The notes under the pieces are model-generated. The model was given only the letters and a program-made list of their open reading frames with translations. It did not search any database and was not told the DNA's origin. From contig NW_026262701.1 in NCBI RefSeq assembly GCF_021869535.1, positions 31,806,001 to 31,870,000 of the forward strand: a stretch of 64,000 bases of DNA. Direction: 5' to 3'. The translations under genes and the position numbers were made by a program. Below are positions 1 through 64,000 of the stretch, piece by piece; within the stretch, counting starts at the first letter, position 1; each line of letters begins with the position of its first letter. Source of the stretch: Mytilus californianus (taxonomy: Eukaryota).

Positions 1-3000
1 TCAGGTAAAACAATACTGATTTCAGTAGATGTACAAAATAAAGAAATCATATAATTACAGATAAATATAATAGTAATTCACTGTCATGAAATTTTTTCAG
101 ACTAAGCTTTATTTTTAAAGATAAAGAAAATGCCCTAAGAAATTAAAGAATATAGAAATGAAGGACCCCTCCCTTCATATCCTCTTAGTACTGTATTTAT
201 TTGTGTCAAATCAATTAATTTTACACCCTTCTAAATATATGTACCTTTCATTCAAATGTTTTGTCATAATTCTTGGTATCTCCTTTCATCATTTTTGCCG
301 CGATTTTTGTTAATGGTGTGATATATCCATCAATTCAGTTAACTTCCTTCAGTTATTGTGAAAATGTTTACTTTAATTGTCTTCTGAGTAGCTGAGGTAT
401 TTTCGAGACATTACACAAGAATATATATTCCTGTAATCTTAATGGTGTTGCTGCATGAAATATGAAATTTAACCTGAAGTACAAAAGTCACCAATATCCA
501 TGATATCAGTAGAGGGGAAACATATGCTGACAAAACCCTACTTCTTTAATTATCTGAACAAAGGGTCCCGTTATAAAAATCATACGGTCACGTTTCTTTT
601 TGCTAAAGAATGGGGTCAAAACCATCTTGCCCGCGGCCCCTACCGTCCCTGACGTAATATGCGTCATGATAATGACCTGGTATTGAATTAGAAAATTAGC
701 ATTTTTTTATGTCACTTTCTAAGCGTGAGCTGGGAACAGTATAAATATATATGTTCCTAGCTGGCGTGAGTTAAAAACAAAGTGTCTATCGAATAATGAT
801 ACAAATATATTCCAAGGCCGGAAAAAATACACAACCATATTTGCTTAAAACCAAGGAAATAACCTCATATGATAACTTCCTTAAAGAGAAGTATAACGGC
901 TCTACGATGTTCTTTCAATTATTTTTTTGACTCCTCTTGAGCAGTAGAGTTGAATACATGTACTACAATTTCAATATGTTAATGGTCCCTGTTGGGCAGT
1001 GAAGTATGAATCAACTGAGCTGAAAGATCAAACCTCACAACCGGAGCTAAACAATGATTTAACTGTATATATAGGCTTAACCAGATTGTATTATATCTCA
1101 GGCTTAACTTATCTTTAATTTCAATGTCAAAAAGACAACTAAATACATGCGACATTCAATTCAACGGGAATGTATGTATTCTGTTCGAAGCTGAAAACCC
1201 AACCCTTTTTGCTGCTGCTTACAGATCTATGTTTCCATTATTAAAATCAGGGGCGGATCCAGGATTTTGGAAAGGGGGGGGGCGTAGTATTAAAGTTTGC
1301 CGAGCGGAGCGAGGCGAAAAAAATTTTGGACCTTTTTTTGGCTAAAAAACATAAAATAAGTGTAAAAAGCATTTTATAGTTAAAGTGTAGGGGTTAGATA
1401 TTTTTGGTGCCGTATTCTCTCCATCAATTGTCTATTATGAAATGATTGGATGAATCCAAAGCTATGTACTAATTAATATATTTGATGTGGGATTTGTCAG
1501 TAAAAAATGGACATGGAAAATTCTCGTTTGTTGTATGGTTAGTTAGCATAACCTCACATGCAGATTTCTTGTTGTAAACAAGATATACGGCTATTCAATG
1601 AAATTTTCAATACGACCGACACGAAGAAAGACAAACAAGCAATTTTCATCCAAATGTTTGGTTGAAATGTTTCACCTAACAAGGGAAGTGAGGGGTTCCA
1701 AATGAACTAAAGGCTACGAATGAGTCGGAAATGACAATGAAGTTGTGAATGACGGTCGACACATGGAGACATATAGGCCACACCCAGCAGGCAGGTTGCA
1801 GTCGGGCTTTGAAAAAAGTATTCAGTATATCAGTTCGACGAAACAGACATTCCGGTCAGATATGGGATTCACATGCAACCCCCCCAAAAAAATTTCGCCC
1901 GTTTTTTATTCATCATGTTTATTTAATGCTAAATAATTCTGTTGAAAATATTTTTTTCTAATAGCAAAAAAGTGGACAAGATTATTGTTTTCAATCCAGA
2001 TACGGCCAGAATTTTTGTTTAAGGCAAAAATCCGGGTCAGAATTTTTTCTCTAAAATATCTCAGACTGCCCCCTCAGATCAAATGGTCCGTACCTTAGAC
2101 TTTAAATCTATATCTAGAGCTTACTGACTGGGGTCACTATTCAGCAATGTTATTAATGGGCTGGGGCGTGTGGGGTTAAACATGTTTTCGTAGGTAAATA
2201 ATATTGCTGTGGAACTTTTTTTTCATTAGAGTGTAATAGAGTATTACTTTCTGTTGGGTTGGATTGTGAAATAGAAGTCAATACGTTCTTGCTCAATACT
2301 TTGTCGCTTTGAAGGCGTCATGCTTGTCATCCTCAGCCTAAGCAATGTGTTACTGTAATTTGAATTTCAAAATGACTGAGTGACGTTTTTTTTCGACGAA
2401 CTGGTCAACTCCACAGTAGAGAATCACATGACTTTGACATAATCAATAATATATTACAGTAAATACGAGCGAACAATATCTTTATAAGTAAAGAATTGTC
2501 GCATAAAAATTAAATACACGGGAAATGGCAAAGTCCACGAAGTCTAGTCTGATTAATCATTATATTTTAGTTTCATGCCTTTCTTTGCGAAAGAGAAATA
2601 ACTCTAGAATATCCTATGCATAAACAAGCGGCGGAAGATACAGGGGTACATTCAAAACTTATGTCGAGGGAAACTGACAATGCCAAAGCAAAAAAGAAAA
2701 AAAGAAAGACGACGAACAGAAATCTAAAGAGCAACATTTTTCAATCCTTGGACATAGAAAATGACCTTTTCTAGTGAAAACGAAATTTCCTATATGGTAA
2801 GGTTTTAAACCTGAATAGTGAATATCAAACTTTATCAAACCTTTAACAAGTCTTACATGTCTCGTAATTTAACTAAATCTGCATATCTCATTGATTGACA
2901 AAGACAGGCCCCGTCCCATCCATTTTATGCATCCTAGCAACAACCAAATTTCATCTTCTCATCTTATATCGTAAATACATTCTTATTCCGTAAAGAATAC

Positions 3001-4002
3001 ACTGAATTTCTAATTACTTTCCGGTTAAGAGGTATTGAAATGTATTAATTCTTCAGGGCATTCGCACATTATCAATTTGATTAAGCATCGACATGTCCAG
3101 CGGCAGATATTACTGTCTTTTTCCGGATAAGAAATTATTGATGCGGGAAAAAATTAAAAGAAATAGATTCTTGTTTAACACAACTATGATCTGTGTATGA
3201 AACGTCTGAAATAAACACGGAAACAAGAAATTCATCTTGAAGAATAAAAGAAGCTTTTTATCTCACTTTATTCATTTTTCATTTGATATATAGTTTTATT
3301 TTCAATCCTTTGAAATGAAGACACCAATATGTTTTTTTTTTTAAATGTTTGAAAAGAAATGGTAGTGTCAGCCATATCAAATGCAAAGTTCAACCATTCA
3401 TTTATGAGCTTGTGTGCTCACGAAAGTATGGCTATAGATAGGACAAACAAGACAAAAAGAGAGAGAGAAAAATAGAAAAGCTCTCACCATGCATCCTGTA
3501 TACATCTTTTGCTGGCATGATTTCACCTCATATTGAAATAAGAACAGAAGGAGATCATGAGCTTCAAGCAGGCTTTTTTTGTGATGTCATGGATCTTCAT
3601 CCGGATATGTCTGTTATGTTCCCACCCACATTACCTTCATTCAACTTTTAATTAGCACATGTTTGTTCCTTTAGTAATATGCTTATCCTTTATTAAGGTA
3701 GTTAATAAATTAAGTTCAGATAATAATATTTCAATAGAAGAACATGTCGAAACTGATGATTTGAGAGTTATTGAGAGTTATTGAGGGTTATTAGTTTTTA
3801 TTACATATACTACAAATACTGTAGACTACCTTATTTTTGCAAACAGATTTTTGGTTTTCAGTTCTCTCCAGTTAACTTTGTGTTGATTTATTTTTTTTAT
3901 TGTCGTTACTTTCCAACATTGAGTATTCTTACGAGAGGAGATCCAAGTTTGACATATATGGGACAACTTATATTTGAGGTATTTTCTACTCATTATATAA
4001 CA

Positions 4003-4662
4003 TGAATAAACTGTTGACACAGAGATATGTCTCGCCTGTCCGCATAAAATTCAGAAAAAGACAATCTGATGGACAGCAACATTGATTATAAATTCAAAGT
4101 TGCTGGACCATGATCTTGTGGGCTAGGTCTAGAAATGCCTCAAAAAAGCCAGCAAACAGATATGTACTGATAGTAATGCAACACCATACAAAATATCATT
4201 GATCTATCGCAAGTAGATCTTATCAAACTAACTCAAGCAGAAAACTTAACATTGAATATTACTTATTAATTCTAAGTCACTGGACCACGATCTTGTGGGC
4301 AGGGCCTAGAAATGGTTGACAAACTGAGATGTACAGATAGTAATGCGACTTCATACAAAATATCATTGATCTATCACAAGTAGAACCTATCAAACTAACT
4401 TAAGCAGAAAACTTAACATTGAAAATTGATTATTAATTCAAAGTTGCTGGAACATGACCTAGGGGGCAGGGCCTCGAAATAGTCGTCAAATTGATATGTA
4501 CTGATAGTAATGCAACTTGATATTAAATATCAATGATCTATCACAAATAGTTCCTATCAAACTAACTTAAGCAGAAAACTTAACAATTTTTGACGCCACC
4601 GTCGCAGCAGGAAAAACGATCCCTATGTCTCAATTTCCACGACTTTCGTCGCAGGCAAGACA
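4003..4662. mobile_element. HINE-like element with three internal repeats of about 175 bp
   Basis: Starts AATAAACTGTTGACACAGAGATATGTCTCGCC; units begin near 4092, 4270 and 4436; ends with a GTCTC..GCAGGCAAGACAA hairpin. Confidence 0.65.
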
Positions 4663-5726
4663 ATAATCTGCTCACAAAAGTATGTTGGTTTACAGTAGTG
4701 TGTTTACATAAACCGAATCTTTAGTTCCAACCAATTTGATACTTATCAGAAAGTCGATCATTTCAATATTAGGGCCTTTAAGAAAGGATGTATGGCAAAG
4801 TTATTGAAATAATGAATGAGAGATCATATGTTTAATATTTTTATTCATCCTAAAATATCTTTGTCATGGTGAGAATATTAATGAATGAATCACAGAAGCA
4901 CATAATAACAAAATACAAAATGTAAACATGTTTATGAAATGTATAACAATTAGGTACATGAAAATATGAAAATTACTATTAAATCAAATTGTGTTCAGAA
5001 TGAATCTTATCAGTCTTAGGTCTATTGTACTTTACTAATGAATAGGTTTAATTCTAATTCAATAAACAAAATGAAAATAAAACTTAAAAACAACTTTTTC
5101 TGCTAAAGCTTCTTCTATGGGGTCTAGGGTAATGGGTTAACTTCCCAAAAAGAACTCTATATCAAATATCAAACTGTGGATGGTTGTGATTAAAAAAATA
5201 TTGTCCTGCAACACTTATCGTGTTTCAATAGTAGATATTCAATATGTGACAGTACCTAAGTTTTCTATTCTTTATGCAAGATACACAGGATAAAGTATCT
5301 TCCTAATGACAGGTACTTTCCTGAAGAATATCTCCATAAAATAACATAAAAATAACAACATGCTCTTTAATATAACAATGTAGACATTGTGCATATCATT
5401 ACAATTAAAAATAAAATGCTTCGCTGAGTGCAGCCTGATACGACTGCAGATGTCGATCCCTGAACAGTTGGGGCAAGTTTGGACACAATATTCAAGCTTG
5501 ATACTGTCTGAATTTGGATTGTGATCAAATTTTTGACATAATATAGGTTTCTGACACAAAATAAATGTGGTCAAAGATCTTAAAAATCTATTGCGCAATA
5601 CTTTCAATTGAAGATTTCTTCTTGAAACTTTTCAAAATATTTGAAATTTCAAAAATTTTGAAGAAAAAAAATTGGGAAAAAAAGTCCCCCCCCCCCCAAT
5701 CTTTTTGACCACCCTTGGAGTAATTA

Positions 5727-6226
5727 CCCCTAAACTCAATCCCAGCCTTTCCTTTGAGGTATGTAACCTTGTAGTACAATTTTAGAGAGATCCTTACACT
5801 TAAACACAAGTTATTGTCTGGAAACTAGAAAAATGCTTGTTTTTGGCCCCTTTTTTGCCCCTAATTCCTTTATGTTTGGAGCAATTACCCCCAAACTCAA
5901 TCCCAGCCAACCCTTTGTGATATGGAACCTTGTGGTACAATTTCAGTGAGATCCATACACTTACATACAAGTTATTGTCCGGAAACTACGAAAATGCTTG
6001 TTTTTGGCCCCTAATTCCTAAACTGTTGGTACCATAACCCCAAAAGTAATCCCAACCTTCCTTTTGTGGTATTGAACCTTCTTGAAAAATTTCATAGAGA
6101 TCCATTCATTTAAACTAAAGTTATTGTCCGGAAACCAAATGTGTATTCGGACGACGACGACGTCGACGCAGATGACAACATCATAGAATTATACGAACCC
6201 AAAAAATTTGTTGCGGTCGTATAAAA
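5727..6226. mobile_element. HINE-like element with three repeats of about 150-160 bp and a (GAC)n tract
   Basis: CCC(C/T)AAACTCAATCCCAGCC-type units at about 5727, 5889 and 6035; GACGACGACG tract; ends TATACGA..GGTCGTATAAAAA. Confidence 0.6.
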
Positions 6227-7282
6227 ACAGCAGTTGTGAAAGTTTTTTTTCAAAGTATTTAGATATTTGTGGATTTTAGTATCGTTTGTGGGTTTACAAA
6301 TCTTGCGGATTATAGTACTATTTGTGGGGTTACAAATCTTGTGCATTATAGAATTATTTGTGGGGTTACAAATCTTGTGGATTTCATGGGTTAAGGTTAA
6401 CCATTAATGTAAGTGTTTAAGAAAATCCTAATTTTCTGCAGGCTTGTATGGAGAATTTGTTAAAACCATGAAATCTATTGCTAGTATCCATTAAAATAAA
6501 TGTTTTCCTCAATCCACAAAAAAATTGGTACCCACAAAAATTAAAAGAATCTGCAATATGTAAAACTTATTGAATAATATGGTTTTAGCAAACCAAAGCA
6601 TTCAGAAAAATTTGTACCCACTTTACAAATCACACCTATATTAACATGAGAAAATCTAGAGACAGAAATGGACAAACACATAAACTGTCCTGATGATGAT
6701 GACGACGATGAAAAGGTTAATGATATCACATACAGTATTGAATGGTGAACACTATCATTATATTGGCAAAAATAACAAATATCTACAATCAGATACACAT
6801 CCCTGCTCCTTTTTCAAAATTGAACTTGGATGGATGTTTAATCAGTTATTAAAAAGGATATTAACTATACTAAGCTCTTTATTACAGCTATGTCTACTCA
6901 AAATCTAAAAGTATTTACACATCTCTCCCTTACATAAGAGTTTAAGGTATCTCTTAAACACTGAAATGTCAGAAATATTTCAAGTATCAGACAGAAGTGA
7001 TTTCATTCTGATCAGCTTAGATGAGTATTAATGCAATCCTCTACAAATATCACTTTCTTCCTTTGAAAAGCATAGACTTTTAGACTTATTAAGCAAAAAA
7101 CATTTTTTGGTAAGGCCAATATAAAAAATATTCTTTGAAATGTGAAAAATGAGATGAAAGTAAATACTAACAACTTTTAAAGTCCTGAGAGTAGTATAAT
7201 AATTACCATAAACATCAATAACCATAACTCTAATTGTGCATGTTTAAATCCAAATAAATTAAATATTTAAAACAATTTTTCA

Positions 7283-10200
7283 TCATAACTGACTGTTGAC
7301 AGAATCTAATGTAATGTCTGGGCTGGACTGTTCTTTGGTTAAGTCTTTTGAAGTACGATTTGTACGAATCGGAGGGACAGAGTCTTTATCAGCAGCATCA
7401 CAGATTCTTTGGACTAGAAAGTTAAAAGGTTCTGGTCTGTCAGCATATACATGATGTCCAGCACCTCTTACAACCTGAAATCAAACAGATGCAATGAGAT
7501 TTTCTTCTTATATTCTTAGCATTTGATATTCATTTAATAAACTGTTAACACAGAGATATATCTCACCTTTTTGTTATTTTGATAGTAAAATGTAAATGTT
7601 GAAATTAAAATAGCAATACTTTAACATTTAAGTTATGCAAAATATTCAAAGTCAATGAACCTTGACTGAAGTTACAGGGCCAAACAATCTCCATGGAAAT
7701 GAGATGTGCCAATGCTAATACAACTGCATACCAAATATCATTGACCTACCACTATTGGTTCCCCATAAACTGACCTAATCACAAACTAATACATGTAAAC
7801 TAACCAAAATTTGCAAAGTCATTAGACCATGACAATGGGGGTGGGCCAAATAATCTTCATGGAAATGAAATGTGCTAATGCTTATACAACTCCATGCCAA
7901 ATATCATTGATCTACCACTAATAGTTCCATAAACTGACCTAATCACAAACTAATACATTGTTGACGCTGCCACCGCCACCATAACAACATACCTGTGTCT
8001 CGCTTTTTGACTCCTTCAAGGCGAGACAAAAATCTACAGTGATTTTTGAATATTTTCTATTCAAATTTTCCCCCCAAAATCTGAATTTTTGAAATAAAGG
8101 ATTTACAGTTGAATTTTATCTGAAAAGTGCTCTCAACATATTTAATAGAATAATTCATATGAAAATTTCAGGAAACTGATGCAATGCTCAAAGACAAAAA
8201 TTCAATTGCAGCATTCTATTTTCTCACAATAGTAAGGATTAGACTATTTCTGTTTCATTGCTTTTGAAAATATAATGATTTGTATGAACTCAAGGTCCGC
8301 ATTAGGATGTGTTCAGGGCTAGTCCAGGGATTCATCACTTTTTATAGTGGGGAGTCCCATCTGATTCTACAGAGTACATACATGTAGAACATCTTTTTGT
8401 ATAGTTCTGATCTGAGCAATGGAATTCTATTTGGTACTTATTGGGTAGTTGACCTCTGACAGCCTTTTTAGGTTTGACCTGCTGGGTCTTCCATGAATGG
8501 AATGTCAGGCTGATCAAAGTGTCAGAATGGGATTTTAACATTGGATAAGTTAACAGAACATATTAAACAAACAAAACAAATTTTTTGTACCCCTCAAAGT
8601 CCTTATATACCAATACATGTAGTAGTACTGTCCAAAACAGAAAACCAAGCATTCAAGATGCTTGTACACTCCATAACAAGAACCTTGCAATCAAATAGCA
8701 AAACTAATGACTGATATATGTATTGACTTAAATTGGGTAACAAATTATGAAACGTTTATACAAACAAAGCAAGCAAGCCAACCAAACCTTTAAACTACCG
8801 GTACAAGCATTATGAAAATAGCTCTAAAGGAATGTAGTAATGGGTAATTGCTGTAAGGACAATTATAAAATTTTTGTCTGCTAATACTCATTCAAATTTC
8901 ACTACAATGCAGTCCTTAAAATTAGACAAATAAATAAAACAAAATTACTAGTCCACAAGATTACATCCAACAAATTCTTTTCAATATATACTAACATCTG
9001 TCCATTATTATTTTTATATGAGTAACATAAAATTAGTCAATTATATATTTCTATGAATGCACTTGATGCAAAGTTTAATAAAGGGGTGTCAGTAGAAACT
9101 CAAAACACTAAACCTTTTATAATGTTAACCACATCCAATTTACCTGTACATCTACGTAACTCTCATGGCGTAAATATTTAGCATGAAATCCAGTATTACT
9201 ATCTACCCATGATCTTGAACCATAAATAAATGTTACTGGAAGATCAGTTCTGATGTCTGCTATTCTGTGCATCATTGGTCTCTTTGCCCAACCAAATGAG
9301 GTATTCATGGTTTTGAATGCAGACTCACCACTGTAAAAAAATAAATAATTTGAATATTTAAAACTCAGTGCTGAATATAAAGTCATCAAAGTTATTTAGA
9401 CAGTTGTTGTTCTTGTTTTATATTTTTCTTGAGGGAGGGGTATCATAATTTCATTTTTTTTCATTTTTATTGGGTTTGTGAGTGTAATTTATCCAATTAT
9501 CATTTAATAAAATTGAGAATGGAAATGGGGAATATGTCAAAGAGACAACAACCCAACAAAAGAGCAGACAACAGCCGAAGGCCACCAATGGGTCTTCAAC
9601 GCAGCGAGAAAATCCCACACCAGGAGGTGGTCCTCAGCTGGCCCCTAAATAAAATTGTGTACTAGTTCAGTGAAAATGGACGTCACACTAAACTCCAAAA
9701 CATATAAATGAACTAAAATTAAAAAACATACAAGACTATCAAAGGCCAGAGGCTCCTGATTTGGGACAGGCGCAAAAAAATAAACCATGTTTTCTTCATG
9801 AAGGGATTGAATTAAATACTGTATGGAAGTAAACCCCCTTTCCTAAAAAAAAATCCTTTAACACAATAGCATTTAATGTTCACATCATTTGCCACATGAT
9901 TTTGTAAATTGAAAATCTATTAGAAAAACAAAGGATATGGGGTATCAATCCATGATACAAGATCAGTACATGCAAAGCAAAAAACACACAAAAAGCAAAG
10001 GAATGATTAAAGTTACAAAAACAGGTAAAACTGTGAGCTACTGCTCACTGATGATACCCCCGCCGAAATATTTCGGTAAACAGGAAGTTGTTGAGTGATG
10101 AATCTGAAAACGCACCACACAGTATAGGTGACTTATATAAACCCTGAAACCAAATTTTAGAAATCTTTGTCAAGTAGTTCCTGAGAAAAATGTGACGAAA

Positions 10201-13200
10201 ATTTTCAACTTGGCTATCATGTGTAAAATAATACAAGTGTTCGGTAAACAGGAAGTTGTTGAGTGATGAATCTGAAAACGCATCACACAGTGTAACCTAC
10301 TTATATAAACCCTGAAACCAAATTTCAGAAATCCTTGTCAAGTAGTTCCTTAGAAAATTGATGAAAATATTCATGGGACGGACGGACTGACGGATGGACT
10401 GACTGAAGGACAGACAGAGGTAAAACAGTATACCCCCACTTTTTTAAAGCGGGGGTATAATAAGCACAAATTATTAATAAATTGCTTGACACAGGAATGA
10501 ATAGGATCTAACAAATGATCAACTCACTGCACTAAAGTTGTGTGTAGAAGATGGCTGATAAATTGTTATCAAGCCAATGGCTAGGTATTCAACATGTTCA
10601 ATTGCACTTGGTACAATCATATCTCCAAACTGAAATTTATACCCTACTAAGGTATATATATGCTTCCTTTAAATTTTTATGTTTGATGGTAACAATGAAT
10701 TATGAAACCCATGATCAAACTCCTTTCTACCTGAACTCCTTTCTTTTTGACAAACCCTGAAAACTGAAAACCACAACTGGTAATACAAGATTAATATATG
10801 GGTTTATTCTAAAATTATAATTTCAACTTATATCTATTGTGTATTATGTATGTATTTTTGTAATTGAAATTTGCTCATTGTTGAAGGCTGTAATTTGACC
10901 TATAATTGTTAACTTCTATGTCATTTGGTCTCTGTTGGAGAATTGTCTCATTGGCAATCATACCACATCTTCTTATTTTTATATTTTGTCACCATGTTTG
11001 ACTGCTTGTGTAAATCCTTCCTTCTGGTGGGGTTTGTGTTGCTCAGTCATTAGTTTTTTACATAGTATTTTGTAGACTGTTTTTTTTATCAAAGTAATAA
11101 TTGGAGATACCCATAGTTCGACTCAAACAAATACTGTTATTTGACAGACCAACAGACACAACTCCTGCTTAGCTTGGTAAGGCTAAAATAAATACAGATG
11201 AATATGAGTAGGGAATCGACTTTTCAGTCTGATATCAATGTATCTGTATGAAATGGTATTTTATTATTATGAAAAAATCATATTTGGTAACTTTTTCATC
11301 CTGTGCTTGTTGAATGAGAAAGAAAATAGGTTATTGGCTTTCAATAACCAAACAATCTAAGCATGATTCAGGTATATCCCAGATTTGAGTATATTTAGAT
11401 TTCTCTTCATTTTCTTTTATTTCCATCTTTTTCATTTTTCGGCAAAAGAATACAAAAGATTGAAGACTCCTATTGAGTAGTTTTGAGTAATTCAATTCCT
11501 GTGATTTCATTATTTTTCATGGGATACCAATTTTTGTGGATTTTGTGGGTGCTGATGAACCATCAATTTGAATATTCAATGATTGAAGTACAAATTTCCT
11601 GTAGGTTTGTATGCAGATTTTTGTAAAACCAGAAAAATTAAATATCAACAAAAATACCATATTTCCTTAATCCACGAAAATGGTACCCAAAAAAGTAAAT
11701 GGATCCACAATAATCCTTAAGCTCATTAATATATGACTACAGTAAATTAATTATAAAACATTTAAAATAATTTTTCGTAATTTATATATCGCTATTAATC
11801 TGTTATGGTGATCAAAGATTATCTTCGGTAAACACTCATTGATATAAGGATTGTCATAAATCAATATATAGTGGTCAGTGACAGGAAATTTATTTACAGG
11901 TGTATTGTCAGATAAACCTGTGATTTATTTTTAATCCCTGAGGTCATATATTGATATACATGTATTTGTTTGAGATAACTTACACAATTTAAATGCTTTT
12001 GTTAACCTTTTGACCTAAAATTTGGTTTGAGACAATCAAATTTTAACTCATTAAATTTGGACTCATCAGGAGTCGAAATACATATTTATTTATGAGACCA
12101 GGGGAAAATTTTGACTCATATGAAATTTCAGGTCAAATGAGTTTGAGACAACAAGAGAGTTAACTGTATATAATGTAGATATAAATGATTTTCTATATCA
12201 GGTTATAAAAATTTCAAATTAACATTTCATTTTGCATTTTGTGTGTTTATTGTACATTGTACATTACTTGATTGCTGTTTTTAACAAACACTTGTAGTGT
12301 TATAAGTAGCAAATCTGACCACAACTAAACAATCCATATTGATATGTTTTTAATACAAGTTAGTATACCTTGGGGTCTGTGCATTACAATGGTAAATGTA
12401 ATCAAATATCGTATCATCCTCTTCTGATTCACCAAACTTTCTTTGTAAATCAGGTCTAAATTTCTTTACTAGGCCTGGTCCTGAAACATTTTAATGTTTT
12501 TTTTTAATAATATTTTTGACAAAAAAAATGTTTGAAGTCGATTGATTAACATTTTTACTTGAAATAATGAATTAAACTTACCTTTCGATGTTACATACGA
12601 TTGGATTTCTCTCTCACTGATATGAATAGTAGGAGACATGTAATATACTTAAATGAATTAACAATGGGTCTGTAGAAATACCACAAAGGACCTCCTTAGT
12701 GCACTAAGAACAGGATTCCGCATTAGGGACCAGATGGGATGATATAATTAGCACAAAGGAATAAAATGTTGAAGTAGACTATGTTAAAATAAATAATTAA
12801 CAAGAATGTGTCCATATAACACGGATGCCCCACTCCACTCGCACTATCATTTTCTATGTTCAATGGACTGTGAAATTGGGGTCAAAACTCTAATTTGGCA
12901 TCAAAATTAGAAAGATCATATCAAAGGGAACATGAATTGTGTACTAAGTTTCAAGTTGATTGGACTTCAACTTCATCAAAAACTACCTTGACCAAAAACT
13001 TTAACCTGAAGCGGGACAGACAGACGGACGAATGGACCAGAAAACATAATGCACCTTCTTCTATCGTAGGTGGGGCATAAAAATTTTATAATTATATCTT
13101 TAATAATTACGAAGTTACTTAAAGCTTTATCGACATGTGCCACAATCAACTGATTGTCACCTGTGTGTAATCGATTGAAATTCATGTTCATTCAACCAGG

Positions 13201-16200
13201 ACCAGTTTATTACGCATGTGTATACAGGTTGAGCATGTACTATACCCAAATGCGCACTATACACCCCAAAAGACGGTATATGTTATATCAGCATGTTCTA
13301 TTTTTTTCTATTTTTATGTGTTTTGTATTTGGTATAAAACATTGAAATTTTGGATAAGGACAAATGAAATTTAAAAAGAAACATATTTCACTCTGGATAC
13401 TCTATTGAACATAAAAAAGCTTCTGTCTAAGCTTCATAAATTCCATGAAGGTTTGACAAACTTATTGACATTCTTTTCTTCATGTAAACTGCGAAAAAAA
13501 AACTGAATCCATTTAGAAATCAGTAAAATACGGCAAACGAAATTGTAAAAATATCCATGATCGTTAGAATTTATTAATATATTGATTCTTGTTTATAAAT
13601 TAGAGGCGATCCCATCAGCAGTATTTGTAATTTTCTTATTTCAAATACATAATGAAATTTTACACATTTGTATATGAAACTTTTCTTTTTTACAGACAAT
13701 AAAGACAAAAAATACTTTATCTGTTGGTGTTTCTACTGGAATAATAAAAGAAAAACAAATGCAATTCACGATTGGCTTGTTTTTGTCAATGTTACAGATA
13801 CGAGAAAACTATTTTTATTATAAAGAAATCCCCCAAAAAATTAACGCAAGAACATGTACACTCAAGGAAATCATTTAAAAGTTGAAAATTTGGAAATTAC
13901 TGTATTTGCCAAATACTATTGCAGGAAAAGAAATAAACCAGACATTATGTATAAAAAAATTCTGAGTATTATTTCAATTGAAAAGCTGAAGAATTGTAAC
14001 ACTAAAGAATTTATTGCCAAATCTCAAAATCACATGTCACCACTGTTGCCCAATTCTTTAGCGTGTTTTATTTTTACTGACAGGACGGGCCAAAGGAGTC
14101 ACATAATTACACAATTGTCGGTGATATGAAATTCGTAACTTAATGTTAGCATGTTTTAATCAATCTTATCAACACCATAATTCCATAAATTCACAATTAC
14201 AAACAAAATATATTGAAAAGAACATTTTTTTATGGTTGCAATTTTGATTGAATTGATAAGTATACTTTCCTTTTAATTTACTTTTACAAATTGTGACTTG
14301 GATGGAGACTTGTCTCATTGGCACTCATACCACATCTTCTTATATCTATTTACATATATAACATTCTGTGCGTATTGCCTGACAATACATAGTCCCCTAC
14401 CGGTTAAAAATTCATTGTACTGGAACAAAATGCTAACTTGATCTATAACTTGTCATGGTGTAAACTATATAACAAATATCAAGTCAAAATCTTCAAGCAT
14501 GACGAAAAAAAATGTGGAAAATTGATTATTTGAGTGAATTTTCTAAGTCCAAGGACCATAACTCTGCACAAAATCATTAGACCAGACCAAAATTCAAACT
14601 TGATCTGTAACTTGTCATGATAAAACTATACATATATTCTGAAGTCTTCATGATAAATGAAAACATTTTGGTTGACATCTTTATATATAAACTGACATTA
14701 TGTATGAACTGACTGACATATAATAAATATTTCTCTGGAATTAGAGACTCCTTTAAATATTTTAATTCCCTGCTAGTGAAAAACTATAAATTTAAAATAG
14801 CGAGCATAAAACTTGAGAACCGCAACATATAAAAATTTTTCTGTGCATGTTGATTGATGGATATTTTATTTTGATCGGTACCAAAGTCAATGAAACTCTT
14901 GTGTATTTGAAGTACTACAAGTAGGGGGAAATATCAACACACAACAATGTTTAAATTTTAGACCGGCGTTACCAGTTATATATGAGGGTTTGAATGGGGG
15001 TTTAACTCTAGAAATATTTATTTTTAATTCTTTTTGCCCTTAATTTGATTTTCCTTTATTTTATATTTTAGCACCAATTTATATATCTATTCTTTAAAAT
15101 TAATTTCAGGGCATTTTTCTGTTATCTATAAACCTCATATACTAGGAAATTATTCTCACACAAAATTAAATAATTTACCTGATTCAATGGTCAAGTGATT
15201 CGATCGGGGAAGAATCGTGAGTTGGATCATCATCTATTTTACTGATTTTGTTTGCAATGGGGTATGATTAAAATTAAATAAATTTGTCAGCTTCAATTGT
15301 GTCAATTTTTTTTTTACTCCAACATAATTTAGATTACAGAAAACTACCGCAAAGGGAATTAACTATGGGAGGGAAATGTTTGCATAAGTCAATAAATCAA
15401 TGAATCAATAACCACAACCAGACGGTACAAGTCGGTATATTAGCGTTTAGTAGCGAGTCTGCTGCATTAAGTGGAAATCGTTTACAAGATTTAAAAGGTT
15501 TTTTTTTTTTTTTTATTTTTTTTTTTTTTTACCGAGGCGCCTCAACGTAAGCTACACCAATGCCTTCAAACCTCTTTTTAATCATACAAATACAAATGTA
15601 TACCATACTTAAATTGTTGAATTCTGACACATAACAACATTCTATCATACCCTTACCATGCTTATGTTTAAGATAAATGTATTTTCAAACATCAGAAAAG
15701 TATAAACCATTGTTATCCTTTGCCAAAACACTATATGAATTCACATCCTTCATTTTCCTAGTTATTTATGGACAAAAATGATAGATAAATTTAGATATAA
15801 ATAAGAAGATGTGGTATGAGTGCCAATGAGACAACTCTCCATCCAAGTCACAATGTATAAAAGTAAACAATTATAGGTCAAAGTATGGCCTTCAACACGG
15901 AGCTTTAGCTCACACCAAACAGCAAGCTATAAAGGGCCCCAAAATGACTAGTGTAAAACATTTCAAACAGGAAAACTAACAGTCTAATCTATATAAAAAA
16001 AGAGAAACACTTATGAACTACACCAACAAATGACAACCACTGAACAACAAGCTCCTGACTTAGGACAGGTGCATACAAATGCAGGGGGTTTAAACGTTTT
16101 AACAGTCGCCAATGTACATTTTTAAATATTTTTCTTAATACTTTTCTTTTTAACAAAATATTCAATTCCTTTATTACATGTATACTAACCCCAAGGCCCA

Positions 16201-19200
16201 GCAACTCTAAGAACTGCAAGTGGATTAAACGGAGAAATGACAGCACCAATAACTCTTATCCATGTAGGAATCCGATTTGCAGAGTCTGGTGGTTTATCTG
16301 GGAATCCCCATGGATCTGCCAGCACTAAATGTTTCACTCTTTCTGGATATTTCAGGGCATAAGAAGAAGACACATAAGCTCCAAGGCTATGTCCAAGCAA
16401 CACAAATTTATCAAGTTTCATTTGTTTTCTCCATTCTTCTAATGATTCTACAAATTCATCTTCCGCCTGCTCTGGTGTGTAACTAAATGTTGGTCTAGAA
16501 CTCCGACCGAACCCAAGTAAATCAAATGCATATAAAGGTCTATTGTTGGCAAGTTCATCTATATTACGGGACCATAAGCCGATCCCTCCCCCCATGCCAT
16601 GGACCATGACCAATGGCATATTTTTATGGTCCTTATTTACTGTCATAGTCCATAATCTATGTTGTTTTGAAGGAAGATATACATACTTTGTATCAAATGC
16701 CAATTTTATGAATTCTGAAATATAAAAAATCGGATAGAATAAACAAAAAATATAGAAATTTCAGAAATTATTGTGTAATTCAAGTAGAAAAATCTACATA
16801 AAATGTGTAATGAGCATTACGACAAACAATATAATATTTTTCATACTTATGAAAATGATGAAGGTATAGACTGAAAATACATTCTGTAAAAGAACATGTT
16901 ATTAAAACATAGGGGGAAAGTTTTACAGGAGTTGAACATTGTTGAGTAACTGAAGGCAACTTATTTAGATATGCATATCAGATGTTGAATATTCATGAGC
17001 TATATTACATATACTGTACGTATTGATTATTGATATACTGTTTAGTTAAAATGATTGACTGATGGATACTAATTTAAATTATATAAACGTCCAGTTGCAA
17101 ATTTTACACACATGTTCAGGACAGTAATGGCATGAGTATTTTATATGAACTTATTATGAATATGACCAGTTTTGTTCTAGACAGGCATCCTGTGTTTGAT
17201 TTTTAAAGTGCTAACTCACAAGGTAACAGTCAGCACCAATACAAAAAGACATGTTACCTAAAATATACCGGTAATTTTTACTCCAAGCTGACCAGTCTTT
17301 GCTTTTACTTCCAAATGCAGCATAGTTTGCCATGTTTGCAGAGAAACAGCAAATTCAAATTTGAAAGTCTTCTGTTTGATCTGGCCAGTGGCCAAGGTTA
17401 GAAATACATAGGATCCAGTAGTCAAGACATGTAGACTACCACGAGCTTATTCTGTTTGTACCTGTTATCTTATCAACTGTTTTTCTTTTGCATATTCAGA
17501 CTTCACTTATCTCAAATTACACAACCAAATCTCTCAACTTTAATTAAAATGCAACTCATAAGCTTTGATAAGCATCTGTTAATACTAAAAACATTGATGA
17601 TGACCATCAAACCATATGTACAATAACATGAATAATATACATGTTGTATATACATGATATAAGATATATACAAGATTATACATAAGTGGCAGGAAATTAT
17701 GACAATGGTTATCCCTAATACATATGTTTTATAGCCTTCAGAGAGAGTTTTGATTTTATTTGAGATATTTCAGTAGTCTATATGAGCTGCGCCGGATAAA
17801 TATGAAAATATGCAAGTGCACGTCTACATGTACATGTATATGACTTTGATTGAATTTGGAACATTCAAATACGAAATAAAAGATGAATCTTGGTCTGTTT
17901 TGTAGGGTTCTTATATCTAGTAAATTTTCAGTCAGACTGTGCATAGAGATTTTTTCAACTCAAAATAAGTTAATATTCATTTGCATAAGGTCGATTTCTA
18001 TCCGACACAGCTCATACAAGATACATTAATTACAAGTCTAGACTCAATTTCGGGAATGTCTTAACATATTTATATAGCATACATTGGCACATAGAGGCAA
18101 CTGCCCATAATTATTGTGAGTAGAGAAACCACCATTTTTGGTTGACTTGTTATACCAGTACATACTCTCTCAGATAAATTTACAGTAAATCATTTATTCA
18201 TACATGTGTGAATGTATGCAAGTTAAGCTGTTAGTTTTCTTGTTTGAATTGGCTTACATTTGTCATTTAAGGGCCTTTATAAAGCTTGCTATGCTGTATG
18301 GGTTTTACTTGTTGTTGATGGCTGACGGTGATATATATCATGTATATCATGTATATATATCATGTATATAGTTACCAACTTCTATGTCATTTAGTCTCTG
18401 GCATAGAGTTGTCTTATTAACAATCATGTTCGGTGTGAGCCAAGGCTCCGGGTTGAAGACCGTACTTTGACCTATAATGGTTTACTTTTATAAATTTTGA
18501 CTTGGATGGAGAGTTGTCTCATTGGCACTCATACCACATCTTCTTATATCTATATACCATCTCCTTATTTTTATACTAGTCTAGTATAATTATACATTTA
18601 ATTTGTCTTGTTCTTTTATATTGTACATACTGTTGAGGAGTTTAGTTTCTGCTTGTGCTAAATGCATCATTGAGGACGGAACCCAAGTAATCCAAGTACT
18701 TGGTGATATCCAGCTAAATCTGAAATGATAAATGAAATATTCATTAATAATGCTTTTCTACTGAAAACTAGAATGGTTGTGTATAAGTTTTATATCATTT
18801 GGTTGAGACAAACTAAAAAATTCAGCAATTTTTATGTTTATAAAGGGACATAACTCAAGAATGGCAAAAGTGTCGACACCAAATTTCGTACTTAATATGT
18901 AGTAATAAGCATTGTGTATAAGTTTCATAACATTTGGTTGAGGCAAACTTAAGTTAGAGAATGGAAACTAAAAATTTTACAATTTTTCCATTTATAAAGG
19001 GGCATAACTCTAGACAGTTAAAGTGACGCCACCAAAATTCAAACTTGATCTGTGTTTTGTGGTAATAAGCATTATGTATAAATTTCATAACATTTGGTTG
19101 AGGCAAACGGACGGACGAACAAGGGTAAAACTTAATGCTCCCTCCGCTACGGCAGAGTCATAAAAATTATCTTAATCATTTATGTATATATATATATATA

Positions 19201-19230
19201 CTTTAATTTAGACTTGTTTATATATATATC

Positions 19231-19261
<31 letters not shown>

Positions 19262-22200
19262 CGTTTTGTTAAAATATACTTTTTCACTTTTTTTGGTCTT
19301 TTGGAAAATGTTGTTTGTGCTGTATTTAGACCCCTCTACCAAGATATTTGTTTTACATGCACAAGTATAAAAATTGCGTTTTTTATCCAACGCAATCATA
19401 GGTTTGAACATTGTTTTCAATTTAGACATATATATATGCGCAATGCAAGGCATTGTTGTCTTAGCAGTGAGAAATGAAGTACAGGTTCCAGCCCCGTTCG
19501 GGGAGGAAGTAAAGAATCAGATCTACTCTAACATTGTTAGGCTGATTTTCTAGGCAGTTTATAAATATTTTAAAGCATGGTATTTCTTATTAATCATAAG
19601 AAATCCGATGGACAAGGTATAATTTGCAGTTGGCCCTACACTTAGGCAGACATACATATATATAAATTTAAAGTGATTGTATGCTTCTAAAAATAGAATA
19701 GTATCCTGTAATTATACTAAAGAGAAGAGAAGATGATTATTCCTGTACTCTTAAAAATACTTTAGTGTATTGTGTTAGTGTTAGATGACCTTGTTTAATT
19801 TCTATGAGAAGGTAACACCTCCCAAAAAGATAGCTGACTTTTATCAGCTACATGTATAGTTAGATATGTTAGAGGAGGGGATAAGGCATCTGCGCAATGC
19901 TAGGCGGTGTTGTCCTAGAAGTGAGAAGTACAGGTTCCAGCCCCGCTCGGGGAGGAAGTAAAAAATCAGATCTTAACATTGTTAGGCTGATTTTCTAGGC
20001 ACTTTATATATATATATATATATATTATACTAGTATATATAAAATTCGTCTCAAATTTGGCCCAACAATGTAAGATCTTCAAATTTGCATTAGCAATTTT
20101 TTTTTCTTCCCTCATCAGCAGGATTCCAACCCTTGTGTCTGTGACATCGTGGCAACAATGCCTGCACTGTGTCCAGGGCCCTAGACCACTCGACCACCTA
20201 TGCTTCATAAAAATATAGCTTTCAGTGGTTGATGTAATGCCTTTCCTTGTCTGCTTTATCTAGGGTTGTAACACAGTACATGATGTATAGTGGCAAGTAG
20301 ATGGTGTAACTTTCAGATCAGCTATTTTGTCTGTCGTAAAGGATGATAATGTTAATTTATACCATGCCGCCACATCAAATTTTAATTTTTATAAATATAC
20401 ATGATATATATAAAATATATATATTATAGATTTGTTTTATGTTAAATGAAGTAACAGGGTTTGCCTGTACATCATTTAATCTAGACCAGTTTACGTGTAA
20501 GTTGTAACATCCCAGCAAAATATTTTCCTCTTTTCCACACTGTTGTATAGCTCAGGCAACTGCTATTAAGAGTTTTGACTATATACATATACAGTATTTA
20601 AAACATAAAACGTATATGATATATGTTTTATGTTTTAAATTCAGTCACACATTAGAACTGCATTTTGCAAAAACACATGAAACATTGTATATATAGTTCC
20701 CTTAAAAGGATTCAACCTTTGCTGTTTAATCATAAAGTCCTGCACTTTGTCCAATGCACTAGACCACTCTGACAACTAGTTTACTGATTTTTGACATTTG
20801 TTTGCAGATTTTTCAATTTTTTGGACTAAACTCGCTCACAAGATTTGATTTTTTTTTTTTTGATGGTTTTTCTTGTCTGATTCTGATCTTCCATAAAGAT
20901 CATATTAACACCAGACAAATGGGATATATTTTCAATTACCCCCAAGGGTGACTGGGGAATAGAAGTATGGTCACCATTGGTCTTCCTCCGACCGGCAGTA
21001 AAACCCTTGCTAAAGTGGGGCATCCGTTTGGCTGTGCGGGATGTACATATTTGCAGCCATGTCCGGTCAGAATGGGGACGTTAAACTGATGCCTTGTGTA
21101 CACGTTAAGAACCCTTGCAACAACTCTTTGAGGGGTCCGTAGGTGACCTGTTGCAAGGCTAAATTTCTGTCCCTATCCAATATACCCTCATTTCCCATGC
21201 AGTCTAAATTTCTCCGACCTTAATCCCGGACGCCCCTCTTACAGAACCTACCTATTGTATTTATTGTTAATTTGTTCTCGTCCTGAATATGCATGAAATA
21301 TTTGCCACTGGATGTTAAGCAACCAACAATCAATCAATATATTTTCAATTACATAAAAATAAAGCTACATGTATTTTAGTCAGTTGACATGGTTGATGCT
21401 TTTCAGATCATATAATCTGATCAGATATTGTGCACATGCATACCATTTTCTACACAATAAATTATCTGTTCACAATTAATCAGTAATAACAAAATGAATG
21501 AGACCAATACTGGGTCTGAACTAGCTACAAATGTACATGAAATCAATTGAAGCTGCATGTATACTGAAGCATAACTGATCATTCCCTTTCATTAAATTTG
21601 AGAAATCTTAGTCAAAAAGTTTCCCTGTACAACTACAATGAGTGTTGTAAAATTTCAAACTATCGGCAAACAGGAAGTGGCAACACAGCAGATGAAAAAA
21701 TTGCTTACATGCTACAACTCAACATTACCAATCTGCAGACCAAATATAAAATGTTTAAGGCAATGACCTCTGACCAGCATCTGTTGTTTAAATTTAGAGG
21801 TAAATATGTATGTATTCCCATCCATTCAAGTCAAGAAAACTTTGACGAAAATTGTCCTTATACAATGAGTGTTGAACGATTTCAAACTATCATAAAACTG
21901 GAATTGGTTGCACGGCAGATTTAAAAAATGCTTGCTTCAACTCATCATTATCAAGCTGTACACCAAATATAAAATTATTCACTTGCATATATGCATGTGC
22001 GCCAAGAAAATTATTACGAAAATTTTCAACCAAAGGTCTTTCAGACAGTCTTGAGCAGTTACTAGTCTGCCTAGTAGAGATTTACAATAACTGTCAGACT
22101 CGGCGTCCGAGTACGAGTACGACTACAAATTATACAGGTAAGCTATAGGATAATGTGTAAGCTAATTAATTTTACTGTGTTCAAGCTTTGTGTGGTGATA

Positions 22201-23710
22201 GGACAAAACCATTTATCAAATTAATTAACTTTTTTTGACTGAAGGATAGAAAGTGCACTTTTTTATGTAAGCTCGCTTACAGATATGTTCTGAATTTAAA
22301 AAAATTAACAACAAATATTTATTGCACCAGTTACATGATAATTTTTACCGATAACATTAAAAAACAACCCCCTTTTAAGTTTAAAAAATGGTCCATTCAT
22401 AACTGATAAATTATCTAAACGGTAATTGGATAATAAATATTGTTCAGGTTTTTTTTAATTATTTTTGTTTTGTTTTGGGGCTAGTTGTTTCATCTGTGTT
22501 AAGTCTTAGAGAATAGTATGGTGCACCTTAAGTGCTATATAAATATAAATATTTTCGTTCGCCGGAGATTTAATCTGGTGCGCACCAAATAAAAAAATGG
22601 TGCGCACGACTTTCAAACTCGTGCGCAAGTTCGTATAGAGTCAGTCAAACTTTGTTTGGAAGTTATGCTCATGAGTTTTAAGTTGTGTGCACGAGTTTTA
22701 AAGTAGAACGCATGAGTTTGCTGAAATTCATAGTCAAGCTCACAAGTTTTAAAGTCGTGTGCACGATTTTCAAACTGGTGCGCACCAGATTAAATCGCCG
22801 TCAAACGAAAATATTTATATTTACATGGCACTTTAGGGGCTTTGTGGTAATGCATATGTATATTGCCCATTATTCAATTTTTGAATTTTTGAATTCAGGT
22901 TCCTCTAATGCTCATACAGTGATGGGTAGCTCCAGATCCTCATCGGGAGAAAGAGTTTGAATTATTTCATCAGCCGTACACTACATACACCAGAGAACCA
23001 GAAAGCCTGAACACAAAAAAAGAGAACATGTAGGAGGCACAACGGACTCACTGCAAAATACCGAGTATCTGTTGAAGATGTTATTGGCAAATTGAAATGT
23101 TATAAAGTCATTGGAACTCGTTAGAGGCTTTCTTGTCACACATGTAAAGCCATAGTTAAAGATTGGGATAGTCATTGTTTTGGCAATCCCCTAAATCAAT
23201 GTTTCAATTAATACTATAATGATTAAAGTACAATGTTTACAATAATTTTATTATTTTGAGATCCCCCTCGTCATTTAAACTGTCTGACTCTGACTCGTAT
23301 TGGACTCCGGTCTATGTCCTACATTTATTGTAAATCTCTAATAGTAAAATGGTGACCATATGTCCTGTATGTAGATCACACACATTGCTACAACAAATGG
23401 ATATTTTTTCTGTAGTACTAAGTGCAGCTCACATGTACATGTATGTGATGATTACAATAAACTCAAAAACTAGTTCAACTTAAATACACTTATACACACA
23501 ACAAATCAATGAAAGGTGCATTTTTTTAAAGTTCAGGCTAATATAATCTTGTATCCAAGTAAAGAAATTGATCAGTACATTTTTAGGTCAGTGTGACAAA
23601 TCATAACTACATGTACCTGAAGAGTTTTTATTTTCTTCATTAGAACAAACTTACAAAAGTCCTGTGACATGATATGCAGCATCAAATAAAGATCTCAAAA
23701 ACTGTATCAT
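7283..23710 (-). CDS. ABHD4: ABHD4/ABHD5 (CGI-58)-family alpha/beta hydrolase, copy A (about 386 aa, 6 coding exons)
   Basis: Exons in transcript order: 23710-23655 (tentative; MIQFLRSLFDAAYHVTGL), 18719-18631 (FSWISPSTWITWVPSSMMHLAQAETKLLN), 16714-16190 (HGMGGG, DLLGFGRSSRP, GHSLG, DPWG), 12480-12369 (PGLVKKFRPDLQRKF..YIYHCNAQTP), 9330-9144 (SGESAFK..YGSRSWVD), 7474-7283 (GAGHHVYAD, stop). All are GT-AG and the phases match (2,1,1,2,0). Family recognised from motifs; ABHD4 versus ABHD5 orthology cannot be resolved here. Confidence 0.92.
7537..8031. mobile_element. HINE-like element with two repeats of about 167 bp; same termini as the element at 4003
   Basis: AATAAACTGTTAACACAGAGATATATCTCACC ... 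TGTGTCTCGC..AAGGCGAGACAAAAA. Confidence 0.65.
9505..9780 (+). repeat. Dispersed repeat (ATAAAATTGAGAATGGAAATGGGGAAT family)
   Basis: Further copies at about 26265-26745 and 57440-57540. Confidence 0.8.
10030..10462. mobile_element. HINE-like element with two 169-bp repeats and a (GGAC)n tract
   Basis: AAACAGGAAGTTGTTGAGTGATGAATCTG at 10078 and 10247; GACGGACTGACGG tract; TATACCCCC..GGGGGTATA terminal hairpin. Confidence 0.65.
12797..13082. mobile_element. Short HINE-like element
   Basis: AACAAGAATGTGTCC..GGATGCCCC start, GACAGACAGACGGACG tract, end GGTGGGGCATAAAA. Confidence 0.55.
15800..16105 (+). repeat. Abundant dispersed repeat (AAGAAGATGTGGTATGAGTGCCAATGAGACAACTCTCC family)
   Basis: Further copies near 10940(-), 14320(-), 18520(-), 29280(+), 38620(+), 39670(+) and 40765(+). 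It shares a CTCCTGACTTGGGACAGG-type motif with the family at 9505. Class unresolved. Confidence 0.8.
18770..19165. mobile_element. HINE-like fragment, same family as 28372-28982 in the opposite orientation
   Basis: Repeated TTTGGTTGAG(A/G)CAAAC units; end TAATGCTCCCTCCGCTACGGCAGAGTCATAAAAA matches the reverse complement of the start of 28372. Confidence 0.6.
20113..20198 (-). mobile_element. tRNA-derived SINE head (Pol III A and B boxes)
   Basis: The minus strand reads TGGTCGAGTGG (A box) ... GGTTGGAATCC (B box) with no tRNA cloverleaf. Degenerate relatives lie near 19440, 19890 and 20705. Confidence 0.55.
20940..21340 (+). mobile_element. SINE body and tail
   Basis: GC-richer body containing GTACACGTTAAGAACCC; ends CTGGATGTTAAGCAACCAACAATCAATCAAT. 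Similar tails occur reversed near 17090 and 3090. Confidence 0.5.
22531..22832. mobile_element. PIF/Harbinger (Tourist)-like MITE
   Basis: TIRs of about 29 bp (AGTGCTATATAAATATAAATATTTTCGTT versus AACGAAAATATTTATATTTACATGGCACT), TTA on both sides (22528-30, 22833-35), internal GTGCGCAC repeats. Confidence 0.7.
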
Positions 23711-26700
23711 TGTACCATATTAAACTGTTCTCTCTATTCAGTAGTGGACAAACATATTATGACCCACTGGTCACTGGGTCACAGTGACGTTAATCTGGTT
23801 CCACTTATTTACACTGACTTTGTTAAGTACTAGCAATATCGGTTAACCGGATATAAGTCACATTTGTTTTGATGAGTTATTTTTAGAAATTGTTGCATAA
23901 GGTATTCACCGGTTGATTTAAGTCTTTTGTGGAGCATTGGGGATAAAAAAAATGTCATTTGTCAAATTTGTCGAATTCATTTGTTTATCAACTACATGAC
24001 TGGATATTTGTACTTCACATTTTTAAGCCTAAAAAGTATGTTTTCACGAAAATACCTTTTAGAGCTGTCTGCTGTGACCACTTCCTGATCCATAACGACA
24101 ATAACAGTCGGAACAAAGACGGTTCCATAATTATACGGTACAAAGTTATTTTTCACCCGGATAAAAATATCCGGATATATATGTTAAATCGTGAAAGGCA
24201 GAATTTTTTTTTTTTTTGGGAAATGGCATTGGAACATAAATAAACCAATCAACAGAGATACAAAAACAAATTAAAATAAATGAAAAAAGTAAAACATAAA
24301 CAAAACTTTGACAAAAACAAAAAACGATGGAATATCCAAAAGCACAAAACAAGGCGAGAGAGAAAAAACGTAAAATGCTGGGAGTGTTTCCAAGAAGCAG
24401 CTGTTTACACGCATGATATTGGAAATTTATCGAGCTATCTCTGGGGTCTTAGGAGAAAATACTATGCATTGATAATAAATATATTATGATAATAAAGATT
24501 CATCAGTGTTTCTTTTCTGCATGATCGTGATCTGGTTATTTTAGGGAGGACCGTGTTGCTCAGTATGCAATGTTCTGTGTATAATTCTTTCAGAATCTGT
24601 TTTTTTCTTTTCGTCTTAATCTTTTGGGCATAGTCACGGATTCTTACTATATTTTAGCTAACCGTTAAAGATTTCGCATTTGATCTACGTGCAATTTCAA
24701 AGTGTTTATTTTTCAGGAGATGGTCAGTAAAACATACATATTAACATTATGTTATTGTTATTGAACAAGCATCTAAAGGAAGTCTGATTGGTCTGCAACT
24801 CAATTATATTATTTTCCGGTTTTGGCACATACTTGAATATGAACCTCATTTAATACGATCCCAAAATAGTGACTAAAAAGGAATGATCGAATATTTAAAA
24901 ATTTGTAATAAATTTCATGAGCAGGATACATTTATTTTTTGGCAGAAATTACAAAAAATGAAAAAACTGATTTAAGATCAACATTGTATACAAAATATCA
25001 TAAAATGTTCCCAGTTTAAGGAATGAGAAACACATTCTATTTCATATTTTGAAACGACGAAGTTTGCACAAAGTTGTTAATTGATCAACTATATCGTATT
25101 CACAAGGTCAATGGAGGATACTCATTACTGGGGGCTGGCAAGAGGGCATCCACCCTTTGATTGAAAAATATATCATTTTTAGCATAAAATCGTCAAATTA
25201 TTTTTCGTCTCGCTACACTGCGGTATTTCTTCAATTTTAAGGAATTACACCCCTTTGAAAAATCCTCGATCCGCCCTAAAGGTAAGAGTACTTTTCAACT
25301 GTGCAGTATATCTGAGAGAATCCATGCACACTGGCCTTAGTTGTTCATTATGCAGAGTATAGCTCAGGGAGAACAAAGATATTTTGCCTATGTCATGTGT
25401 TATAAGATATTGAATAGTAACAAATTTGAGAATTCTAGCTGAAAGTGCGTAATTGTTAGATCACGGGGGGTCTCTACACTCATATTAGAATACAGATGTC
25501 CGGCTGGGGTTACCTCGGAAAAAAACATACCCGTTAAGTATTTATTCATGCGTAAATCCTTATCCATATTTCAATAGAAGATAACTACCGATTTATATAT
25601 ATTTCCCAGTTATCGTGACATCTTCGTTAACCACATGGGATCATTCATATATTATGAGGTAAAAAGTTTTTACTGGCTTCCTAACAGAAGATGTACATTT
25701 ATGATCCATTGGCATACAATTTTCGACCCATTGTTATACTAGTATTACCTCTGTAAAATTGCACCCAATTGATATATTTGACATTCCAAAAAAGTTACCA
25801 ATACTAGCGGCTTTTAAATAATAATAGACCCCGGCCTCTTCCGCGTGTGTTAGATACAATATGGCATCAGTGAATCCATATTGTTATGAAATTGCAAGTC
25901 CGGAAAGATTCATGAAAAAAAATCCCCTTCAGAATATTCTGGCATGCAAGTTCCGCAATATTGTTGAATTAATTTGAGGTGTGGGTCACTTGAGACTTGA
26001 ATATCTCAAGAGACTTTAAATCCAATCAGTTGCGTAGTGTTGTCAAATTCATAACCTCTTTATATAGGGAAATATTGTCATGAGTGAAATTTCAAGAAGA
26101 TGGGTTAAAAACAGAAAAAGGGATTAAAGGTATAGATATTTATTTCATAGTTAGGTTTTTCTGCGTTGGATGCACATTTCTGGGTTAACTATCACCACGA
26201 ACGGTAAGATCTACAGATTGTACTGCCAAACTGAGATATGGCCGTCTCAGAATCTAAAGGACTATATAAAATTGAGAATGGAAATGGGGAATGTTTCAAA
26301 GAGATAACAACCCGACCAAAGAGCAGAAATTAGCCGAAGGCCACCAATGGGTCTTCAATACAGCGAGAACATCCCGCACCCGGAGCGCTGCTTCAGCTGG
26401 CCCCTAAACAAAAATATGTACTAGTTCAGTAATAATGGACATCATACTAAACTCCGAAATATATAAAAGAAACTAAGATTAAAAATCAAACAAGACTAAC
26501 AAAGGCCATAGGCTCCTGACTTGGGACAGGCGCAAAAAATTCGGCGGGGTTAAACATGTTTTTTTTTAGATCTCAACCCTTCCCCATACTGATACCTCTA
26601 ACCAATGTAGAAAAAACAAACACACAGCAATACGCACAGTAAAACTCAGCTTAAAAGAAGCCCGAGTCCGATGTCAGAATAGGTAACGAAAGAAACTAAA

Positions 26701-27764
26701 CAAAATGACAATGATACATAAATCAACAAAGGACTACTAGCAGTTACTGACATGTATATATATATGTAATTGTTCGTACCCCAAAATGAAAATAACTTCA
26801 CGTCATTGGTTGAATTTCCATTGTTTAGGACGTTTCTAACCAATCACGACGTTTTGGTGTACACTTTTGAAAATCGATTACCCAGAATGCATCAGATTCA
26901 GAAACGGCGCTAAAAATCGTGAACGTCGTCTAAAGTTAAATTTTACTGTATAATTTACAACATTCAGACTTCGTGGTAGTTCCCCATTAACTTCTCCAAG
27001 TGTAGGTTTATTAACACTTTTAAAAAGAAGAGCGAGAGAAGGGAATGAAAAAAAATTAAAAACATGTAAATTCTGATATGTCAGGAGATTCGGGGGAAAG
27101 TGGGTTGCTTTTGCTCCCACGCCTATATTCAATCTACCCAAACACAAAACCTGGAACCGCCTTAACCTTAGTGGTAGTCAAAATTGCAAACAGTATTTGA
27201 TGAGAACCTTAGAATTTCAATTCTCAAACATTGACATGTGTCTTTCGGATACCAACAGAGACTAAAATTAACCAGCACATGGGCCCCCGACTAGTTTGAG
27301 GGGGGACAAGGGGGATTCCAATAACAGCAAAACAGCAAATTGATTTGGCTTATAACTGATAACAAGGAATTGAAAAGGGATAAAAACAGATAACAGTAAA
27401 TGAATAATTAAAATCAGTCGGGTCCAGGACAAATCCAGTATATATCTTATTATAATCCTTTGTAATGAATTCCATTTTCTATGAACAATGTTTTTAGAGT
27501 TATATATCTAGAATTGGTTTACTCAATGTATGATAATATTTTTTTGTTTAATGGAATACTTTTTTCAGCATTTATTTTTGTACTTTTAAAGAAGCTCACA
27601 CATGCTTGTAATTTAAATAGTGAGTGTATTCTTAGAAAAGAATCACAGAGCTGAGTCTGTGTTCCTTATTATATAAAAAGTGTTTAGGTTAACTGGTCGT
27701 ATCTCGTATGGAACTAGGACTTAATTGCCATCCTCATCAGGTATCCCTGGCCATATGTTTTCCT

Positions 27765-29070
27765 TTTTGTCGAGTTCGCGACTTTTGTCGCAAAAGCGAG
27801 ACATAGTGATCACACATTCCGTCGGCGGCGTCGTCGTCAGAGGCATCCACAAATATTCACTCTGTGGTTAATGTTTTTAAAATTTGAATAACTTTCTTAA
27901 AACATCCTGGATTTCTACCAAACTTGGACAGAAGCTTGTTTATGATCATAAAATAGTACCCAGACGTAAATTTTGTAAAAAAAAATAATCCTATTTATCC
28001 GTATTTTACTTATAAATGGGCTTTGTTTTTCTGCCAGTTTACATTACATTCACTCTGTGGTTAAAGTTTTAAAAATTTTAATAACTTTCTTAAACTATCC
28101 TGGATTTTTACCAAACTTGGACCAAAGCTTGTTTATGATCAAAAGCTTGTATCAAGAAGGAAATTTTGTAAAAAAATATTTCTTGTATTTCCATATTTTA
28201 CTTATAAAATGATTGTATAAATGGACTTTAATAAGTTTTTCTTTCAGTTAACATTACATACAGTCTGCAGTTAAAGTTTTTAAAACATTCATTAGATTCA
28301 TAAACCATCCTGGATTTTTACCAAACTTGGACAGAAGCTTCTTACAATCAAAAGATAGTATCTAGAGGAAATTTGTATGCCCCCGCCGTAGCAGAGGGGG
28401 CATTAATTTTACCCTTGTCCGTCTGTACATGTGTCCGTTCGTACGTCCCAAAGTTGGTTTCCGTTCTCTAACTTCAGTTTGCCTCAACCAAATGTTATGA
28501 AACTTATACACAATGCTTATTACCACAAAATACAGATCAAGTTTGAATATTGGGGGCGTCACTTTAACCGTTATAGAGTTAACATATGCCCCTTCACAAA
28601 TAGAAAAAATGCTGATTTTTTTATTTCCGTTCTCTAACTTTAGTTTGCCTCAACCAAATGCTATGAAACTTGTACACAATGCTTATTACCACAAAATACA
28701 GATCAAGTTTGAATTTTGGGGTTGTCACTAAATTTTGTAGAGTTATGCCCCTTTACAAATGGAAAAATTGCTGAATTTTTCGTTTCCGTTCTCCGAGTAA
28801 ATTAAGTTTGCATCAACCAAATTTTATGAAACTTATACACAATACGTATTACCACAAAACTCAGATCAAGTACAAATTTGGGTAGGGTCACTTTTACTGT
28901 TCTTCAGTTATGTCCCTTTATAACTGTATATCATATGTAAGCGGGGGCATCATCTGTGTCCCATGGACACATTCCCCATTTATTTAATAACTTTTTACCC
29001 ATTTTGGTGCCTGCGACTAACATCAAAAGTAGGCGAGACACTAGTACTGGGTTCCTCGGAACCATTACGA
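27765..29070. mobile_element. HINE-like element with internal units of about 200 bp, interrupted by another HINE
   Basis: Start TTTTGTCGAG..GTCGCAAAAGCGAGACA plus (GTC)n; units at about 27858, 28051 and 28262; other end AAAGTAGGCGAGACAC..GGGTTCCTCGGAACC. Confidence 0.55.
28372..28982. mobile_element. Nested HINE-like element with units of about 155-160 bp
   Basis: ATGCCCC..GGGGCAT hairpin at the left end; GGGGCATCATC-TGTGTCC-CAT-GGACACA at the right end; GCCTCAACCAAATG units; T-rich flanks. Confidence 0.65.
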
Positions 29071-30960
29071 ATGTAATATTTTAAAAGAATTGTTCGAATT
29101 TAATATGCACATACAGGGAAACAAGGATCGTTATCCCTATACGTAAAAATCAAGATAATTCTAAATACGTGTTCATAGAAAAAGGAATTTATTACAAAGG
29201 ATAATAATAATATATACTGTAATGGTCCTGGACCCAACTAATATTAAAATGTTTATGTGATGATCTGTGTTTAAATATAAGAAGATGTAGTATGAGTGCC
29301 AATGAGACAACTCTCCATCCAAGTCACAATTTGTAAAAGTAAACCATTAATATAGGTCAAAGTACGGTCTTCAACACGGAGCCTTGGCTCACACCGAACA
29401 GCAAGCCATAAAGGACCCCAAAAATAACTAGTGTACTGTAAACCCATTCAAATGTCTATATGTTAATTGAATCCTTCTCCGAATACGGGACCACCATGTA
29501 ACTAGTGGAAAGATCCCAATTCAATTTCTACTGAAGTTTGGCTGTCAAAATGCTAACATTCCAATTTTCAATAACAGTTAACAGCAAATACATTCTCACA
29601 ATAACAGATAACAAAAAAACTAATACTCCAATAACAGCTAACAAGGAATAAGACAATAACAGCTAACAGCAAATATATTTTCAGAATAACAGATAACAAA
29701 GAATTAAATTGCCCCAAAACAGCATAACAGTTAAACCCCTTGCCCACCAACAGTATCATCGTCCTAGTACTGGTAATAAAGTCAAGATCAGTCAACTTGG
29801 TAAGATGCAAGTCATGAAATATTTGGAAATTACAATTCAAAAAACATCACCTGTTTAAAAATTTGGCTTTTAAAAAAGGAATATAAAGGAATTGCAAGAG
29901 TCGATTTAGCAAAATAGGTACCACTACCTGTTCAACATGCACACTCTGTACACAACAGGCGAAGTGTACAGTCCTGGAATTATTATGCAAGAAAATTCAA
30001 CACAGGACCATAACTTACTATATAGCCCGCACGGTTCGAAAAGGGTAGATTTCTACCAGTTATACATATAGTTTATACCATAGATGGGTTTATACATCTA
30101 TGTTTATACTTAAGTTGAATTTATCATAACATGTATATTGCTATCGGTGCGTAAAGTATACATCCGTATACTCTGGGAACAGTATAATATAAACAATATA
30201 CTATTTAATATCCTCGAACCGAGTCCTGTGTACTGACAAACATAGGCGGTCTTTTTTAAATGCATATTTTTATAATTGTCACCGGCGAGTCGAAATCCAC
30301 GTTCTGTATTTTGATCGTTCTACCTAATATTGATGACTCAATTTCATTCACTTCTGAATATTTTTCATGGATATAAATAAAACAAACTACCTAATATAAT
30401 AGTCAGTTTTTAGCATGGAAACTCAAGTTACAGACCTTCCAACTAACAGTGCCGAACCACAGTAAGTAAAACAGCTGACATCATCATACATGTACATTTA
30501 CACTGATTATGGAATCAAGTCAACTGATTTGTTATTATTCTCTTTAGAATTGGCTTTCAGGATACCTTTGATTATTCGATATGTTCATACATTTTTTATG
30601 GAAAGCTTTAGGATATTTTTAAAATTGTTTAGATAATTGGGTAGGATTTTGTCTAAAGAATTAAACCCGGCGGTTCTTGCACTTAAAGAAATAAATATTT
30701 GAATGTAACTAATAAGTCCATATAAAAAAAATTGCAAAATTAAAATATAAACTGACTCCATTTTGTCGTCAACGTTTTACAAAACAAAATTCTACAATTT
30801 GAACAAGTTTAATTTACTAATATATTATCACTTTAAAATATTGCACATACATGACATAAAATTAAAAAAGATCCTTGAGAATTAATTGCATATTTCAGTC
30901 ATATGTACATGGGGACAGGACAATTATTTACCACCTTTTTTGTGTGCAAAACCTGTTACA

Positions 30961-32494
30961 TTTAGCTCACCTGGCCAATAGGGCCAAGTGAGCTTTTCTG
31001 ATCACTTGGCGTCCGACGTCCGTCGTTCGTCATCCTTCATCTGTCGTCCGTCGTCGTCGTCGTCATCTGTGAACTTTTACAAACATCTTCTGAAACTACT
31101 AGGCCAAAGGAGTAGGCCCAGTAAGACCCCTTTTTGGCCCCAAAATATAGTAGTTTTACAAAATTGTTAAAAGGTAAATTTTTAGCGATTTATTGGAAAG
31201 AAGAATACTTCTGTTACATAAATATGGGCTGTTTTTGACAATACAATGCACATGTATCGGGTACTAGCATCATTAAGGCATGCTAAATTACTGAAATCTG
31301 CGAAATTTTAGCATTTTATTTAATCTTTAGACGGTTTCCGTCTGAAATGGAAGTGGCCGCATTTGTGTTCATTCTTAATATTTAAATGTAAGTTGTATTT
31401 GATGATAATACATAACATATATAAAGGTTGAGAATGAACACGGATGCGGCCACTTTCATTTTTGACAAAAACCATCTGAAAAGTGACATATTATGGCATA
31501 TTTGATAGATTTTTCATATTTAAGCTTGAAATTGGGCGTCTTTAATGACTAAATCAGTTCAAATCTTTCACATAAACTAATTGAATCGACTGAAGTAGAC
31601 ACTTAAGTGTTTAAAAAGTGTCCAAAATCTTTCATCAGATGAACTTGAATTTTGAGGCCAAATTCGGCCCTTACCGGACCTACTCCTTTAACATAACTTG
31701 ACCACAATCATCATTGGGGTATCTAGTTTAACAAATTTGTCCGATGACCCCGCCTGTCAACCAAGATGGCCAACATGGCTCAAAAAAGAACTTAGGGGTA
31801 ATGTGCAAGTTTTCTAAAAACCGTTATAAATAAATTAGACAAGAGCAGAAATGTTCAGAATGTTTAGCTCTACCAATTGTCCATATACGTCAAAACTGTC
31901 AGACGACTTCTTATAGGAGCTATTGGCTTTAAATGACAAATTTTTCCTTTTTTTTTATTCTTTTGCTCATATCTTGAAAACTATACTAGACAGAGAGAAA
32001 CATTAAAATGCAAAAATGATCAGCAAGACAAGTTTTACGAATAAGTCTGTGTGGTTGAAATCGTCAGTCGACTCCTTATTAGAGATATTGCCCTTTAATG
32101 ACGATTTTTACTATTTTTTTTTATTTTTTTGTTTTACCTCATATGATAAAAATTATAATAGATAAATAGATACTTTAAATAATTAAAACGATCAGCAAGG
32201 CAAGATCTACTATTCTAACAAGTAAAATTTTGCCGATATAGTTAGTAGACTGTCACTCTTTATAGGAGTGATTGCCCTTAAATGAGGAATTTTTTATACC
32301 CTCTTTTGTATTTTTAACAAAAGCTAAAGAAGATAGACAGAAACAAAACAAACTAAATGATCAGCAATAAAAGATCAACAAAACAGAGATTTTTGTCATG
32401 AATTCTATTCTCGTCTACAATGTGGGAGAGTATCCTTTGTTGAATATGCTCATAAACCAAGGTGAGCGACACAGGCTCTTTAGAGCCTCTAGTT
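30961..32494. mobile_element. Second copy of the same HINE-like family, opposite orientation, carrying a nested MITE
   Basis: TTTAGCTCACCTGGCC..GGCCAAGTGAGC hairpin plus a (GTC)n tract at one end; AGGTGAGCGACACAGGCTCTTTAGAGCCTCTAGTT at the other, with AGGTGAGC as a subterminal inverted repeat. Confidence 0.75.
31109..31686. mobile_element. Spy-like MITE (578 bp) inserted at AAA^TTT without a TSD
   Basis: TIRs GGAGTAGGCCCAGTAAG / CTTACCGGACCTACTCC; flanks ggccAAA and TTTaac. The joined flanks are colinear with the host unit seen at about 52390 (reverse complement) with no duplicated bases. Confidence 0.8.
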
Positions 32495-33999
32495 CTTTTT
32501 TGTCCGCTGTGGATATTAAACTAGGAATTGATAGTAAATGCATGTTAATTTTAATTTTATCGAAAATTTATGTTAATATATCACAGAAAAACGCGAAAAT
32601 AGTTGAAACTAAAAAAAAAATATTAACGGATTTTGGCAAAAAAAAGGGGAGAGGGCTAAACAAAATGTCCTTTCCCTAAGTACCTATGATTTCAGTTGGA
32701 TGTTAACAGATCCACATACCGATATGTATTGATCTCTGAGAAGAAAAAGAAATAAATATAGTAGTTATTTACACAATAAAGTCGGTATATGTTCGTCATA
32801 CTGTACATCATAGGTGACCCTACTTGACACGAACGATGTCGGGCGTTAGTTTTCGGTCAACGGGTCAGCTAGCTATTTGTATATGTATATAGAAATCGGA
32901 GGTGCGATGGGAACGCTGAAGTGATCAAAAACGCACTTCAGCGTCCAACTATCGCACTTCAGCGTGCCCATCGTGGTTCGGAGTACCATGGCGGTTCAGA
33001 GTCCTATGTATATAACTAACATATATAGCGATTTAATTGGTCAATAACTGTTTAAACACATGACATCCTCAATGTACATATAGGCTTCACAGATAAAAAA
33101 TTTTTCAAGCAAATAAGATTTTAAAGGAGGGTCACATTGTCATTCCACGAATCCTGGAAAATTTCTCCTGTATATAGAAAGAGGGAACTACGCCTCTACG
33201 TGATGTAAGGTTGGTTACTTTTTAGATTATTATTTTTCTGATTTTCCGGCACTTACCGTTTAATGGTCACGTCATTTGGAGAATTTTGTTTCAACGGCAG
33301 ACCTTAATTGAAGGCTTTTGTTAAATTTATTTAAAGTTTTTATATATAGTTTAGAAACAATTTAGAACTTGAATATTTTATCATGTTTATAGACACCTGA
33401 CTACAGTTGAAAACTGTATGGTATTTTTGTTGTTGGGTTGCTGTCACACTGATGTTTACCCCACATCTCCTTTTATTCATACAGTTTTAGTTCCGTTTGT
33501 TGTACTTCAAAATCTGTTCATTACAAATTATAAATTAAAGGGTTACTGAGCACATGGAGTACAGATAAGTGCTTTTCCCTTCTTTTTAAGAGAGAGAGGT
33601 GCCAAAATGTTTTGGACAATTTAGAATGGAATACGTCTTATTTTCCATTTTCAACTGTATCTTGCGACCAATTTTGAAGAAATGCTGCATTGTAAAACAA
33701 TATCAAAAAAAGTTCCTAGTTGTTTGTCGGATCCGTTCTCCCATCCACAACAAGCGTTTACAACCATTTTATCATGTTTATTTTATTTCGTATTTGGAAA
33801 CGGTGAAGTTTGTACAATTTGGTAAGTGTTTAACTATGCCATAATAGTAAGGCAAGAGAGCTTTTAAATTGTGCAGTATATCTGTTGCAGTTAAAATAAT
33901 TAGTCAGATTATAGCTCAGTAAGAACAAAGAGATTCTGCCTAATAGTATGTCATGTTAATAATAATTAATAAACAATTTAGTACAAATTTATAATAATC

Positions 34000-34090
34000 C
34001 ATCTTCGCTAGCCAAGGGTAACGATCCAGTCCCCTCCTCCCCACAGTGAAGAGGAGGGGACTGGATCGTAACCCTTGGCTAGCGAAGATG
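34000..34090. repeat. GC-rich near-perfect hairpin (40-bp arms, 11-nt loop)
   Basis: CATCTTCGCTAGCCAAGGGTAACGATCCAGTCCCCTCCTC, loop CCCACAGTGAA, then the reverse complement with 1 mismatch; ATAATAAT on both flanks. Confidence 0.92.
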
Positions 34091-35151
34091 ATAATAATGA
34101 TAAGCAGAAAAAAATCGTTTTAGTTCAGGTTTTGGTTTTATAGCTTCCAATCTACTAATGCACCATTGCAAGTCTTTCCGTGCATTCTCAATCAAGGTTA
34201 ATCAAGATTTTTTAAATGAATAAGATCATTTGTTTATTTGACATATGTGCTTACATGTCTGAGATGTTTGAAACCTTAAAGGAATCGGGATATGTTTGTA
34301 AAAGCAAATTGAGAAACTCTTTATAGCTGGTATACAACTTATTTTTTTGTAGGTAAAATGTAAAATGTGTGGAGACTGTATTCTTTCTATTATAAAGTCT
34401 TTACAAGTCACAAACATTATCTTGGCGTGAATCTTATTGCACACTTTAAGAATTAAGAGCTCCCTTCTGCCCTTGCAGTAAATACAGGGACGGAGGCGGA
34501 GGGGGCAGTACAAAAAGGAAATCATATTTAAAAAATCGTTATATTTACAGTGGGTCTTCATTTTATACATTATGGGTTATATGAAAAGAAGTAACCATTT
34601 CAATACACGTTTAATTATCGATACATTGTGACTAATTGTGTTATAATTGATTCTTTATTTTGTATATTTTATAATCCATGCTATAATAATTTAATTTAAC
34701 AGTTACTGTAATCATGGTAAATACTGAGGTTAACTATAAGAGTTGAATACATTATATTATAAGCTCGTTAGTTTTGTGAGATATCAAAAGCAAGTGACGT
34801 ATCATATTTTAAGCACATCTAACATCTAGTGCTTATTGATTCTATCAACAACTGCAAATATATAATTATAGTAAACACGACTGACCGAAATAAATATGAT
34901 GAGAATTGAACTATATATGTATACGAAAATTGCGAACTTATAAATGGTTGATTGATGTATGTGAACCGATAAAATTGTTGATTATGGTGATTTGCTCCCA
35001 CAATATATAATGCGCAAAATTAAATATTTTATCGTTAAAACCATTTTATCGCTTTACATCGAACATTAAAAAAATTTTCTCGATTCGCACGTTCCGTTCC
35101 GTTTATGTGCTTCTTTAAAACTAATGAAATTCCCAATGATTTAATATAAAA

Positions 35152-38100
35152 ATGTATCTCTGTTTCATTTACAACAGCCACTGTCAACAGCCAGAACAAA
35201 GATGTAGAAAGTTGCCAAAATGGAGACCAACATCCAAGGCAAAGTTAGCTGAAGTGGAAGACAAACTACTTAAAGGTATGACAACATAACATCAACTCGT
35301 GTGCACAATTCAAAAATTGTGATTTGCGTTTTATATGCTCCACTAATTTTAAAATCAGGATCATAAATATATATATAACTCAATCTTTCTGGAAAATATA
35401 ATCAATATCTGTCGGGCGCGGATCTAGGATTTGAGATTAGTCTGGGCGCGATCCTTCCGAATTGCTTCAAGCGTAGTGAATTGATGTAGTGATGCAATAC
35501 AAATGCAGAAATTGGAATTTCAATACATTAATTCCTTTTTTCATTTAGTATATACTGTCAACATCTTCATATTTTTTTTTTAAATAAATGATTTCATTCC
35601 GGTTTAAACATGTAAAAGTTTATATGATTACATATTTCTATAAAATGTTCAGCTTGATTTAAAAAAAAACATTGTTAATTTATTTTAGCGTATTTAAAGA
35701 TTCCATACACCACGAGAATGGTACAACTTTCAAATCCAAAACATCAATTATGGACAATTTCTATCAACGAAAACCATAGTGGAACACCTTTAGTTCTAGT
35801 ACACGGTATGGGCGGTGGAATTGGTCTGTGGGCAAAAAATCTCACAGAACTATCGAAAAATAGACCGGTATATGCATTTGATCTCATTGGTTTTGGTAAA
35901 AGTTCTAGACCAACACTAAGTTCAAATACAGAAAGGGCAGAGGACCAGTTTGTAGACTCTATTGAAGAATGGAGAAAGCAAATGAAACTGGAGAGGTTTA
36001 TTTTGCTTGGGCATAGTTTAGGTGGATATCTAAGTACAGCATACGCCTTGAAATATCCAGAGCGAATTCAGCATTTAATACCAGCAGATCCCTGGGGATA
36101 TCACGAAAAGCCACCAGAAACACAGATGCCGACACGATACAAAATCTTACTCGGGATCGGTAGTCTATTTTACCCAATGTCTTTTCTACGGGCTTCAGGA
36201 CCATTTGGTATGTATTGTAATATGAATTCGGCATCTCAGCAATTCGCCCACTGTTAAGCTATAAGTGATTATTTGAAGTATCGTAATTTAACACATTCAA
36301 AGACTTCTTGCAAATATCTAACTTCGAACGTGTTTCACTTTAAGAATAACATTTCACCCGATGTCTTTTCTATGTGCTTCAGGACCATTTGGTATGTAAT
36401 ATGAATTCGGCATCTCAGCAATTTGCCTACTGTTAAGCTATGTGATTATTTAAAGTATCGTAATTAACACATTCAAAGGCCTGTTGCAAATATCTTATTA
36501 AGCACTTGTTTCACTTTAAGAATATAATATTATTTTGGAAATAAGGGAAAACATGTGTTGATATCTTAATAATTATTGAGACTATATTTAAAATTGTACA
36601 CAGAGAACTGTTGTCAATTTTCAGGTCCTGGATTGGTGAAGAAATTTAGATCTGATATCCAGAACAAGTTTGCTGATGCCCTTACTGACGATACAGTCAG
36701 TAATTACATCTATCACTGTAATGCCAGAACGCCAAGGTAATTAAATCTGCCACTGTAATGCCAGATCGCCATGGTAATTACATATACCACTGTAATGCCT
36801 GAACGCCAAGGTTTATATATCTATCACTGTAATGCCAGAACGCCAAGGTAATTACATGTATCAATGTAATACTAGAACGCCAAGGTAATTACATCTATCA
36901 ATGTAATGCTAGAACGCCAATGTAATTACATCTATCAATGTAATGCCAGAATGCCTATGTAATTACATGTTTCACTGTTATGCAAGAACGCCAAGGTAAT
37001 TACATCTATCACTGTAATGCAAGAACGCCTATGCAATTATATGTTTCACTGTAATGCAAGAACGACAAGGTAAATATTCCTATCACTAATGACAGAACGC
37101 CTAGGTAATTACATGTTTCACTTTAATGCAAGAACGCCAAGGTAAATACACCGATCAATGGTAATGCCAGAACGCCTAGGTAATTACATGTTTCACTGTT
37201 ATGCAAGAACGCCAAGGTAAATACACCTATCACTGAAATGCCAGAACGCCAAGGTTATTACATCTTTGACACTGTTCCCTACATTCTCTCCCTTGTCTTT
37301 AAGAGACTAAATAAAACAAAAAGACACTTACAAATCTATAAACAAATTTGCATCAATCTATATTGTAATTTGCAAAAATTGAATGTTTTATATTAATGTG
37401 GAAAATTGTTGCAATTGAATGAACATAGAAATATTAGTAATTAAAACTTGCAATTTATTATTCATCTACAATATGTATAAGAATAGCATTAATTAAATAT
37501 ACATTATGTTTTATCGTTGAAGATTTGCATTATTAAATACACACATGATATTATTGATTTTGAATTAAATAATAGTATATTAATGGCTAGAAAGTTCATA
37601 ACACTCATTTCATGTTTCAGTGGCGAGATTGCGTTCAAGAGTATAAGTCTTGGACCATACATTTGGGCAAAAAATCCTATGATTACAAGGGCTGTCAATT
37701 TACCAAAGGAATTACCAGTGTCTATATTGTATGGATCTGAGTCCTGGATGGACAAAACAGCAGGGTACCAAGTACAGACTGAAAGGGATTCAAGTTATGT
37801 TACTGTACAGGTAAACATAAAGTTTAACGTCAAGTGTTTTCCCCCTTTAAAAATCTATTTTGGAGTTACAATTGTTGTTTCTAGCCATTTACGTATCACT
37901 TTTTGGATGGGGCGTTCTTTTTATTATCTTATTTATATTTTATTTATGTGTTATATTATGCCAAACAAACAGTTAGCTCTTTCGGTGCCCTGATGTAATC
38001 TACTCTGATACGCAGTCGCCGATATTATAGTGTAGGTTTCAATCATTTTAAAGGTGTAATTATTCAGTATTGTTTTACCTGTATCTGTGTTTTTGTTGTC

Positions 38101-39082
38101 TATTACACCATGGTTACAGATTTAAGCGTGTTTTTTTTCTGAACTAATCTTTATTGTACTTTCATTTCTAAATTTACCTTTGCTTGTTCCGCTACATCAT
38201 TTTAAAGTGAAAGATTTGCTGAAAAAAGTAACCCATCACATGCTCAAGTTCTGTGTCCCTACTTAGGTACTTCGTCAGTTGTTGCATGTCTATAACTACA
38301 CCATAACGTTGGTTACCTTTTCTTTAGGGAATTTTTTATTGTGGCAGTTCTAATTTATAGTCTCTGTTTAATCTATTCATAACTATAGTACGCATAATTT
38401 ATATCTTCATGTAGTACATAGAAACTTGTCCTTTGTTGAAGACCATATATGTGGATATATAGATGTCTTTTAGTGTTTTTTGTCTTTGGTTTCCGGTTGC
38501 AGTCTCATTGACGTATATCACATATCTCCTTTTATTCATAAATGTATCATTCCTTTCCATTAGAAGTCCAAAAGCAATCTTTTAATTAGATAAGATATAA
38601 CTTCAATATGAAAATAAGAAGGTGTGGTACAGTATGATTGCCAATGAGACCACTATCCACCTGAGGCTAGTGGACGAGGTTATAAACACCTAGGACACTG
38701 TACGGCCTTCAGTAATGAGCAAAACTCATTCCGTATAGTAAGCTAAAAAAAGTCTCCAAAAGACAAAATGTGAAGAGTTCAAAAGAAAAGAACCAATGCT
38801 ATGATTGATAGTAAAACAACGAGCAAAAAACAAATAAGGCAGACATGAACCTATGGTGGATTCTTTCAGTCTGACGAATATTTTAGTCATGCTATCAAAT
38901 TTATTTCATTTCAGAAAATCCCAGATGCAGGGCATCACGTTTATGCTGATAGATCTGATATATTTAATGTTGTTGTCTCAGAAATATGTAAAGCTGCAGA
39001 CCAGAACAGTGTTGTGTCACATGACAAACTTGAAGATATTATACAGAGCTTTGAAAGCACCAGTACAAAGCAAAGCACATGA
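35152..39082 (+). CDS. ABHD4: ABHD4/ABHD5-family alpha/beta hydrolase, copy B (diverged paralog, about 370 aa)
   Basis: Exons: 35178-35275 (..KWRPTSKAKLAEVEDKLLK; an in-frame ATG lies at 35152, or a phase-2 upstream exon is used), 35689-36207 (HGMGGG, GHSLG, DPWG), 36625-36736 (112 nt, same length as in copy A), 37621-37810 (SGEIAFK..YGSESWMD), 38915-39082 (DAGHHVYAD, stop). Intron positions and phases are identical to copy A. The start codon is uncertain. Confidence 0.9.
36172..36523 (+). repeat. 184-bp tandem duplication copying an exon end and donor of ABHD copy B
   Basis: ..GCTTCAGGACCATTTG|GTATGT occurs at 36207 and again at 36391, and the downstream intron sequence is also duplicated. 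Confidence 0.92.
36700..37276 (+). repeat. 37-bp minisatellite (about 15.5 units) derived from the exon 3' end and splice donor of ABHD copy B
   Basis: Unit GTAATTACATCTATCACTGTAATGCCAGAACGCCAAG; the first unit (36700-36736) is coding (NYIYHCNARTP). Units were counted directly; two are 35 and 38 nt. Confidence 0.96.
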
Positions 39083-41568
39083 CATAATCACATGACTAGC
39101 TTTAAAAGGATCTGAAATATTAGCTTTAAAAGGATCTGAAATATGAATGCATATCTGTTACATTTACAAGGTCAAACTGAAACATCTTACGTAGAGTTTC
39201 TAAGTAGGCACTAAGAGAAACTGAATTGTAAACTTGGTAGTGAACAAGGACCATAAGCAGAAGAGCTATTTTGTCTTTCTTTACAGATTATATTTTTGTA
39301 CAACTATTTTTTTGCTGTGATAATATATATTTATTGCCATGTTACTTCAGCCTTACACATTTCAATGTTATACGTTTCTGTTCTGTGTTAGATATTTATC
39401 TTTTTATTTAAATAAAATGAATGAAACTGTTTTAACTATATTTCAATTTACTAATACTTTTTGTGTTCATATACGATATATATATATGAATACACCTATC
39501 AGCATACAAAGTATTTGATAATAGCATATCTGCCAACTCGCCAGCTCTAAGAGGGAGACACCCTTTTTCATTCTCCTTCTTTGGACTAGCCAACTGACGG
39601 GAGAGCATAGTTATCCCCTCTAATAAAAAAAACACCCTTTTTCACCCTTTTCATCATTTGATATAAAATAAGGAGATGTCGTATGATTGCCAATGAGACA
39701 ACTATCCACCATAGACCAAATGATGTAGATGTTAGTAACTATTGGTTACCGTTTATGAATTGTTTTACTGGTATTTTCTGTGATGTGTTTTCAAGTGTAT
39801 TGCACACAAAACAATTCGTATTTGCATTATATAAACAGATCTTAGGTCACCAAGAATGCTTTTTTTTTTACTGTTAAAGAAATCGCAGTCTTGATTAACT
39901 AATAGAAGGGGCTTTTCAGCTCTAAAATGATGTATAGAAGACGACGAAGAACCCACATCTTTCAAAAATAACACGAGGCCGAAGATGTTAACAACCATAG
40001 GTCACAGTACGACCTGCAACAACAAGCAAACTTATACCGATAGTAAGCTATAAAAGACACAATGTGATACAATGGAATTAAAATGAGAAAATGAACGGTC
40101 TGATTCATGATAAAAAAAAACAATAAACGAGAAACAAATATTACAGACAGCAAATAATGACAACCATTGACTTACAAACTTCCTACTGGGGACAGGCAAA
40201 GAATTTAGCAAGCTAAACAATATTTTACAGGGTTGTAACAGCACGACATATAATAACAAACTGTATATATATATATATACATCAATAAGAAAGGACTACC
40301 TCATCAGATCGACACGAAACAAAAACAAAAACTTAACAAACATAAAAAACACAAAGTACCGATCTAAAAGTACTCGCAGTTACTGAAAAGTAACTAGTAT
40401 TCAAAGACTTTTTCAACTAATACTTAATGTTTTCCGGACTAAAATATCCATCAGTTCACACCCAACGGACATGTTAACACTCGTGAAAACTCAGTACATC
40501 GTTCATTTTACGAAAGGTTAAATTTGCTTACATGAATAAGAGCATGCATGTAAACAGTTGCACAATTTAAGGTAAGACTAGATAGGCATTCATGATTGGA
40601 TCAGCCACCAATTTGTCACGAATCCAAAAATTGCATTGAGTTAAACCTGACCGACCCGACAAACCTTTGTCTAAGTTACGACAATAAGATTTGAGGTGTG
40701 TTTGTGTTGATACAATTGGTGTTTCCATGTTAACAATATAACTGCCAGAAACAGTATAAAAATAAGGAGGTGTGGGGTGAGTGCCAATGAGACACTATCC
40801 ACCAAAGTTCAAATGAAGTGGATTTAAGCAATTATAGGCAACCGTAAGGCTTTCAACAATGAGAAAACCCATACCGTATAGTCAGCTATAAAAGGCCCTG
40901 ACATGAAAAATGTGAAACAATTCAACTGAAAAAACTAACGGCCTTATTTATAACAAAACAATTTACGAAAAAAACAAATATGACAGACATGACCACAGGC
41001 TCATGACTTGGGACAGGCACATTAAAATGTTGCGGGGTTTGTGAGCGCTCAATCACCCCCCTTACCTGGGGCAGTGGTGTTACAGCACAACATAAGACCA
41101 AATTGTAAAATCCAGATGCAATTGGATTAACTCAAATGATCGGTACGAGGTAAAACAACTAAGATAAAAAAAAACCTAGACACAAAGCACCAAAATAATA
41201 GAACCTCCAGTTACTGAGAACAAGTTCAAAGCCAATTATCACTATAAAAAATAAATGATGTTCTCCCAGAGACCTACTAGTAAATTCATATGTATATTGG
41301 TGCGGTTCGTATGTTAATCTCTAGATGTCTTGTGTTGCTTTTGTGTCATTGGGTTTATGTTGGATATTTGATGGACATCGTTTGCAACCAGTTATAAGAA
41401 ATGAAAAACAAAACAAATCTCTTTTGGAACCATGTAAAAGAAAAGTGTTGCACTGTTATTCCTAATATACTAGGCATGAAGATCGGAAAGGACGAGAGCA
41501 AGTATTGGGACAGAAACAAGTAAGAAATGTTAAATTTGTAGTTACATGGCTTACTCAAGTATTTCTTA

Positions 41569-41775
41569 TAATTCATTTTCTTTTAGTATATCGGCCATGC
41601 TAGTTGTCTACAAAAAAAACCAGTTTTGAAAACTACAACCCGAAACAAGATTTTGGCCAAGTCTTTTTGTAGAAATATAATATCATAATTGTAGTTTTCA
41701 ACATTGTGTTGTTTGTTTGTGTGTGTGTGTGTGTAAACGACTAGCATGGCCGATATACTAAAAGAAAATGAATTA
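41569..41775. mobile_element. 207-bp foldback MITE, PIF/Harbinger-like
   Basis: 43-bp inverted arms (TAATTCATTTTCTTTTAGTATATCGGCCATGCTAG..., 2 mismatches), TTA direct repeat on both flanks (41566-68, 41776-78), an inner AAAACTACAA/TTGTAGTTTT pair and a (GT)n tract. Confidence 0.72.
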
Positions 41776-42383
41776 TTAAAATGTCCGTATACATATATCT
41801 CTCAGGGCTTAGGTTTCAGCCACATATACACATTTCTCCGTTTTCATTCGCGCCTCATAATGACCGGCATTGTATAACATTGTTGGGAACGATACTGAAT
41901 GGAAGCAAACAAAGACGATATTTTGAAGAAATTCATTAAATTTAATTTCATTCCTGTTCACAGTTTTGGCTAAGACTTATGATAATAACAATACATTTTG
42001 CTATTTCAGTAATTTTCAAATTTTTAAATATCTGTTTCAGCTTGTCTCACAAAAAAGTCAAAAACATTTCTGTCTAATGCACATTGTTTTTCGCAATAAC
42101 AGAACCTACTGTGAAAATTTTTGATTACAACATTTATCAGAAAATAAACAAATGTTTTCGCCACTTATAATCACTGAAAATGCATTTTAGTAATAAGCAC
42201 CTCTGTCAACGCGTTTGCTTACAAACAAAACATCAATTGACTTCTTCATCGTGTTTAACCAATGGCCATACAATAGAACTATGACGTTATCGTCATTCTC
42301 TTTAGCGACGTTCCTTCACAACGCCATAGTTGGTCACACAATATTTTCAGGATATTTTCATTGATTCTAACGAAGATAAAGAA

Positions 42384-45300
42384 ATGAATACAGTCTTAAT
42401 ACCAGATATATACCGGCTTATGTCCGGTCCATACCACAGGTAAGTGTGTTGTTTACTGACATCGATGATCCAAACAACTAGAAGCTAGAAACTTATATAA
42501 CAGAGTGAAATCAGGTGTTAATAAACTGGCAATGAATAGTAAGGCCAAGGAATACCGCAAGACACTTAACATTAACCATCAGCAGTATAAACAAAAATGT
42601 TCGGATGAACTGAGATCACTATCAAAAATGACTCTAAGGGATTTTGGAAGACACTTAAAAAATATTCTGGCTACAAAAAAGACAATCCCTCTATTAGTAT
42701 TGAAGCATTTCATGAATATTTTAAAAACATGAATGCAAGTGACGAAGAAGATCTTGATGGCATTGACATCAATGCGTTGTGTAGTGACCCAATTTATAAT
42801 GAAATTTTAAATGGCGTCATTACAGAACAAGAGGTTGTGGATGCAATTAAGAACTTGAAACATGGTAAAGCCTCTGGTACTTACAGGATACTGAATGAGT
42901 TTTTGAAAAACTCTCCACCATTTTTTATATGTATTTACACTAAACTATTTAATGTGATATTGGATACAGGTATTATACCTGAAACTTGGACAGCAGGAAT
43001 AATTATACCAGTTTTTAAAAATAAAGGTTGTCCAAAGGATCCAGATAATTATAGAGCTATAACATTAATTAGTTGTGTAGGGAAATTATTTACTTCCATA
43101 ATCAATACTCGATTGAATTTTTTTGCAAATGAAATTTCACTTATACATGAAAATCAGGCTGGTTTTAGAAAGGGGTATTCAACTGTAGACAATATGTTTG
43201 TACTTCATGCACTCATAGAGCTGTATTTCTCATTTGGCAAAAAACTTTTTTTGTACTTTTGTAGACTTTCGGAAAGCATTTGATACGGTATCAAGATCTG
43301 GTTTATGGGGAAAACTTCAATTGAGTAATATCAAAGGGAAGTGCTTCAAAGTTATTTTTAATATGTACCAAGGAATCAAATCATCTGTAAAATATAATGG
43401 ATGTCAGTCAGATTTTTCCCCCTGTTTAGCAGGTGTAAGACAGGGGGAGAATTTATCGCCTTTTTTGTTTTCAATTTTTCTTAATGACTTAGAAGACTAC
43501 TTTAAGAGTCTAGATGGGATTCCACTAGAAACTGTAAAAGAGAAGTTTCAAAGTGAATTGCACATATTTTTTGAATTATTTGTTATATAATATGCAGATG
43601 ATACTGTAATTTTATCTGAAACAGAAGAAGGTATGCAGCGATCACTAAAAATTTTTCAGTTATATTGTGAAAAGTGGAAATTAGAAGTAAATTTAAATAA
43701 AACAAAGGTTAATGATTTTTAGAAAGAGGAAAAGCAAAAAGAAATTTAAATTTTTACTGCAAGACAAAGAACTTGAGATTGTTGAAAAATTTTCTTATTT
43801 AGGTGTTACATATGTATCTTTAAATATAACGGTACTTTTTTAGATACCAAAAAGAAAGTTATTGATCAAGCACAAAAATCGATGCATTTTATACATAGAA
43901 TTGTCAGAAACGAAAACATTCCTATAGATTTGCAACTGAAATTATTTGATTCCATGATAGAACCAATTCTTTTATATGGTTCTGAAGTTTGGGGTTTTGA
44001 GAATTTGAAAATTATTGAACAGATGCATTTGAAATATTGCAAAAGAATTTTAAAAGTTCGAAATACTACACCCAATTTTATGGTGTATGGAGAATTGGGA
44101 AGATTTCCTCTGCAAATTCGAGTTAAATGTAGAATGATTTCGTATTGGTGTAAAGTTGTAAACAATAGCAGTAAACTTAGTAGTGCTTTGTACAGGCTGA
44201 TGTTATCATTGAAGAATCATGGTTATTATGCTTTCAAATGGATTGATTCTGTAGAATCAATATTTAGCAACACTGGTCTAGGATACATTTTCATGAATCA
44301 AATTGGCTTTTGTGATAAAAATTATCTCGACCGAATATTGAGTGATCAGTTTATTACCTCATGGTTTGGCGATATAGAAAATTCATCTCGGGGACAATTT
44401 TATGGGACATTTAAAAAGGACTTTGGATTAGAAAAATATCTGATCAGACTATCTGAACAGAACAGAGGGTGGGTAACTAGATTAAGGACATCGAACTTAC
44501 GTATTCCAATCGAGACAGGCCGTTGGCAAAATATACCTAGACCAGAGAGAATATGTACTTTATGTCATAAATTTGTTGGTGATGAATTTCATATTTTATT
44601 TGTATGTCAACATGATTCTATTGTTAATTATAGAAACCAATACTTACCTAGATATTATACTATTAATCCGCAATAAATTAAAATGGAAGGATTATTGTCC
44701 ATATGTAATATGGAAGTCTACAATTAAACGACTATCATCTTTTATTAAGAAAATTGCTTGTTTATTCTAAAATATTTACAAATGTATTTCTATGTGTTTA
44801 AATAGTACTGCATGCTCAATTCGTCATTCAATTGTTTATGTATTATACTTTGACCTCATGTTACACATTTATGTGTCTGAGCGTTATCAATAAATCTTGA
44901 AAATCTTGAAACAAGAAAAAAACGCTAATATTTGATAACCGAAGAATTAGTTTTGGTTAACAAAAATTTGTAAAATTACAGATTATGCTGATTTCTATCA
45001 GCTAGCTTATATAGTAGTCATACGATTTCCTGCTTTTGTGAACATACAGAAGCAGGCAAATCTTCTATGAAAAAAAAACGATAAAAGTACTTTGTAAGAA
45101 ATACAAAATTAGAGATCTTCAGCAAGTAATTTATTGTACTTTAATGAACAATTTAGTTAACTCTCAAAACAAACACAAGTGGACCCTATGTGCTGATTTT
45201 TAATCAAAAGCAGCTACATGGTCTGGATGGGGTCCTTCATTTATTTACTCTGCACATGATTATTCTCTAATCACATCCAGATCCTCAACTAGCGTGCAAT

Positions 45301-48300
45301 TTTAAAATTCTCCTGTACAAAGTTAGTTTAGAATGTTTCCAATTGCAGAATTGATAACTTTACGACTTTGTGCGAAGAGCTAGAAGATCATCTTGATCCA
45401 ATAATAGATGAAGTGCGTATGGAAAAGATGATAAGCATCATGAAAAGATTGAGAGATTATAAACCAAATGAAGGTAACTTTTCGATTGCCAATGAATTTT
45501 ACATATATTAAAGGAGATGTTTTATTATCGAAAAACTATTTACGATTTTTTTTCTGAGAAATCCTGTTTACACAATTATTTTCGTGGGTAATTAATTATA
45601 AATTCCCTAATTTAGTATATACATTGTATTTGCGAGCACGATTTCATTATTTGCCTTCATTAAAAATATTGGTGGTTTATTTTCGGAGATAAATACAATT
45701 CAGTGTTATTATGATGAATTTAAAGTCATATAAATTGTTCTGTCATTAACCAACAATTAGATACGTTGTAACTGACAAGGTGAACTTTTATAGACGACTA
45801 AAAACTTGTGTTTCTAAAATAATTCATCAATGTACAATTTAATATCTTTGCAGTGTTTCCTCAGATGAACGAGTTATTTTACTTGATGACGGAGACGGTT
45901 TTCAGTGTTGTCGAGTCCCAGGAAAATTGGTCACTTTCTGAATCAACTAAGCCATCAGTTGCTCGGATAATTCGTGACAAAGTTCAAAAAATGATAGTGG
46001 GAGGTAGAATTCTACCACATCAAACGTGAGTTTAGATAATTTATATTTCGAATAACGTACTACAAAAAAACCTAGAGGCTCTCAAGAGCCTGTGTCGCTC
46101 ACCTGTATCTACTGTGGTTTTGGAAATCATGTAAAATAAGGTTAAAATCATAATAAATAGTATAAGATACCCCAATAATGATTGAGACGAAGTTTAGATT
46201 AATTTTGCCAAGTAGTTAGATTAAAAGCAGGTCAAACCATTGTAGTCTTACAATAGTTACTGAAGACCCCTTATCATAATTTAAATTTAGTTTTCAAGTT
46301 GTGACCATTTGAAATTGTTTTTTCTACAATTTTCCCATACACTTCTATAGTAAACCCCTATGTTCTATTTTTAACCATGGCGGCCATGTTGGTTGGATGG
46401 CAGGGTCATCGGATACATTTCTTAATCAAGATACCCTATTGAAAATTGTGGCTAAGTTTAATTCTATTTGGCCCAGTAGATTTAGTGGAGAAGATTTTTG
46501 TAAAAGATAACAAAAATTTACGAAAAAATTGTGAAAAATGACTTTAAAGGGCAATAACTCCTGAAGGGGTCAATTGACAATTTTGATCATTTCACTTATT
46601 TGTAGAGCTTACTTTGCTGAACATTTTTGCTGTTTACAGTTTATCTCTATCTATTATAATATTCAAGATAATAACCAAAAACTGCAAAATTTCCTTAAAT
46701 TTACCAATTCAAGGGCAGCTACCCAACTACGGGTTGTCTGATGCGTCAGAAAATTTCAGGGCAGACAGATCTTGACCTGATGAACATTTTTACCTGATTT
46801 CAGATTTGCTCTAAATGCTTCAGTTCCAGAGATATAAGCCAAACTGCATTTTACCCCATGTTCTCTTTTTAGCCATGGCGGCCGTCTTGGTTGATGGGTG
46901 TGGTCAACGGATACTTTTTTTAAAACTTAATACCCTCAGGATGATTAAGGCCAAGTTTGATTTAATTTGACTTAAAAGTTTCAGAGGAGAAGATTTTTGT
47001 AAAAGATTACAAAAGTTTACGAAAAATTGTGAAAAATTGACTTTAAAGAGCAAAAACTCCTGAAGGGGTCTAGATCTATTGACAATTTTGATCATTTGAC
47101 TTATTTGTAGAGCTTACTTTGCTGAACATTTTACACTCATTCTCAATTTAGGGTCGCAATTCTATGTACCGCAGTGTAAAAGACATATTCAACCACAGAC
47201 TTGTACATTTTTATATATAGTCGGATAGGGGATACCGGTGCGGAGATAGAAATAATTGTTTTCCACATGTAACTCTCACAATTTAAACAAAATCCAGCTT
47301 TATGAACGTCAAAAACAGTATTTACGTTACTGTCCACGGCAAGGTATCAAATTATTAAAATCTCAGTCTCGTGTTATTTGAGTTATTTGTGCACAAAAAA
47401 TTCTGCAGTTATTTGAAGAATTATCATACTTTTCAACTGATACTTGTAAAATGCATACACATATTAAAAATCAGATTGAAACGAACTCTAAATTTCCAGT
47501 GTCACCAAGTCCAAACTATTTGAATTAATGTGTTTCTTAAACGACATTAGCACTGCATTAAATGTAGTTATAGTAAACAAAACCTATTTGTTTTATTCCT
47601 TAGACACATTGTTTTAGCTGACAAATATCAAATATTGCAAAGTTGTTCTGTTCACATTGATTTTGCATTTTTTTCCATACCAAGGATCATGGTTATAAAA
47701 ACAAGGGATATTTACGTGTTGCACGACACAACAATAACACATAACTCAAATGTCAACAGTTCTTAGTTATTGGAGAGGTGGAAGTATATGTACAATTTTG
47801 ACATCTGTACTGTCTTCTACATAAACAGTTAGTATTAACAACGAATTACTATCTAGCCAAAAATATTTACGTTACGGATATTTACGATACAAAATATACC
47901 TTTGGAACGGACCCAGGTACTGATCATCATTTTAGCACTTTTCAAAAACAGCGTCTATGACGTCATTGTTTAACACGTTGTTTACAAGATTTCATGGCGT
48001 TACATATCCATACATTACAGTAGAGAGATAAAAGCAAATAGAAGAGCAAGGTAACTATGACGATGTTTGATATATATTTTTTCTTACGTTTTGAAATAAA
48101 CTGATGAAGTAGAAGTTTAATTGTATTCCATGCTTAGTTCTTGTCATTTTCAAATACACTTTTTGTACTGATTATTTACACAAGTTAATTGAATGGGGAA
48201 AGTATTTACGTTACGATTGGGTAACGTAAATATTTTACTAACTATAACTGAATTATAGAGTGAATACAATAAAAAAAAAGTTGTCTTTGTGATTTTAAAG

Positions 48301-51300
48301 TTGGTTTATAGATATATGATGCTAGTTTCAGTGGTTAAAATTCATAGAAATGAATGTTTTTCTACTGTAGCTGCATTAAAAAGATGCGTAGTAATGCTAG
48401 AATTGTCGTGGAATTTCACCATTAATTAAGCAATCAAATCAATAAAACGTGCTAAAAATGCATCTCAACATTTATATTATGCTATATCAAGATAACAAAA
48501 TGAACAAAAAACAATACATACAAGTTTACCAATTACTACAACTAATCTGCCTTTGGGTCTAATTGTAACGTAAATATCAAAATTTTATTATATTGCTTAA
48601 AGGTAAATTTTTTATTACATTATTATAACATACATTATGTTTACCTAACTAGACTTCTTATTATTCCTATCTTCTTTCAAAACAAAGTGTTTGCTAATAT
48701 AGTTCATATTTTGATATCACTAAATTAACATAAAACTGGAACATTATAGTTCAGTTTGATGCAAAATGTACTCCTTTTGCAGGTATACATGGCTAAGTCA
48801 CGAAGTCAAATCCAAAAAGAGTACAGAGAGAGAAAGAAATTGAAAGAGGGAAAGAATTATTTAAAGAAAGAATCAGCCAGGGTGATTAAATACTATGTTC
48901 CAGCAGCTGAATTGCCAACTAAGGAAAGAAAAAAAAGAAACGAAAGAGCAAAAGTCCACAACCAAACACATAGACGCAAAAGAAATGCAGCAGCAATGGT
49001 TTTGAATGAATCTGTTACAGAAAGCAGTGGTTATGAAAGTATAGGTAGCCCATTGGTGGTAAAGTTGCCACTTGTTGGAAGGAGGAAAGGAGGAAAAAAG
49101 AAAAATACAAGAGCTTTAGCTAGAGCCCATGGTGCAATGAAGCTTTTGAAAGTAGAAAAGGAAAAGCTTCTGAAAAAATTAAAAGCAAAGTCCAGACAAC
49201 TGAAAAGGCTCAGCACTAAGATTAATTCCGGAACTAGAAGGCCATCTGAACCTTGTACACCTAACAGCAAAACTGAATTAGAACTGAGAGAATTAAATTT
49301 GACACCCAGAAGAAGAGAGAGGGTAAAGCGAAAGTTAATGTTGAAGAATGTGGTGTTGCACGAAATTTCAGAAGCAAGAGCTTCAACTTCGTCCATGTAT
49401 GAGAGACAGTCCATAGCTAGACTAGTGTCTGGAAAGTTGTCAAAGAAATACAGACTCAATCTTGCTATAAGTAAAGGAACTGGTATATGTAGAAAGACTT
49501 TGACAAAAGTGTCCACAAAGCGGGTAAGACCAGACAGACGTATTTGTGCAGTCAAACAGCTTGCTTTAGATGTTGAAGATTTCATGAGCAGAGAAGATAA
49601 TAGTCGCATGCAACCAGGAAAAGGGGATGCAATTAAGATTTCGAAGGGAGAAAAGAAGCAAACAATTATTCTAACAAATTATCTTGCTGATCTACATAAG
49701 AAATTTTCTGTAGAAAACCCTCAAGTGAAAATTTCGTTGGCAACCTTTTGTCGTTTACGTCCACGCCATATCTTAACAGCAAAGTTCATATCCCGAACAT
49801 CCTGCCTATGTATAAAACATCAGAATATGGCCCTCAAGTGTCAGACACTTAAGAAATACAACATTTTCGTAAGAGAAAATCCTGAACACTTAATAGGTCA
49901 AAGTCTTGAAATAGAGCGTTCTATGGACCAGCTGCTAGAAAATCGAGTGGCTTATCGAGTATGGAAACAAGTCGCTGTTGAAGATAAAAAGAAAATGAAG
50001 ATTATAGAAAATACAGTAGAGAAGAATGAATTTATAGAGATGATGAAAGTTGAAATGAATCAGTTTGCAAGTCACGTTGACAGAGTACGGTGTCAATATA
50101 GAGAAATCAAAACACTTAAAGATAGCCTTAAAGAGAAAGAAATTTTAGTCCAAATGGACTTTGCAGAGAACTATTCGTGTAAGTCTCTTGCAGAGGTACA
50201 GAGTGCCTATTGGAACCAAACCCCAGTCACCATACACCCAGTAGTTGTATATTTCCGTGGCCAATCAAAATTAGAACACAAAAGCATCGCAATAATTTCT
50301 GATGAACTTTCTCATTGTACCAGTACAGTGTGCAAATTTCTTGATTCTTTAGTTCCAGTCTTGAAGGAAATCTGTCCAAATGTCGAGTTTGTCCACTACT
50401 GGACGGATAGTCCATCAAACCAATACCGCAATAAAACCATTTTTGACCTCGTTGCAAATCATTCATCAGTTTATGGAATTCAGGCCCGTTGGAATTATTT
50501 TGAGGCTGGGCATGGCAAGGGACCTTGCGACGGTCTTGGTGGAACAATCAAAAGAATGGCTGACGAAGCAGTGAAGAGAGGAGCAGTTGTTATTCAAGAT
50601 CCAAAAGAATTTCTTGATTGGTCTATAACTTCAAACATGAAAGAAGTGAAGTTTTTGTTTGTAAAAAAAGAAGATTGCAAGAAGAAGCTCGACCAACTAA
50701 ATAAACTAAAGCTGAAGCCAATTAAAGGAACAATGAAGTTTCATGCTGTAGCCTATGACTTACAGACGGCCGAACTTTGCACCAGAGAAACCTCATGCTA
50801 CTGTGACACATGCTTGAAAGGGAAATTCTGTGAATCCTGGAATAGACAGACATATGAAGGTAACACAAATCATAACAGTCACACAGAAGAAACAGTCACA
50901 CAAAACGAATTGCAAGAAAGTAATGAGATCCAAAATGAAGATTATCATGAAATAATAATAGTAGAAGTGTCAGTGGATGACTTTATTGTATGTGTTTATG
51001 AAGGTCAGTGGTACATCGGGAAAATTTTAGATATGGACGACGAAGATGTACAGGTTACCTTTCTCGAAAGAGCGAAAGCTATGTTTAGGTGGCCAACTTC
51101 ACCTGACACGATATGGTGCAAAAAATCAGACGTCTTCTATAAACTTGATCATCTAGAGCCTTCCGGCAAGAGCAAACGCTTTTGGAAAATAAGCCCAGAG
51201 GACAGAACTAGAATTGAGAACAACTTTGAAGCTCATGAAATGAACACAAATAAATAAAACATATTTGTTGAATTGTTTAACATGTTTGATGCATAATCTT

Positions 51301-54300
51301 TGCATTTTGATATTTACGTTACCAATTAAAAATTTGAAATTTTTGTCTCTTATTTGATGGTAGACAAATGTCTGAGTTGATAAATTCGTTGTACATTCAT
51401 TAAAAAAACTTTCAATGTTTCAAGTCAGAATTTCGGATTAAAATTTTATAAGTTAGATTATTTATATTTACGTTACCTTTACACAGGTCTATGAAAAGTT
51501 TAAAATATCTACCATGCCAACATTTCTTTGGGAAAACCTTTTTCATATTTCATTGCAATTATTCAAAAAAAGGTATCAGCCATAAATTGTTTGCTTACAA
51601 TGCATTGAACAGAGAAAAAAAATAAATCAAAGAAAGTGATTTTATAGAGTAAAAGGAACAGCTACAGTTTAAAAACGGACCCAGTTTTGATTTGGCTGAT
51701 TCGGTCATATGAATTTCGGACCATGGTAATCAGAAGTGAATTTGAAAGTCAAAACTGTTGTTCTATTTAGACAACTCAATATTTTGAAGTATTTTGATGA
51801 GCATTGGCTTTATTTAATATGTTTAAAACAGTCAGTTGCAGATCACGTAAATATTTTGTCAAAAATTGGACATTAAAGGCGCCAAAACTAAGAGCTGGTA
51901 AATTTTTTATCCATGTTTGTGAGTAGAAAAGAATAGCAGTTTTGATTAACAGGTTTATTTAGGTATAATGTATGAAAGGTTTTAATGTAATTTTGTAACC
52001 TTTATTATAATTGATTTAAGCATATGCCTTAGCCACCTTAACTTGAGAATGAGTGTTTAGCTATTTACAGTTTATCTCTATCTATTATAATATTCAAGAT
52101 AATAACCAAAAACTGCAAAATTTCCTTAAAATTACCAATTAAGGGGCAGCAGCCCAACAACGGGTTGTTTGATGCGTCTGAAGGTTTCAGGGCAGATAGA
52201 TCTTGACCGGATGAACATTTTTACCTCCATGTCTGATTGTCTCTAAATGCTTTAGTTTCAGAGATATCAGCAAAACTGAATTTTACCCCCATGTTCTTTT
52301 TTAAGCCATGGCGGCCATCTTGGTTGATGGGCGGGGTCATCGGATACATTTTTTTAAACTACATACCCTAAGAATGATTTAGGTCATGCTTGGTTTAATT
52401 TGGCCAAGTAGTTTCAAAGGAGAAGATTTTTGCAAAATATAACAAAAATTTACGAAAAATTGTGAAAAATTGACTTTAAAGGGCAATAACTCCTTATGGG
52501 GTCAATTAACAATTTTGGTCATGTTTGACTTATTGTAGATCTTACTTTGTTGAACAATTTTGCTGTTTACAGTTTATCTCTATCTATTATAATATTCAGA
52601 TAATAACCAAAAACTGAAAAATTTCCTTAAAATTACCAATTCAGGGGCAGCAACCCAACAACAGTTTGTCTGATGCGTTTGTAAATTTCAGGGCAGACAG
52701 ATCCTCACCGGATGAACATTTTCATTCCTGTCATTTCATAAATGCTAAAAAAGATAGTTTCAGAGTTATAAGCCAAAAACTGCATTTTACCCCCATGTTC
52801 TATTTTTAGCCATGGCGGCCATCTTGATTGATGGTCATCGGATACATTTTTTAAACAAGATACCCTAAGGATGATTTACGCCAAGTTTGGTTTTATTTTG
52901 CTCTGATTAAGTGATGAGAAAAGCTCACTTGGCCCATTGATAAACAGAACCTGATAGTAATCTCTGTGTTCAAGTGAATTCTTTGGTAATTTAGGGTATG
53001 ATTTAGCAATCGAACTTCATCTTATTTGTATTCCAATACAGTTCTGTTGAATTTCAGTTTAACGGAGAACAAATGCCACGAGCGGTATAAACATGTAAGA
53101 GAATACAAAGAGGTACAAGATCTAAAGAAATTGATAGAGGAACACAAGGAAGTTTATCAGGAACTTCAGAAACAACAAAAGGTAAAATAACGAGAACAAT
53201 ATTGATATTTAGTAGGGATGTCAAAATTGGGGTCACCGGGCCCGTTTTCATGCTACATAATAAAATAGATAAATTCCTAACACATTCTATTGTAAAAGTA
53301 ATTTTATCTGAATTATCTGCCCTTGCATTTCAGTTGCCTCCCCTTATGTGGCAAAGTTGGAAAAAATTGAACCAAACAAAAGTATTCTGTTTTTTGTAAA
53401 ATACAACCATAAATATAATAAAACATGTCATTTTCTATATTAATATGAAAATTCATACACATGAATTACCCACTTCTCTCAAAATTTGCACATTTTATTA
53501 AAGGTCTAGACCGATTATTTTCTGGTATTTCAAAATCCAAGATGGAGGAAGACACCCTATCTACCCTATTATCTTCCAAGACTATAATGTATGAGCGAAA
53601 TTTTTAGTCGTATTTTGACAAATTTTTGTGACCCATACAGACTATGGTAAATGCTCATTGTTCTTGAATATTAACCCTAACACAAATTACAATTGCCTCT
53701 TTAAATTATAGTTTGTCTTCACTTTAACAATAGAATAGAATCAGTCTCGATTCTGTAGTGGTCACACAAAATCTCGATTCTGTAGTGGTCAGACAAAAGA
53801 TTAATCTGTTTATTTACATATGCTATTTCAGATATGATTATTAATATAAAGTTTTGAATCCTATCAAAATCTCAATTTTTTATTACTTTTGACTAGGAAA
53901 ATTTGAATGCTAGCTTGTTGGATATTGATTTCAAATAACAGATGACGAACTAACTTCGCATTCATAATGGTATTGAAGTGCAGAGACGTGATGCACAATT
54001 GTTTTAATTTTGAAGACAACAAATTTGATCATTGGATAGTTTTTTTCTTTTTTTTTCTTCAGAAATGTTGGATTATCAACGACAAAGTGACAGAAGCCGC
54101 AGACAAACTTATGGGTCAAAGAATCTACTTCGTAAGAAAGTCAGACACATTCTCGCTGCAAACTGGAAGGTTGCGAAGAGATTTCATTGACTTTCTTCAA
54201 GAGAAATATGAGAGTAAGATGGAGAAAGCTGCTGAGACTGCTGGAAAATATCAGACTTTGCTTCATGACGAAAGTGTTGCCAAAGATAAAGTTAGACAGG

Positions 54301-56194
54301 TACACATATATAGGAAAATTTGATAAAATCGTGAACAGTTAGGAACCCATCTATATACGTCTCTTAATAAATTTTTTTATGTCGAAGACTTTTGACATTT
54401 GAGGCGTGACATTAAGGTTAATGCGATTTAAAACAAAATTAATTGCAAGTGTATTTTATTGAATAGGTGATCAATATGCTAAGGTTAAACTTTAATCTTT
54501 TTTTTTTATAATTATTTATGTTTATGCTTCAAATAACGTGATTGTTTAAATGCAGATTTTTTTCATGTCCTATAAGTCAATTTTAAGGCTGGGTGTTGAT
54601 TGAATGTTTTACCTGATGGTGCCTGTATTGTACATTTTATTATTTCAATCAATATATGACACTTTATGATAAAATAAACTGTATTAGTATTATATATTAT
54701 CCGAATAAGTTATAAATAATTCCTTTACAGTTGGAAAGCCATATTTTAGATAGTCTAAAATTCGGATTTACAGAAAAGATATCGAGTGGACTTTCTTCTC
54801 TGAAGCGAGTTTTGTCAACCTTCACAAGTGAAAGGTAAAACAGTCTTCTTTTAACCTGGTACTTCATTTCAATAGATATTGTTTCTTTATAAATCGGTAT
54901 TATACGATAAATAATATGGCCAAAGTTATATGTTGGAATTATTTAATGTTAGGCTTCATTTTATTTTTTGATAATCTAAAAAAAAATATCAGTCAGGATT
55001 CTACTTCGTCAAACTTATCTCCCCATTACGCCACCTAATTTTTATAATCGTAAAAATAGAAGCCATTGTAGTGATGACGCGCTGTCAATTTAGCTCTTGA
55101 AAACCGATAAATTTATCCACATATTATCATTACGGTTGTATTTTAAAGGACAAATGTATTTACTAGCTATTGAGCATCTTTTATTAATAATGTACTTTTA
55201 TGCATTTGGTCAACTTAAAACTGTTGTCTGATCGGTTGTCAGGGGGAATTTTCGAAAGTTCAAAAATATTTTTAAAAATTCTAATTAATATTCGTGGAAG
55301 GGCAGACTAAACATTTTCAGAGGTTGAAGACTAATTACTCTATTTAACACACACAAAAAAGTTTTTTTTTGAAGTTATGCATTTTTAAGATCCACCAGAA
55401 AAGTTTGTCGTCATATACTTTAAGTAAAAAATATGTTATTCGAACACGCCTACTATGTTGTTATGACTCATTAGAAAGGTATTTCACTTGACCCATATTT
55501 CATCGTTGAGTACTGTAAAGTTTTAATGTTTTTGTATCAATCTACAGCCTAAATGTATAAAAATAATAGAATGTGAAGCGAGATGATGTATCAAATATTT
55601 TTCTTTTATACGTTTTCAAGACAGAATAGTCATCTCAAACATGCCTGAACCTAAAAAGGTGTACTCGACTTTCTCTTTTCGATGAAATTATTGCCTATTA
55701 TGGGAATTTTTTCCCAAAAAAACTGTCACCGGGGGCAGAGATGCAAATTGATGCTTTAAGAATCAATTATCTTTCTTTTGAATTTTTTCGGCGGAATTTA
55801 TGCTTATGTACAAAAAAGATCCACGAGAATTTGCACCTACCACAATCGACTGTTTTGTAAAGCCCATAGAAACAGATGTAAACAATTCAAATTTACTAAC
55901 TTCACCTGTTTTACCTTCTCTAACAAAGAGTTCCATTTCTTTTGTTTAAGGGAGCTACCAATTGATTTTTATGGTGGGGGGGCTAGGATGAAATTTGAAA
56001 AAAAGGCAGGACAGAAGTTTTGAGTAAAAAAAAAGGCAGGATGAGCAACTTGGCAAAAAAAAAGGCAGGATGACAAATTATGTATATAAAGTCAGGATAA
56101 ACTAATAAAAAAATGCAGGACCGAATAAAGTGAAAAATAAAAAGGCAGGACCGAGATTACAACTAAAAAAAATGCAGGATACAATTTTTCATCC

Positions 56195-56228
<34 letters not shown>

Positions 56229-59200
56229 ATAAAAATCAAATTTGAACTGGGTTTCCGCCTGATATATATTATTTGTATTTCAGTGACATAGTTTTTTTCA
56301 TTTTGGTTTTGCATTTAAAACATTATATATATAAATATCTGAATGATTAAAAAGGAATGATATATTTCTCATCTTGTATAATTATGTGAAAAAAATTATT
56401 TCCTATGGCAAAAAATTATAAAATGTTTTAACCCACGTTTTAATCATTTCATCACCAGTACCTTTGGTGCAAAAAGTAAATAAAGTCATTATCCAGTTAA
56501 AAAAAAAATACAAAGTTTGTTTAAATTTTCGTACATGCCACGCCATTTTGAACTATTACTTGCATATTTGTTTACACAGGTCACATGATATTATGCAGCA
56601 CATCCAAAAGCTAGAAACTGAGAAGATATATTTCTCATCTTGTATAATTGTGTGAAAAAAATTATTTCCTATGGAAAATAATTATTAAATGTTTTAACCC
56701 GCATTTTAATCATTTTATCACCAGTAGCTTTGGTGCAAAAAGTAAATAAAGTCACTATCCAGTTTAAAAAAAAAAATACAGAGTTTGTTTAAATTTCCGT
56801 ACATGCCACGCCATTATTACTTGCATATTTGTTTACACAGGTCACATGATATTATGCAGCACATCCAAAAGCTAGAAACTGAGAGCCAAAATTTTGTTAC
56901 TAACATCATCCATACACTTAGTTCAAAATACAGTTTTGTATTACCACAGGTACGTATGTTTTACGATGAGTCCAGTTTTTAGTCGTAAGCGCTTTTGATT
57001 CTTTTAATTATGAAAGAAGTTAAAGTAAAACGCCTCTGAAATACGGGACAATAAGCAGATATGGCCATGCATGCATGATTGACAGCTAAATGGAAAGCTC
57101 CTCCTCCTGGAAGTATAGTCCTCATTTGATAAGAACAGTTCAGTAGACTAGAGCTAGCTTTTGATAAGAATAGTTCAGTAGACTAGAGCTAGCTGTAGGT
57201 TCTAGTCTACTGAACTATTCTTATTAATCGAGGAGTATCTAGTGTGATAAGATTTGTTGTAACTTAAATGGATATCTAGATTTACATAAAATGTATTAAG
57301 ACGTTTGAAGAAATAGTTACTATGAAAAGTGACCTTTTCAATTACAAAATGTATTTTATCCAGTCCTGTAATCAGCCAACTATTTTGAAAATATTGGAAT
57401 GCAAATAAATTTTTGCTTTATTTGTACTTTAACAAATGAATAGAATTGAGAATGGAAACGGGGAATGTGGCAAAGGGACAACAACCCGACCAAAGAGCAG
57501 AAAACAGCCCAAGACCAAAAAAATGGGCCTTCAACGCAGTCTCCTTTTTATTCTGCTTCATGTTGATTTCTATAAGAACCAAACAAAATTTGGCATTAAA
57601 AGCTATGCGTAAAATTGCAAGGGTTAAATTGCAGGATAAAAAAAACCAATATACGTGCATTGTCAGAAAATGTTAAATGCATTTGTTCTTACTACAAAAC
57701 AGGAGAAAATCTCGGCGAGATATATTTCAACACCCATTTATTCTCTTTTCTTTATTTTTTAGCCTATTTTTCTCTACACTGCACTTTTTACCCTTTATTC
57801 TCTATGCTGTACTCCTTCCAGACCCTCATGATATGTATATTGTATAGAATATTAATGTCTAAAATTATATTAATGTAGTTTGCTTATATTTTTTTTTAAA
57901 AGGAATTTCACCTTCAATACGAATTTTCTGAAAAACTTCCTGACTGTAAAATCACTAAATACCAAGAAAACCTTAAGCAAATCAAGTCGGAAACAGTAGC
58001 CAAAACCGAGAAAGGCGAACACCAGTGCATCAGTAGTGATAGTGAGTTTTTAATTGATATGGGAATGGGAAATCATAGTATCATATGTCTGTTTTTTTTT
58101 TTTTTTTAATTAACATCTTGCTTTTTGTTTAGAAGTTGTTTTGATTGATTTGTTGCCTTTTTATTGTTTACAAAACTTCGGAATGTTTTATTTTTGTAAA
58201 GTTAACTTTTATTATTATTATAATTATTATTATTTATATTATTATTATTACATGAAAATAAGTTGATATTTTCCATGTTCATTCTGTCAAATTGTACAGA
58301 AATGTAAGCAAAAATAAAAATCTTTTTTTCTTTATCTATATATACAAATACTTTAAAAAAAACTTTAGATTGATATGATTCATTTGACATCCATGATCAT
58401 AATCATACTGATGAAGGATATCTGTTATCCGAAATATTTATAAATAATTACATTTATAGTTTTCTTTTTTTGTTATTGGTGTTGTTTTGTACACTTTTTA
58501 GGCGTTTAAATACTTTAGAAAAATATATATTTAAAATGTGGTATTATATGTTGTTAATTCGTTTGTTCACGAATTTGAGAAATATTCACTTAATAGTTCT
58601 TATAATTTTTTTTTAAATGAACAGAAGTAATCAGTGACGAAGCAACATTTGCCTATATCTTCACACGCCAGACATATCTCCATCCACGTGACTTGAACAT
58701 TAAGACATGTTCAGGCTTTAGTGCAGTACCAAAAGGTAACTAGTATACCAGTTTTTTTCTGATTTTGATTAAATTCAATCTGTTGTCATAATCCATAATT
58801 CCACAACAGAAAAGAATAAAAAATAATCACATCTATAATGAATTATTGGTAGTTGCTTATATAAACGTCCAAGGCAAATATTCCGTCATGGCACATAGTT
58901 TCAAGTCTGGACGAAGCAAGTTTATTAAGTATAGCCAATACTATTATTCCCATGCTAAACAAATTATACATAAAAGAGGAATACAAATTTATATGAAATC
59001 AATAAATGTTGATTTCTCCAATTACTTTATTTTATATAGGGTAATTGTTTTAGAGGTAGCCATACTTCATCTTCTTATAACAGGATTGTATGTAAGGAGG
59101 TTCATACAACCTTCTTCGTATACTATAGTAATTTTGAAGCAAAAGAAAAGTTTCTGGTTAAAACAACAAGGCAACTTTTTTATAATAACGTTACCGATGA

Positions 59201-60310
59201 GTAAGAATTCAAAGCGATGTAGGGAATACACATCAGTGAAACAGAAACACAATAAAACAAAACAAGAATCGAAGAGGTCAAAACCGGATTTATAAGTAAA
59301 GATTAGGGAATATACTTCTTTTGCTCTTCAAAATTTATACTCTGAGAGTTCCTGAAAAGAATATCATAAGTATCCTTGCCAAGTACAGCAAAGGAGTAGG
59401 TCCAGTAAGGGCCGATTTTGGCCTCAAATTTCAGGTTCATCTGATGAAATATTTTGGACACTTTTTAAACACTCAAGTGTCTACTTTAGTAGATTCAATT
59501 AGTTTATCTGAAAGATTTGGACCGATTTAGTCACTAAAGACGCTCAAATTCAGGCTTAAATATTAATAATCTATCAATTATGCCATAATATGTCACTTTT
59601 CAGATGGTTTTTGTCAAAAATGAAAGTGGCCGCATTCGTGTTCATCCCCGACCTTTATAAATGATATGTATTATCATCAAATACAACTTACATTTAAATA
59701 TTTAGAATGAACACGAATGCGGCCACTTCCATTTAAGACAAAAACCGTCTAAAAATTAATTCAAATGCTAAAATTATGAAGATTTCAGTAATTTAGCATG
59801 ACTTAATGATGCTAGTACCCGATACATGTGCATTGTATTGTCGAAAACAGCCCATATTTATGTAACAGAAGTATTTTTCTTTCCAATAAATAGCTAAAAG
59901 TTTACATTTTAACAATTTTGTAAAACTGCTATATTTGGGGCCAAAAAGGGGTCTTACTGGACTTACTCCTTTGTTTTGTTTTCCCATATTTAAAAAAGTA
60001 TAGGTAAAGTTTTAAGATTATTTTTTTCCTTAGTTTCAAGCTGTATGACCTTAATTTCATTCTTGGTTCCGTTGATATATATATTTATATAAGAAGTTTG
60101 TTCGTTCAATATAAAAAATTCTGATTAACGCAAAATATGCTGTTTATTTCTTATTTCTTAACTCTTATTTCAAATATTGTAGGAATGATCGTAAAACAAA
60201 AGATTGCAACTGCATCTACTGGTGTTATATTTGGATGGTACAAAATGCAACCATGGCAGCAAAAGAAATGGGCTTTCTTTATGAAGAATTCTAACACAAC
60301 ATTATCATAA
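42384..60310 (+). CDS. Uncharacterised multi-exon protein (about 434 aa, largely helical/coiled-coil)
   Basis: Exons 42384-42439, 45349-45473, 45854-46025, 53058-53181, 54063-54299, 54731-54834, 56841-56949, 57903-58041, 58625-58735, 60183-60310. All have canonical GT-AG sites, the phases chain (2,1,2,0,0,2,0,1,1) and the join is 1305 nt with no internal stop. The first exon (a possible acceptor at 42350 also keeps frame) and the last exon are less certain. No family recognised. Confidence 0.78.
42475..44910 (+). mobile_element. 5'-truncated, disrupted non-LTR retrotransposon (RT plus C-terminal CCHC; RTE-X-like)
   Basis: ORF fragments 42505-42732, 42729-43283 (DPDNYRAITLISCVGKLF, ENQAGFRKGYST), 43234-43590 (FVDFRKAFD, GVRQGENLSP), TAA at 43588-90 then YADDT at 43591, and 43882-44676 (IETGRW..RICTLC..DEFHILFVC). 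The 3' end has AATAAA followed by (ATCTTGAA)x2. The clade call is from motif recall. Confidence 0.9.
47958..47965. promoter_or_regulatory. CRE palindrome TGACGTCA in the putative transposase promoter region
   Basis: Perfect TGACGTCA upstream of a candidate non-coding exon donor (AAG|GTAACT near 48049) inside the transposon. Function is inferred only. Confidence 0.3.
48789..51257 (+). CDS. Intact DDD transposase, Sola2-like (about 822 aa from the ATG at 48789)
   Basis: Uninterrupted 833-codon ORF. Motifs QMDFAENY (D at 50157), WTDSPSNQYRN (D at 50406), HGKGPCDG (D at 50529), a DD40D spacing; also CLCxxH, CYCxxC and a basic N-terminus. An acceptor tttgcag at 48782 just before GTATAC-ATG suggests the real start is 48789. 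Confidence 0.88.
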   Translation: MAKSRSQIQKEYRERKKLKEGKNYLKKESARVIKYYVPAAELPTKERKKRNERAKVHNQTHRRKRNAAAMVLNESVTESSGYESIGSPLVVKLPLVGRRKGGKKKNTRALARAHGAMKLLKVEKEKLLKKLKAKSRQLKRLSTKINSGTRRPSEPCTPNSKTELELRELNLTPRRRERVKRKLMLKNVVLHEISEARASTSSMYERQSIARLVSGKLSKKYRLNLAISKGTGICRKTLTKVSTKRVRPDRRICAVKQLALDVEDFMSREDNSRMQPGKGDAIKISKGEKKQTIILTNYLADLHKKFSVENPQVKISLATFCRLRPRHILTAKFISRTSCLCIKHQNMALKCQTLKKYNIFVRENPEHLIGQSLEIERSMDQLLENRVAYRVWKQVAVEDKKKMKIIENTVEKNEFIEMMKVEMNQFASHVDRVRCQYREIKTLKDSLKEKEILVQMDFAENYSCKSLAEVQSAYWNQTPVTIHPVVVYFRGQSKLEHKSIAIISDELSHCTSTVCKFLDSLVPVLKEICPNVEFVHYWTDSPSNQYRNKTIFDLVANHSSVYGIQARWNYFEAGHGKGPCDGLGGTIKRMADEAVKRGAVVIQDPKEFLDWSITSNMKEVKFLFVKKEDCKKKLDQLNKLKLKPIKGTMKFHAVAYDLQTAELCTRETSCYCDTCLKGKFCESWNRQTYEGNTNHNSHTEETVTQNELQESNEIQNEDYHEIIIVEVSVDDFIVCVYEGQWYIGKILDMDDEDVQVTFLERAKAMFRWPTSPDTIWCKKSDVFYKLDHLEPSGKSKRFWKISPEDRTRIENNFEAHEMNTNK
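56196..56228 (+). repeat. 33-nt poly-C tract at the end of a repeat element with AAAAGGCAGGA-type internal repeats
   Basis: Counted directly; the element spans about 55947-56242. Confidence 0.85.
56359..56884 (+). repeat. Tandem duplication of about 263 bp copying an acceptor and the first 44 nt of an exon of the uncharacterised gene
   Basis: TTTGTTTACACAG|GTCACATGATATTATGCAGCACATCCAAAAGCTAGAAACTGAGA at 56580 and 56841; only the second copy continues to a donor (56949). Confidence 0.92.
57126..57224. repeat. Two 35-bp direct repeats followed by a 24-bp inverted copy
   Basis: TTGATAAGAA(C/T)AGTTCAGTAGACTAGAGCTAGCT at 57126 and 57161; TCTAGTCTACTGAACTATTCTTAT (57201-57224) is the exact reverse complement of 57164-57187. 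Confidence 0.9.
59393..59969. mobile_element. Second Spy-like MITE copy (577 bp), opposite orientation
   Basis: GGAGTAGGTCCAGTAAG ... CTTACTGGACTTACTCC, flanked by cagcAAA and TTTgtt; the body is the reverse complement of 31109-31686. Confidence 0.8.
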
Positions 60311-60654
60311 TCTTGAAAAGCACTTCCTTTGTATTAAAAGAATAGGATTTGTCTAATTTTGAAAATAAAAAAAAAAATATCTATATTTTTTATTAGAATT
60401 GTGTTGTTTTACGGTTTGTATTTCAAATAAAGTCTATAAAACATAAGGGCAATTGTCGGTTTTCCTCGACAGATTACTTTTCTGTCTCAGCAATGTTTCT
60501 CCACAATTGTAATCAACATCTAAATAAGGACGTTATTATAAGATTTGGAAATGAAAAAATCAGCTCACAGCATGACATCAGAGATTCAATACAACACATC
60601 ATTCCTACTCATTTCCATCGTTTTGGCATGAACGTAAATTAATCAATCGAAGGA

Positions 60655-60875
60655 TTATGTTACGACGGCTTGTCACATGTAGAGCAGGACTTGCCTACCC
60701 TTCTGGAGCACCCGAGACCACCCCAAGTTTTTGGTGGGATTCGTGTTGCTCAGTCTTTAGTTTTCTTTGTGTGTTTTGTATACTGTTGTTTGTCGTTTGG
60801 TCTTTTTCTTTTTTCCGTTGTGAGTTTATTTTCGACTAATGAGTTTGAATGTCCCTTAGGTATATTTCGCCTCTC
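60655..60875 (+). repeat. Dispersed retroposon-like repeat (GAGCAGGA..TACCCTTC.GGAGCACC family)
   Basis: Related fragments near 11020, 24550 and 2640(-). It explains the spurious ORFs at 60657-60941. Confidence 0.55.
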
Positions 60876-62529
60876 TTTTATGAAAATAAAGAATGTCCAA
60901 TTCATATGAATATAAAGAGATTTTGTGAGCATATCAAACATTCAACCAACAACCGACAGGGAACAGCTGAAAGGCAAAATGAGGTTTGCTGATAAAAAAA
61001 CTTACCCTTTTAAAACGTAGTCTTTTGAATGTTCAATGAAAAGCAGTCGATCTAGTCATGCTGATGTGATATGAATATAATAAATATATGAATAAGATTA
61101 AAATTTGTGGCTTAAACCTGTCGGCAATCAAACCTTAGCACGTCATCACTCGAGGAGAGCTCGCCACCATTATAAGGATAAGAGATGTTGGACAACAGCT
61201 ATGAGACTGCAGCTTTACAACACAAAAATCTGTTATCGGCAAGTATTCGTCGTCATCAAACTCAATAACTCAAGATTCAGACAAGAAGTGAATTTATTCA
61301 ATTAATACTGCCACAGATTCTTCTAGTGGTAAGTCTTAATTTCCGGACCGTCATCCCAGTCGACCTATTTTGTAGTACCTAAAATTAATTTATTTAGCAA
61401 CGGTCTATGTCGTTGTCAATATGAATGAAATAATTATAATGACGACAAACAAAATACGAACAACCAGCCTCTTCCAATTAAACGTAACCCCCCGTGGATT
61501 ACTTCCTCTTTGTCTATCCAAACTTTTGGCACTGATGGAAATTAAATCGAATGCAGAACATACAGTTCTTTTTATTTTATCCTAAAAAAAAACAGATGGA
61601 TTGTAGATGGTAAAATCTTATACCCGATATTAAATTCCGTTTACCTTCTGTAACGAAGGGAAGATCACGTATAAAGAGAACACTTTTTTTTCGACAAAAC
61701 CGTCTCTTGAGTACTTAATATCAGCAGAATTATATTATATAACAATACCGCCAGACAGAAAATAGAAATCAATTTCACAAACAGCTTTCAAATGACCAAC
61801 GAGACAATTAATTATCATAAATCAAAATCTAAGTATCCCTAACAAAAAACCATGAAATATACTATATATCTTTCTTAAAAGTATAGTAATTCAGTTTGAG
61901 TTCATACATCTATCTTCATATGTTTTAATGCGAAATAAAAGTTGAATAATAGTCAGCAAGGTAGGAAAGAAAGAGTGACTAATGTAAGTGCAATGTAAGA
62001 ATAAACTGAATGATGAGCGCCGAAGAGATGGATTTACATGGACTACGATCGGAAATTAGAAACATTTGTGTAGTTTGTTTCATCAATTATGGACACTCGT
62101 TTCAGAAAGATTCCCGAAAGTGATATCACAGCAAGAAACATACATCATTTTGAAAATCTTCAGGAGCTTAAACATTACATGCAATTTTGTGACTTAATCG
62201 GTAGTCTCAAAACATCCCAAAAGTTCTGAACTTCCAACTCAATTATTTATCACAATTAAAATTTTGAAGATTTGTGTAGCACTTGAATAATTTTGCTTTG
62301 AAACGATATTTATTTTTAACTTTTTTCTTTTTGTCGAATTTATACATGCGCACAGACCACAAGTGACTGACCAATTCACACAATGACGGTTATCTTCAGT
62401 ACTACATGTAGAGGTAATACCGTACTTTGGCATTGACTTTTACTGCATGTCATATGCGAGACGACCTGGTGATATGTCTTATCTGCAGACCGCATAGCTT
62501 GTCCGAAGACCGGCACAACTAAAAGTAAA

Positions 62530-63852
62530 ATGGCAGTGACGGTAGTTTTCGTTCTGTCTTTAGTTTTGTCAACGTACGGATTCTTGTTGGATAACGCCCC
62601 AACTAGTAGTCAAAGTAATTTATTTAACAGTCAGTACACGGGAAATGGCGAAAGTAAGTGATTTGTTATAATTGTAATTCTTATTCAATCTGAGTCAACT
62701 AGAATGTCTATCTTTTTAAAGGGGCACTAGCTGTCAAATTCATGTTCACCGATTTGACTCAAATTCTCATATTTGATTTATAACAATGTAAAACATTTAT
62801 CAAAATTATAAAAAGTAAATAATCAATTTACAGGGCATGGGCTCGATAATATGTAGCTTCGTTACGTGTGTATTTTAGTCTAGACGCCATCTAATTAACT
62901 ATCGAGTTGACCTCCAAATACCTCCGATGGCCATTTAAACATAAATATAGATATAAATAAAAACCGGACTCGTGCAATTGGATTTTTCTAGGTCTGTTTA
63001 ATTTCATATTATAGATTAAAAATATATATTAATCATCGTTTTTACCTGTATAAGAATGATTTTTTTGTGTGGATCGAATCAGTCACTCAAATGATTTACC
63101 TTTGTTTCACTTTCAATGTTGACATTCTTTTCCTTTGAATAACTCAGCACGCACGATTCATGTGTTATCCATCTCTAGCTAAGGGGTTAAATTGAAGTTC
63201 ACATGGATACGGGTTAAATGAGGTCGAATTATTCACTTGCAAGTGAATAATTCATAATCAATGTTTCTTAGCTTATTTTGACAAAATTGAACCATAGTGG
63301 CTGCTAAAAGCGATATATTATTTCACGATTTCACTTTCATTACTGATTGAACAAACAAAAAAATCATATTTTATATTTTTTTATATATCTCGTAGCTAAT
63401 GCCCCTTTAACTTTATTTGTATTTGTAAATTTTAGGATATGCAGTATAAAAATACTCCCGAGGAAAAGCTGTTCTAAATTTTAAACATGTTATTCATTAG
63501 ATAAAGACAGGCATATAAAGTTTTAAGTAGATACCGTATTTATAACCTGTACAGTTTTATGAAATGCAAACAGCCTGCATATCCACGGTTTCAAACTGTT
63601 ACAAATCCTCATTTTGAGAATATTTTTTTAGCTCCATTGTATTGGAGGAATCGAGCAAAATCTGACTTAGACAATGCTATCAAGAACCAACCAATTATTG
63701 GGAAAGCAAAAAATACCATAATCATGCTAGGAGATGGGATGAGCATGACGACTGTTACCTCAGCACGAATCCTCAAAGGTCAACTAAATGGTAAAACTGG
63801 AGAGGAGACTATACTTAGCTGGGAAACATTTCCAAATCTAGCGTTGTCTAAG
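62530..63852 (+). CDS. ALPL: Alkaline phosphatase, 5' part (gene continues beyond the window)
   Basis: Exon 62530-62653 encodes a signal-peptide-like MAVTVVFVLSLVLSTYG..; a phase-1 intron leads to exon 63632-63852 (PLYWRNRAK..AKNTIIMLGDGMSMTTVTSARILKGQLNGKTGEETILSWETFPNLALSK). It has the GDGM metal-binding motif and a donor after ALSK, as recalled for vertebrate ALPL. The symbol denotes family, not proven orthology. Confidence 0.93.
62720..63406. mobile_element. MITE in the first alkaline phosphatase intron (Kolobok-like with TTAA TSD, or Spy-like)
   Basis: TTAA-AGGGGCACTAGCT ... AGCTAATGCCCCT-TTAA, 13-bp TIR with 1 mismatch. Confidence 0.75.
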
Positions 63853-64000
63853 GTTTGGTTGATACTTTTAGAATTATCATTATCATATCATATAACTACA
63901 GTCTTCTAAAAAAATCAACATACTTAGTTGTAGAAAGGAAATGTAAATAAAAATTCCGGGTTTTTGATAGAAAAAAGTATATCTCACTAAATGCTCGTTG

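What the first reader, a model, noticed from the sequence alone, without database searches (positions are those of the whole stretch)
47134..52055. Intact transposon pairing a Sola2-like DD40D transposase with CAC...GTG termini
Seen: complete TIRs, a perfect TTTA TSD and an unbroken ORF, so it is probably recent and possibly active. Recalled: DFxENY / DxxxxQYxN / HGKGPxDG motifs are Sola2-type, whose ends are usually described as GRG, while CAC ends with a 4-bp TSD are typical of Chapaev (CMC). The combination may mark an undescribed subgroup. The family assignment is from memory and needs checking.
Basis: partly seen in the sequence, partly recalled or inferred. Interest (0 to 1): 0.74.

Follow-up and report, generated by a model that had tools for sequence, protein, structure and literature searches.

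The report
Young Sola2 transposon with CAC ends
This is an intact, recently multiplied 4.9-kb cut-and-paste jumping gene of the already known Sola2 kind in a mussel-like genome. Its CAC...GTG ends are shared by relatives in other marine animals, so it is a new family member, not a new kind of element.

Summary
Window 47134-52055 is a 4922-bp element with a perfect 13-bp TIR (CACTCATTCTCAA), a TTTA duplication on both sides, and one unbroken 822-aa ORF (48789-51257).

The genome holds 11 full-length copies. They differ by 0.74% on average, and 4 have the intact ORF, so the family spread very recently.

The protein is a Sola2 transposase. It has no Pfam family, but its catalytic core lines up block for block with the published Sola2 references (Sola2-1_HM, a sea-urchin protein, dictyostelid DFa-2 and PPa-1). 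It has a D-82-D-40-D triad on a compact RNase H fold; the nearest solved structure is Mos1 (Z 9.7). It is not a CMC/Chapaev protein, although the ends and TSD length match Chapaev's hallmarks.

The CAC (or CAG) end is not special to this element. Relatives in clams, oysters, a brachiopod and amphioxus share it. They also share a stereotyped ~5-kb layout and an array of CGTTAC-core repeats at conserved distances from the end.

Whether Repbase or Dfam already list these ends could not be checked. The verdict is a new member of a known kind, of modest interest. Two oddities remain: about half of the young copies lack a clean TSD, and the window copy carries a substitution at a nearly invariant core residue.

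The parts
47130..47133 (.). Left target-site duplication, TTTA
   Evidence: Paralogous empty sites of the host repeat hold 4 letters here.
47134..47158 (+). Left terminal inverted repeat. 13 bp are perfect (47134-47146, CACTCATTCTCAA). It is followed by a second conserved block, G-GCAAT, at about 47153-47160.
   Evidence: I3: 25 nt, 88%. CAC is invariant and C24/A25 are nearly invariant across 12 ends from 6 lineages.
47320..47330 (+). First subterminal ATTTACGTTAC repeat, 187-197 nt from the left end
   Evidence: 8 copies inside the element against 1.9 expected in the whole window; the same position (180-192) holds in 5 lineages.
47865..47890 (+). Two adjacent repeat copies (47865-47875 exact, 47880-47890 with one mismatch)
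   Evidence: Position ~740 from the end is conserved in 5 lineages.
48204..48231 (.). Inverted pair of the repeat (ATTTACGTTAC, 6 nt, GTAACGTAAAT), about 1075/1087 nt from the left end
   Evidence: (I16). The same inverted pair lies at 1060-1088 in mussel, L031, Ruditapes, Lingula and Saccostrea.
48565..48575 (-). Repeat copy about 1430 nt from the left end, 214 nt upstream of the ATG
   Evidence: It lies at 1405-1447 in five lineages.
48789..51257 (+). Transposase ORF, 822 aa, no intron. It has an N-terminal basic helical region, a CxC..H block, the DDD core, a CxCxxC...C cluster, a low-complexity linker and a C-terminal beta-barrel.
   Evidence: The start M-x-K-S/T-R-x-x-I-Q is conserved in homologues of 5 other lineages.
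50157..50159 (+). First catalytic Asp (D457 counting the Met; D456 in the alignments) in MDFAENY, at the end of beta-1
   Evidence: Invariant in 48/48 homologues. Fold topology.
50406..50408 (+). Second catalytic Asp (D540) in WTDSPSNQYRN, just after beta-4. The window copy has N where the other copies and over 90% of homologues have S, four residues downstream (S544N).
   Evidence: S543 in alignment numbering is listed as nearly invariant.
50529..50531 (+). Third catalytic Asp (D581) in GHGKGPCDG, at the start of the helix after beta-5. It lies 40 residues after the second Asp.
   Evidence: D in 47/48 homologues..
50796..50831 (+). Conserved Cys cluster, S-C-Y-C-x-x-C ... C (inferred metal-binding)
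   Evidence: C669, C671 and C674 are invariant and C680 is nearly invariant. Function is inferred.
50982..51191 (+). C-terminal small beta-barrel (Tudor/chromo/SH3-like by prediction only)
   Evidence: AF2 strands 731-799, pLDDT about 90. Only sub-threshold Pfam hits to chromo-like and Tudor models in some homologues.
51312..51322 (+). Repeat copy 55 nt after the stop codon
51466..51476 (+). Repeat copy 209 nt after the stop codon
51844..51854 (-). Variant repeat (ATATTTACGTG) about 200 nt from the right end. It mirrors the first left-end copy.
   Evidence: Ruditapes and Saccostrea carry a copy at the same place.
52031..52055 (-). Right terminal inverted repeat. 13 bp are perfect (52043-52055). 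The window copy has A where all other copies have C at the 18th base from the end.
52056..52059 (.). Right target-site duplication, TTTA

Best explanation
The element is an autonomous class II (cut-and-paste) DNA transposon of the Sola2 group of the Sola superfamily. It belongs to a low-copy family that spread very recently in this mussel-like genome. The 822-aa protein is the transposase. Its compact RNase H-like core uses three Asp (D457, D540, D581) to cut the element at its CAC...GTG ends. It joins the 3' ends to target DNA with a 4-bp stagger, whose repair gives the 4-bp, mostly AT-rich duplication.

Shown here: the structure, the copy set, the youth of the family, homology of the core to published Sola2 proteins, purifying selection between lineages, and conservation of the ends and internal repeats.

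Inferred: the chemistry (from the DDE/D fold), and that the CGTTAC-core repeats flanking the ORF are transposase-binding or regulatory sites, perhaps read by the basic helical N-terminus. Whether the family still moves is also inferred. The window copy may be a weakened source of enzyme because of S544N beside the second Asp, but its ends are intact, so it could be moved in trans by the other intact copies.
For: TIR, TSD and ORF are at the stated coordinates. There are 11 full-length copies with identical boundaries and unrelated flanks. Mean pairwise divergence is 0.74% and 152 of 169 variable sites are singletons, which points to a burst. The ORF is intact in 4 copies, has an in-frame 15-bp deletion in 1, and is broken in 6.

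The empty-site length of 4 comes from paralogues of the host repeat. The protein has no Pfam family, as reported for Sola1-3 (PMC5751038). The core is collinear with Sola2-1_HM and S. purpuratus XP_003724602.1 (PMC3985635 supplement). The shared blocks are DFAENY, E-x-QS-x-x-W, HP-x-V-x-Y, ISD-x-x-x-H, TD-x4-QY[KR]N and WN[FY]F-x3-HG. A by-eye count gives about 41 identities in about 120 residues. The core is also collinear with Sola2_DFa-2 and PPa-1 (PMC3627910 supplement; D-to-D spacings 87/43 against 83/41 here).

A 4-bp AT-rich TSD is the published Sola2 feature. The AF2 core model has pLDDT 89 and pTM 0.86 with canonical RNase H topology. Its best structural matches are Mos1 (Z 9.7), Metnase (8.9), Sleeping Beauty (8.6) and retroviral integrases (8.2-8.6). 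D457 and D540 are invariant and D581 is kept in 47 of 48 homologues. Against a 72%-identical relative, dN is 0.21 with synonymous sites saturated (pS 0.81), while the TIR is still 12/13 identical.
Against: No formal E-value or tree links the protein to Sola2. The published Sola2 sequences could only be read as text, and Repbase and Dfam were not available. The ends are CAC...GTG, not the GAG/GAA seen in the dictyostelid Sola2 families.

There is no sign of transcription: an RNA run of the same species label gave almost no reads on the ORF (only about 6% of the run was read, and the tissue is unknown). No insertion polymorphism or excision footprint was seen. Only 5 of 11 copies have a clean 4-bp TSD. 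The window copy has 6 non-synonymous against 2 synonymous private changes, one at a nearly invariant core residue.
Confidence: 0.85

Rival explanations
1. One reading: the element marks a distinct, not yet described subgroup of Sola2, defined by Chapaev-like CAC...GTG ends combined with the Sola2 DD40D core.
For: All ends determined in this clade are CAC or CAG: window family, L031, Ruditapes, Lingula, Saccostrea, Branchiostoma, and paralogue families B, C and D. The only published Sola2 ends readable here are GAG...CTC and GAA...TTC. All public homologues are unnamed and carry no Pfam domain.
Against: The clade is large and widespread: 409 clusters were found by the word search alone, across molluscs, a brachiopod and amphioxus. 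Sola2 elements with checked TIRs and TSDs have already been curated from bivalves (14 families; PMC10294476), and Repbase holds Sola2 entries for oyster. The founding Sola2-1_HM core is about 34% identical to this protein. That is close enough that the classical animal Sola2 may well have the same ends. The terminal trinucleotide already varies among published Sola2 families.
Confidence: 0.25
2. It is a CMC (Chapaev) transposon, as the CAC...GTG ends and the 4-bp TSD would suggest.
For: Chapaev hallmarks are a 3-4-bp TSD and invariable 5'-CAC...GTG-3' ends (PMC4079192). Both are met here.
Against: The protein has no hit to any CMC Pfam family, even at E up to 1, and none in 48 homologues. The third catalytic residue is Asp, only 40 residues after the second, with no insertion domain. 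The core matches Sola2 references block by block.
Confidence: 0.02
3. It belongs to a separate DDD superfamily that merely resembles Sola2 around the catalytic residues, for example a mariner/Zator-like lineage as the nearest solved folds might suggest.
For: The best structural matches are Tc1/mariner cores (Z 9.7-8.6). No formal sequence statistic against Sola2 was obtained. A structurally similar but separate family, DUF7869, exists in the same genome.
Against: Similarity to Sola2-1_HM extends over six or more collinear blocks well outside the three Asp, with matching spacings. The TSD is 4 bp, not TA or 3 bp. There is no Pfam hit to mariner, Tc1 or other transposase models. Z values of 8-10 are what any compact RNase H transposase or integrase gives.
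Confidence: 0.06
4. The family is already dead: the copies are relics of one short burst and none is mobile now. Alternatively, the intact ORFs are kept for a host function.
For: There is almost no RNA coverage. Six of 11 copies are broken. The window copy changes look neutral (6 non-synonymous, 2 synonymous). There is no MITE family and few solo ends.
Against: Copies lie 0.2-0.5% from their majority sequence. Four have full ORFs and perfect ends. All intact ORFs sit inside complete TIR-bounded elements at unrelated sites, which is not the pattern of a domesticated single-copy gene. A second species label also carries the family, 1-3% different.
Confidence: 0.3

Closest known systems
Sola2-1_HM (Hydra; Repbase reference of the Sola2 group, Bao et al. 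2009), as reproduced in Majorek et al. 2014, family E.12
   Same: It has the same collinear core blocks: DFAENY is identical, and E-x-QS-x-x-WN, HP-x-V-x-Y, ISD, TD-x4-QY[KR]N and WN[FY]F-x3-HG are shared. About 34% of about 120 core residues are identical by eye. It has no Pfam family.
   Different: Its ends, TSD and overall layout could not be read here. Identity outside the core is unknown.
Sola2 elements DFa-1/2/3 and PPa-1/4/5 of dictyostelids (Bao and Jurka 2013, PMC3627910)
   Same: They have 4-bp AT-rich TSDs (AWWT; ATAT, AAAT, ATTT), short TIRs of 12-22 bp, and a transposase of about 888 aa. The blocks MDF-x-EN, SD-x-L-x-HC, W-x-D-x4-[FY][KR][SN] and HGK-x-x-x-D occur at near-identical spacing.
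   Different: The ends are GAG...CTC or GAA...TTC, not CAC...GTG. The elements are 10-15 kb and carry a Fanzor gene, whereas this one is 4.9 kb with a single ORF.
Curated bivalve Sola2 families (Martelossi et al. 2023, PMC10294476)
   Same: The host group is the same. These are autonomous elements with TIRs, TSDs and ORFs over 300 aa that match a Sola2 profile. Fourteen Sola2 consensus sequences are reported.
   Different: Their sequences lie beyond the stored part of the supplement, so identity with this family and their ends could not be checked.
Chapaev (CMC superfamily)
   Same: It has invariable CAC...GTG ends and a 3-4-bp TSD.
   Different: Its transposase is an unrelated DDE protein with CMC-specific domains. 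None is detectable here.
Mos1 / Tc1-mariner catalytic domain (nearest solved structures)
   Same: It has a compact RNase H fold with a short spacing between the second and third acidic residues and no insertion domain (Z 9.7, rmsd 3.5 over 163 residues).
   Different: There is no detectable sequence similarity. Its TSD is TA and its signature is DD34D/E. Its DNA-binding domains differ.

Membership tests
Sola2 (Sola superfamily) | DDD transposase whose RNase H-like core carries the Sola2 signature blocks | tested here: met
   The blocks and spacings match Sola2-1_HM, S. purpuratus XP_003724602.1, DFa-2 and PPa-1. The DDD triad is conserved in 47-48 of 48 homologues. The comparison was made by eye on published text; no E-value was obtained.
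Sola2 (Sola superfamily) | 4-bp target-site duplication, AT-rich | tested here: met
   The window copy has TTTA. Other copies have ATTT, GTCT, ATAT and ATAT. The paralogous empty site has 4 letters. However, 6 of 11 copies are irregular.
Sola2 (Sola superfamily) | Short terminal inverted repeats bounding a single transposase gene | tested here: met
   The TIR is 13 bp perfect and 25 bp at 88%. There is one ORF.
   The ends are CAC...GTG. It could not be verified that this is a defining feature, because the original description is not held. DFa-1 has GAA...TTC, so the ends vary within Sola2.
Sola2 (Sola superfamily) | Groups with Sola2, not Sola1 or Sola3, in a tree of reference transposases | not testable with these tools
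CMC / Chapaev | CAC...GTG ends and a 3-4-bp TSD | tested here: met
CMC / Chapaev | DDE transposase with CMC-specific conserved domains (Pfam Transposase_21 and relatives) | tested here: not met
   There is no such hit at E up to 1 for this protein or at E up to 0.1 for 48 homologues. The third residue is Asp, 40 residues after the second.
Tc1/mariner (ITm) | TA target duplication and a DD34-37E/D core recognised by the mariner or Tc1 Pfam models | tested here: not met
   The TSD is 4 bp and the core is DD40D. There is no Pfam hit and only fold-level similarity.

The most novel reading that the evidence does not exclude
Metazoan Sola2 elements of this clade may form an undescribed, unusually stereotyped lineage with four shared traits. 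They have CAC/CAG ends like Chapaev and RSS/Transib. Their length is fixed at about 5 kb. They have a bipartite TIR (CAC... plus GCAAT). They carry an array of 13-nt repeats with an invariant CGTTA(C) half and a lineage-specific half. These repeats sit at conserved distances from the end (about 185, 575, 745, an inverted pair at 1075/1087, and 1430) from bivalves to a brachiopod, and partly in amphioxus. Synonymous sites between lineages are saturated, so the repeats would be co-evolving transposase-binding sites. The window family, with four intact copies, would be a first practical candidate for showing Sola2 transposition experimentally.
Probability: 0.3. Interest if true: 0.5.

Novelty: new member of a known kind. 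Interest (0 to 1): 0.3.

Why it matters
To my knowledge, Sola transposons are known only from sequence. No Sola transposase has been shown to work, and Pfam has no model for them. A family with four intact copies, perfect ends and under 1% divergence is a realistic starting point for an excision and integration assay.

Such an assay could also map the binding sites, for which the position-conserved CGTTAC-core repeats are obvious candidates. For genome annotation, the family and its many paralogues explain a set of "uncharacterized protein" gene models in molluscs, brachiopods and amphioxus. They also explain at least one contig filed under a bacterial MAG.

The similarity of the ends to Chapaev shows that terminal trinucleotide plus TSD length is not a safe classifier on its own.

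Tried and rejected
- **Family and sequence scans.** Pfam scans of the protein and of 48 homologues gave nothing significant. A PDB sequence search with a core profile gave nothing. An ESM-Atlas feature search returned only unnamed clusters plus one carrying DUF7869 in 12% of members. The C-terminal part gave no usable hit.
- **DUF7869.** I tested it as a possible name for the family. It hits 150 other places in the genome but none of the places that this transposase core hits, so it is a different family.
- **Fold search.** Foldseek with the whole 821-residue model gave only weak RNase H-like rows. The domain model was needed.
- **Literature.** The original Sola paper and Yuan and Wessler 2011 are not held. 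The Sola2 alignment figure of PMC3627910 was unreadable. The bivalve library is cut before its Sola2 entries.
- **Formal alignment left out.** I did not align or profile-compare against the published Sola2 sequences. They exist here only as text without a reference, and I did not type them in.
- **Paralogue families.** Only the 3' ends of three families could be read from loci already held.
- **Reads.** Joints that skip the element in RNA and DNA runs come from the thousands of paralogues of the host repeat. I rejected them as evidence of excision or of an empty allele.
- **Missing TSDs.** The flanks of L005 gave no paralogous empty site. L003 did.
- **Other scans.** Rfam and tandem-repeat scans of the element found nothing. 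No MITE family shares the 20-nt ends.


Full report
**Observation**

CACTCATTCTCAA at 47134-47146 is matched perfectly by its reverse complement at 52043-52055. The inverted repeat extends to 25 nt at 88%. TTTA lies immediately outside both ends.

One long ORF runs on the + strand. Its conserved start is the ATG at 48789 and the stop is at 51255-51257, giving 822 aa. My alignments used 48792-51254, so their residue numbers are one lower than the numbers given here. MDFAENY, WTDSPSNQYRN and GHGKGPCDG are present. The three Asp lie at codons 50157, 50406 and 50529, with 82 and 40 residues between them.

**Copies in the genome**

The window's own assembly (1.65 Gb) holds ten more full-length copies at 98-99% identity. 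One of them is split by a 597-bp insertion. There are also some older fragments. A 20-nt end pattern finds exactly the 22 ends of these 11 copies plus about seven solo or old ends. There is no MITE family.

All copies begin and end at the same bases and have unrelated flanks. Mean pairwise divergence is 0.74%. Each copy lies 0.2-0.5% from the majority sequence, and 152 of 169 variable sites are singletons, which is the pattern of one recent burst.

The ORF status of the copies is as follows:
- Four copies, the window copy included, have the full 822 codons.
- One copy has an in-frame 15-bp deletion.
- Two copies have 1-bp deletions.
- Three copies have premature stop codons.
- One copy is interrupted by the 597-bp insertion.

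The window copy differs from the majority at 6 non-synonymous and 2 synonymous sites. One of these is S544N, at a position conserved in over 90% of homologues and four residues after the second catalytic Asp. "Unbroken" is therefore true, but "active" is not assured for this particular copy's protein.

**Target-site duplication**

The flanks of the window copy belong to a very high-copy repeat. Reads and contigs from its many paralogues join position 47130 to 52060 with three letters between. They therefore have 4 letters where this copy has 4 + 4922 + 4. This confirms the ends and a 4-bp duplication. These joints are paralogues, not excision products.

Across the family the picture is untidy:
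- Five copies have a perfect 4-bp TSD (TTTA, ATTT, GTCT, ATAT, ATAT).
- L007 has a 3-bp repeat.
- L009 and the C99 copy have a 4-bp repeat displaced by 4 and 2 extra nucleotides. This is weak evidence, because allowing offsets makes chance matches likely.
- L003 carries 7 extra nucleotides on one side and 2 on the other, relative to 9 of 10 paralogous empty sites.
- L002 and L005 show nothing.

At 0.4% divergence, point mutation cannot explain this. I leave it unexplained. Candidates are donor-flank or filler nucleotides at integration, recombination between copies, and assembly joins.

**What the protein is**

Pfam has no model for it or for 48 homologues. This agrees with the published statement that Sola1-3 lack Pfam families (PMC5751038). 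No solved structure is similar in sequence.

Public databases hold at least 409 related clusters. One from Mytilus galloprovincialis is 95% identical. Others at 43-54% come from many bivalves, gastropods, Lingula and Branchiostoma. All are unnamed.

Two papers reproduce Sola2 reference proteins in their supplements. Majorek et al. 2014 give the RNase H core of Sola2-1_HM and a sea-urchin relative. Bao and Jurka 2013 give Sola2_DFa-2 and Sola2_PPa-1. The window protein lines up with them block by block and with matching spacings:
- F-x-[KR]-x-x-P ... RT-x-x-C
- MDF-x-EN(Y)
- E-x-QS-x-x-W(N)
- HP-x-V-x-Y
- (I)SD-x-x-x-H(C)
- [FW]-[TS]-D-x4-[QH]-[YF]-[KR]-[NS]
- W-[NQ]-[FY]-[FS]-x3-HG(K)-x3-D

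By eye I count about 41 identities in about 120 core residues against Sola2-1_HM.

AlphaFold models (whole protein pLDDT 81; core residues 380-700 pLDDT 89, pTM 0.86) show the canonical RNase H order. The three Asp sit at the end of beta-1, after beta-4, and at the start of the helix after beta-5. An exhaustive structure comparison puts Mos1 (Z 9.7), Metnase, Sleeping Beauty, retroviral integrases and IstA on top. This is a compact transposase/integrase core without an insertion domain.

Outside the core the model shows a long basic helical N-terminus, a conserved CxC..H block, a CxCxxC...C cluster and a C-terminal beta-barrel. Tudor- or chromo-like assignments for the barrel rest only on sub-threshold Pfam hits in a few homologues.

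**Ends and architecture in relatives**

I fetched elements encoding homologues from an unnamed Logan contig (72% identity), Ruditapes, Lingula, Branchiostoma belcheri and Saccostrea. Each is 4.9-5.2 kb with one intronless ORF of 768-850 aa, and each is bounded by CAC...GTG:
- L031: CACTCATTCTCAG
- Branchiostoma: CACCCATTCTCC, with an ATAT duplication
- Lingula: CACTCAAAGTC
- Ruditapes: CACTAGTGAGG
- Saccostrea: CACTAATAAGC

In an alignment of all 12 ends, CAC is invariant and a second block (GCAAT, at about 20-27) is nearly so. Three paralogous families in the window's genome end in ...CAGTG or ...GACTG. The clade's rule is therefore CAS...STG.

All lineages also carry a 13-nt repeat. Its right half, CGTTAC, is constant (ACGTTA in Patella). 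Its left half is lineage-specific: ATATTTA in the mussel, ATACATA in Ruditapes, TAACATA in Lingula, TGACTTA in amphioxus and AAATGTT in the oyster. Copies sit at conserved distances from the CAC end: about 185, 575, 745, an inverted pair at 1075/1087, and 1430. At least two more follow the stop codon.

Between the mussel element and its 72% relative, synonymous sites are saturated (pS 0.81) while dN is 0.21. The non-coding DNA is unalignable except for the TIR and these repeats. The ends and repeats are therefore under selection. I infer that they are transposase-binding or regulatory sites. This is not shown.

**Comparison with what is known**

A 4-bp AT-rich TSD is a published Sola2 feature. 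It is not borrowed from Chapaev. But the protein has nothing of a CMC transposase.

The only Sola2 ends I could read are those of the dictyostelid families. They are GAG...CTC for DFa-2/3 and GAA...TTC for DFa-1. The terminal trinucleotide therefore already varies within Sola2.

Sola2 elements have been found and curated in bivalves (105 ORF-level elements and 14 curated families; PMC10294476). Their sequences are beyond the stored part of the supplement. I therefore file the element as a new member of Sola2. I leave open, at about one chance in four, that the CAC-ended metazoan clade has not been described as such.

**Activity**

The evidence for recent movement is the copy set itself. A second species label in public runs also carries the family, 1-3% different from the window copy.

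A transcriptome run of the same species label gave almost no reads on the ORF. Only about 6% of it was read and the tissue is unknown, so this is weak evidence of silence. No polymorphism or footprint data could be obtained.

**Limits**

There is no Repbase or Dfam comparison, no formal statistic against Sola2 references, and no further genome letters. The reads tool could be used only once.

Noticed in passing
window 46634-47130 and 52060-52555: Both flanks of the element belong to one very high-copy dispersed repeat, with summed contig depth 10^4-10^5 times that of the element in four runs. The transposon is nested in it. RNA reads of this repeat are abundant and mostly on one strand.
   Followed up: partly
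window 42729-43283 (+), also 43882-44676: An ORF carries a sub-threshold reverse-transcriptase match (RVT_1, E 3.5e-6, 27.3 bits against a cut-off of 29.6). It is probably a decayed retroelement upstream of the transposon.
   Followed up: partly
L011, about 4365-4962 (G000:C99:18682030-18682625): One copy of the family is interrupted by a 597-bp insertion at element position about 2060. It may be a nested small element. It was not classified.
   Followed up: no
G000, many places, e.g. C108:823157-823891, C154:28591931-28592668, C154:1498942-1499610: The genome holds at least 146 matches to this transposase core, in many families at 25-54% identity. Several have multiple near-identical copies and open frames of 835-1200 aa, so several Sola2-like families look young.
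   Followed up: partly
G000, 150 places, e.g. C98:2349590-2350156: Pfam DUF7869 is abundant in this genome, mostly in exon-like pieces. By predicted structure it resembles this transposase core (TM 0.71), but it marks a different set of loci. It may be another unnamed transposase family.
   Followed up: partly
L067 (GCA_040505915.1, contig JBEVXV010000096.1, 4867 bp): A contig filed under a bacterial MAG (Sedimenticola sp.) consists of a member of this eukaryotic transposon family. It has an 840-aa ORF at 48% identity and the same GAAACATACGTTAC repeats. It is probably host-animal DNA binned with a symbiont.
   Followed up: partly
L003 1494-1500 and 6428-6429; L009 and L011/L012 junctions: Extra nucleotides lie between the transposon ends and the duplicated target in some very young copies, and two copies have no detectable TSD. 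See the notebook entry under 'unexplained'.
   Followed up: partly
window 48040-48790: There is a possible 5' UTR intron. A donor-like AAG|GTAACT lies near 48050 and an acceptor TTTTGCAG|GT lies at 48783, six bases before the ATG. No RNA reads were available to test it.
   Followed up: no
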